The notes below the pieces were generated by a model. That model saw only the letters and a list, made by a program, of their open reading frames with translations. It searched no databases and had not been told where the DNA came from. A DNA stretch of 63,848 nucleotides from Parasitella parasitica NRRL 2501 (Eukaryota > Fungi > Mucoromycota): contig MU619324.1 of the NCBI GenBank assembly GCA_025201805.1, positions 39,834 to 103,681 of the forward strand, written 5' to 3'. This document shows, piece by piece, positions 1-63,848 of this stretch (positions within the stretch are counted from its first letter, which is position 1; each line of letters begins with the position of its first letter). Position numbers and translations under genes: made by a program.

Positions 1-1288
1 TGGAACTTTGGCATTGATGTAGCGTTTGGTACTTCAGTTAAACGTAGATTGGCCAAAGATAAGCCTCTTCGAGTTGATGAAATTTTGGGTCAAAGGTCTG
101 CGCTGCCTGCTGTCAAATCAAAGAAGAACGCTTTCAAAAAACCTGAGATGACTGACAAGGTTGTTTCTAAACACGAATTAAAGGCATTGAAGCGTAAGAT
201 TGATAACAATGCACCACTTGCTCCTAAAAAGAAAGCAAAGAAGGCTGCTAATTCTGCTAAATCGTTCGATCTTTGGGATGAAAGTAAGGTTTTACCCTGG
301 TAATTGCGCATGTGCTTGAATTAAATTGTGCCTCATATGTAGCACCCGTTGAAGAAGCACCTGTCAACGATTTTTTACCGGTAAAGGCTAAGTTAAAAGT
401 ACCCAAGACTGTAACAGTCAAACCCACAGCATTAGAACATATCCCCGCTGTTGCTACACCTGAAGGCGGCCATTCTTATAACCCCTCTCTGGAGGAGCAT
501 CAACAATTGCTTGCTAAAGCCAATGATGCTGAAGAAAGAAAACTTGAAATCCTGAAAAAACTCCAAGAGCAACTTAGTTATCGTGAAGAATTGAAGCAAC
601 TGGCCAGTGAGCTATCTACATCTGAGATCACAGCTGATGGTAAAATTGTGTCTACTCAAGTCGACGATGAAGAAGAGGAAAACAATGAACTGGGCGATTC
701 ACCCACAGACGATAAAATCACCAAGAAGCGGAACACAGCTGAACGCAAAACTCGTCAGCAACGTCAAAAATCACATAGATTGGCTGTAGCCGAATTAGAA
801 AAGAAGCAAAAGTTGCAAGAGAAAGCAATTCGTCAACAAATTGATAAGCTCCGGAACATTGAACAAGAAATTGCTCAAAGAGCTGACGAATTGGACGATT
901 TGGCTGACAAAAGAGGTGAACGCAGAAGTGAAGAGGGCAAGAAGGGGTTAAAGAGGTTGGGTAAATACACAGTTCTGGAGCTACCGGTGGATGTTCAATT
1001 AACGGAAGAACTGTGCGAAACTCTTCGTCAATTAAAGGTAAATCTCGTGTCTTGTAGTGCTACTGATTGAAATAAGCTAAACCCAGTCTATTCTTCTAGC
1101 CTGAAGGAAATATGTTCCGTGATCGATTCAATAGCTTCCAAAAACGCAATATTATTGAGCCTAGAATACGTGTTAACCCAAGTAGACGTTACAAACTCAA
1201 GGAGTACGAACGAAGAGCGTATAAGAACTTTGATCAGGCCGAAGAAATCAAAAGAAAGAGAAAAGCCAATGCTGCAAAGAAACAATAA
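1..1288 (+). CDS. NOP53: Ribosome biogenesis protein Nop53/GLTSCR2 (5' end outside window; introns ~285-341 and 1038-1099)
   Basis: Spliced translation gives the conserved C-terminus VQLTEELCETLRQLK|PEGNMFRDRFNSFQKRNIIEPR and internal GHSYNPSLEEHQQLL; stop TAA at 1286-1288. Confidence 0.9.
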
Positions 1289-1350
1289 AAGCAATTTATT
1301 TATTTTTTAATTCGGTTACTAGTGAAAATAAAAAGCGTGAAATATGATTG

Positions 1351-2646
1351 TTAGCCGTTGATTGACATGGGAGATCTGCTAGGACTAGTAGAATAGAAGC
1401 AATACTTGTTGACTAGTTCCATATAAGATTGCGAGTTTAAATCCATAAATGAAGGGGATGAGGCCAATGGAGAGTGGCAGGATAAGCCAGTAGGAGAGGA
1501 AGATACGGCTCTTCTGATCGGAATAGGCATAGCAAATGTTTGTTTGTTGGTGAGTTGGGATGCAGATGATGATGTCTGTGTTTGGGTTTGTGCCGCTAAT
1601 GTTGTTGGTGATGGTATACTATGTGGAGCTTGACTGAAATCGTATCGAGATTTAAGTGCATTTTGGGATGCGATGGATAGTGATGATGATGCTGCTGTTG
1701 TAGATTTTGTAAGATTGGATAAAGCTAGTGATTTGGATGATTTCTTGCCAGCGTTGTTTGGCTTGCTGGTTATAAACTCAACTTGGTAGTTTCTGCCATC
1801 GTTGTTGTCCCAGTAATCCTCTGAACCTACTTTGTAATTGACGGCAAAGTACAAGGTAGCAGCGTTTGATGGTACGTGGATTTTAAAGGTAAAAATATCG
1901 CTCTTTTGAAAGCCTTCAAGATACGTCGCTTCAACATTATCAACAGTTTTCCAGTAATCAAATGAATGTCGGATTGTTACAGTCTTGTGGTAGCTCAAGT
2001 TGCGAACGGATACTTTGCCAATAATGAAATCATCATCTTGTAATCGGATTGTATTTTTGTCCACTCGTATGATTTTATTTTTTCGGTCGATGATGTCTGC
2101 CAGACGAGTGGGCCAGTTTGAACACTTGATGGAGTTTTTAATAGGATGCTCGTCTTCGTCAGAGGAACATGAGGAACTGCTGCTGCTATCACTGTCTTCA
2201 TCCGCTCTGTTGTCGGCCCAAAATATGTTCTTTTGACTGATGGCAAGTGGTGTTTGTGCTTTTCTAAATAAGCAAACATCCTCGAGATTTGTTGCGTGGA
2301 AACGAACTGATTTCAGTCCTATTGTAGGTGAGCAAGGTGCGGATGCACACTTTGGGTTCTTGAGCGATGATTTGAGGCGAAATTGCGGTAAATCAATCTT
2401 ATCTGCGCCATTTTTTGTAGATATAGAAGATGGAGGCGATGGAGGCAATTGTGTTGACGCTTTTGTTTCAATCTGGACTGAGCTTGGCAAAGATAAGGCA
2501 CTTGCTATCAATTGACGTGTATAATCACTGGGCTGTGGAGGCTGCAGCTGCTGCTTTTCTTCGTCTTGCATCAGCAGAGCATTGTAGTCCAGCAGGAGCG
2601 AAGATGACCTTCTGTTTAGAGAAACTCGTTTCTTGGTGGCATTCAT
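1351..2646 (-). CDS. Protein phosphatase 1 glycogen-targeting regulatory subunit with CBM21 domain (Gac1/PPP1R3-like)
   Basis: RVxF-type motif KSVRF and CBM21 motifs GKVSVRNLSYHKTVTIR, FDYWKT, YWDNNDGRNY; single exon. Confidence 0.88.
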   Translation of the reverse strand: MNATKKRVSLNRRSSSLLLDYNALLMQDEEKQQLQPPQPSDYTRQLIASALSLPSSVQIETKASTQLPPSPPSSISTKNGADKIDLPQFRLKSSLKNPKCASAPCSPTIGLKSVRFHATNLEDVCLFRKAQTPLAISQKNIFWADNRADEDSDSSSSSSCSSDEDEHPIKNSIKCSNWPTRLADIIDRKNKIIRVDKNTIRLQDDDFIIGKVSVRNLSYHKTVTIRHSFDYWKTVDNVEATYLEGFQKSDIFTFKIHVPSNAATLYFAVNYKVGSEDYWDNNDGRNYQVEFITSKPNNAGKKSSKSLALSNLTKSTTAASSSLSIASQNALKSRYDFSQAPHSIPSPTTLAAQTQTQTSSSASQLTNKQTFAMPIPIRRAVSSSPTGLSCHSPLASSPSFMDLNSQSYMELVNKYCFYSTSPSRSPMSING

Positions 2647-3235
2647 CTGCAAGTTGGGAATTGTGGGAGGAAGAAAAGAGAAAGGTTTGCAAGAAAAAGA
2701 AAGAAAAAAAGAAATTTCTTGTTACGGTCCCTTTTTATACAGCCAGAACGAAATTTAATATATATAAAATACATCATCTTCTCATCATAATGCTATGTAG
2801 AAGGCATACATTTCCTGGTTGGTGTAACAATATGTGCAATCAATTCTTTTTGCTTCCATTTTCCAGGCTGTTAGGGCTGCTGGCAGACTGTCAATTTGTA
2901 TATGTTTATTGTTATGGTTACATTGAATTTTGCCTCCAGAGAAATGATTTCTAATCAATTGATTTCACTTCTTTTTTTGCATTCTGGAGATGATCATCGC
3001 TTTCTTTAATAGATTTGCCTCCTTTCGAATCTCTCCTTTTTATGACAGTTGTGTCAAGGGTTATTAGTTATCAATTACCAAAATATACTCAGTTTCAAAT
3101 TTGTTACACATACAAACAGTATTGACTGACAATAACAAGAATAGCCGAATCTTCCCACACGAAAAAAACGAGGGAAACATTGCATTTTTATTATGTTTGG
3201 TCTTTTTTTTTATTTTTTTTTTCAATCAAGAATCA

Positions 3236-3422
3236 CTAAAAGAAAGAAGGTTGTTGTTGTTGGCCATAAGCTAGCTGGAAATTGCTTTGCTGTTGTTGCT
3301 GGGGTTGATAGCCTGTCATTTGAGTTTGGTGAAGGCCCCCGTTTTGACCCTGCTGGAATCCCGTCATTTGAGGCTGTTGATACCCAGTCATTTGTGCCTG
3401 CAATTGTTGCTGCTGCTGCTGC

Positions 3423-3459
<37 letters not shown>

Positions 3460-5540
3460 GCTGTTGCAGCTTTTGTTCTTGCATCATTTCTAATAAAGAC
3501 TTTTGTCCTGAGTGAGGCGATGTAGGCGTACCACTGGACGATGTGGCTGTTCCAAACGGATTACGGCTTGGCTGCTGTCCAAATGGCTGCATAAATTAAA
3601 AAAAAAAATGTTTATTCCGCATGCTTCATTGTGCATTGAAATTCTACTTACTTGAGAGAATGCTACATTTCGACTATTTGTTGGGCTGTCGGTTATGCTC
3701 AGAATATCATTATTCTGTGGCCTTAATGAATTTGCAAACCCTGTGCCACTAAATTAAAAAATAAAAAAATAAAACGTACATGTCTTTAGTGCAGCTTCGT
3801 GTTACTTCGATAAAATTACTAACTATGGGATTCGATGGTCACCAATGTTACCAAAACTATCAGATCCACTTCTATAATTGCATTGTTAATGAAGATCATG
3901 GAGTCATTATATGTAATATTGTATTACTCTCTATTGTCCAGTATATTATTCAATTTGCTATAATGTTCATTTTGAGGCGTTGCGGATGTTGGTGTGGATT
4001 GACTTGGGGTTTGCATAACCTAATAATATACAGACACTTTTAATGCACGAGCCATATCGTTAGACAAAAGGATTAATACCTGACTTGGCGTTCCGAACAT
4101 GCCATTGCCACTGACGCTTGCAGAATTATTATTCTGTGTTGCTGCAAACTGGCTAAATGGATTTCCGGTTATTTGCTGATGTTGTTGAGGCATTCCCGTC
4201 ATTTGTGCTTGCATTGAAGATGGTATGCCTGTCATTTGGGCCTGAAGGTTAAATTGATTAAAATTGTTTTGATAGGGGTTATTGAATCCATTGCTTTGTT
4301 GTTGAATAGGCTCTGAAAATGACATGCCCGTCAACCCAGTTGATTGGGGCCATTGCTGTAATTGCTGTTGCTGACCGTAAGGATTAGGCGACGAATCAAA
4401 GCTTTGGTTGGCAGGGAAAGGCTGGAAACTAAGGAAGGATAACAAATGTTGGGACCGAGAAAACTGTCAGTATATGCAACTTACGCTTGAGGGTTATTGT
4501 TGCTTACGGCGCTTGTACTACCGAACAGATTACTCTGGTTTTCCCGTTCCAATGCTTCGTTTTTCTTTCTTTCGGCCTCTCTTGCTTCCTGCTCGCTTTC
4601 GCGGAGAGCTCTTTCCAAATCCTCATCAGTGCTACATACATATGATATCAGTCAAGATTCATTTTATCTAGCCAAACTTGGTTACCCTTCGCCTCGCTTT
4701 CTAAATTCTTGCTCAGCCATACGCTTACTCTCTTCAATAGCTCTCTTTAAATCTTTGTCTTCATCCACATAACCAGGATGTTGATACACTTGGTGATCTT
4801 GTCCTCCAGTGCTACTTCCTTTACTTCCCCAAAGAACGTCATTCATATAATCTCCAACACCCGCCATTCTATCCTGCATTTGATGGCGAGAACGACGTTC
4901 TTCTTTTAATCGTTGATCATTCAACAATAAGCTTGTGATATCTTTGGCTTTTTGACGGACTGGAAGCAAAGTGGTACTAAGTATCTTTCGTTTTTTCATC
5001 AATCCTCTGCAACTTACCATTAAATCCCACATCTTTTCCAGTATCATCAAGATGCTGGAATTCCTTTAAAGTTTTTACGACGTAGATATTTTCTTTGGCA
5101 TAAAGCACTACATTTTCGGAGCCTACGTGCAAGCAATAGTCCAGTACAAGTAAGGCCTATTTTTCTATTCAGAATCCAACTGTGCCAACTCGATATTACG
5201 AATTGTATACCTTGAAAACATGACGCCAATTTTTACCCTTATCATTAAGTCTTCTGTCGATCATGTCCATAATTTCAATGAAATCTTGTCTGCAACCAAA
5301 ATTAAACATGTAATCTCGAGTGAGCATATATTCCACTTACTCATTGAAAGTTAATTGAGCAATTTCGTTCATTAAGGAGCCACTAGGACCCCAAGTATCG
5401 TTGGAAGTAGCTTCTCTTACTTTAATTTGGACGTCTGAAAATCCTTTGGCATAATTCTTACTGTTTATTTGATTAAAATCTATTATACACATACCCAACA
5501 AACCCACTTACATGCTTCTAACTACACCTTTTCCTGCCAT
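3236..5540 (-). CDS. Epsin (ENTH domain, UIM motifs, NPF and QxTG repeats), Ent1/Ent2-like, multi-exon
   Basis: N-terminal KNYAKGFSDVQIKVREATSNDTWGPSG, VRQKAKDITSLL, UIM DEDKDLKRAIEESK, NPF motifs, polyQ tail. Confidence 0.9.
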
Positions 5541-7593
5541 TATTGATAATATTAAAAAGGAAGAGAGAAAAAGGAAAAAATGGAATAAAGGAAATGGAAG
5601 CGGGAAAAATACTCAAATTGAAAGTTTCAAAAAAAGTCCTAGTTGTTGGCTCGTTCTGCATCTGTGTCTGTGGTACGATTTCTGAATGGCTTGACATAGC
5701 AGCCTATTTTAAATGTTTACGCATCAAGAGTCTCTGACTTGTTTCACAAGTTTACATTTGGGGCATAGTCTTTAGATAATGTAATGATGTTTTTATGTGT
5801 GAAATGATGATCTCTACATATACGTCTATTGTTAGCTTCCCAAACTTTATCTTTGTTTCATGCCACTTACGTAGAATTTGAGAGTCACTAGCATACCAGA
5901 CCAAATCTTTGCATTTGAAGTCGTCAATTATTGCATCCGATGTGAAGATCGCTAGGTATATGTGGTTTCGATCAGTATGTAGCAAGTATGCCATGAAATG
6001 TTATTTAAAAACAATGCTTTGAGAGCGCACAAGTAAATTCTTTTCCCTGGTAGGTGTGCGTATTATAAACACTTCAAGAAACTAACTCTTTCATAAATTG
6101 AGAAAAAATGTATTTTGTAATGAGTTTGTTTACTTATGGACAAGAGCATTATTTACTCATCAGCTTATGAGGAATTCAATGGAAAGGATATCTTTTGGTG
6201 CTATTTGCTGGATCAAAAAAGCGAAAAGGATAGTGTGATGTGGAAGTTTTATAATCAATTGTTATGAGCTTATTGTATTGCCCAAAAAAACTATCATTGA
6301 AGAATGGATACCTCTTCATCCCCTGGAATCTCTCCTGGTATTGCTAGCTTTAAAGGAGAAAAATCGATTTCGAGACAGAAAATGGTGCAGTTTGATGGAT
6401 AATTCCTATGCAGTTGCTAATCAAAATTTGATCATCGATGCAGGATCCAACACAAAAAGAAAAAACTTGGTATATATAAACCGGCTACTGCTTGCTATTA
6501 GGAGATATAGGCAGGTCATATATTTAGTAGCTTTTTAAGATAGTAATACATATACATACTTTTCAAGCTTTTTCTAAGACGGCCATCTTTATTACCAAGT
6601 TCTTTTGATAGACACATTGCTCAAATTCAAATAGCCCAGATCATGCCAGTGTGTTAATCAAGCTTGAAACAGACCATAATTTCATCTGTAGTTATAAAAC
6701 TTATATGTATTTTATAAATATGAAAATTACTGTTTTTTGCTGATGCCTTTATACACATCAATCTTTCATGGATAATAAACGCATTTTTATTTCCAGATTC
6801 GATTTCGGTTCTACGATTCTTCTGTCCTTCGGGGCCGCATCTCATGTACATTGGCACAAGCAAGGTCTCATGAGCAAAAGCTGGGAAATCGAAATTCAAC
6901 GCCGCCTTTCAGCTGGTCAAGGATTTTTTACCAACAATCAGTTGTATCAGATGATCATATACCTGTTTTATGCCACATTAAAGCAGGCCCTTTATCGTAG
7001 CCTACCAGCGTTTATATGCAATTTTAATTGTCTATCACCACATACTTCACATTACTTTATTGTATTTTGATAGCATCGTTTTCTCGTTGATGCAGCATAT
7101 TTTCACATTATTTTGATTGTATTTTGATAGTATCAACCCTTTGTTAATGCCACATAGTTTCATAGAATCTTCATAATTTATGAATATATATTATTTATTA
7201 TATAACGATGATGATAAAAAAAAAACTGCTTTTGCAAATAACTATGAATAAACACATCGCCCAAAGGAAATCAAGGAAATCGAGTTATGGTAATATAGCG
7301 AAAGTATGGTTTTATGATGATATAGCAGCCCCCCTACAAAACCATAGTAAAAAAACAGAGGGGATCATTCCTTTCGGTCAATACGAGATTTCGATTATTA
7401 TCGGAAATAGTAAAACTATGGATACGATCAACATATTGATGCGATGGAATGTTTGGTCGGCTCCATGTGTTTGCATCTTCTCAGAATATAAGGTGTGTTT
7501 TTTTTCGAAACAAGATGCTATAAGTATGACTTCAAATGTTATTTCTATGTAGCTTTATGGTCTGGTTAAAATAGATGCCACCTAATCATGACC

Positions 7594-8980
7594 ATCACCT
7601 TTTTCCATGCTTAAAAGCATAAATCTACAATCTCTGATATCTTTACAAACTATTAAGTGATAGTAGTACAATCTTCAGCCAAAATCTTCTTTTCTTGCAA
7701 CATTCTACAACATATTCGAGTTTTATGCACGTCTGACCATTTTTCAGATTTTGCTATGTTTGGACCCCAAACCTCATATTCGATTTTCAGTTTTCGACTT
7801 TGGGTCAACCTTCAGGGTCATTTTTAGGTACGGATTTGAGGTCCAAGGCAAATACACATCCAAGTACTGGTATGATAACTGTACCTCACTACGTCTTTCG
7901 ATTCTCGATATCTATCTTTGTTGTCGGGAAATTTCCAAAACTAAATTTTGCAGATTTTCCAAATTCTACAACATATGTTCTTATGACAAGTATTAGAATT
8001 TGCAATTAAATCATGTTTAATTTTCCAAGTAAAGTAATAAAGCATGGTTTGGCACATCTAATGGTAATAAACATGTTGTATTCAAGCTCGAATTCGACAA
8101 GCTAGGGCAAAATTTGTCTTTTTACGTTAAACTTTGTCCGCCTGCTTCTCAAAAAACCACTAAACCACTTTGACTTTAGTTATTATTAAAATCTTTGTAA
8201 AACTTGATTCTCTACCAGATGTATAAGTTTTTAGATAAATATGTCGAAAAAAATATATTTTCAAATGTTTTTAGCAGAGGCTTGATTTATTTTTGTAATT
8301 TTCAAAGCAAAAGATAGTATTTAAAGATACATGATATTGCAATATAAACATAGAGCTACAAGATAGCTACGGAATGGTTTTTGTTTGGTTAAAAAATGTC
8401 AATTTTTGAGCGAGATAATGGCAAAAAACAGTATGGTTTTTTTACCCTTTTGAATGGCTCCATTTTGGCCCTGTAAGTCTAGGGACGAAAAAATGTTGCT
8501 TGGTTTTGGTCGAGACAAAATTTTAATTTTTGGCAGAAATAATAAAGCTACAGTCATGAACAAAATATTGACGTGTAGATATTGACAAGATGGTTTGTTT
8601 GGTCAACTTTATAGAGCTGAATTTACTCAACATATGCTTGATTTTTTTCAAAAACTATCAAAAAGGGCGTTTTTTGAATATTTGAAAATTGGTAATAAGA
8701 AAATGTGTTTTTATAGCCTTGTAATCTATATGGTTGGATGCAGAATTTATTTATTGTTATAAAACATTTAGAGTTCATATCCGATATACCTATTACTTTC
8801 TTGAGATATCCAGCAATGAACTATGCAAAAAAAACTGCGAATCTGGTTTGGGCCAAATGGACACACAGTGCTGAGATTGAATCGATAGCTAAGATATTGC
8901 ATAATACGGGGTCAAAAGCCATTTTTGTATACCTTCATTTTTGGATGAAATAAATACCACCAAATCTGAAATATTACCAC
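7594..8980. repeat. One monomer of a ~1.48-kb AT-rich non-coding repeat; inverted copy of 44665-46156 with a 104-bp internal deletion
   Basis: Long near-identical stretches with the reverse complement of 44865-45990; the ORF track shows the same small ORFs (MQNLFIVIKHLE..., MLCLDPKPHIRFS...) at both places on opposite strands. Confidence 0.92.
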
Positions 8981-8996
8981 TTTTATGGATACAAAA

Positions 8997-9072
8997 AATA
9001 AGCTACACGTTATAATTGGACCTCTTGCAAGGTCTCAGGCTTATTCAAAGACTACATCCAGATCAGATCGCG
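8997..9072 (-). pseudogene. 76-bp fragment of unknown 'ORF X' family, homologous to 47192-47268
   Basis: aataagctacacgttataattggacctcttgcaagg...gatcagatcgcg aligns in the same orientation with aataagctacaagttgtaattgaatctcttgcaagg...gatcagatcgcg. Confidence 0.8.
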
Positions 9073-9946
9073 ATTCCAAATAATATTACAAGCGGTTTCT
9101 TGACACTGTAATACAGAATGTACTCTTCGCTTTGCTGATCGTTGCACAACGTTTTCAACATTTCTTTTTTTGCAGTTGTTGCAGACTTGACTGATGAGGT
9201 ATTCGTCTACCATTTGGACTGTAACACCACGATTTTCTTTACATTTTTGAAGAGCTTTTATGATAGTCTTTGTAGGTCCAGATCTTTTGCCTCTCATGGT
9301 AGGTGAAAATCTTCCATCTCCATAGGCAATGATGGTTTTATTTGCCTTAACTGATCCATCAAGTGGTGGAGGGCGGGAGTAAGAATTGTTGTTTCTCGCT
9401 GTTGTCTTCACATTGGTGGACGCACCTGTACGATATTTGATGCTATCATGAGTAAACATCTTGACTATTTCGCTGAAGGCTTTTTACTTCTTTCTATAAC
9501 ATCTAAACTTTAATTTTGAAGACCTATTGCATTTGGTTAACACATTTTTAAAATATGTACAAGAGTTTGCTACACTTACCAAAGGCCTCTGTTATAAAAT
9601 TTATACATTGTATCGTAGGATTGTATACGCTTTTCCGCAAGCAATCAAGAATTTTGAAACTTCTCCGATTTTAAAATGAATCCAGTTCTGTTATCATTCT
9701 ATGAGTGTTTGTGTGCTTCGCTTGATGAATTTTTCGAATGTGAGCTGCATAATTAAACCCACACAAGTGATAATACTCCTTTTGACTAAGTGATCTCACT
9801 CTACCAGCTTGGTCAACTATAGTAAAAACCGTGCTAATTCCAGGGTCTACCGCCCACACTTGGCACCCATTGTCAATATCTGTTTTCAGGTCAGATGGCT
9901 TTACGGGAAGAGAGTCTTTCTTCTTTTTTGCTGTAATTCTTGAACC
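9061..9946 (-). pseudogene. Fanzor (TnpB-like RuvC RNA-guided nuclease) pseudogene, C-terminal half; N-terminus lost in the assembly gap
   Basis: RuvC-I WAVDPG, IIAYGDGRF, RuvC-II VDEYLISQVCNNC, zinc finger VHSVLQCQETAC, RuvC-III IWNRD; GT-AG intron 9524-9579; frameshifts near 9670 and 9635 and an in-frame TAA near 9484; truncated just after NRD. Confidence 0.88.
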
Positions 9947-10656
9947 NNNNNNNNNNNNNNNNNNNNNNNNNNNNNNNNNNNNNNNNNNNNNNNNNNNNNN
10001 NNNNNNNNNNNNNNNNNNNNNNNNNNNNNNNNNNNNNNNNNNNNNNNNNNNNNNNNNNNNNNNNNNNNNNNNNNNNNNNNNNNNNNNNNNNNNNNNNNNN
10101 NNNNNNNNNNNNNNNNNNNNNNNNNNNNNNNNNNNNNNNNNNNNNNNNNNNNNNNNNNNNNNNNNNNNNNNNNNNNNNNNNNNNNNNNNNNNNNNNNNNN
10201 NNNNNNNNNNNNNNNNNNNNNNNNNNNNNNNNNNNNNNNNNNNNNNNNNNNNNNNNNNNNNNNNNNNNNNNNNNNNNNNNNNNNNNNNNNNNNNNNNNNN
10301 NNNNNNNNNNNNNNNNNNNNNNNNNNNNNNNNNNNNNNNNNNNNNNNNNNNNNNNNNNNNNNNNNNNNNNNNNNNNNNNNNNNNNNNNNNNNNNNNNNNN
10401 NNNNNNNNNNNNNNNNNNNNNNNNNNNNNNNNNNNNNNNNNNNNNNNNNNNNNNNNNNNNNNNNNNNNNNNNNNNNNNNNNNNNNNNNNNNNNNNNNNNN
10501 NNNNNNNNNNNNNNNNNNNNNNNNNNNNNNNNNNNNNNNNNNNNNNNNNNNNNNNNNNNNNNNNNNNNNNNNNNNNNNNNNNNNNNNNNNNNNNNNNNNN
10601 NNNNNNNNNNNNNNNNNNNNNNNNNNNNNNNNNNNNNNNNNNNNNNNNNNNNNNNN
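9947..10656. other. Assembly gap (710 N)
   Basis: Run of N; the long X-filled ORFs in the track are artefacts. Confidence 1.
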
Positions 10657-10891
10657 AAATATATAAATGTGGGTTGAATAAAAGTAGTGAGCACCAGCTC
10701 CTGTTTTGAAAGTAGAACGACTTTGCATAAAGAAGAAAAGAGAAGAGTAAAATAGTAAAAGAGAATACAATGGATGCAAGAGCCAAGGGAGTAATTCAAA
10801 GAGCTTCAGAGACAAAAGCAAGCAGAGTCAAGACAAAACATTTCCGGGTTGTAAAAAAAAGGGGGGGGGTGCTTTAAATGGCTTTTTGTTT

Positions 10892-10912
10892 AGCATCTCC
10901 ATTGGAGATGCT
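10892..10912. repeat. Palindrome AGCATCTCCA-T-TGGAGATGCT (10-bp arms)
   Basis: Directly visible inverted repeat with a 1-nt spacer, followed by CTAA. Confidence 0.8.
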
Positions 10913-11000
10913 CTAATCCATTCTTCCGACTACAAAATATAGTTGATCCATCAATAGTGACTCATGATTTAATATCGCATGGAATGATGATCGAAATATA

Positions 11001-11561
11001 ACATATGGATATTTTTTTTTTTTTTAAGTTTTGTTTATTGATTGATCCGCGTACAACAAGAGTAGAAGATCGAGTCGAAGAGGCGGGTGCAATTAAGAGA
11101 AAGCTGAGATAAGCGATAAGATAAAAGGAAAAAAAAGGTGAAATAATATGTTGAGAAATAAAATAATAAAAGTGAAAATAAAAAGGTAAAATACGATAGC
11201 ACGACAGTGCGATCAACTGACTACAAGAGTGAATGGCAACGATCCTCTTCAATGGTCTGTCGAACATTGGATCGGATAGAAACCATTATCGATGTAGGAA
11301 CAATGGGCACTTGGTCAAAAATATATCTTATATGAGCAAGCCATATCTGAGAGAGAGCTATGAGGAGGATTCTGTATGGAGATATTCCTTGATACTGGCA
11401 ATCCCAAATATTGGAAAAATCCAGAGACAGAAGAGCCTGTTTGATATCAGAGATGGATGTAATAGGCCACAGAAACTCAAAGATGACACCCTGCCATACC
11501 TGCTCCTTGGAGGGACAATGAAAGAGGAGATGAGTAGCAGAATCAAACACATATGGATATT
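11001..11561 (-). mobile_element. 5'-truncated L1-like non-LTR retrotransposon with poly(A) tail and 13-bp target-site duplication
   Basis: ORF 11221-11550 matches the ORF2 C-terminal Cys/His region (DSATHLLFHCPSK...W...IWLAHIRYIF); 3' UTR with AATAAA then poly(A) at ~11012-11025; TSD ACATATGGATATT at 11001-11013 and 11549-11561. Confidence 0.88.
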
Positions 11562-11567
11562 ATATCT

Positions 11568-11569
<2 letters not shown>

Positions 11570-11656
<87 letters not shown>
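11570..11656. repeat. 87-nt poly(A/T) tract
   Basis: Homopolymer; its length may be an assembly artefact. Confidence 0.9.
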
Positions 11657-11658
<2 letters not shown>

Positions 11659-12552
11659 AGTAAAAGCAAGACACTAGTAATTAAAATCCTCCTTTAAGTG
11701 AATTATAGATTGAAATTTTACACTTCTTTATACTATATAGTTGGTTGCCATTTTACTTACTGACAATTGTATTGTTATTACTTGGCGTTTTCTCGCTTAT
11801 TCCTTGTTATATTATTTTGTCATAATATCTTCTAAATCGGCTGTTCTAGCTTATTACACTATCATATTACTTGTATTGATAAAGGGATGGTTATTCAACA
11901 AGACGATGAATAATTCTATATCGTGGCTATCCTAATCTTACGTGAATGGGAATATCAAGTTTGTTTACTAACGTTCTTGATCTAATCATGGATCAAGAAG
12001 GATATATTTTTTAAATATTCGATAATTAGAGAAGCTTTTATTATTGATAAAATAATGATTTCAAGCTTGTTGAATTTGCACTCGAACAGTAAGGATAATA
12101 TACAGTCTTAATTTGAAACTAGTGCATACAGAGGTTTTGCCTTTCCTATAAATTTGCATATATAGAAAACAGCAAAACTGAAGAATTACAAAAGACGACA
12201 TTTCTTGTTCACCAGAGGCTTCCATTCCTTGACCACTTTAGGACCTTTTCAAGATTCGACCGAATACCCTCCCTGCTTACGAGACACTCGAGAGATTTGT
12301 GTAAGTTTTAGCAGCTGTTACAAGAGCACAAATGAACATTGTTGGTGTATCGAATATTTTATGTATAGCAATTTCAAAAAAAGATGGCCAGAAGATAAGT
12401 ATCGTAAAAAGAGAGAAAAAGAGATAGGTCTGTGCGTAAACATATATAGAAAAAAAAGATATATAGATTCAGATAGGACTATAAAATACGAAGAAATAGA
12501 ATATATATAATAGAAGAGTCGAAAGAGTGTATTGATAACAAGAGAGGAGTTA

Positions 12553-13995
12553 TTACACCTGCTTAAACTCGAAACTCTGTTGTTGTTGAAGCTGCTGTTG
12601 TAGCTGCTGATTCGCAGAATCAAACATCCGTTGTTGTTGTTGTTGTTGTTGTTGCTGGTTCATCAACTCTGTGTTTTGCTGCTGCTGTTGTTGTTGTTCA
12701 ACCAAGCCAGCTGGAGGAAACGACAGCGTAATATTTTTAGGGGTATAAGCTTTTGACGAACTCTGTTGCAATAGTGCAAAATTGGTTTGTTGTTGCAAAG
12801 TTGGATGAGGAGTGTTTGGTAAGGATTGGCTATGTATCGAGATGGGCGACTGATGTTGATGGACTTGGCTGCTTAAATAGTCAACTTGAAGTGAAGGATG
12901 CATGGCAGTAGCTGGAGCACTTGTCGTACTAAAGGGAGTGCTGTTGGTTGTAGTTGTGGTAGCAGGAGTAGAACCAGTAATATATTGTATCACGCTATTT
13001 GGAGTTGAAAGGATGGACGTTGATGTACTTGTTTCATGTGTCTTTTCATGCTTTTTCAATGATCTTGAATGGTAATATGCCTTTCCACAGCCTTTTGACA
13101 TACATATAAACGGTCTGACATTGGAATGCGTTTTGATATGTGTTGTGAGCGAATCCGGCCGAGAAAACCGTTTGCCACAGTTAGGTTTATCACACACAAA
13201 TGGCCGTTCTCCTGTATGTGTGCGCAAATGATTATACATTTTGTGCCGCTTTGTAAAAGGTTTTTGATTTCTAGAGCAACCTTCCCATTCGCAGCAGTAC
13301 GTAGGCTATTGCAACACTAGTAAGCGGACTATTTCAAAAGCCAATCCATTAATAAAATTTTTACCTTGCCACTGCCAACATGGGAGTCATTAATATGACT
13401 GATCAACTTCTGAAGATCATCAAATATCTCGCCACAATCTTTCCATTTACATTGAATTTGAGCTTTGGCAGATTCTTCCGCAGCCTCTCCGACGAGAGAC
13501 GAAGTTTCCTCTTCGTCGTCATCTTCATCGACAGTGGATTTATCCTCATCCGAGTTTTGTTGCTGTTGTAAAGGAGGGTCTGATTGTTGCTGCACTCTAT
13601 GATGCTGGTGATTATCGGTTGGCGTATCTGGGCTAATATTCCCGTCGTCTTCGTCATCTTCTTCCACTGATTTGATGCTTGACTTTTCCACTCTATCCAC
13701 ATTCAATTTTTCAGTTTCCAGAACGATTAACCGAGCAATCAATTGTTCTCTAGACATATTTTCATAATCCTTGAAAGCAGTGCCTGTAGTACCTGCAGTA
13801 CCTGATGTAGTGACCGTATCAAATTGAAGTCCTAATTCTTGTGGTGTAGGTGGAGGTGGCAACGCAATAGTGCCCAAGGCTTGCTTTTGGGATTCTACTA
13901 ACATTTTACGATCTTCAGATTTCAAAACTAGGTTCAAATCACTGCTAACAATATACTGTTGAGTTTGCTGCTGCTGTTGCTGCTGCTGAAACATT

Positions 13996-14078
<83 letters not shown>

Positions 14079-14261
14079 CTGGCCAATGACAGCCGCAGAT
14101 CTAGGAGCTGAAGCCATCATTTCCGACAGATTTTTAGTTTCAATATTCAGCGCTGGTGGGAACGAGCTTGAAACAGTGTGCCTTCTTGATTTCTTCTTAC
14201 CTAATGCAACAGTATCAGCGTGTCGCTTTGTGCCACGAACTGTTTCATTGATAAAGACGAC

Positions 14262-14292
<31 letters not shown>

Positions 14293-14724
14293 TGCTGATG
14301 TTGTTGTTGTACAATAGCATTATGTAAAGACATGTTTTCACCCTTGACTTGGTGTAACGAACTTGTCGGTGGAGAGGTTCCAGTAGGTGTCGTAGGGCTA
14401 CCAAGATTGGTCATTTGGGATAACACAACATGAGGTGTTTCTTGCTGTTGCTGCGGATTGGGCATCAAATCGTGTTGCTGTAACATGTCTGTATTGTTAT
14501 GTTGAAGAATGGCATATTGATGCGCCATTTGTTGCGCCATTACTTGCTGCGCTGCAGCTGCGACTCTTTCGTTTTCTTCATCAATGCTTCTGTATGTTTG
14601 TTGTTGCAGAGAGACAGATGGGTGTTGCTGTTGTTCCAAAGCACGTTGTGAAGGAACAACTGGATGGTGGTCAATAGATGGCTGAGAAACCATAATCTCA
14701 TTTAAAATTTGCTGCTGCTGCTGC

Positions 14725-14769
<45 letters not shown>

Positions 14770-15441
14770 ATCTGAGCCTGTGTTTGTGCGTGTGCCTGTA
14801 CCTGAGCTTGTTGCTGCGCTTGGACTTGCTGGTGTGTTTGAGCCTGAGCCTGTGCTTGGTGAATATGAGCTTGATACGCAGCAGCTTGAACTTGTGCCTG
14901 GACAATACTGTGTTGCTGTAACTGTTGCTGCAAATGATGGTCACTATGGTCTGCATAAGACAAGGCTACTTGTTGGTTTAAATCCACAGAGTTAGCAGTG
15001 TTTTCAAAAATGGCATCTTGGTGATGATGGTGAGGGTGATGTATCAAGAGATTTGGGCTCATGTTTGTTGAAGAAATAGTGGTCGCAGAGTCTGATTGAT
15101 TATTCTATTTGGCAACTAAATTAATAAATTATTTCCTGTATTGTTCAAATAGGGTTATTTACAGTCATCTGCATTAATTGAGTAGCTGAAGGAGAGCTTG
15201 CAATAGAAATAGCATTATTTTGAGGTGTTATTGGAGACACTCTATTGGTTGAACTTGATAATGTTGCCATGTGCATATCAGTATCGTTGCTAAGCAGATT
15301 GCTATTTACGGTTGCTGACGGTGAAGCCTGTTGCATCTGTTGAGCATCAAAATGATGAACTGGCGAGCTTAATTGATCAAATGTAGTCGAATAAAAGTCT
15401 TCAGTGCTGTTTGTACCCTGTTGTTGTTGTTGTTGTTCCAT
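12553..15441 (-). CDS. Q-rich C2H2 zinc-finger transcription factor, GLI/GLIS/ZIC-like finger array (3' end approximate)
   Basis: CKWKDC...HINDSH, CEWEGC...HLRTHTGERPFVCDKPNCGKRFSRPDSLTTHIKTH, CMSKGC...HEKTH; tandem CxW fingers; several polyQ tracts; introns near 13300-13363 and 15108-15150. Confidence 0.85.
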
Positions 15442-18427
15442 GATGCTTGTTTGATTGCTTTCCCCGAAGGGAGAAGAGTGATGTTCCTTAATATTACCTA
15501 GAAGGCCAAGAAGGAGATGAAAAAAAAAAAGAGTTTCTCTTTTCAAGTAGTTGCTTTGCTTTTTCTCTATGTAGACAAGAAAAAAAGACTGGGAGTGAGA
15601 CAGAAAGCGAGAGCAAAAGAAAATGCCTTTATCGTATCTTTTAAGAAATAAGGAGAAGAGAGAAGAGATTGAGAGAGACAACAGACAGAGTGTAAAAGGG
15701 AGGGGGGGGGTACTGAGGTTTAAAACTATGGTAACATATTTTTGCAATGTACATGAATCAAATAAACAAATGTTAGATGTAACCACATTTTCAGTCTGAT
15801 GTACAGCAAGTTTGCTCTACTCTACGCCTTTTCTATACGTGTATTAATCAATTATTTCAATGTTTTATAGCAAACTAAAGACTTGTTTCGATTTATACAA
15901 AACAGGTAATTTATATCATTAATTGACATTATTGGGTGAATTTCGTAGATCTGAACGCAGACTCTTCCCAAAATATCTTTTTTCTACGTATAGTTTGTAT
16001 TATAAAAGGTCTTTTATCTAGTCACGAACGCTTTGACTTGATTCAGCGATATTAGAAAGAAACCCGATGAATAAACATTAACATCATGTCTGTAATATCA
16101 GATCAAATACTATAAGATCATATTTCGACATGTGGCGTGATAAATCAAAGTTCAAAGTATTCTGAATCGATATAGTAAGATGCCTGGATAATGTTATTTA
16201 GGAATTATTGATATAATATATATTGAATATACCACAGAATTAACAGAAAAATAAGAAAAAAAAAATCGTCTAAAACGAACCACTCGGCTAAGAGGATATC
16301 CAACATTTAGATCAACGAAAATCCACTCAGTCAATGCTTTCATGTAAATTTCTTGCATACGGTATGCATTTCACGCTTGGAAATCTGTTCATACATATAC
16401 CTTATACCTATTGCTCCCCCCATTTCAAGATATTATTACTTTGTACAACATTTAATATACAAAACACAAAAAATCCAGCCTCTGCAGAGATGGGCAACTG
16501 ATGGACAACTTTACGCGGCATAATATTATAACGCCCAATCCATCTAAAAATAAAGCGTATAATTAACCAAGATGATTTATTGCATTTTAATGATAATATC
16601 GCGAAATTAGCAGCTTTGTTCATGTCATGCTTGCACCAAATTGTTACACACAGATAACAACAAATTTCGTATATCATACGAAAGATGTGCCACAGAAAAT
16701 AGCGCACCATTTGTACTAAAAATATGTAAATTTATGAGGTAAACGTGTTCATGCATATAAATATATACAATATACATGCAGTTTTGTAAAGATATCGGTT
16801 TTGAAAAAGGGCCTCATTAACTAATAAGATGTGAAGGATAATTACGCGTAAGGCCAATGCAGGACTACGGGTCGATTTGAGAATGAACAAAATTCCTCTT
16901 TATTGCAATAAGATTTGGTAACAAATATGACCTACGCATCAAGCATAAGAAACGCTTCGTTGGCGCACACACCTCAAAAGATGAGGTGCCTTTCGATATT
17001 CACAAATTAACCACACCGTCGCTGTCGTCGTCCTCCTTTCTCTCAAGGCAGACAGCTGCCTCACTTGCTGCAGCCTCCGTTTTGAAATTATAGAAGAGTA
17101 AGCGCCTGAGTGTGAGCCCTGCAGCATACAGATATACGGACCTATCGAGTCCACACCAACAATAAAGACTTTTTTGTGCTTTTCAGCAGAACTTGGCGTT
17201 CTCAAAATTTGTTGGAGGATGGCACTGTTAGTGCGCGCGTTCTTGACCTGTTGAGTATTGACTCGATTGCTGATAGCAGAAGCCCTCTTCCATTCAAAAG
17301 AGCTTATATTTATCGACATTAACATGATTGTTATTTTCATGGTTATCATTAGCTTAACTCAGTTGTCATGGCAACCGTTCCTGATTGGATTTAAGTTTAT
17401 TAAATAACACCAGTGATTCTTGATCATTAAATTGTCTTGTATAAGAAGCCATCTATTCGGATTATACTTGATTTAAATTACGAAGCTGAAAGTATCGATG
17501 AATGATTCATGTTCATCATGATTAGCTGATTAAATTTAAATAGGTGGCTAATACTGTGTTGAAATTGTGTTTGACAATTAAATGTCAAACATGTTCTGAT
17601 TATATTCATACATCGATTCATGTAGGCTTAATCTATACCAAATGGCTAGCTTCCTATCATTCAATAAATTCTTCAGTTTTATATCTAGCAAATTAATAGT
17701 TTTTATTACATACTCATTTTATCTTATACAATCATCTGCTGTGCCCATTTCAAAACCTGGCACAACAGTCATGAGTAGGGTTGAGTCATTGCATGTTTCT
17801 CAATTCATATTTCTAACAAATTACGTAGCCACAGATGTAATCTCCCTATTTTTAAGCGTTTGATAGCCAGACTGACACAAGACACTGCCCAAAGGATGGT
17901 CATATTATCCGATAATATGTTGATGTTTGAGAGGGGGTTTCTGGCAATAGTATAGTAGAAAAATATCCAAGGCTGCAATCAAGTTTGTATCTCCATAATT
18001 TTCTAATGATTCCGTCCTCTTCTTTGACGTGTAAATTCTTGCGTCCTTTTAATCGAAAATTGTAACCATGGCACCAATTAGTCTAGGAGATCAAGTTTGA
18101 AACCTTGAGATCGTCAAATATAAATCAGATAAACTCAGATTGATGCGATACCGTACCGTATCATGTGAAGGTGCATCTTGAAAAGTTGTGAAACTGAAAT
18201 CAAAAAAGTCAAAACTAGAGGTGTGATTTACTCCGTTTTTTCACAATTTAAAAGCTCGTTTTATTGTCTAGTTGGGCATAAAAAAAATCAAATCGAAACT
18301 ATGTGATACTGGCAGTAAACTAGTCAAAAATGTGAAAAGAAAAAAGCAAAATGTAAAAAAAAAGAAAAAAAAGAAAAAAAGAAAAGAAAAGAAAAAGAAA
18401 AAAAACCAAAAAAAGCCAAAAAATAAA

Positions 18428-21417
18428 TTATGCGATCATCCAACCTTTTTGATCCCCATCATCCAAGTCATTGTCCACTTGCAGGCGAATAGGGGGAGTA
18501 GTTATAGGCAGCGTAGGTTGCTGGACTACGCCATCCCATTCTAGATCTTGTCTGCTATATGGTATAGAATTGCCTCTCATTAGTCGATGTAGGCTGGAAA
18601 CACTTGATCGTGTCCCTGAATGATGTACGGAAGAGCTTGCTGATAAAGACAATGGTATATCCGAAAAATGAACACTACTGTTACTGCGTCTGTGGGCTTG
18701 ACGAGGGTGATGAGGCGTGGATTTCGTATTTGTTAATGGTAATATTAGCGTATCTTCAAGCCAATCTCCATCCCTTTCCAGATCAATCGTTTGTCGATTA
18801 CTGTTACCACCCCATCTTGGTAGAATACCGCTATTATTTTCCTTGTCTTTCTCACCTGGATAATGACAAGAAAAGTGGTGATTCTGCTGTTGTTGATGTT
18901 GTTGCTGAGGTGGCTGTTGTAATCCATAAGGATAGTAAGGACTGTAAAGTGAACCTTCGGAAGGTACAGTACCGTCAACATGATCTACAGCTGCCCATTG
19001 GATCTGTGGTGGAACTTGCATTGTACCCAATGTACTAGCTCTCGGTCTGCCCGCGCCTCCCATTCCATTGTGATGATTGTTAGCTGGTGGTGTATTTAAG
19101 CTTTGATGCATGGGCACCTGCTGTTGCTGAGATAGAAGGTGGTTTTGATGCTGATGCTGCTGGTGTTGCTGCTGTGAATGCAAATATCCATTACTTGAAT
19201 TTAGTAAGTCATGTTGGTACATGGCATGATGTGGAGGTTCGATAACGCTAGGTAACGGTGGTATATACGATGATCTTTTAGTGTTATTTTTACCGAGACT
19301 CAAGTGGTTATTGTCATATTGGCTCGGCAGACTGGAATAAGCAGGGTTTAAATAGCTGTCAGAATACGTCTGTTGAGGCATGTTGTTGTTTCGGTATCCT
19401 GTTGTTAGCAAGGTAGGCGAATGTTGCTGATGTGCCTCATTTAATTGTTGTTTTTGCTGTAAATTAGTCGAAGAAGGCGAAGACATGTTGTGATGCTGTT
19501 TTCGAGCAATAAAAGGTGGTTGAAAAGGGAACGTAAACTTTTCACCAGTGATGAAAGGATGCTTTTTCGCTTGCTGGGGAGACCATCGTTCAATTGGATT
19601 TAGGTTCAAAAGTCCTTGAAGAAAATCAATGAATGCAAGTCGATTTTGCTTTTCTTTTTCAATCTCTTTGGCTGTCATTTGAGTTTTCCGCATAATTGGA
19701 TAACTATTGATCAGTTCTGGCAGAGTTTTTGCAGAGAAGTATCGCTTGGAAGGCTGCTCTGATTTTCCCTGCTCTCGAGCGTATTTTTCAAGTGATTTGA
19801 ACTCATATCTCTTTTCAATTGCTGTTGACGATTTATCAAAATAGCGATGTGCATTTTTCCCCACTTCAATCATGTAATTTGGCGGAATTCCAAGCATTTC
19901 AACGATTCTCGAAAGCTGATTGTACTCTGAACTACCAGGAAATAAAGGAAGACCCAAGAACAATTCTGCCGCAATGCATCCCAACGACCACATATCGATA
20001 GCACTTGTGTAAGGCAGTCCTACCAATACTTCAGGCGATCTATAAAACCTTGACTGAATGTACGTGTACATTGTTTGCACTTCGTGACATGCTGATCCAA
20101 AATCAATCACCTTGATAGTTGGCGATTCCAAGCTATTTTTAAATTGTCAGAACACTAAATATTACGCATTTGCAGTATAGTATGCCTTACTTTTTCAGCA
20201 AAATGTTTTCCGGTTTCAAATCACAATGAATGATTCTTGCTTCGTTCAATACAGTTAATGCGTCCAAAATTTGTGCCGTAAACACTCGCACAAGGTTCGT
20301 TGACAAACCGCGAAAATGATTTTGTTTGATCAATTCGTACAAGTTGACTGACAGTAATTCAAAAACAAGACATAGATGCTTTTTGTGAATAAATGTGTCT
20401 CTTAATCTCAACAGATGATGTCTGTCGTGTTCATCATATTTTTGGTTCAACTGTCAAACAGAGAATATAGGGTTAGGACTACGGTTAGTGTGTGTTTGCA
20501 GTTCGCAACTTACCATCTCTAGTATAGCCACTTCCATCATACTTTGCTTAAAGTAAGCCAGTTTGTTTTTCACTACTTTCACGCCGACGATTTCTTGGGT
20601 TTTGGTGTTTCGGCACTTGACCACTTGACCGAATGTGCCAGAGCCTAGCACATCCAATATCAAATATCTAGCCATCAAAATATACCATTAAACTCTCCCC
20701 CTTTTTATAAAGATACGACTTACTTGTGACCTTCGGTGCTTCCAAGAATATCATTCACATACAGAATGTAATCAAAATCGTCATTGTCATAGCCATCATT
20801 TCGACATGCCTTGCTAGGCTTTGTCAGTACTCGACGAGGGTTGTTTGTTGCATTATATTTAAAGCCATCGTTGCACGTCTGATAGGTCGCTTTTAATTCT
20901 GTTGTGAGCATAAAAAGTGGCTACAGTGGTCATGGAACGAATAAATTAATAACGACTAAATTAAATGCCCCATTTTTAATTATACCCCATATCGCTTTCC
21001 TTCTCTTGCCCTGCGATGATGAGCCATGGGTAGGTCGGCTTGAGTTTTGATTTTGCGAAACGCACCCGATAGCTCAGGTTGTATAATGTAGCCGTCTGCA
21101 GCTTCGTCCTCCTCAACAATCTGATTAAAACGAGGCGAATGGTGCTGCTGGTAAATAGGAGGGGAATCGGTTACAGCAGCTGGTGCTGTCGTTGTTCCTG
21201 CTGTGCTTGCTGTAGTGGTCATTGCTGAGGTATCAAAAGGAATAGATGAATTTCGAGAGTGATGGGGATTTCGTTTATTTATCGTCGAGTAATCATTTAA
21301 AGATTGATGTCGTGTGAGGCCATTTGTGTATGCTTGTCTAGGCATATCATCATTTATTGTGATGCCAATATAATTTGTGTCTTGGATAGATTCTGCTATG
21401 GGAGAGTGCTGCTGTTG

Positions 21418-21456
<39 letters not shown>

Positions 21457-21555
21457 TTGTTGTTGGTGTTGTTTTTGTGGTTGCGTTTCTGGATGTAATA
21501 ATGGAGGCGAGGCGGTTTTCTTTGTACTATCTTGATGCTTATTAAAAGGTTCCAT
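18428..21555 (-). CDS. YAK1: DYRK-family dual-specificity kinase Yak1
   Basis: [66 protein letters not shown]; multi-exon. Confidence 0.93.
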
Positions 21556-21935
21556 TAATAAAATGTATCTATTTTTATATAGAATTCAGGGAGTAGACAA
21601 CAAAAAATAAAAATGAATATGATTCACAATCAAAGAGTAAAAAAAAAAAAAGGAATGGAAGAGACTGATTTTTGTGTGTTAAATCTACACACACGAGTGC
21701 AAAGAATTCACTTGCATTTTGAGGGGAGATCAAAAGAAATGAACCTGTGTATTTCGCCCCCAAAACGTTGGCTGTATGTATATCTCCTTACAAGGACATC
21801 TCTTCAGGTTCAAAAAGACAAAGTCGCTTGCATGATGGACCTTGTCTAAGATCCTTGGCATTGTCGCCTCTTCTTAATGCAGCAAGTCTGGAATCAAGTT
21901 TGAAGCCTTGTCTGATGCACACTGTCGTCTTGGTT

Positions 21936-22275
21936 CTAATGTTTGCAAGCAGCAATAATAACTTGTCTACTATTTTCCAGTATTACACATTGCGCGCCAC
22001 TGACATCAATGGAGATCATAATGCGGACCTGCTCCTTCACAAAGCAAAGAAAGACACATTTAATGATCCACAGTAAACATGTAGGGAACGGGACACCTTG
22101 CACCAGTATAAAGATGCCGAATAGCAATAATATACAAGATTCCTTTGTTCAGGCTAATTTTGCACTGTGTTGCATCCAGACAAATTGATGAGCTTGCCAC
22201 GTATGGCCATCTTGTCTCTTCTATCATTAGATCGATGTCAATAGTAAATTGCATACAAAAGGTAACTGACGGCAA
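21936..22275 (-). mobile_element. Degenerate Mutator-like (MULE) transposase fragment
   Basis: ICLDATQC...GILYIIAIRHLYTGARCPVPYMFTVDH followed, after a frameshift, by ISIDVSGAQ; resembles the MULE DDE core (CLDATH...LYT...TG.G.PVAY...ITID.S); no termini recognised. Confidence 0.65.
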
Positions 22276-23905
22276 CTTTCTTTTTTTTTTCTCAGATACA
22301 GTAACTACCCTGAGGATCTCGCTTTAACGATTACTGTTGATGATTGATCATTATTTGAAAGTTGTAAATACTCTATCATCACAATATAAGTTTATTTGGG
22401 TTTTTTATGCATCTCATAAATTATAAGCATCGACTTTTGCTGTAGGAAATGCAATACACAATATAACTCTTTGTCAATTGGGAGTTCTTTTTTTCATATC
22501 ATAAACCGATAAATACGAGTTAGCATGCATCACTCTTGCGGCATCTAGCACGTGCTAAAAAGTTTAAACCTGTCTCCTGTTGACTTTGTTGACACTCATC
22601 ATGCTCAGGCTGTTCAGTCTCATCATCGCGCTACGCTTGCTCCTGATGGCAAGCTTTTTAGCAAATAATTATCCTTCTACATGTGATGTTCTATCACGTA
22701 GTCTCCTAACAACATTCACTTTGCTACAGAATAAAAAATACACAATAATAAGTTTAGTATAATTTCTGCTACACCGGCGTCTAATGTCCAAAACAAACAT
22801 TTTTCATATTAACATTCCTTGCTGATATATACCTTGCATCCCCTACACTTAAACAGTAGCTGACCTCACAAAAATATATCAACTTCCACACAAAAAATGT
22901 ACATAATCGTCTACATGTTTGCTTAGAAAACAATTGAAGCCATGTTTTATACTTCACTGATATTGCCATGATCAGGGCTATCTAATAAATACTGTATTTC
23001 CACTAGGCGACGCATATATATAAGAATTCGTTTACAAAAGTAGTTAATTTTTGATTGAAATTATTACCGTGAAAACCCAATTTTTTTTTTGCCATGATGA
23101 GAAACTGTTTTTTCTAAATGTTCGATTTTGTATCCAAACTACTCTTTGTACTAATTTTTTTACCAGATGTTTTATAATATCATATGGTACTTGAGATATC
23201 TCGTCCCGAGTTTGCTTGTACATGTTCACTTTCAGTGCTATTTGTCGTTGTTGTGTAATGAAGGAATAAAATCATCTGATAGGGTGCGTAAAACGATATG
23301 TACTATGTTAATGGCAAATAATGGTATTTACCATCATTGCTAGCATTGCTACCGTCTTTTACTATGTAATAATTTGGATGTTTAACGTAGAAGAATGAAA
23401 CACATTGCTTACTCTGTAATATTTTCTTTCCAGCCAAATAATTAAACGATTCCCCAGAGCTTTTATCTTCTTGAGGAAAGGCTGCTTCTCCGAGTATTCT
23501 GTCTTTCCCAAGATGTTATTCTCTCCAGGTCTCTTCGACGATTATGCTATTATGACGGTGTTGTTGCTCTCCAGGAGGATTGTACCTACTTCAAAATACG
23601 TTTCTTTTTCTTTTCCTTTTTTCATAAACATCTCTCTATTCACTTTTAACAGTGAATCATTCATTATCAATATAGAATCGTATCCTAATATCCTAATTGG
23701 AATATTGACAAGCTAGAGTACTTTGAAAGCATGTTCTCAAGCAACGATTCACGGGATTTGCGGAACTTCAAGGTAAGGTAAGAGTGGAAGAGTGTCATCT
23801 TTTGCTGCTCTTATTTACTTACATTTCTTTCCGTTCTTTTTCATTTTACAATTAAACAAAATTTGTCTTTTCAAGAATATTCGTGAATAAAATACTATTT
23901 TTCCA

Positions 23906-26503
23906 ATGTCTAAAGTAGTAACTGACGATATTGAACGTACAGATGATTATGTCTGTTTCATTGAAGAATTGAAAGCTTTTCATGAACATAAAGGGTAGTT
24001 TATTCTATAATTTTTTTTTTTTCAAAAAAAAAAAAAAAAGAAAAAACCATTTAACGTTTTGTCATGTAGAACTACTTTGCTCTCTGAGCCAGTTTTGGGA
24101 GGAAAAAAAATTGATTTGTATAAACTGTATCAAGAGGTTGTTACCGCTGGCGGTTTTGACCAAGTAAGTCCACAGATTGTTCTAATAAATCATTGAAAAA
24201 ACCTCACAAAACTTACAAATGCATCATTAGGTAACGAAAAAACGTAGCTGGAAACAGATTGGAGCAGTGTTTGAATTTCCAGCAACATGTACAAACTCTG
24301 CCTATATACTAAAAGGTCTTTATATTCGAAATCTGGTATGCAGCTATTTCAAATATAAGCATTGACATGTTTCTCAACACATCACATTTTAGTTGGGCTG
24401 GGAGGAAGAACAGATTTGGTGTAAAGAATGGGTCCCACCGGAAGAACTTAAAGGGCCTGAAGCTCACAAAGCATCGACACTTGCTGGAAAAACTTATAAA
24501 AAATGCAAACATAGAAATCACCAGCATTATGATCATGGTATTTCCTGTTTTCTCAATATTTCAATAATAGTATGTCGTGTAACAGACTTTTTATTTTTAT
24601 TTTTTTTATTTTTCTTTTCACCATAGTGGCTGCTCATGAGACGTTAATCTTGCCAAATAACAAAACCAATACGACAGCTACATTACCTTTCAACCTGATT
24701 ACCACTGACGAAGTGCATCAGTGTGAAATTTCGGAAAGACATCACCGCACACAACCGTTTGAGCATGTTCATTCCACAGAATCTGATGCGGACACAGACT
24801 GTGTAACGGGTAAAGCGAGATTTGAATACTGTATCTGGCCACTCCATCTAACCGCATGTAAATACCAGGATACGAATTTGATGAAAATGCAAGGAGAAGA
24901 GTGATACTTGCGCTTCAATCAAGTAGCCATTCTGATGTCGAATGGGCACTAAACCACATTGTCACCATCTCGTATGAATGTCCACAGAAGCTACTGTTAA
25001 TGGAGAATCCAGCATTGTTGGAAGCATTATTACAAAAAGCCGAACTATGCTTACAAGACACATTATTCACAAAACTAGACAATGCCGTTTCTCATACGAC
25101 TATCCTCAAAATTCTGCACATTATTCGAAATTTTTCGTTTATAGAATCGAATACACGAATGTTTGCCGCACATGCTGGATTCAAGCAGATGCTGATCAAA
25201 TGCTTGGTTATGGCCAATTCGTCTCATTACAGCCACTGCATAGACATCTTGGAAAACATGACGCCCTTTGTCGAATTGGGCCCGTTTGACTCGATCATTG
25301 GCTGCTTGAATAATCTGCTCATGAGCGCAACTGAAAGATCTGTCATCTTGGGCTCGATTCGGATCCTCACTATGCTGGCTTCAAAGTCTGCAACGAATCT
25401 ACACTATCTGCTGCCCACATCAAATCAAGTGGCAAACCGAATTACACAATTTTTGATTGCAAATGACGAGGAATTAATAGGCGTCAGCCTCGAATACTTG
25501 TTCCAATACAGCCGACAGTCTGTCTCTTTCGGCCAGCATTTACTGGCGTTGCATGAAGGTGCGGACATAGGTATCATGGTGTCATTGCTAATGACGCCCT
25601 GCAAGTTTTTCCGCCCATTACTAGTGCACCAGCAAGATTCCCCTCAGCGCTCCAATTCGATGGACTCACTGGTGCATCAGCATGGCAGCGTCCCTTGCGT
25701 GCCTAACCTTACCTCATACCAGCAGCTGGATGAACCCTATCGCTGCTTGGGCTGGCTTAAGGACAAGTTTGAACTGTCAAATCCGAGCAGTGTGTTGTCA
25801 TTGGACGACATGTACTTGCTGTACGAAATGCGCTTTGGCCATGAAAAAGCACTGCGGATGAAAGAGTTTTACACTGTTCTCAAAATTGCGTTTCCTATCG
25901 CTACTGGATCGATTGATGGCTCACCCAGCACGCAGGGCGCTATTCTGGAAGGAACAACTATACGTGGATTACAGGTCAAAATGTGCATCCTTCAGGACGG
26001 TAAGTTCAGACAAAGCCCCAGAATCTTTTTGCATCGCCAAACTGAACAGCATGAACAATGTAGGAAATGAGCTCATGTGCCAGTGGACAAACTGCTCTCA
26101 AAGCTTCGATGATGAGCAGCTCTTACAAAGCCACGTTTTGCACGACCATATACCTTCAGCATCATCATCCAGCAACTGTATGTGGACAGATTGCGACAAT
26201 GCATTCAGAGATCCAAACGAATTGTCCTTTCATGTAAAGAGCTCCCATCTACCGGGGTTTACTGATAACTCGGACATACAAGGCGTGGCATTAGTTGCTG
26301 CTCAGCTACTGAAGATCCTTTCTCGTAACCCTAACAGCCACGTTTGTTTCATGCCGTACGAGCAGGAGTTGGTCATGATGACCAGGAGACGGCCCAACTT
26401 GACACCATTTATTGAAGCCATGTTTTCTAATTTTCGAGTAGCCTCTTCCTCCTCTTCGTCATCTGCATCATCAGCAACAACGTCGCCCAATAACCATTCA
26501 TAA
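23906..26503 (+). CDS. RSC9: Chromatin-remodelling subunit Rsc9/ARID2-like (ARID, ARM-like, RFX-like winged helix, C2H2 fingers)
   Basis: ARID exons (EPVLGGKKIDLYKLYQEVVTAGGFDQ, VTKKRSWKQIG...TNSAYILKGLY), ILALQSSSHSDVEWALN, FYTVLKIAFP, C-terminal CQWTNC..H and CMWTDC..H. Confidence 0.85.
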
Positions 26504-27479
26504 AAATGCATACATGTAAAAACTGCACATACTTTTTTAATCTGCTCAAACCCTTTCAGTAAGGCTTATATATTTATGTATATCCAATGAGTAATACGTC
26601 TACTCGTAATAAATTAACGAGCCTCACTCTGTTGACCTGATATTGTTGATGATAAGACCCTGTTTAAATGGCCTCAAATCAGAACATGTAATACGTAGTG
26701 ATGGGATGGCCACTCTTGCAACGATCTCTACGACAAGAGGTCGTATCTTGGACGAGTTTTCTTTTGTTTGCTACATTTTTGGATGCGCGCCAACTCTAGA
26801 TTTCTTTTGGCTATATGATTTTATGCAATTTTCCTTCAAGCTTCTTTTTGGCTGCTGGAACAGTGCACCGGCATAGTCATGATCTTGGTGCTTATAAAGT
26901 ATGTACGGACAGTGTTATTGTCTACCAAGGGCCTTATTAAAATCAAAAGTATGAATTGCACCTGAAAACAACAAATTTGGCTCCGCTGATGAAAAAGAAC
27001 AACAACAACATTGATTGTTCATACAGTCGTACCTCCCCTTTATTCAACTTGCAGTCGCGTAGCGTCTTGTAATAGTAAATGTTATTGTCTTGCTTCTCTG
27101 CGTAAAAAAAGGCCAACCATGTACGTAGCGAGCACTTGACTGCAATTGACCCTGCAAAATGCAGCCGCTAAGCTTTGAAAAGTGGTGCATTGTGTGAAAT
27201 CAGCACTATGGATATACAGAGAGCCTTTATTAGGCGCATTATATTCAGCAAGTGCCTATCTGTTATACGGGGCCATTGCTCATGATATATGCACGTTCCT
27301 TGATCAAAATTTCGGCATCTGATTTTTAGCCATCCGCAACCTCTCTCCACAATATAGGGTCGCTTTACCCAATGCAGAATACATACACATTTTTCCCTCT
27401 ATTTTTATTTATTTATTTCTTTACCCCCACCTCCCCCCACCCCACCCCTCTTCTTCTTTTTCAACACTCTCAAACAAAC

Positions 27480-28557
27480 ATGGCTTCAGCAAAAGCTGTC
27501 CAGATATCCAAAGACATAGATATCGCTCGTTGCAGCGGAAACTGGGTTGTGATACCCGAGTTGGCACGACGATACAAGAAATACTACTCTGAAGGAATTG
27601 GCAAGTTGCAAACGTTTCTCAACCGTCCTCATTGACAACGGCGTGTATGCGCATATCATTAACGCTTAAATCTAGTGCTGGAGCAAACTGTGCTGGCAGA
27701 AATCAGTCTAATCCAAATAATCCAAAATGCACGCTCAAACAACTCTACAAACTATCGCACCGATGATCCGTACCATGTCAGCATCGAGGGCCGTCTGGAT
27801 CCAAGCCTAGTCAAGCCAATCCAAAACCAACTCATCGCTGCCATCCAAGTACCTGATCCGAATGACATCCATGCAACTCAAAAAGAGGTAGGTGTATACG
27901 ACGTCCGACATCATCAGACACATGGTGCTCACCTACGCTTGTCTTGCAGTTTGCAAAGATCGTCTTGGCTAGATCCTACTTTGAGTGTGGCGAATACGAA
28001 GCGGCCATAAACATCATTGCCCAGCTCTCGTTCGAGAAGGAACATGTAAGTCAGGGCTACGGCTTGGTACTGTTTTTGCAAGCAAGAGCCATCAAAGGTT
28101 TGTTTGAAGATCCAGGCTTGTTTTTTCATTCATCGGACTGATTGATCATTTACATAGCCATTTCGTACGAATTGACTGGGAATGAGGAAACTGCCATTCA
28201 AATATACGAAGGTGTCGAAGCATTGATATCAGAGAGCACGGCTGTAAAATCCAAATCGCTGATTGAATGGTCAGAGGAATCGTTATATAGAGCAACTCTC
28301 TTGGGATTAAAGGAAGAGTAAGTTTTTTTTTTTGAGGGAGAGATGGGGATATGTCTAAAGTGTGATTTTTTTTTATTGCCAGTTCTCCGGTGAGTACCTC
28401 CTCCCTATTGGAATTCATGCGACAGTATCAGAAAATCACAACTCTTCAGCCGACAATTTGGCGCATACAAAAGCGAATGACCGTAACACGCCACTCGCTC
28501 CAATACGTATCGCTCATGTATCGCCAAGGCCGGTACTGCCTTCCTGCAGCAAACTTC

Positions 28558-28591
<34 letters not shown>

Positions 28592-31049
28592 CCGAAGATG
28601 GCGAAATCGATCCACAGCTATCAAGACACATGTTTATCATCGAGCAATCGCAGCTGCACACAATTTACGAAAAAATGTTGTATCTCGACGTCCCGCTACC
28701 AAAGGCAGGCCAAGTGAACGAGCGTGTGCTGGATTTTGTCGATCAATTCGCGAGCGATTTTGAGCTGATTGGTACCTCTGCGCATGATTTACGAGGTTTT
28801 GTGGAAGCGCTAGATAGAGCATCTCAGCGAACTTTCAACTCGCCACTGATAACCCGCCACTTGTTTCTTGCTTTGGTACGTTTGGGGGAATTTGAAGAGG
28901 CCGAGCATGCACTTCAGTCATACCTCTACTTGGTGGGGTTAGTGTCCCATGGCTGGAAGGAAACGCACCGTGATGGAGCAGCGCTTGCGACTGATAAAGC
29001 TGGCCTCAACATGCCCGTGCCTGTAGCCCGTCCAGACATCAGCACAGACGAGTTGGAGCAAACCTTGCCTGAAAGTCGTGAGTCCATTGTGGGGGATATC
29101 TCTGCCATAAAGAGTTCCGAGAAAGAGGAGATTGGGGACACGCTTCATGTACTAAACACTGCTATTAAAATGTACTGCAACGATCTGTGTCGAGGTGTGG
29201 ATGCTGTTGAAATGGCAGAAATTGCAAAGGAGCTGTTTCAAAAGCAGACCAAACGAGATCGCACGACCTCGTTATTGAAAATTGGCGCCGATGTGTACCG
29301 CTCTGTGGGCGTTGCGTATGGACTATTAGGATACCAAACGTTTGACCCAGAGTTGAGGCCGAGCTACCACGAAAGGGCTCTCCACTATCTCAAGCGTTCG
29401 GCAGAGCTGAATAGTCAGTCTTGGGAAATCAACTACCAGCTGGCGCTTCAACAGGCAGAGATGCATGATACAAGACAAGCAGTACAATCCATCACCATTG
29501 CTATTCAGCGGAACCCTACTCACGTTACGCTGTGGCACTTGCTCACGCTACTGATCTCTTGTCCCGCCCAGAATGACTACCAACATGCGCTTAAAACCTG
29601 CGAAATGGGCGTACAGCAAGCTCCTGAAACAAGCGACGAAGACTATGCTGATGCTGAACAACACATGGTGTACCAAATGACGAGGACTTTGCTTCTGCAA
29701 GCGCTGCACGGACCCGACGTAGCACTAGAGTCTTCAGAGACCTTGTTCGCTTCTTATCGTAAAATTGCCATCCCTGAAGCTTCAGTGAGCTCAAATTCCG
29801 AGTCTACTTATGGCGGTGCACATAATGGTATGATTATCTCGGGCTCGTTGGGCAACCTAAGCGAACTGAATACAGCGAGAAGAGGTAGGAGTGCAAGCAG
29901 CAGTATGGTACATCATCCCTCCAGCGTTAATGTTGTCGCATCCACCTCCACCGGCAACCTGGGATCTCGATCGCACGACAATGTGCATACAACCGGCAGT
30001 GAAACCAGGACGCTGACTGCTGGAAGAGCGCGATCTGCCTCCAACCTAACTGTTAATCCATCGCCATTGGGTCCAGGTTCAAGTGGAAACCAGTTGTTGA
30101 CGGTGCCTGATGAAGATGGAAGAGCGCAATTACAACAGCAGCAGCAACAGAACCACCACCAACAACACCACCATCATCATCACATACATGGGCTACATCT
30201 ATTTGGCTCTAGAGGCTCAAGTAGCCGCTCCAAAGTGCCCCATGACAATAGCATCTATAACACTGCCAGTGCTTCCTTGACGTCGAAAGGAAATCTCAGT
30301 AACCAGTCTCTGCCTATCTCGCCTTATGGTAAGTGTGTGCCATGCAAGTCGTAAAGTTTTGATACTAAACCTTGTCAATTTAGATCTCAAGAGCATTGCA
30401 GGCAATTCTGTTGCGTCTCTGCAGAGCCTTTCGCCCTCTGTCGTGAGCATCCAATCCATCTTGCAGCCCAATAACGTCCCAAGCAAGCCCAGCACTCGCA
30501 CCGTTCAAAGAAAAGAAAGATCGGATCGGATACTGTCGGATCTATGGCTGCTCACTGCTAAAATTTTCATCAAGCTGGGAAAACTAGATGAAGCACGCAA
30601 AGCTGTGGAGGAAGCTGAGAACATCAACTGGATTTCCAACCCCCAGGTATGGTGTGTATTGGGTCAGCTCCTGCAGGCTGAAGGCGACCATGAGCAAGCT
30701 CAGGCTGCATTCCAGAAAGCGCTTGTCATTGATCCTCATGACGTTCCTTGCCGTGTATGGCTTGCCAAATCACATTTAGCGCAAGGAAGTCAAGAGATGG
30801 CAGAGGGCATGTTGGATATGATGACCAAATCAAATGGCTGGGATTGTGCCGAAGCATGGTAAACATTCAACACGGTACACGTATGATATCCTCGATGCTA
30901 ACTGTATACGCCATCATAGGTTTCTTCTGAGTGAGATATATAAAAATACGGATAGACTAGATCGAACAAAAGCTTGTTTATTTTATGCTTTAGAATTGGA
31001 ATCTACTACGCCTATTCAGCCATTTTCAGTTCTTACTCGTTATATATAA
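27480..31049 (+). CDS. YPP1: TPR scaffold Ypp1/TTC7-like (PI4-kinase complex subunit)
   Basis: N-terminal IDIARCSGNW..IPELARRYKKY, TPR repeats, C-terminal GWDCAEAW|FLL...ALELESTTPIQPF; multi-exon. Confidence 0.85.
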
Positions 31050-31142
31050 AGCACTGAATTTGTATAAATAACGTCTATCATTGCTGCAAATGCGGGCTGC
31101 GTGGGGGGGGGGGTATTGATGTACGCAGCTTTTTTTTTTGGA

Positions 31143-31901
31143 CTAGAAAGTTTGACCTGGATCTTGTTGATTACTGCTTTCGTTGAAATTCAACTTTCCC
31201 ATTTCATTAAATGCGCGAGTAAAGAAGGGTCGGATCTCGTTGATTTCCATGAGAGAGAGATTGTTCATACCGAGCCATTTGTCGTCAAGCACGTCCAGAC
31301 CAGCTCTCGATTTGGCCTGTCTTGTTTCTCGAAGATCCTTCAACAGTTTTCTGATCTGCTCTGCATTTGGAATGTCGTCTGAAGCTCTAGCAAAAGATCG
31401 TCAGCATAATGTGTGTATTTCTAAAACTGCTGCGTTTCATACGTTTCCAGCAACATTTGTGATAACTCCATATAATGAAATGGCAATTTACTGAATTCTT
31501 CGTTTTTTTCCTCTTCTTCCTGCCTGTTTTTCAAGTACTCTATACGGCACAAGTTATTCAAAATGATCAAAGGAAGAAAAAAAGTAGCAAGCAACACTTG
31601 CCAACATTGAGCCAGTCAGGACAAACAATGGAGCATTTATCGTTCTTCTTCATCAGCAGAGCAAGCCATATAGGAACCTCGATAGATAGAGGTGGCTGGA
31701 AAGGGCCTATTTTACCCTGTAATCGAGAGTGTCAGAATGGACCGCGTCAGCGAGTTGATGTCTATCCTACATCCTACATACCTGAATAAAGCTCATTTTT
31801 ACAAATTTCACTTTGGGGATGATGCGGATCTTTTCGTTTCCAGCGATAAACTCGATCTCGCTTGGTGTAAACGAAGCATGATGTGTACGTGGCAATGCCA
31901 T
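31143..31901 (-). CDS. PSF2: DNA replication GINS complex subunit Psf2
   Basis: FTPSEIEFIAGNEKIRIIP, GPFQPPLSIEVPIWLALLMKKNDKCSIVCPDWL, LPFHYME, LRETRQAKSRAGL, NNLSLMEINEIRPF. Confidence 0.95.
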
Positions 31902-32042
31902 TTTTTGCGGCCTGCAAGGAAGAAATGCATCGTTTCTGGGACTACAGGGAAAAAGGCAAATAGGTCACCCAAAACTTTCCAATAGACTGCTCAATTGTAT
32001 CAGCTCAGATGATGGCTCAGATTTCACCTTTGTCTCTTTTTT

Positions 32043-34383
32043 ATGGTGCATTTGCCACAGGAGCATGATTATCAAATGGTGCCCATGCACACAAGCCTTT
32101 CCAGGGCCATAAGACAAAGGGGATCACTGGAAGCAAACAGTGCGGCTGGGCTATCGATGCATTCACCGTTTCACTTTACTACCAAAAAGTGGCGCTGGTG
32201 GCATTATGCTTCCACTCTTGTTTCTGTTGTTATATGCGTAGAGTTCATACTGCTTGTAGTCAGTATGGTGCTACTAGCTCTGTCTTCAAATCCAATCACC
32301 TTTCGTAATAGCTTAACCGGCCATCATCTCTACTCTGCTCAGTACTAACCTTTTTTTTTTTTGTTTATTTATTTTCTATATCAATGTGCTAGAGATTCAA
32401 AAGTATCCTAGATTACACTATCAGCCCCTCGACACATCAATGCCAATTACACTAGCGTCGGATAGCAATGTATATCACGTTACAAAAGAATTTGGGCCTG
32501 CTACAATGGGTGGCATGGGCACGGTACTAACAGCCATGACTCAAGCACAATTGCGCACGGGCAGAATACAGCCAAACATCGTGCTACCGTTTTACTCATT
32601 TCTCAAGAAACAGGAGCAATATACCATCAAAAAAACGGTCGACCTGGTACTCACATTTCGAGATAATGGTGGACAGCCTCTGAATGTCGAATTCCGAGTG
32701 TCTGAAATGCAGTATGATTTTGAGCCGATATCCAACTTCAACAGCCTCCCCGACGAGGACAAACAGGCTGCTATAGCGGCGAGCCAGACCAAGCCCAAAG
32801 TCAAGGTGTATTTGATTGGGCCTGGCAAAAGTGAGCCTTTGCAAAAGGCATTCAGAGCAAGCTCCATCACGCAGATCTACTCGTCGCCAAAGGGATTGCC
32901 CCAGGAATGGAAGGACCAGTACTTTACAAAAGCAGCCGCATCGTTTTTGGTCTGGAGAGCCGCAGGAAAACACGAGCAGTCGCTATTTGCACCCCTCAGT
33001 TTGCAGCAGCCCAAAGTTGATGTTGTTCATTTGCACGGTGCGACAAACGCCTATGTGGCAAAATTCCTGTCCGAATACGAAGGCCAATTAGGACCCACTC
33101 CTCCTGCAATCATCTATACAATGCACGACTACTTGGACGAATTACAATATACGAATACACTGCCCAACGTAGAAAAATTCCTCAACACTCCCCGAGATGG
33201 CAAGAGTCTGGAATCCACAGTACACGATGTGCTGGAGCCCTACATGTTTGGCAGTGACAGAGTGTTCATGTCTCCACTGGCAATCGACATTGCAGATACA
33301 GTGACATTTGTCAGCCAAACCATGGCAAAGGACATGGTGGAAGGAGAGCTCGAGTTTTATCTAAAGGAAGTCGCAATGGAGAACATTTTACGAAAGGCCG
33401 AAAACGAGCAGTTTTACGGCGTAAGCAATGGCATCGATTTCGGTGGCAGCATCAACCCTTTTACCGAAAGCAAACTTAGCGACGCGGGTTTGCAGTACTC
33501 TGACTTTGCACGATCCTTGATCAACCAAAAGCTGGATCTGGCCAACGACATGGCAGATGCCGCCTCAGCAACAGTGTCTAAACATTGGAGCCTGTCCTCT
33601 TTTGACGCTGATTATGTGATCAATTCGAAACAGAAGGCAAAGCAGTTCTTGGTAGACCAAGGCATACTGAACGTGGCTGATTTAAACCGCCCACTTGTGT
33701 TATTCGTTGGACGTTTTCAATACAACAAGGGCTTGGAAACATTCAAAGAAGCTGCTCGACTATTCAAGCTACATGACATGAAGTTTGCCATCATTGGACA
33801 GCCCAACAATTACCCCTTAAACTGGGTAAAGCGATTAGCTGCTAAAGATGCAGAGAACATTGTGTTGATTACACATACCAGCGAGCAACAAAAATGGTTG
33901 ATCTTCTTTCGAGCGGCAGCGGATTTTGTATACGTGCCTAGTATCACGGAAAGTTTTGGCCTTGTGGCAGCTGAGGGCCTATTGTTTGGCTCATCAGTCA
34001 TTTCAACAGGTGCAGGCGGGTTGGGCGAGTTCCTCGTAGATCGTCAAGTAGATGTGGACGCGCCTATAGAAATCGTGTCTGAACGTTTGGTAGAGAGTCA
34101 TTATCGATCCAACGCGTACTTGTTTGATTCGTTAGCAACGACTGGAGACATGCAATTATCCCAAGCTGTCTTACAGGCTGCTACTGACTATGAACATATG
34201 CGAAGAATACCAGCTTTGCATGAGACGTACGTATTAAGAATGATGCTGAGTGCTTATAGCTTGGGCTGGGAAAGAGCAGGCCTTGAGCAAGGACCTGTTT
34301 ATGATTATCTGCGTATATACCAACAAGCTATCTACGATAAGCGAGCGAAAAGTGCTTTTGATCTGGATGAGGATGATGATTAG
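32043..34383 (+). CDS. GT-B glycosyltransferase with starch/glycogen-synthase-like (GT5-like) domain and N-terminal transmembrane anchor
   Basis: VTKEFGPATMGGMGTV, DVVHLH, YTMHD, VTFVS, GVSNGID, LFVGRFQYNKG, VPSITESFGLVAAEG; hydrophobic segment in exon 1; intron 32305-32392. Confidence 0.8.
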
Positions 34384-34964
34384 CAGCTTAATGATAACAA
34401 TAACAATAATAGTTAAAAGTGGAAAGTGTCCATCATTCTATGTTTTTTACTACTTGAAATATTTACGCACGATATATAAAAACCTACTAGAGAAATATCT
34501 AATTTTTAGTTATTAGAGAAATAGTTGATCATTCTCCCCCTCCCCCACTTTGTCAAAACTGTTTTTTTCTATGTTTTAGAGCTTAACAATTACATTGAGG
34601 CTCCATCTCATCTACTTTGCTTCAATTTTAGTAGCAGGCTCCTTCTTTTCTATTCCCAAAAATTACTACTCTTTTTTAAAATGCTACAAGAGACTTTTTT
34701 GTCCTGTACAACCATGCGCATTTGAAATTGACATTAAGCAAAGTACAAAAAGCAGGCTAAAAAAACTATAATATTTGAAACTTGGAGAGATTGTGTCTCC
34801 AATTTGCTAAAATAACAATTTATTAGAAATGAAGGTGTAACAAGATGGAAAAGTGTGAATTAAAAAGGTAAAAGCGAATAGGCTTTTTTGGTCTTTCCCT
34901 CTCTCTTTCCCTCTCTCTCTCTCTCTCTCTCTCTCTCCTCCACGCTTTTGCTGAAAGGGAAAAT

Positions 34965-36214
34965 ATGAATTTTGATCATTTACCAACATTAGAGCCAAAG
35001 GGCGACCGTTTTTCCAGACAAGGAGCAAGCAATAATAGAGATTTTTTTAGCAGTAATTCTTCAGCTGAGCGAGATGAAGAAGGACCCTTAAAAAGTAGGT
35101 CTTTAGTTTGGCTGTGTGGCATACGCCGATAACATAATATACATAGACTTCTTCTCTAGCAGAAAATTACCCGCACTTGACTCATTATCACAGCAGCAGC
35201 AGCAGCAGCAGCAGCAAGATGATTATATTCGTATCAAACTCTCGGGAATGTCCGTATGTGTTTCACCAGATTCCCCTCGTGGCCAAAGTATGCTAGAACG
35301 TGTTTCTGCAAATGAACACTTTCCTTCTTCTACTAGTGCTATGAAACCATTTGACCCTGTAAGGCCAAGCACTCCATTGAGGCGAATCATTGAGGATAAT
35401 AACGGACGTCGACATTCTATAGCCAATATGGATTCAAATCGACAAAATCATGGTTGGTATTATAAGACTATACATAATATTAATGTATGGCATAATTAAC
35501 CTCACAAATATAATACTATGATACTGTAGCAACCATGTCTTCCACGTTTCATCATCACTACAATCATAAGCAACATTACCATCACCATGCATCTTTCCCT
35601 GGGCACTATTCAGCACCATCTAGCCCACCGCTTCAACCTACATCAAGGACAACACCGTATACAGCAACACCTCTCCAAAGCATTCACTCCACTCGACGAA
35701 ATTCAACTGCATTAATCCATCGTAAAAAAAGTACCCTAGAGACTAGACGCATGTCGCTTGTAAGTTGGGGGGGGTTTTTTCTGCCTTTTTTAAATTGTAT
35801 CTTGTCTAATTATCTATATAAATGTAATAGAATAATCAACAATATTCTCGGAACAGCCATATGGGGAAACCCGCTGAGGAGGAGCACATCAAAGACGATA
35901 TGGAAGGTCTATATTCAAGAAGTCCAGAGCTTCGCATCAGCCACAAATTAGCAGAGCGAAAGAGAAGGAAAGAAATGAAGGATTTATTCGAGGAATTAAG
36001 AAACGCATTGCCAGTGGACAAAACTCTCAAAACCAGTAAATGGGAAATTCTGAGCAAAGGTTAGTATATGCAGAAATCAAAACAGTAACTCGTATTAAAA
36101 CCCCATCTTGCGCACACAGCTGTCGAATACATATCTTTATTAAGAGATAGAGATCAAAACATGGAGCGAGAGTTGATCTCACTTAAGCATCAACTGGAGG
36201 ATTTGAAAAAATAA
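34965..36214 (+). CDS. bHLH transcription factor
   Basis: [49 protein letters not shown]|AVEYI; multi-exon. Confidence 0.88.
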
Positions 36215-36218
36215 AATT

Positions 36219-37204
36219 CTACACACTTGGAGCAAAATATTTTGGCATGGATTCCCAAACAGTTTCAGGTTTGTTCCAGTAAATAAACTGAGAGCAGATC
36301 CTTTGCTTATCTGCAGGAACAAGAGAGAAATGTCGCTCTAAGCCTTTCTCTTGACGCATGAAAAACGCATCTGTCTTTCTCAATCGGGTTGCAGGGCAAA
36401 AATCATTTTTTCCGTCTCCTGTATACGCAATCTTTTTGAGAGACCCGCCACCACCATACCGTTCGATGATCTGATCCAACTCCTTTCCTTTGCAGATATT
36501 AAGTGAACATAGATTCTGGCAATTATGCTGTGGTGCAGAGGCAGAGATATAGCGTTGAACCCGAAGTCTTCCCTGGCCATCTTTGTAGCTTGGATTTGTA
36601 ACTATTTCCGTGACACAGTCGCTCACGTTGTATGCCTTATGGATCGCAATACAGTTAGAATATAATAACACCCTCCCTCTCTCTCTCTTTTTTTTTTTTG
36701 CTTACATTTAGGATTGTTTCGATATAAAATGTATTTGCGTCTGAGAGCAAAATGACAGGTACATTTCTTGATTTCAAATCCATCAGCACATTGCGCATCT
36801 CTTCCGTCTATCAAGAGTGTGAAAACGGCTGTTTTGTAGCGCAATATACATTACTTACAAATGGAATGTTACTCAGTGCGGCAGCTATGTCATCAATGGT
36901 AAATCCAGCCTCTTGTAATCTGCATAGAGCATGGTCCCTGTATGTAAATAAATAGATCAGTAGAAATGTTTTGGGTTTATTTAAAACCACTCACATTAGA
37001 TCTGTCCATTGAATTTCAAGTCTTTTGTCACACACTTCTTGCCAAATCTCGGGCGAAAGACTATGAATGGTCCAATAGTCGCTGTCCTGCTCAATAAGCG
37101 ACCTTGATAACAGACTGTGTAAAAGATCACTGGGATTCCCGAGATGTCATTCCGTTTGAAACTTACCAGTCAAAATCAAATACAGCTATATTTTCCACTA
37201 CCAT
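36219..37204 (-). CDS. HAD-family phosphatase, PHOSPHO1/PHOSPHO2-like
   Basis: AVFDFDW|SLIEQDSD, ILLSDANTFYIETIL, NICKG, YTGDGKNDFCP; multi-exon. Confidence 0.88.
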
Positions 37205-37468
37205 AAAAAGGAAGAAGAAAACGAAAACGAAACAAAGAGAAAAAGAGAAAAAGAAAAGATGGACTAAAATAAAATCACAACTTATGCGGTTCTTTTTATA
37301 CAATCCATAATACGATGAGTCTACAGCAGCATGTGTCATCTTGCATCTTTGAAAGCCAGTTGCTCTCTACTTGCAACTTTTTTTTTTTTTTACGGTACCC
37401 TTCTTTGTAACATACAAACCAACCAAAAGCCAATTCGATTGACCGTGGAGAAACTTTATCGTGGAATA

Positions 37469-38413
37469 ATGTCTGTTCGTCGGAGCCCAAGGAAAACGCA
37501 CGTTGCTGCCGTTGCAAAAGACGAAATGTCCTCAATCACAAATGTGAAACGACCCATCAAGCAAGACCCAGATGCGGCATTTGCATCCATTAAAAAGACC
37601 AAGATACAAGCCGTCAAGAAAGAAGAAAACCCAGGACATGGCACATTGCTTTCAAACCGCAAAGATACCATGGAACCACCTCCAAATTGGAGCATAGTCT
37701 ATGATTTATTAGAAGCACTACGCCAAAGGGAAAAGGCGCCAGTGGACACCATGGGATGTGAGAGGTTAGCGGAGAAGACGGCTGCGCCAATTGTCCAGAG
37801 ATTTCAGACGCTAGTTGCTCTTATGCTATCATCACAGACAAAGGACACTGTGACCAGTGTGACAGTACGAAAATTACAAGCAGAGCTACCAGGAGGCCTG
37901 TGTCTGCAAGATATACTCGATATAGATGTAATGACGTTGAACAGCATGATCGCCAAAGTCGGCTTCCACACAAAGAAGGCGTCCTACCTCAAACGCACAG
38001 CTGAAATACTACGAGACCAGTATAATGGAGACATTCCAGACAACATAGACAGTCTAACATCGCTACCAGGAGTTGGGCCGAAAATGGGATACTTGACATT
38101 GCAAGTAGCGTGGAACAAGAATATGGGTATTGGAGTAGATGTGCATGTTCACAGAATATGCAATCGATTGGGCTGGGTCAAGACAAGCACGCCTGAAAAA
38201 ACTAGGGAAAGCCTTGAATCTTGGCTGCCAAAAGATAAATGGAGAAGCATCAACCCAATTATGGTGGGTTATGGACAGATTGTATGTTTGCCTAGAGGTC
38301 CCAGATGTGATATCTGTCCTGTGAGTCAATACTGTCCATCGTCAGAAGTAAAGAAAGTTGTCAAGAAAATTAAAAAGGTTGAATCCGTCTATTTTAAAGA
38401 CAAAGAATTGTAG
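37469..38413 (+). CDS. NTH1: Endonuclease III-like DNA glycosylase/AP lyase (HhH-GPD with 4Fe-4S cluster)
   Basis: APVDTMGCE, LMLSSQTKD, SLPGVGPKMGYL, GIGVDVHVHRI, C-x6-C-x2-C-x5-C. Confidence 0.93.
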   Translation: MSVRRSPRKTHVAAVAKDEMSSITNVKRPIKQDPDAAFASIKKTKIQAVKKEENPGHGTLLSNRKDTMEPPPNWSIVYDLLEALRQREKAPVDTMGCERLAEKTAAPIVQRFQTLVALMLSSQTKDTVTSVTVRKLQAELPGGLCLQDILDIDVMTLNSMIAKVGFHTKKASYLKRTAEILRDQYNGDIPDNIDSLTSLPGVGPKMGYLTLQVAWNKNMGIGVDVHVHRICNRLGWVKTSTPEKTRESLESWLPKDKWRSINPIMVGYGQIVCLPRGPRCDICPVSQYCPSSEVKKVVKKIKKVESVYFKDKEL

Positions 38414-38599
38414 TATGTAGCTATTAAAGGATAATTTGATTTAGAAAATACATTTGCTGGACACTGCTGTCATAAGTTGTGAATTAGACGGGAATTTAGA
38501 GGAATGAGTAGACAATTAGTTTCGTTCGTAATCTTCATACAAAACTCGCAAATTTTTGTATTCCTTATCTTCTTTTCTAATATTACATATATACATTCA

Positions 38600-39781
38600 A
38601 TGGAGTCCTCACGAAAGAGATTACTGGATCTACTAATTTTGAAAAAAGAAGAACTAAAAAATAAAAAGGCAAGAAAACAGCAAAGTCATCCAACAAAAAA
38701 AAGAGCTGTGGCAGATGCACAACCTGAGCAACTTGAGAAAAGTACCTAATATACTAGAAATGCTCTACGATATGCGTGATCTCAGTACTGATTGTGCATT
38801 CGTATAGAACAAGGATCTCTTAGGAAGGAACAAGAAGGTAAGCAGGAATCGACCAGTAACCCAAGGAAGGAGGAGGAGGAGCGCCAGAAAGAAAAAGTTA
38901 TAAAATCAGATGCAACTGTACCAGAGAGCGGTGAAATGCAGCAAGAGAAGCAGAAAGAAAGCACCAAAAAGAAACCAGACAATAAAGCTATTAAAGATCA
39001 ATCATCATCGGATATTTCTACGGGAACAGAGCGTGATAGTAGTGATGATATCTGGATTCAGGGCAAAGACAAAGAAAAAACTATTCATCAGCAGGGCCAC
39101 GAAAAACAAGAGCTTGAGCAAAATCATTCCGCAGAGGAAAGTAGGAGCAAAATTGACAAGCCAAACAAATCTGAGCACCAAGAAGAACCAGAACAACACA
39201 AAGAGAAACAAGAGCATCATCAACAGAGTGATCATCAACAGAAACAGGGTCAGCATGAGGAGCACGAGCAAGACAAGCATCAGGAAAACAAACAGCAACA
39301 TCAACAGGAGAAAAAACCTGACGAGCAAGACAAGAAGCAACATGGGCATGACGAGCAAGTAAAACACGCTGGGACGGAACAAGACACTATGCAAGAGGAA
39401 CGTGCAAAACAGAAGGATCAGAAAGACGCTCGTCCAGCACAAGATGATACTGCTATCAAGCAACAGCATAATACCGAACAGCCATCAAACGAGTTGTCAT
39501 GGCAACCAGATCAGGCACCATCACTGCAATTTACAGAGGGCAATTTACTTCAGACTGAGGAGCAATTTAATATGGATCAAGTAAAAACGGCTGCTGTAGA
39601 ATCATTTTTCGAAGGTTATGGTATCGCAGCAGGACATGCCGAAGATGAATTTGGAGGTTTAGGCTTAATTGGCGTATTTGAAGAAAGTAGTGCAAGCTCA
39701 TTAGACGCTTCATGTAGACTGAACATATTGGCCATTATATCTGTTTTAATGCTTTACTACTTTTTTATACATAAAAAATAA
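38600..39781 (+). CDS. Hypothetical Q/E/K/H-rich low-complexity protein
   Basis: Short first exon MESSRKRLLDLL... spliced to a ~320-codon open frame; no recognisable domain; 3' end uncertain. Confidence 0.55.
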
Positions 39782-39791
39782 AGATTTGTAG

Positions 39792-40713
39792 CTAATCTCT
39801 GCTATGAGGTGGCTCAACAGTTGTTGCATCGCTGTCTTTCAAATGAGGTACATGCCTTGCGTTACTTGCTGCTGTTCCATTATCGACTTCGTTCGGTACT
39901 TGTCTAAATCCTGTTGCACTATAAGGCTCAACAGTGGGAGATGACAATGAATCAGACGCAGCTACACTATCATTTCCAGAGTAAAATGCTTGTTGTGGAT
40001 AAATAGTCGTTACAACATCGTCGTAATATCCTCCCCCATCCTGGTAATGCTTGGATTCTCTGCCATCGCCTTCTCTTTCTCCTATATGGGCTAACGGTGC
40101 AACTAAATGTCTTGGTGCTGGTGATAATGATGTGATGCCTGTAGCACCAGCGCCTTCGATACCAGCAGAAGAATGACGCTGATGACCTCTGTAATAGGAA
40201 TCATCATCATCATTGACAAGATCGTTTTTCTGTTGCTCTCTTTTTCTCTTTTGTGATCGACGCATAAAGAAAAACACCAAGCCTATGCCGAATTAATTTT
40301 CATGGTGTGTGTATGTATATATACCAGTCTAGAGAACTTTACCAATTAATGCAATAAAAGCAACACCACCAACGACACCACCTACGATGGCACCTATATT
40401 TACTTCCCCGTCCCCTCCACTGCCGCTGTGATCTGCTCCTGATTGATCATTACTGTTGTTATTATTGTTGGTGCCCTTATTTGTTGGATACAGCGTTGAA
40501 TCGCTCCCAGGGACCGACGAATAGCTTGGTACATATGAGTACGATGTAGCTGTTTGGGTATAAACTACGGTACCAGCCGCAGTGATGGTAATATGAACGA
40601 CACTTGTAGCATCAGCCTGCCGTTTAGCAATTGAGACTGGCTTCGTCGGTGACAAGACACGATTCTGACCAAAAATGTCAGCAGATGTAAAATGAGCGAT
40701 ATGTTCCTACCAT
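39792..40713 (-). CDS. Single-pass membrane protein, Mid2/Wsc-like architecture
   Basis: S/T-rich ectodomain, transmembrane GAIVGGVVGGVAFIALIG|LVFFF followed by basic MRRSQKRKR; start codon uncertain. Confidence 0.65.
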
Positions 40714-41663
40714 TGATTATTTATAGCTGATCAATAATATAAAAAGGAGAAAGAGAGCCAAGATAAAGAAAAACTTTCATTTTTAAAGTTGTCATCTAAT
40801 TGCTTTCCCCTCCCCCGCCCCCGCCCCCCCTCCCCAATGCTTTCTTGGAAACTCGGATATGTGATTCATCGGAGCCACTCCGTTTCAGTGCGGAAGTAGT
40901 GATGTTTGTAAACCGAGGTAGATAATCTTTTGCATACATTACACAGCTCATTACATCTCGATTCAATGAGACTGGTTGCTATGAAGAAGTAATGAATTCC
41001 TTTCTACTTGAAAAAAAAAAAAAAAAAAAAAAAAAATTGTTGGCCATCTGCTTCTATAAATAAGAAAGGGTGATTCTGTGCAACTGTAAACTGAAACCAG
41101 CGCATTCACTTGGCATCTGGATGATTGGCATTTATTAATTAAAAAAAAAGGTAGTTGCTGTTCTGTATACAGACCTTTCTTTTGAAATTTCATGTAAATT
41201 TCTAATTAAATATGATATAATACATGTTTTTGGACTCAATTCAAATGACAAAGGTCAAGAAACTTTGGTCAATTGCTTTGGATTGTCTTGGCAAACTGTC
41301 CATCTTGTGCAAACTGTTGTGGGCATGCAAACATGTAGTTTTTGCAAAAAAAAAAAAAAAAAATCTTTTCTGTTAGCCAGTGTGCATGCAAACGTCTGAA
41401 ATACTTTTCATGTCTAAATGCAAACATTCTTGCATTAAGGTTACAAATCCAACAATAGCGTCGTTGTAACTGTATTTGAAATAATCGTGTAGCAACAAAT
41501 GTCACAGTGTTACAAACAAAAGACAAGCGACCGGTGTACAACAGAAATCACGGGTTTGATCAAGATTAAGAAAGCACTTTTAAGCTTATCAAAAGATATC
41601 GTTTGCACACGTGCCCTCACGCACCTTGGAGTTTAACGACTAAAAATTAGCTTTATTGCTGTA

Positions 41664-43029
41664 TCATTGCATCTCGCTTTCTTCAAATAGTTGTCTTTCC
41701 ATTGTTTCGTGTCGCAAATTATAGGCCTCTGCAAGTATCTAAATAAAGAAATTAAACGACGATCCATTATCAACATTATAATAGCTGCTTACAGGCTGCA
41801 TGTCCATACAAGGCAGACGAAGTAGCATGGTCCGGATTTCGGATTGCTCAAGATCTTCTAGGTTCTCTCTGGCATTTCTTAATATAGCTAAAGAAAGAGA
41901 GTCAATATTCCACTTTCAAATCGAGCGTTTTCTGCTGAATTTACCAAGACAAACAAAAGGGTGGAATTCTAACGGATCAGGCATTGCAAAATAAGAGTCT
42001 AATCGAGCAAATGAGATGTGAATCCAACAGCCAAAAAAAAAAAAAGCACACAAATTACCCCATAACCGAACAAGATTTGCAAATTTCATCTCTTTCGATA
42101 GCAAATATTGCAGCCAAGATGTTGTGAATTCATTCAGATCGACTTCTTCCTCTTCAAAGTAATTTCGTCTGGGAGAGTAGTACAAGAATTAGTTGGTTGG
42201 AGATTACAAGACATCACGCGGTTCGAGAGAAATACTCACAAATCTGGTAAAACGTATCGAAAAAGCGTCATGAAATTCGCAACATGCTTTTTCACCGTAT
42301 TACTGGTATCATATTCATCCACTGTATATTTAAAAAGCATCAGTTATCTAGTATTACATTGCAACACTTGTCAAACTCATACCAATAGCCTGCATCAATC
42401 TTTCAAAGCAAAAATAAGCATCACACTCCTTTTCAAGTGTATATATAAACGGTGCACTCAACGTAATAAGAGCAGGGTGATATTCTACATCTCGATTTGT
42501 GTTTAAGAATGCTGTAATAATATTTGTAAATCTTTCCGCGTAGTGTTTGCCGGCTAACTCAGGTGTTCGTAGTTGATATCGAGACACTTCGCCCCGAACT
42601 TTCCTAGCTAGATCTGGATCAGTTTTGTCGATTTGATCGTATTCTTCACTTCTGGCCTTGGAACTGGTCAATTCTTTGGCTGTTTATACAAGCATTTTTA
42701 ACATCAAGCTTTGCTCAAAATGTCATACTAAACACATATTTACATCGATCTGCTTGCTCTACACCCAGGAGAAACTTCCAAACTTCCTGAATTTACCAAA
42801 AAGACATATTAGATTTACTGCAGCAGAGGCAAAGGATATTTGTTACCCCGCGTAATTCATTAGGAACACCATGTCGAGCTAATATCCGCAGTCTTTCAAG
42901 ATCTACATAGACTTCAGATTGCAAAATTTCATTGAAATCGTTCAATATAGACAGGGCTTCATCTTGCTGCATATTATTTTGATATAATTGCTGTCTTTGT
43001 CGAGTAACGTTAGACTGAAGTTGAAGCAT
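41664..43029 (-). CDS. TBC-domain Rab GTPase-activating protein
   Basis: LERLRILARHGVPNELRG|EVWKFLLG, ECDAYFCFERLM, SWLQYLLSKEM...VRLW|DSYF, HPFVCL; multi-exon. Confidence 0.85.
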
Positions 43030-43749
43030 ACGGTGTATAGCGGAAGAAATTTACTGTCAAGGGAAAAAGAAAGTAAGAAGAGATAAAGAGAAAAAAAAAA
43101 TTTGACTCCTGCTGAGACAAAGAACAAGAAGAAACAGGGACTTTTAAAACCATTCAATTCAATGGAAAAAATATCGGACGGGAGAAGGTAAATTCAAATA
43201 ATTATCAGGCTTTTATTTACCCTGTTGTACTACTTGAAGCCTCTTCCGTCGGTCTTTATCCTTGTCATGCCATAAGATCAAGAAAAAAAAAACAGGCTAA
43301 AATTGCTCAAATGAATTATCAAGTAAATATTTGTAAACATGCACTATATTAACTGCTGCTTGTCCCTATGCAGAAAATACCAAATTCAACAGACAGGAGC
43401 GCATATTTATTGTCGTCTTTAAGCCTTATGTAATCTATGAATATTTCGCGCAACCCCCTCCGCTCCCCCCCCCCCCTTTTTCTCAGAAAGAAATTTATGG
43501 TTCGCGAATATGATTCAATTCATGACATAGTAGATAAATGAAATGCGATTAGATTTCATCATACAGACCTAGTTGCTGTGTGGATATATGTTTGAGAACT
43601 ACCTTTCTCTTTGGAATACCAATACACAACTATCGCTTGCGCAAAGTATCTCTATTTTGAATAATTTATGGACTCTTTAGTTGTTACAATCGACGAAACA
43701 AATTTGGGCCAATGAAAATAAAATTTGGTTATTCCAAAATTGAATTGGA

Positions 43750-43860
43750 CACGGATGCGAAAGCGGGACGCGATTGTAGCTTTTCAAGATTTCTTACCTC
43801 GTAAAACCTTTTAAGCCGTCAACTTACCAAAGTGAGTCGAGGCAACCACATTGGAGGTGG
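43750..43860 (-). ncRNA. Candidate Fanzor omegaRNA scaffold / element right end
   Basis: Overlaps the Fanzor stop codon; nested stems UGUGGUU/AGCUACA and GCCUCG/CGAGGU on the minus strand; GC-rich block CGCGTCCCGCTTTCGCATCCGTG ends abruptly at AT-rich flank. Confidence 0.5.
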
Positions 43861-44400
43861 CGTGTTGTCTTTGAAAGACATTGGGGTGGCCATTACCACT
43901 CCAGATCGAAGTGAAAATGATAAAACATTCTTTTGCAGCGGAAACATCACGATTGCACCAAATATTGCAAGTGGTACAATTCAATACTCGGTGGATTCGT
44001 TTGGCATTTTCACCTTCGCCGGATGTTTTAAAGCAAGGGTTGCCGATCTACAAGGATTCTGTTTAAAACATGTGATATATTACTAATCTTGGAGGCTTTA
44101 CGCTCATTTAAATCTCCAAGTAGCAATTCTCCAAGTCTGCCTTTATGCTGCAATTTCCCATATATCTTATTAGAGACGCCGTGTCTAAGATCTTTGAACT
44201 TCATGTCGTCTTTGTTGTTGAAGCCATCGCCGTAGATCACAAAAGGCATTTTCTTGTGATCACATCCTTCGAAGCATACCAAACGCTTTTTGCCCCTACT
44301 GACACAGATAGAGCCGTTCCTGAATCTGAGTTTAACAAAGCGACCGTTGTGGTCATATCTATTCTTATTGAAGAGAATTTCTTCCCGTATAATTTGGAAT
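43811..44400 (-). pseudogene. Second Fanzor pseudogene (C-terminal RuvC-II, zinc finger, RuvC-III), divergent from the first
   Basis: KMPFVIYGDG...LRHGVSNKIY...LLLGDLNERKASK, a 40-nt intron-like interruption (44048-44087, donor mutated), then IGNPC...RIHRVLNCTTCNIWCNRDVSAAK...; stop at 43811-43813; RuvC-I missing. Confidence 0.85.
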
Positions 44401-44502
44401 GTGTATTCTTTAAATATGGAAGATCATCTCTGTTCTCTCAATATATAGGACACAACGAAATGTTGTGTATATATGTTATTTTAATGTAATTAAGACTTAC
44501 TG

Positions 44503-46816
44503 AACATAGCAAAATCTGAAAAATAATCAAAGATGCATAAAACTCGGATATGTTGTAGTTTGACATAAAAGAAAAAAAGATTTTGGCTCAAGGTTGTGTC
44601 TTTGTCGCTTAATAGTTTGCAAAGATATCAGAAATTGCATTATACGCCTCTAAGCGGTGGAAAAAGGTAATATTTCAGATTTGGTGATAATTCTTTCATC
44701 CAAAAATGAAGTTATACAAAAATGATTTTTGACCCCATATTATGCAGTATCTCAGCTATCGATTCATATTAAGACATACCCAAATTACCTATTAGCATAA
44801 TGCTTTGCTCCTCAATTGAAAATAGGTGGTGGTGCACTCATTGACAGCAACTGAATAGGCTGTAGATTCAATCTCAGCACTGTGTGTCCATTTGGCCCAA
44901 ACCAGATTCGCAGTTTTTTTTGCATAGTTCATTGCTGGATATCTCAAGAAAGTAATAGGTATATCGGATATGCATTCTAAATGTTTTATAACAATAAATA
45001 AATTCTGCATCCAGCCATGTAAATTACAAGGCTATTCAAACATATTTTCTTATTACCAATTTTCAAATATTCAAAAAACGCCCTTTTTGATAGTTTTTGA
45101 AAAAAATCAAGCATATGTTGAGCAAATTCAGCTCTATAAAGTTGACCAAACAAACCATCCTGTCAATATCTACACGTCAATATTTTGTTCAAGACTGTAG
45201 CTTTAGTATTTCTGCCAAAAATTAAAATTTTGTCTCGACCAAAACCAATCAACATTTTTTCGTCCCTAGACTTACAGGGCCAAAATGGAGCCATTCAAAA
45301 GGGTAAAAAACCATACTGTTTTTCGCCATTATCTCGCTCAAACATTGACATTTTTTAACCAAACAAAAACCATTCCGTAGCTATCTTGTAGCTCTATGTT
45401 TACATTGCTATATTATGTATCTTTAAATACTATTTTTTGCTTTGAAAATTACAAAAATAAATCAAGCCTCTGCTAAAAACATATGAAAAAATATTTTTTT
45501 CGACATATTTATCTAAAAACTTATACATCTAGTAGAGAATCAAGTTTTACAAAGATTTTAATAATAACTAAAGTCAAAGTGGTTTAGTGGTTTTTTGAGA
45601 AGCAGGCGGACAAAGTTTAGCGTAAAAAGACAAAATTGGCCCAAGCTTGTCGAATTCGAGCTTAAACACAACATGGTTTATACCAGTAGGTGTACCAAAA
45701 CGCGCTTTATTACTTTACTTAGAAACTTGAACTTGGTTTAGTTGCAAAATAGGGTACTTGTTATAGGACCATATGCTGTAAAAATTGGAAAATATCTGCA
45801 AAATTTGGTTTTGGGAATATCTTGACAGCAAAGATAGATATCGAGAATCGAAAGACGTAGTGAGATACAGTTATCATACCAGTACTTGGATGTGTACTTG
45901 CTTTGGACCTCAAATCCGTACCTAAAAATGACCCTGAAGGTTGACCCAAAGTTGAAAAGTGAAAATCGAATATGAGGTTTGGGGTCCAAACAGAGCAAAA
46001 TGAGAAAAGTGGTGATCAGTGGATGATAGTTGGGTATGTTGTAGAATGGTGTAAAAGAACAGGATTTTGGCTCAAGGTTGTGTGTCTATTGCTTAATAGT
46101 TTGTAAAGATATTAGAGATTGCAAATAGATGCCTTTAAGCGGAGAAAAGGGTGATATTTCAGATTTGCTAATATTTATTTCATCCATAAATGAAGGTATA
46201 TAAACATGGCTTTTTTGAGGCCGTATTATACAGTATCTCAGCTATCGATTAATATCAAGAAATAACCAGATTGCTTATAGAGTTCAAGTTTTGTTCCTCA
46301 ATTGAGAATAAGAGGTGGACTCATTTACAGCAACAAAACAGGCTGTAAATTGAATCTCAGCAGTGTGTCTCTATTTGGCTCCAAACCAGATTCGAGGATT
46401 TTTTGCATACTTCATTGTTACATATCTCAAGAAAGTAATAGGTATGTCGGGTAGGTATACAAAGTGTTTTATGACAATAAAGAAATTATGCATCTTTTCA
46501 TATACATTACGAGGCTATAAAAACAATTTTTTTTTATTACCAATTTTCAAATATTCCTTTTTTGATAGTTTATTAGTAAAATCAGATGAATTTTGAGCAA
46601 ATCCGACTCTATAAACTTGTCCAAACGAATCATCATCTCAATACCTACACATGAATATCTTGTTTATGACTGTAGCTTTATTATTTCTGCCAAAACATGA
46701 AATTTTGTCTTGACCAAATTGAATCTACAATTTTTCGGCCCTATGACAGAGGGCCAAAATGAAGCCATTCAGAAGGGTAAAAATCGATTCCGTTTTTCGC
46801 CATTATCTCCCTCAAA
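44503..46816. repeat. ~1.55 tandem units of the ~1.48-kb AT-rich repeat
   Basis: ttttggctcaaggttgtg at 44581 and ~46065, aatctcagca at ~44870 and ~46353, ttttcgccattatctc at ~45320 and ~46794; second unit is more diverged. Confidence 0.92.
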
Positions 46817-47690
46817 TTTTTTTTGTTTTTTACTTTTCTGTTCTCTGGTATATCCAGCGGACTGTGATACATACTCTATTATGCTGCTTCTCGATGTATT
46901 GTCGTCTTTCAAAAGACTTGGTATATTTTCATATTGCGCGTAATAGACATCGTTCAGCTGCTTTAGTCCATTCACGCATTTAATATCTTGATCAAGAATC
47001 TTTGCGTAGACGTCGAGGGATACGCGATATAGCATATCTATAGTTGGATCGGTGTTTCTTGGAGCCAGATCAATTGATGTAGCTTGATTGGTCATAAATA
47101 AACCGAAAGCAGCAAATGGATCTAATTCAGAATCCTGAGAAATGTAATCTTGAATACTATTCTTGTCCATAACATAGCACAAATAAGGAAGAATAAGCTA
47201 CAAGTTGTAATTGAATCTCTTGCAAGGTTCTTTGGCTTATTCAAATATTGCATCAAGATCAGATCGCGGCATGTCGGGAAGACATCCTACCCAATCTTCT
47301 CTTTAATGCAAAATAGAAGAGTAGGTCTGTCCTGGAAATGCTGTGATTTAATAAGGTTTGACACTTCTTGTCAAACATCAGATGTTATGTGAATAAACAT
47401 TGATTAGGATATATTATAGTATAAATAGAGATCATATTTTATGTCAATAAAAGTCTTCAGTTTTTTAACTAGTTTTATTCAGAAAAAGCATACCATTTAC
47501 ACAGCGTTTTGCTACGCCCTTTGACACTGGCACAGCGCACACTGCTGCTTTCGGATTCCAGGTTGGCGATGTAAAGACCCGCACTTTTTCCAATGAACTA
47601 TTGGCAATGAAGCCATTTTCTCCAGATATGTAGTCAGTAGAGCCAATTCTTTGTTTGCTAGGGTCGCTTTGGTATCAACACAATTTCCTG
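46817..47690 (-). pseudogene. Unknown 'ORF X' pseudogene, interrupted at its 3' end by the 1.48-kb repeat
   Basis: Frame ...DMPRSDLDAIFE*AKEPCKRFNYNL*LILPYLCYVMDKNSIQDY...KSKKQKK with in-frame stops; possible upstream exon at ~47500-47690; homologous fragment at 8997-9072. Confidence 0.55.
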
Positions 47691-47905
47691 CAAAATTTGG
47701 TTTTTATGAAATGAAAAAAAAAAAAAGAAAAAAAAAAGAACGATATTGGATATGTTTATTCATAAGCAGTACAGAGTAATTAAAGATACCTTGATTTATT
47801 TACAGAAGAATTTGACTAAAATGATATTAATATATAGGTAAATACGCAAAAGAAATTTCGTAATAAATAATAAAGAGCGAGAGGGGGAGGGGGTATAGGT
47901 GATTG

Positions 47906-49489
47906 TTAATGTATTTTACAAATCCTCATCTCGTAGCATATCTGCGTTAAAAAAAAAATCAATAAATAAGGCAGCTTTGACATATCTGAACATTTGAATT
48001 GACGTTTACCTGACCAGATGCTATGGTTCATCGAATCCATCAATCCTTCGGATACTTCGGTTGGCATTTCTACATTACCGTCAATGAGGAGCCAAGTCTG
48101 TCTTGTAGCAGGACTAAGCGCAGGAAATGGCGAAAACGGGGATAATGCACTGCTGAAAGCACTGCGGCCAGTGCTCTCTATTTCTGAACTAGCGTTGGGC
48201 GAAGATGGCACACTGTTTGTACCAGGAGCAACCATAAGTGAAAGTCCACCACCAGAATAAGTGGGGTCATACTGGTTCTCCATTGAAAATGTAGACATTG
48301 GAGATGCAGGAACACTTGCTGATCCAGCTGAGACAGGGGACGATAGTTCGGTATTTGCAGAAGTGTTATCAATGACGATACGAGGTACTATGACGGATTT
48401 TTTTTTTTTTTTTTTTTTAGTTTAAAGCTGCTGGCTGGCTGGCTGAATAATAAGAAAAGTTACCTGGGGGTGATGTCTTGTTGATACCTGGCGCCATGTT
48501 AAAGTAATTAATAGGGCTATCCAGAGTGTTTTTCGTGCCGTGAGCCAAGGTACCAAATTCGAAATGGCTAGCATTAGTGACACCCAATTTCTTTACTTCG
48601 TCCTCATCTCGTTTCATCCATAGTTGGCGCACAAATCTTCTTTTTTGTATCTGAGCAAGAAAGAATCCTGCAGCCTTCTCGAGATGATATTCTTGGGTGA
48701 GTTGTTCTATCTTTTCTAGACGGGCAATCAACGGATCCAAGCTATTGACAAGCAATTAGAAAAATGCGAAGATAAGCGCGTAGGGGCAGTTCATACGTTA
48801 ACGATGTGGAGATGTCAATAAAACGATACGACATGATAGTAAGGACACTTGCAAATGGGATGCCTTTGGAGGTTTCCGATCTCAAAATTTCCTGGTGTTC
48901 CACTTTACATTAATAAAAGCACCTCTCAATATAAAAGTAAGAAAAAAAAACTAACCTTAAAATAAAGATTGTATTCAAATCTATTTTTTCTCACTTGCTC
49001 AACATCCATCTTGCCAAGACATTTGTTGACTCCATAAACGTTTATAAGCCGTTCTTCGGTAGGTTGGCTGCTGTGGCCGCTTTTAGCTCCTGGTGACTTG
49101 TTGGATTTGTTTGGAGATCTGCCTGAGGATTTTGCTCCTGGTGATTTAGCACTGGGTGATTTTGTATAGCTTGAAAGGTGTTTGTCAAAGCTTTGATGGC
49201 TAGCTTTCAAAATATTATCGACAGTGTGTTGGTCATCATAGATTCTGAAGCGGAAACGGCCAGTGAACTTTCGCAGCAATTTGGCGACATCCTCTTTTTG
49301 AATATAACCAGTTCCTTTGGTGTCAATGTCTGCCCAAGCATGCTTAAACCTGCAAATTCAAAATGCTTTGAGTAAACGCAAATATTAGGCATCAGTATGA
49401 ACTTACATGCGCAGATCAGCTTTAGTAATATTTGTAAAACGGGTTCTTGTTTCATATGCATACTCGAAATTACTGATAATGACCTATTA

Positions 49490-49557
<68 letters not shown>

Positions 49558-52500
49558 CATCAAGAGAATGCCTCTGTTTATAAATACGGAATATATATAT
49601 ACTTACAGCAGTGAATAAATTCATGAAAATATGTGTACAGACAATGTAAAAGATGTTGAATAGAAAGTATGCCCAAAAGGGAGAGCCACAATCGTCTTCA
49701 AGATAGTTACTTGATCGATTACAGTTTGGAAACTGAACAGTGTAATCAATAAGGAGTGCATTCCACGCTTCACCGGTAGTTGCCCGTACTAGCAAAAGTA
49801 ATGCATTTCCATAGTCTCTGAAATTGGAGTGAGGTCCGCCATAGATACCATATTTTGTGAGACCAAAAAACTCCATAAACAGCATTGCAAACAAGCACAT
49901 GGCTACCATAAAAACTGCAGAGACTTGGATAATAGACGGCATTGATTTGGCGATGGTGTGATAAAGAGTTTGCAGCGAATCAATACCTTCGCCTAAACGA
50001 AAAGCAGCCAACACCAGGCAGTATCGCTCAACGCGCAATGTCCATAGATCAGGCAAGGCAAAGCGAAGAATGAGAAGCAATAAGGCGCAACTAGCGATGA
50101 CACAGTCAAACCAGTTCCATTTACTTCGGATCCACTACATGTTTCAGACTGTCAGCAAGCAATTAGCCAACATTGTCTCCAAAGAAAAACCTTACCTTCT
50201 TCCAACCAAGACCGAGCAGTTTGATAATGCATTCAGCAACGTAGATGATGGTGAATCCTAAATACGAGTAATCCTGCACTTGTTCAAGCCAATAAGGTTC
50301 GTTCTGGAATTCGCTTGCAATTGCAACAATGTTCAAACATATCACAGACATCATCAGCCGATTGAATTTGCCATGCTTTTTGATTACCATGTCATGGCAT
50401 ATTTGTCGAATCTTTGATTCCGGGCGAAACACTTTGATCGTTGGTCTGACGTTGGACAGTAAACGTTGCAGATCAATGTATTTTCGTTGAGCAGTAGTCA
50501 ATGTTGTGATGCCGTTCCTTTCCTTGAATTTTTCAATAATGACGCCGACAAAGAGCTGCATTGTCCCTTGAGAAATGATCATAAAAATAATGTAGAAAAT
50601 GCCATGATACACTGTCTTTGAGTACCAGTTGAATGAGGGCTGTTGATCCGGTTCATGTGGCGTACTCATAGCGCTAAACATAGAATCTACCCAACCTTCC
50701 GTTGATGTGAGCGAGAATAGATGCTGCAGGGCTAGAGGAAAGCTATCGTAGGATATGAATCCATTCTGAGGGTTTTGCCATACGCGAGGAATCCAGACAT
50801 TGACATCGATGCCATCGTCACTGCTGATATTGAGCTCGTATTCTCCAATGCACTCTCCTCTCGATCCCACAGTTTCGTCATTGCAGATCCACATAAGCCC
50901 ACCAAAAATATTAACGCCATACACGGCAAAAGGTACCAGGACCAGAAAAGTAAATATCAAGGCATCAAACATGAGAGGGAACGCATAAAACAGAGCAACA
51001 AAGATATCACGCACGCCGTTAAAGTATCGAATCAGTCGAAGAATACGTAGACTTCGAAATGTGCTCAACCCACGAGGCACCTCTTCAGAACTCATGAAAA
51101 TTGTGATAATATTGAGCAAAATCACACACAGATCCAGCTGATTCCAATGATTGCGGAGATAGCCGTTGGGTGTCAACAGCAATCCATCAGCAACAATGCG
51201 AATACTGACTTCCACGATAAAGACAATACTGAGCGCAACCTCAATTGTGTCATAAATATCTTGTTTGGAAGTGTCCTTTCTGATCAAACGAGTCGAGGGT
51301 TCGTCTAGAATCACCATCAGAATACTAACGAGCACGCATGCCATAACCATCCAATTGAACAGGTTGTGCTTTTCTGCCTGTCCGTCGTTACTGGATCCAA
51401 CCAGCTTCTTGCAGTAATAACGAAACCGACTTCTGTTTGAAAACATGAACAAGGAGTTCACCACAGGCGTGTTTTCTTTCATGGCTTCTCGGTTCTCGTC
51501 AGCAGCAATTATATCATAATCGTCGGGCATTTCTTCTGTATCCTGAATAAAAGGATTTCTAGTTGAAGATTGGTTAGTCAGCCAATCGTTAATACATGTG
51601 CATTTATCTTTGCTATCTTACATTGGAGCAGACTTGATACTGGTTGCTTTCCGCAAAAATGGAATCCGTTGTCGAATGCCTGAAAAAAATACCGTCAGCT
51701 TTCTTTCGGCCCAAGAAGGCTGCTTCAGTTCATCTTCGTCTCGTTCCTTTGGTAGGTCTGTCAGCAGTTCTGTCAAGTCTGATCTAGTCAATGGCGCTGT
51801 CAGACTAGCAGGTAGTTTTGATATTTGGATGCTCTTGTTTTCGTTGAAATAGTAGAACGGTCGAAACAATTTCAACAGGATGGTCTCTGTCCTGTCCTTG
51901 TCCTTGAACCGATGACGATAGATAAAGTCTTTGATCTGATAATGTCGAATATAATCATCGTTCAACTCGAAATTCTCCAGCACAACAGCAATGTAAAGGC
52001 CTGACATGATGTATCGGCCGAAAGCAAAGTAGAGTGAAAGAGCTATAGCGGCATAGATTGAACCTTGGCCATGCTGGCTAGCCATTGCATTGTAGAGAAC
52101 ATCCTGATAAAAAAAAAAAAAGTAGTGCATGAGTAATATGGTTCTTGTCGACGTTTCCTAAATGCTTACAGTCCATCTCTCACTGGTATATACGACAATG
52201 AGAGACACAAATGACTCCCAAAATGTGTCAAAGCGGTTTTCAGTTTCGTCCGGAGACACGATATCGTTATAGTCGCCACCAAACATTTGCATAAATACAG
52301 TAGAGCAGAGCGCTGTTGCCAAGATAAGGAATACCATGACGTAAAAGACGCTTTCTCCCGTGCCCAAAGCAGCAGACTATACCCTTGTTAGATACGACCT
52401 TGCGCCCGAAACAAAATAGCTACTTACCAGCAATCGTCTTACTCGAGGAATACATATGAACAGTCGATACAGCCTCAATATCTGGAATATAGTCAGGTAC

Positions 52501-54206
52501 TTGTATACCCAGGAATCTTGGATCATAGGCAACTGTATCACGCAGGTGCTGATCACAAAGAATAAATCAAACAGGTTTGTTTTTGCAGACCAAAAGCTCA
52601 TCCAGCTGGTAGCACCCACCATCCTCAACAAGATTTCGAGGGCAAATACAAACGTAAAGGCAGTTTCTGCGTTATCAACCAACTCTAGCAGGGATTCACT
52701 GGCATAGAAGGATCTCATGCACATGAATACCAGATCAAACAAGACAAGAAAGCCTCCAAAATAAAAAAAGAGCCGGCTCTTGACCATCCTGACAATCCAC
52801 CATCTTAGTTTGAGTCGAGTTACGCCTTTGCCAAGATCGTCGGGTGGGTTATCAAACATCCATATGGCTTCATCATCCAGCCCTTCGGCATCCCGCAGAA
52901 CAGGGTTCCCTTTTTTCTTTGCAGTAAATGCACTTGCTGCACTTTCGGCGCGTACACGTGCAAATGCCGAAGTAACAACAGCTACAAATAAAATAAAAAT
53001 AAAAAAAAAAACAAATCAGTCATCCATGCATAGATTTTCGATTGTGCGAAATGCATGCTTACCAAATAGCAAAAAAGTGAGGACAAACGCAATGATGTAC
53101 ACCCCTAGACAGTAGTACAATGCAGCCACGGTGGAATCAGCTTCTTGTGTCTGATACATCAAGTCTGTCCATAACTCCAGCGACACAAAAGTATACACGT
53201 TCAAAAACGAGAAAAAAATGTTATCGAAATTGACGTATCCAAAGTTGGGATTGTTTTCAGGGTTTTCTATGCATATCTGACCAGCAGCACATAGGTTGCC
53301 ATGATACCCGGGATAGCTTGATTCGCCCGTTTCCATATTATATGCTCCTAGAACTGTTGTGTCGTTCATGTAGCCTGAGCAGTACATGGCCGGTTCAACC
53401 AACTGCAGCGAACTGTCGGCTGCTGTGTAGTAGCATCTCCGCGAAAAGACCCCTTGGAACGAAATCAATCCAACAAGAGCAAATAACAGCAGAAAAAAGA
53501 AGATCAGTCCTGATACAGCTAATAGTAGGTCCCAGCTTGTCTCTAGAGATTTCAAAATGACCTGTTGTAGATATTATACGGTATGAATACAACCACACAC
53601 ACACACACACACACACACACATGACGTTTAGATCAAAATAGTTTTGAGACTTACCGCTGTACCACGCAACATTGATAGTAGTCGAAGTGGACGCAATGAT
53701 GCCAGCGACTTGAACAATGAAAGATATGGGTACTTGTACACCATCACTATCAAATCAGCCCAATAGCCGATGATGGAAACAGTGTCAAATGCGTTTCCAA
53801 AGCTATTCAGAAAGGCGTAGTGGTTTCTCTTCCAGTCCTTGTTGATTTCATCCTGGTCCTCTTGATCCGCAAATGGCAGTTTGGGCGGACTAGGTGGTAT
53901 AATTAGCCCATAAGCAATAATTTTGCAGATGACCTCAATGCTGTAGCAAAACGTCAGAATAAACGAAAAAAAAAAAAAAATAAAAAAAATAAAAAAAAAA
54001 GATACAAAAATGGGATATTTTACCTATAAAGGGATTGGATGCATAATATTGGGTAATGTGTCCATTGCCCACCAAACTCTGACTTTTCCTGATTTGTTGC
54101 AACTGAGACGCATGCAAGCAAGAACCAGTGGAGTATCATTAGGAAAAACACGATGGTCTCCACATAACTTGAAACAGATTGCATTAGTTGGTTAAAGTCA
54201 TTGTTA

Positions 54207-54251
<45 letters not shown>

Positions 54252-55601
54252 AACATACCTTTTACGTATAAATTTCCAAACATGGATGCGAAATTTATTT
54301 GTTGGGCTAAATACACAGAGTGAATATCCTTGCAAAGGGTTTGGTAGAATTTCGTCTGATAGTGATAGTGGGTTTTTGAGAGCAGTCGTTTTGATGGGCT
54401 GTGCATCATTGACTACGGTGTGCAGTGATGGCGGTTTTCTTTCGTCGTTGAATGAGGGAGACATGGATTCGTAGTCGGGTTCGCTCGCCTTTTCGCCTAG
54501 ACTGGATGCCATGGAGAGCCAGGAGAATCGATTGTTTTTGTTTGTTGTGGTGGTGGTTGCTGTTGCAGGTGTCATAATGTGACAAGACGCTAGCTCTGGT
54601 GGAGACGTTGATTTTTCATTCATAACAACAGAGGGGGTATCAGTTTTGTCATTACTGGCTGTCCTGGAGAAGACATCAAACAGCTCTTTATCAGATATCT
54701 CTTTTGATTCAGGTGCTCTAGAATTGACAACTCGGTTGACAGCATGAAAAAGGAAATCCAGCAGAAAGTACTTGCTCTTCTGCTCATCGCTTCTGCTTAA
54801 ATGCTGATCCGGCCGTTCATAGTACGGGGTGGCATGACGCTGTCCGTATTGACGGTCCATATAACGGTGGTTTGCGCTGTAGGCTCGCATAGATACGCTG
54901 TTTCTGATTGATGATCCACTCACTGACGTCCCAGAAGTTTGGTGGTGGTTGCTGGATGAATAGCGATGGTGGTGATGGTGGCCCTTTGAAGAGCCTGATG
55001 TGCTCGACCTGAATGCATCCAGGTCGAAGCTCCATTCGCTATGATGCTGAGATGATGGACTAAACGCTGATTTTTCGGGTTCACTTCGGTTTGAGGATGA
55101 TAAACGGGATGAACTTGGACGACGGGATCGCAGGCCAGCCGCCGAAGAAAAACCATGGTTATCGTTTGGTGTAGAGATACCTAAGCCTGCTGTCACTCGT
55201 TCATCCACTGCACTGCTAGTAGAAAAGTCAGTGAAGCGCTGTTGATGCTGATGCTGATGCTGCTGCTGCTGCTGGTGGTGTCTGTGCTTTTCTTTCTGAG
55301 AAAGCAGTTTGTCTAGTTTGTTTTTTCGCTGCAGCAAGTCCTTTGTCAACGGCAACGGCGAGGGCATTGGAGATGGTGAGACAACGGTTGACGAAGCGGG
55401 GGGAGATGACTTATGAGGCGCTGACTTGGGGGACAAAGCATGCGGTGAGCGGGTATCTATGCTGTCTGCATCAGACTCTTGAGTGGGTGGTTTTGTCAAT
55501 ATGATTTGTGGGATGGTAATCTCGTTGTGCGCCTGTGCATTTGCAGGTGGAGAATTCGTCGCAGTGTCCTTTTTATCAGACATTGTGTCGGATTCTGCCA
55601 T
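47906..55601 (-). CDS. CCH1: Voltage-gated calcium channel alpha subunit Cch1
   Basis: Four 6-TM repeats with S4 segments (SLRPLRLL, LRLYRL, RSLRILRLIR) and pore loops SLELW, TSERW, STEGW, TGEAW; many introns; last exon approximate. Confidence 0.93.
49491..49556. repeat. 66-nt poly(A/T) tract inside a CCH1 intron
   Basis: Homopolymer immediately upstream of an acceptor (TGTAATAG) on the minus strand. Confidence 0.9.
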
Positions 55602-56928
55602 CGTCTATCGTTGGCTCTGATTTAGCGTTAAAGAAAAAGTGAAAGAGAATAGAAGAAAAAAAAAAAAAAAAGAGTGCCACCGCGGGATGTAATAAATGAA
55701 GTGAGAAGGGGAACATGTTTGATATTCGCCGTCGGATTCTCAACAGCTGAAGCAGCTTCCTACTGCAAAAACACACGTGGCAGTTTGAAGCCATCGACTT
55801 GTTGTAGAGCCTCTGTAAACCTCTGGCAAGTGATCTTTATCAATCTTTAGCTCTTGCTGTTTTGTGTTGTGATTTCTGTATCACAGCAGCAGCAGCATTT
55901 GTTTCAACTCTTGATACGTTTTTTTTTCCCCTGGGCCTATGCCCTCCAAGGTCTCGGAATGAACTGATTCACAGAAGAGCAAACAGAAATGACCTTTTAA
56001 TAGATATAAACAAATGCGCGCACTTGCTTCAAATCGAGCACTGTGTAATCGACATGATGATACACCACATGGTTAAATACACAAGAGTTTTATTGCGAAA
56101 AAAACAACTGCTGTAGTATTGCAATATATTGCCAGTCGAGATATGCTTCCATTGGTTTGATAAACTTGATCTTGTGTCGTTTACTCTAGGCAGAAAGCTG
56201 TATCTCTAAATCATGTAGCCCTACTGTTTTCGGCATAATTGCACTGGTTTAAAAAACGTTTGTTTTTACATTAAATACAAAAAAAGCAGTTATAATGCAT
56301 GTATCTGTTTATAGTTGGCTGATAAAATACTTTTCTTGGAGTTAAAGTTGACCGATGCTTTATTTTGGACCAACACCTATGGTATAGGGGACGCTTGCTT
56401 TTTTTTTATTTATTTGCAAAGCAGGCAACTGCAGAATGATTGTTACGTGTTTTCCGTGCCAAGATGTCCATAATCTTCGTATACAGTAAGATTTAGCTTG
56501 AAGAAAATGAACTTATTGGCTGATCTTGGTGATCAAGTACATTCAAGAATGTAAATAAACGGGTTAAGCGAGTACGCAATGATATGCATTCATATACGAT
56601 TTCATTTCTAATAGGCACCGTAGGAGGCATGTTTCTTATGACAGCATTCTACTAGTAGCCTTATTTTACGTTGAAATCGTCTTGGAGGGGGGGGGGATGC
56701 TTTATAATAATCTTGGAAAATGGATGAATAGAGTCTGTTGGACTACATGAATAGTAAAAGAGTCAGTTGCCATGGAGATATTGTTGATCATTGTAGTTTA
56801 CTGCATGGTAAACATGCATGTGTATATATACAACTCCATCCTCTGGTAAAACCACAACTCCTTACGGTACAATGTGCTTTTTCAAAACAGTTATACAATA
56901 CTATACATATGTAATAGTATTTATTTGA

Positions 56929-57645
56929 TTAAACAACATTAAAGAAAGACTTTGATGATTCGGATCTGCTTTTGCCCAGGTGAAAGAAGATGGAGGAAAG
57001 GGCCATGGCACCAAATGAAATGACAATGATCATCAAATTCATTCCAACAACATAGATTTGGGATTGCATGGACTGTCTGATGTATTCAGCGTTTTGTCCC
57101 TTATCAACATGGTCTGAGCCATTACTATCTGACGCCATTGACCTGAAGAGCAAAATGCCTATCTTGCCACAATTTTAGTATGTCACCACTGAAGCCAAGA
57201 AAAGAAACATACCTGCGACTACCCATATCACATCAATGGCTACATAGCTTATTGAATAAATGTTGATGACACGATGCCTGTGCTTTGCCATTATGCTAGG
57301 TTTGGTGTTTGTGTTTTTAGCGTTACTGCCATTTGCTGTACTACCATAAGTTGTATTACTTTGCTCCGTTTTGCCTTGGCTCCTGCCTGTCATGATGAGG
57401 AACAACGCTAGACTAACCAAAGCTAGTAGTATGGTGCTCGAAAAAAACCAGACAGGCTGCAAACTACTATCAGAGATAGCCATAGCATCTTTCAATATCA
57501 AGCAGGATCTGATTGCGTTGTAAATGTTCACTGGTAATAAAGAGATCAAGGAAACCAAGAACACTGCTAATCCCGAGAAGGCCAAGACGACACCGAGAAC
57601 TGAACATATACCAATGGCCATTTTCCTTTGCTTTTCTACAGCCAA
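56929..57645 (-). CDS. Hypothetical multi-pass membrane protein (two adjacent hydrophobic ORFs; structure uncertain)
   Basis: About four hydrophobic helices across ORFs 57175-57645 and 56929-57153; no family recognised; may be frameshifted. Confidence 0.4.
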
Positions 57646-57858
57646 GTATCGGCGTATAATTATAATGCTCTATGATAAAGAAGAAAGAAAAGCGGAAATT
57701 CGGTTGTTGTCGTATGGAAGCTTATGTATACAGAAAATTTAAGGTTGATGCTGCGACTTCTCCTCAGGGACACAAAACGACCAAACATTGCAGAAAAAAA
57801 AAAAAAAACCTTGGTAAGGCACTGAATGATCATATAACGTCTTTATTTACACAACAGC

Positions 57859-59003
57859 TTAGATGCCTCCTCTTTTTTTCTGCTCCTCGGCCATCTTTTT
57901 AAACATTTCCATGGTAGCATTTTCTTTTGCCTTGTAGTCGTCCATTTTACTCATGATGGGCGCAAGTCGTTGTTGCCGTCTTTCTGCTTGTCGCGATTCT
58001 CTCTTTTCATTAGCTCTTCTTTCAGCAGCCAGTCTGCGTGTATCAGAGTGTTGTCAGGGGGGGGGGGATGCCTCCTTCATTTTATATGCAGTAAAGTTTA
58101 CCTTGCTTTGAAATCATCGCCTCCCATCAGCTCTTGCTCAGACAATTCAATGTCAGGACTACGCTCTCTTTTGTGATATGCATTGAGGGATCTCTTTTTA
58201 GCTAATGCTGCCTCACGGCCAATTTCTTTAGGCGCCACTTCGTCCAACATGGCTTCTTTTTTTTCATAGCTTCGTTTTGCTTCATGCCTACGGTTCAATC
58301 TATCTCTTTCATATTGGCCTTCCATGTCTTTTTTTTTTTTAGTAGTTTTTCGGGTGTGTCAAAATACTTGAAAGAGTCGATGAAAATAGTGAAACGTACC
58401 GACAACATCTGGCATAGTAGGGCCAACGGCTTTTGCTCTTCTTTTTCCAGTGATTCTGTCGTCTCCACGGCTTTGGCTTGTCATACTGTCGACATTGTCA
58501 CGAATTGTGTCCATTTCCATCTGGTCCAAATTCTTTGCAAACGACCATTTGTAAAGAGTCGTATCTGAGGCTTTTAGTTGAGCTGAATTCAAGCCCTTGT
58601 ACAGTTTTTCTAAGTACATTTCATGTTAGACACCAAAATGCAGGCAGCAGTGACACACCCCAATGTGTTACCGTCAAGTTCGTAGTCATTCCATTTTCGA
58701 ACAAACTTGCCAAAGTATCGTCGTGCTTCCTTGGAACTAAGTTCATCTAGGTATTTACGTTTTGATTCCTTTAGCCACAGCCTAAACTCGTTTGCTTTCT
58801 CGAAATAGTCGTCCTCATCGATATCTACATGCTGTTTAGTGTGAGTTTGTGTACATGGCAGCCTGCAACTCACGTTGTATGCTCTTTCTCATGGCTTCCG
58901 AAATTCTGCTGCTCTTGCTGGCCTTTTTACCATGTTCCTCATCAGATTCGTGGCGCCTTTTATGGCTCCTGCTGCTGCTGCCGTGTCTTTTAGAAGAACT
59001 CAT
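57859..59003 (-). CDS. Conserved hypothetical nuclear protein, SCI1-like
   Basis: IDEDDYFEKANEFRLWLKESKRKYLDELSSKEARRYFGKFVRKWN, LDEVAPKEIGREAALAKKR, ELMGGDDFKA; multi-exon. Confidence 0.7.
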
Positions 59004-62000
59004 ACTGCTGAAGGAGAAAAGAAGTAGTAGTTTGTAAATATTACATTTGATTCTACGGCAAGTAAATGGAAAGCAATGGATATACGGTCACATATCCTGC
59101 TGAACACATTACTGTCATCTTACAAGAGAAGATTGGGTACCGGTATGGGAAAATTGACTGCATTGATTAGCAAGGACGAGAATACGATATAGCATTTTAT
59201 AATTTATTAAACAAGTACAAACCCACCAATAAGCCTTAGATCAATTAGTTGTTGGATGTGCATCTTGTCATAGACAATTGTCGCATGAACCCAAGGAAGT
59301 TTAATCAACCCGAGTACGTTTTTCCTGAAAAAATGAAATCAAGTTTTTAGCCAACAGCCCGTCGCCATAAACATGATGATCCAGGATGCACCATTGATTG
59401 TCATCATTTACCAAGCATTCGTTGCGGTCATCATCAAGGAAAACAGCCATCATCCAACTTTTTCTTGAGACAAGGGCTGAAAGTAGAGCCGAATCAAACA
59501 TTCTTTATATGTGCACACAAAGTATTCCAATTTGCGCGATTTCAAATAATTTTGCACAGGATTCAGCTGAATTGCCATCAAGTGGATGCATCGTGTTATT
59601 GTGGGGTAAAAAATTAATTATGTGTACATGTGTTGCTGGATGAAGACAGATTTTTTTTTTATAATTATGAGCCAAGACAGAAAATAAACTGCTATCACAT
59701 ACCTTAGAGAGGAAGGGTTCAATTAGTTCAAGTGGTTATTGAGTCTTGATGTTTTATTTGGGACTAACTTTGAAGACATGAATTAAGTGTACTACTGTCA
59801 TTTTGCAGTTTTTGAAAAAATGTTAAAGTAAATGATAAAGGACATGGTAATTGTGGTAATACTTCTGATGAAAGCTAAGAATCTTCTGAAGGAAAGAGAA
59901 ATGTCTCCCTAAAAAGATTTCAAGTGGGAATTTCTATATTTAGAGAAAAATATTTATTGCTTTGTTTTGTTCATAATGAAAATAAAAAGAGAATGTGTTG
60001 TAGAATAAGCTATCTTTATGTTCAAGGTAAGCGTTAAAAAAATTTTTACGGTTATATATTGGTGATTCTGCGTTTAAATGTGTCTGTAGACTTTAGATCA
60101 AAAATCTTTAATTGAATTCAGGAACGGAGAGTAAGGTTGAAGATAACACATTTATCTCCTTGAGATTTCATAAATTTCTATACAAATAATTTTTTATGAA
60201 TGTGTGTGTTATTCTGGTGGCAGATTGCTTCCTTTTTTCTGGCATTTCCTTATACCTTCAGATGATCTGAAGCTTTTTAGTGTCGAAGGCCTTGTCAGAT
60301 AAGTACCAAGCTGGGTTCTCTATATCCAGTTGCACAGAAGAGCAGCTAGTCAAAACTATATTATCTTTTCCATAATATTGGAACGATCAAAACTGTGCGT
60401 CTTTGTAAAGCCAGCGTAGACTTTAGGCGCCTGATTTTTTTTGTGTAACATATGCGAACTTTAGTGTGTCTTTGTCAGAAAAAAGACAAAAATTGTAAGA
60501 AAACAATGTTTAGTGATCTCAAACACAAAGAAAAGTAATTCAAAGTAATGCATTAGACTATAAGACATCTTTTGAATACATGTTTTTATTGCTTAGAGCT
60601 AGTTTTTGTACTTTTCAAGTTGACATCAGATGAAGGTAGCGACTTTTTTGACTTTTTTCGGAAAATTATTCTTCAAAATTGGAGCGTGAGATTGTCAGGC
60701 CAGGCACAGACATGCAAGTATTACCATTAGAAAGCCAAGAAGCATACCATTTGAATAAACTAGTTTGAAATTGTTTTTCTCTTGATTTGGTTAAGCTATG
60801 GCTCCTCAAAGCTAACACTTTCTCCAATAAACACAATTTTTCTCTGATAGCGGAGATTTAACGCTTCCAAAACCTGGAAAGAAAAATTCCTTTAGAAACT
60901 CAATTTGGACATTTCGAAAATTTAATTCCTCCTTTGAGGCAAGATATCATCTTCCGATACTATGCGTACCACGGCTGTCAGTCTATGATAATAGCTGTAT
61001 TTTTGGGCGCTCTACACGCTGGTAACATTTTATAATCCCTGTATGCTTATGGAAGTAATTCTGTTGAGAAAACCTCAAAAGCATATAAAGAGGGAAAAGT
61101 CAATATTTTGCTTATTCAGAGCGCATTTCCAGTCTTTCAGATCAAGGAATGGTCTTTTACGATCATTTTCCTCCAATATATGCTATAGTAAAAAGTTGCA
61201 TTTTTGAGGTCAAAATCGAGATTAATGCATAATCAATGATTTTGTATGCGTGGATACAAGGAAAAAATCGAAAAAATCCGTCATTTTGCATCGAAAAAAA
61301 AATCATGCTCAAATTGCACCAAAATCATATATAATATAGTCTTTTCCCAATGGATACTACTTTTCGTGTTTTCAGGGCACTTTTGATTATAAAAATCAAT
61401 CAAAAAATGACACACAAAGCTAAAGTTCTTGTTTTTAAGCAGTAAAAAATATCCATCTGGAGATGATATCACGTCAGTATGAATTCTAGTACATGACACA
61501 GCTCTATAAAGTAAGTGTTTTTGATGCCATGAGTATATCTTTCTTCATAGTAAAATGATAAAATAGGTGTGGCACATCTTTTCTCAGAAACTTTTCAGCT
61601 TTTATCAGAAATAGAAGGTTTGTTATCAGAAACCCTAATATATATTATCACAAACACCGTGACATTTATGATTTACTTGAACGCTTTTTTCAGAGACCAT
61701 ATGAAGACTGTATATGCAGGCCAGAAAGCTACCAAAATCTGCTAACAATATTTCTATTATAATTAGTGGAACATCTTAAAGTTAGAGGAAATCTTATAAC
61801 AAGCTGAAAATCCATGACAATTAAATTCTATATTCATTGAATACGATGAATCAGGGTCATATCGTGATGAGGTTGTTCAAACCAAAATCAATTGCGGGGA
61901 GGACATAAAGCTTTCCAACTATTTGTTTTCTCGCCGGTTGCACCATTTCCCGTTTTTCTCATTCAAAAAACTTTTAGAACATACTCCACATTTTTTCGTT

Positions 62001-62449
62001 ATAGTATGTAAACCTTAGTATCAGCAACAAATACTTTTGTTGTCATTACCTTAAAGTATAACCAAAAAGAAAAGTCTCTAGTTTCATACAGACATGAGCT
62101 CGGTTTGCCATCACCCTAAGATTTATCTTTAGAGCACCATGCCACCCTCATTTGCTTATGAAAGTACGCGAACTGACTTGGCACAGTGGAACTCAGTCGT
62201 TTCAAGGAGGCTTACTATGAGGCGTTTAGACAAAATGCTGACCATTGAAATTGAAGGCTTTAACTATTAACTAAAAAAAAAAAAAAAAAAAAAGCTCAAG
62301 TTACCCAGATTTTGTGATTTAGAAAATCTAGTTTGTTGTCATTACCTTTTTGATTTCAAAATTAAAACAGGAAGAAACAGTTATTGGTGAGAAAGGAAAA
62401 ATAACAAGCTTATATCTTCTGCGACAGGGTTTCTTCGTCACTGAAGCGC

Positions 62450-62745
62450 AAATTGGTCGAACTCTTACGTGCAGAAGCACGAGAGCCAAAATGCAGTAAA
62501 TCACTGTTAGCTAAGAAGATAAACGATCAAACTAGCGGCTGGTAAATTTTGTCCGTTTTGAAAAAAAAAAAAAAATGGCGATCTCAGAAAAATACTTGGC
62601 GGTTATCTAAAAATAAATGGCGCTAATTGGAAAATGATTGGTCGTTTGTTAGCAAATGATTGTCGTTTTAGGCTAACTCAAATTGGCGTTCCTATGTATT
62701 TATCCGCACTCGCTTTGCTGTACTTCGGGCTTTGATTGGACAATA
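62450..62745 (+). promoter_or_regulatory. Promoter-like motif cluster upstream of the tandem structured units
   Basis: Several ATTGG (inverted CCAAT) boxes, two AAATGGCG motifs and a duplicated AAATGATT(G)GTCGTTT in ~300 bp, with no downstream ORF. Confidence 0.35.
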
Positions 62746-62827
62746 ATTTGATACGCCACACTTTTCGTAACGCTCTATTAATATTAATTCTCAAGCCTCC
62801 ATTAACTTTTTTTTTTTTATCTTTCTT

Positions 62828-63023
62828 AGCCTACAATGACCAATGACTAGAGGGGGCATGCGTTGCTCCCTGACGAACCCGGCAAGCCTATGGAGGAACT
62901 TTGGAAGATAGAAACTCCCGCGTCTGCTTAATCCTCTAAACTTGAAGTCTTTCCAGACTCGACACTAACCCTTCAGTTAATCTGATCGGTGGTTATTGGA
63001 TTAATATTGTCATTGTTTTGGCT
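62828..63023 (+). ncRNA. Candidate structured ncRNA, unit 1 (174-nt core 62838-63011 plus closing stem)
   Basis: Core differs from unit 2 at only 3 positions; flanks AGCC-T-ACAATGAC / GTCATTGT-TTT-GGCT pair; internal stems CAATGACTA/TGGTTATTG and GGGGGCA/TGCTCCC. Confidence 0.65.
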
Positions 63024-63236
63024 TTCATCGGATGAGTAGTAGACCAATGACTAGAGGGAGCATGCGTTGCTCCCTGACGAACCCGGCAAGCCTATGGAGG
63101 AACTTTGGAAGATAGAAACTCCCGCGTCTGCTTAATCCTCTAAACTTGAAGTCTTTCCAGACTCGACACTAACCCTTCAGTTTGTCTGATCGGTGGTTAT
63201 TGGATTAATATTGTCTATTACATACATCTGAAGAAA
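63023..63236 (+). ncRNA. Candidate structured ncRNA, unit 2 (174-nt core 63042-63215 plus closing stem)
   Basis: Flanks TTTC-A-TCGGATG-A-GTAGTAGAC / GTCTATTAC-ATA-CATCTGA-A-GAAA pair, with a sequence unrelated to the unit 1 flanks. Confidence 0.65.
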
Positions 63237-63848
63237 CTTGTTTGGCTTAAAAAAAAAATCAAAATCAGGTGACAATATAATGTGTTAACTATTTTTTCTA
63301 ATTGTTCAGTATCTGCAATTCTGTAGTGACAAGTTGGTTTCCTTCTCGCCTTTGCATAGCAGTATCTTTGTATTTAGCTTCAACTACCGCAATACTGATC
63401 TAACTCTCTGTATGGCTTCCGCCACTCTTAATTGTCTTGAGAATACTCGTTTTGATGGTGTATCTATCTATCCATATAATTAAAAAAAATGGAGCCTGCA
63501 AACTTTTTTACACGCTTCGTAAAAAAAACAGTCGCTTGAAGCTCAAGAATAAAGCAAAACAAACCTAAAACAAGAAGAAATGGAGTTAACAAATGCTTTA
63601 GTTGGTTTTTTTCAGTTCCATTCCAGTTTGTTTAAATTTCGAGAAGTTGGCATTGAGCCAAGCACATCCTCAATTTCAGAAAAATACTTTAACACGTCAG
63701 AAAATTATAAGTAAAATATGTGCGTATGAAACAAAACATGTACATTAATTTAAAATTAAAAAACTCTCTAAACAAAGTGAATAATGTCGAAATTCGGGCG
63801 AAAAAGCTTGAATCTTTCGAAATTGGACATGGTCTAACCAGCAAAGGC

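Follow-up and report, generated by a model that had tools for sequence, protein, structure and literature searches.

Tandem, near-identical folded units, each closed by a clamp of its own that differs from that of its neighbour, sometimes enclosed by an outer stem and devoid of coding capacity, have been identified in the genome of the fungus Parasitella parasitica. The cassette that they make is a new orphan RNA family of distinctive and recurrent design, of which this one genome carries three or more diverged versions, here called families A, B and C. The window analysed, a stretch of 63,848 nt, corresponds to residues 39834–103681 of contig C88 in an assembly of 32.8 Mb, and hosts a cassette of family A. 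Copies elsewhere were sought by DNA and covariance-model searches.

Organization of the window cassette

The family A cassette is made of two direct repeats of 174 nt, which are 98% identical, lie at a spacing of 204, and are separated by a unique spacer of 30 nt (Table 1). The repeats had been described in an earlier note on this DNA, and a repeat search recovered both their coordinates and their degree of identity. The twin units differ at position 18 (G/A) and at positions 142–143 (AA/TG). The residue in position 18 belongs to an 8-bp hairpin and has U30 as its partner; the change converts a G.U into an A-U pair; residues 142–143 reside in the loop of a 4-bp UCAG/CUGA hairpin. The internal differences keep the structure, as the earlier note had held, and its statement that the cassette lacks coding capacity is borne out, no ORF of at least 35 aa being found inside. 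The claim that the spacer is fully used is right in that both clamps draw on it, but T 63023 is common to the GGCT and TTTC ends of the two clamp strands, and the spacer is therefore slightly over-used.

The conserved segment extends beyond the cassette on both sides. It is 92% identical over 597 bp to its counterpart on contig C45, has sharp ends, and is bordered by unrelated outer flanks. The 5' strand of the unit-1 clamp is complementary, as read from the sequence, also to a stretch found after the unit-2 clamp, and may thus be the alternative 5' strand of an outer stem. This stretch is a second copy of the UUGUUUGGCU strand, so that two pairings are open to the 5' strand of the unit-1 clamp, one closing unit 1 alone and the other the entire cassette. 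In the minimum-energy fold of family A the spacer copy is chosen over the second one, and the outer stem is unused. An 11–12-bp direct repeat, TTGTTT(T)GGCTT, flanks unit 2 and its clamp on both sides. The segment also includes an A10 tract and a T6 run, the latter a candidate RNA polymerase III terminator; T5 runs are likewise found downstream, no more than 4 nt past the family B cassette and 17 nt past that of family C.

Table 1. Features of the family A cassette in the window; positions are those of the window
Feature	Position	Strand	Basis or remarks
Whole conserved segment of family A	62788..63386	+	cassette plus ~40 nt upstream and ~150 nt downstream
Unit-1 clamp, 5' strand (AGCC, U, ACAAU)	62828..62837	+	minimum-energy fold; partner 63012-63023
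Module 1, 174 nt	62838..63011	+	repeat search, fold; helices supported by covariation, A vs B
Module 1, P1	62840-62848/62991-62999	+	
Module 1, P2	62851-62858/62864-62871	+	
Module 1, P3	62883-62886/62941-62944	+	
Module 1, P4	62893-62897/62932-62936	+	
Module 1, P6	62945-62950/62955-62960	+	
Module 1, P7	62968-62970/62988-62990	+	
Module 1, P8	62973-62976/62982-62985	+	
Module 1, conserved 3' block, mostly unpaired	62998-63011	+	first 2 bases close P1; last 3 (GUC) start the clamp
Unit-1 clamp, 3' strand (first part of spacer)	63012..63023	+	fold, flank duplex energy, pair count
Unit-2 clamp, 5' strand (remaining spacer)	63023..63041	+	fold; homologous to family B clamp, compensatory flip
Module 2, 174 nt	63042..63215	+	helices of module 1 shifted by 204
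Unit-2 clamp, 3' strand	63216..63236	+	fold, duplex energy, pair count
Second UUGUUUGGCU strand, candidate 3' strand of outer stem	63238..63247	+	sequence reading
A10 tract	63249..63258	+	within conserved segment; also in C45
T6 run, candidate RNA polymerase III terminator	63292..63297	+	retained in C45

Copies and sister families

A second family A cassette resides on C45, and features two tandem units; its spacer and all four flank strands are those of the window cassette. Other copies are partial. C3 hosts a one-unit recombinant of family A marked by a 5' deletion, C113 a truncated family A unit carrying an internal deletion, and C225 a degraded copy, which was detected by the first covariance model. 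The same model, used in a genome search, identified family B on C40, a tandem pair of 185-nt units with a 28 nt spacer, which are 65–68% identical to the window units. Family C, found on C43 as a weak match to a second covariance model, is made of two 241-nt units, 98% identical to each other and 52–56% identical to those in the window, separated by a 35-nt spacer. A degraded single unit was found on C52 in the search that followed the second covariance model. On the whole, intact units number about 8 in 32.8 Mb. Outside the cassettes, the flanking sequences of the three families show no relationship to one another.

Units of the three families have in common the start, (G/A)ACCA, and the end, GAU(U/C)AAUAUUGU(C/U), and share the blocks GACGAAC (GUCGACAA in family C) and GUCUGCUU(A/G)AUC. 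The 13-nt end motif has 10 matches in the genome, 8 of which are unit ends, vs 1 match for the reversed control. The other two matches, at C43:170935 and C60:11146, are due to chance. No homologue was found beyond P. parasitica and its near relatives in metagenome contigs, bacterial and archaeal genomes and viral contigs, a collection including few or no fungal genomes. ORFs located beside the C45 and C40 cassettes feature no Pfam domain; one of these neighbours resembles, by eye only, a LINE reverse transcriptase.

Clamp helices

Moving outward from the unit ends, 8 contiguous clamp pairs are found at unit 1 and 9 at unit 2, and additional helices form past small loops. The cognate flank duplexes measure −16.0 (unit 1) and −21.8 (unit 2) kcal/mol, vs about −5.5 and −7.2 kcal/mol for shuffled flanks. 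None of 1000 flank shuffles matched the energy of the cognate duplex, and non-cognate combinations of flanks were far weaker. Pair counts and duplex energies agree with the earlier observation that the flanks of each copy are complementary, and differ from one copy to the other. Folded along with their flanks, the two units reach −58.0 and −64.7 kcal/mol (z-scores of −2.7 and −3.3), and share one multi-branch structure, which the flanks hold closed.

Clamps are found at all units of the sister cassettes. In family B, the unit-1 clamp is formed by AGGACAAC and GUUGUCUU, and the unit-2 clamp measures about 19 bp. In family C, AACAUU pairs with AAUGUU at unit 1, and AGAGAAGG with CCUUCUCU, with one bulged G, at unit 2. 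At unit 2, the clamps of family A and family B are homologous: in the inner helix GUAGUA or GUAAUA pairs with UAUUAC, and the next one carries a flip of one pair, from G-C to C-G, and retains a single G.U pair. These unit-2 clamps are 18–20 bp long, interrupted by small internal loops; unit-1 clamps are 8–12 bp long. In whole-cassette folds, both arms are enclosed by an outer stem, UCUUGA/UCAAGA in family B and CACUGG/CCAGUG in family C.

Since the diverged cassettes on C40 and C43 clamp every unit with different letters, the view that complementary flanks reflect selection on RNA helices, rather than being a by-product of duplication, is supported. The earlier note had drawn the same conclusion from the two flank pairs of the window cassette. 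Independent support for it is provided by families B and C, where clamps recur with other letters; the flank pairs of the window cassette are inherited. The same flanks are found on C45, C3 and C113, hence the family A copies, taken alone, provide no independent evidence for flank selection, and the two distinct flank pairs of this family have a single origin, followed by inheritance.

Fold of the module and covariation

The helices of the module were evaluated on an alignment of the 7 units of families A and B. Standard pairs are found in 93% of the cells, vs 27–49% when partners are slid by 1–3 columns. Changes on both sides of the helix mark 7 pairs, a number equalled in 1 of 500 shuffles; these figures come from 7 sequences of one genome, aligned under the guidance of the model, and hence lean towards structure. 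RNAalifold, run on the same alignment but not given the structure of the model, returned the same helices, again with 7 compensated pairs. Compensatory changes across families are found in most helices, the flank helix included. By eye, family C units retain P1, the long P2 hairpin and the P6 hairpin, and feature insertions elsewhere. The centre of the module (P3/P4) is the least certain region, and a possible alternative helix, 50–54/71–75, would cross P4. An AGAU/GUCU helix proposed by RNAalifold is broken in a near relative.

This near relative, known from two metatranscriptomes, differs at 12–13 unit positions. The G15-C33 pair is changed to A-U, and the pairs A131-U153 and C133-G151 are changed to G.U and U.G, respectively, and survive on the + strand only. 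The flanks are about 90–93% identical too, hence this comparison shows no constraint on the units in particular. Taking all helices together, the + strand features 18 G.U and 6 A.C pairs. This is in line with the earlier remark that wobble pairs favour the + strand; the argument is a modest one, because the structure itself was derived from the + strand.

Concerted evolution of the twin units

Units residing at the same locus are 98.3, 97.1, 93.5 and 97.9% identical. Identity drops to 91–92.5% between units of the A loci, and to 52–68% between units of different families, and locus-specific changes are common to both units of each locus. Because the dimer with two different clamps predates the split of families A and B, the twins have been homogenised repeatedly, most simply via gene conversion confined to the homologous stretch. 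In C88 and C45 the spacer is identical at 30 of 30 positions; it exhibits no difference in the variant found in the X19 library (see below), and is mildly more conserved than the units.

Predicted insulation of the twin modules

According to folding calculations, the native flanks of family A keep the two modules apart. P1 forms locally with probabilities of 0.93 and 0.89, and cross-pairing has a probability of 0.00. When flanks and spacer are shuffled, the local P1 probabilities fall to 0.07 and 0.04, and cross-pairing rises to 0.67, the cross helix under test being formed by the 5' strand of unit 1 and the 3' strand of unit 2. Both units were self-contained in 0 of 30 shuffles of flanks and spacer. 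Expected inter-unit pairs are 0.0 in native and 22.4 in shuffled family A cassettes, 0.0 and 13.7 in family B, 1.4 and 22.4 in family C. In the thermodynamic model, distinct clamps let two identical modules fold side by side, and this insulation effect would explain the need for two unlike clamp sequences.

Cassette sequences in RNA libraries

The RNA evidence is made of assembled contigs, in which RNA ends and strand are not visible. A ~93% variant of the cassette was found in an oligo-dT plant metatranscriptome (X8) and in a soil metatranscriptome (X19). Contigs from both libraries span the units and the spacer, and in X8 part of the downstream region as well. One X8 contig measures exactly 174 nt, and coincides with module 1 (62838–63011). 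As a contig of this type denotes a de Bruijn repeat with branching flanks, the unit has the same borders in the relative. The A10 tract may be the cause of capture by oligo-dT.

A third library, X1, belongs to the same species by identity, and is only guessed to be an RNA library; with this proviso, the contig common to both units has a depth of 10532, the spacer contigs have depths of 4877 and 4723, and a downstream contig, extending from 63186 to ~63559, has a depth of 2163. Approximate depths in X1, guessed to be RNA, are thus 5000 per unit, 4800 for the spacer and 2160 for the downstream region. These values fit a long transcript retaining the spacer. No back-joint between unit end and unit start is reported in the X1 contigs. 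The earlier hypothesis that units are released or circularised finds no support in this library, in which the spacer is about as deep as each unit; contigs, as well as poly(A) libraries, would miss small processed products. Polymerase III is a possible maker of the cassette RNA, as judged from the T runs, but an X1 contig reads through the T6 run.

Comparison with known RNA families and motifs

The interval 60000–63848 has no match at E≤1 in Rfam 15, and nothing was found by Rfam at the C40 and C43 loci. These results agree with the earlier statement that the cassette could not be matched to rRNA, tRNA, spliceosomal snRNAs, U3, SRP, or RNase P/MRP RNA. When the threshold was raised to E≤10, in a search of 621 nt, only chance-level matches were obtained, among which the plant box C/D RNAs snoZ278 (E 0.34) and snoZ267 (E 0.78); at 19 bits, these matches fall short of the respective gathering scores, 36 and 43, and leave most of the model uncovered. 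No tRNA was detected by ARAGORN. A tRNA or a tRNA-derived SINE was discarded on this ground, and on the number of intact units (about 8).

Some words of family A recall known motifs (CUGACGA, GAAAC, GGAUGA...CUGA, AAACUCCCG, CUAACCCU, ACUAAC...CAG), and each of the readings that they prompted was checked in the relatives, or against Rfam. A box C/D snoRNA was rejected, as GGAUGA...CUGA is found in the unit-2 flanks of family A only, and families B and C lack the two boxes there; inside the units, the CUGA words of family A are replaced by UCGA or UUGA in family B. A box H/ACA snoRNA was rejected, as units end with UUGUC and adopt a multi-branch fold, not two hairpins; the sole ACA (unit positions 126–128) is not retained in the C45 or C40 copies. 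The hammerhead words CUGACGA and GAAAC of family A read UCGACGA in family B and GGAAC in the near relative, respectively, and Rfam found no hammerhead match. Rfam likewise found neither a hairpin ribozyme nor a match to 7SL or U snRNAs, resemblance to the latter two, to helix 8 in the case of 7SL, being noticed in words compared in family A only. The words suggesting a telomerase template, or an intron (branch point then CAG), are not kept in relatives.

DNA elements and peptides were considered as well. A MITE or foldback transposon was rejected, as the inverted flanks vary and the interiors are conserved, the copy number is low, and family A copies share their flanks. A solo LTR was rejected, as the segment ends are not TG...CA and no target duplication is found. 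A 23-codon ORF starting at about 63410 was rejected as a peptide, since substitutions in the C225 copy are mostly amino-acid-changing.

No published description of the cassette RNA was found in the literature. Conserved lncRNAs are listed in a 2025 preprint on Mucorales lncRNAs, the main text of which offers no material for comparison (10.1101/2025.10.01.679568).

Discussion

The explanation that we favour, to which we give nearly an even chance, is that the cassette encodes one Y-shaped ncRNA, in which two insulated identical modules make a bivalent platform by exposing conserved unpaired blocks. A single ncRNA of roughly 420–470 nt would be made from the + strand, and fold as a short outer stem bearing two arms. 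Each arm would consist of a long clamp helix followed by the 174-nt multi-helix module (P1 to P8), clamp and P1 being separated by a conserved bulge of 9–10 nt (AUUAAUAUU). The near-identity of the modules would be maintained by gene conversion. Identical modules would tend to pair together, and the differing clamps would force them to fold separately. The blocks predicted to be unpaired, and conserved, are GACGAAC, GUCUGCUUAAUCC, UCGAC, and the 3' block ending AAUAUUGUC, minus its GUC, which starts the clamp. These are the likely contact sites, hence the RNA most likely serves as a bivalent platform, the partner being a protein or another RNA. The outer stem predicted in families B and C is no less compatible with an intact Y-shaped RNA than with a precursor.

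That the cassette RNA is a precursor is a less probable view, and the most probable one among the alternatives. An RNase III-like enzyme (Rnt1, Dicer) would cut the clamps and free two RNAs of ~174 nt, which might be circularised. Both unit ends show conservation from family to family (GAC at the 5' end, AAUAUUGUC at the 3' end), and at unit 2 the clamps of family A and family B, helices of 18–20 bp with small internal loops, have the size of RNase III substrates. In contrast, unit-1 clamps (8–12 bp) fall short of the helix length of ~20 bp. Yeast Rnt1 uses an AGNN loop, and no such loop is found in the cassette. The depth of the spacer in X1, guessed to be RNA, and the lack of reported back-joints argue against release of the units, and the outer stem would be unnecessary in a precursor. 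The design recalls that of bacterial and archaeal rRNA operons, in which RNase III or bulge-helix-bulge processing stems surround each rRNA. In both systems each RNA is enclosed by a helix formed by its own flanks, and helices differ in sequence. In contrast to rRNAs, however, the cassette RNAs are identical copies, reside in a fungal host and feature no bulge-helix-bulge motif, and cleavage is only proposed.

With a low probability, the cassette may define a new catalytic or self-processing RNA class, or the RNA core of an undescribed mucoralean RNP particle. The bulge and the 3' block (AUUAAUAUUGUC), which lie between clamp and P1, would then correspond to the active or recognition site, and clamp-insulated twins would represent a general design for bivalent RNAs in this lineage.

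It is quite improbable that each module by itself represents a viroid-like unit or a self-cleaving ribozyme of a new kind, in which cleavage close to the conserved UUGUC terminus would yield RNAs of unit length. Small ribozymes typically combine a core and junction nucleotides that are conserved with closing helices that vary and a tandem layout, as the modules do, and every unit ends with GUC or GUU beside a helix. On the other hand, no known ribozyme family is matched even at E≤10, the hammerhead-like words of family A are lost in family B and in the near relative, and evidence of cleavage is lacking.

Scarcely probable, too, is a cis-acting or partner-linked role, either as a tandem aptamer or UTR structure, or as the RNA partner of a nearby nuclease-like gene. 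The precedent is the bacterial glycine riboswitch, made of tandem aptamers, each with a closing helix of its own. Like the cassette, it strings together two homologous domains, each with a conserved core and a separate closing helix, the cassette domains being aptamer-like in this respect. In contrast, no regulated gene is evident for the cassette, and no ligand-pocket signature is known in it; the flanks of families A, B and C are unrelated, and the ORFs beside the C45 and C40 cassettes carry no Pfam domain. To our knowledge, eukaryotic riboswitches have no precedent apart from TPP riboswitches.

Least probable of all is an element acting at the DNA level, such as a non-autonomous transposon or foldback, or a palindrome-inserting element, the transcription of which would be incidental: the partial copies dispersed on C3, C113 and C225 and the 11–12-bp direct repeat around unit 2 and its clamp would suit it, but intact units are as few as about 8 in 32.8 Mb, the 'terminal repeats' are variable and the interior conserved, the opposite of a MITE, the G.U pairs of the helices would be mismatches in DNA, and the family A copies, like segmental duplicates, have flanks in common instead of marking new insertion sites.

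Two other systems may be compared with the Y-shaped RNA that we favour. Dimeric Alu RNA, made of two 7SL-derived arms, similarly features tandem similar arms, which are connected by a short linker and closed individually, each through its own ends, and an A-run is found also in family A. The cassette, in contrast, has no 7SL similarity according to Rfam, very low copy number and no target duplications; its arms are nearly identical, and families B and C have no A-run. Polycistronic clusters of snoRNAs, or microRNA-like clusters, of fungi and plants resemble the cassette in carrying several structured RNAs per transcript, with helices for processing, but box C/D or H/ACA features are not retained from one cassette family to another.

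We know of almost no ncRNAs described in early-diverging fungi beyond the universal ones. The cassette, a transcribed sequence with a fold supported by covariation, provides a testable rule on how identical RNA domains may sit adjacent to each other without misfolding, and its design points to a protein or RNA partner of the conserved unpaired blocks. If the modules are catalytic, or are released as circles, they would constitute a new RNA class. If they are not, the cassettes would still represent an orphan family useful for annotating the genomes of Mucorales, human pathogens included.

Sequences surrounding the cassettes

The tandem cassette of 174-nt units resides in an AT-rich region which spans more than 4 kb devoid of ORFs and is in part duplicated on contig C3, where one of the degraded copies of the same family (family A) is found. 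Two blocks of the window match C3 at 82–86% identity, but their order differs in the two contigs, which indicates that a rearranged segmental duplication surrounds the cassette. At the 3' side, homology to C225, the site of another degraded family A copy, extends past the point at which homology to the C45 copy ends. The shared segment includes a 23-codon ORF, rejected as a coding region: it is probably non-coding, because most differences between the window and C225 alter amino acids.

The region upstream of the cassette hosts a short dispersed repeat, marked by words such as AAATGGCG and TGATTGTCGTTTT. In the contig comparison, this interval exhibited 85–92% identity to many different contigs, from all four sequencing runs, and the ends of the matching contigs continue into unrelated sequences. 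The repeat is probably a small transposon family, distinct from the cassette.

Features in the proximity of the cassettes and on other contigs (L-handles denote stretches of other contigs, each with its own numbering)
Feature	Location	Counterpart or position
Block shared with C3	window 60079-61547	C3 L009 7647-9092
Block shared with C3	window 62613-62755	C3 L009 7235-7376
Short dispersed repeat	window 62560-62670	upstream of cassette
Segment including 23-codon ORF	window 63410-63481	3' of cassette; C225 L015 about 1705-1760
ORFs of 187 and 102 aa	C45 L008 5356-6320, minus strand	downstream of cassette copy
Two overlapping ORFs	C40 L018 6435-8055	about 0.8 kb downstream of family B cassette
Word TCGATGAGTAGTG	C40 L013 1243-1256	~40 nt upstream of family B cassette
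Unbroken T run, roughly 100 bases	C43 L028 about 1830-1920	C43:~171.3 kb
Satellite-like array	C60 L032 1700-2000	

Neighbors of the other family members

ORFs flank cassettes on two other contigs. By eye, those on C45 resemble the zinc-finger and N-terminal portion of a hAT-type transposase; a Pfam search of both gave no match. The C40 ORFs, similarly judged, look like a non-LTR (LINE) reverse transcriptase, and matched no Pfam entry at E<=0.01. The T run was noticed on C43, which carries the diverged family C pair, and the satellite-like array on C60; short GATACG-type repeats make up this array, whose period is about 60–70 nt.

The word found upstream of the diverged tandem pair on C40 (family B) is similar to TCGGATGAGTAGTAG, a word of the family A spacer, and may represent a remnant of an additional unit or of an earlier layout.
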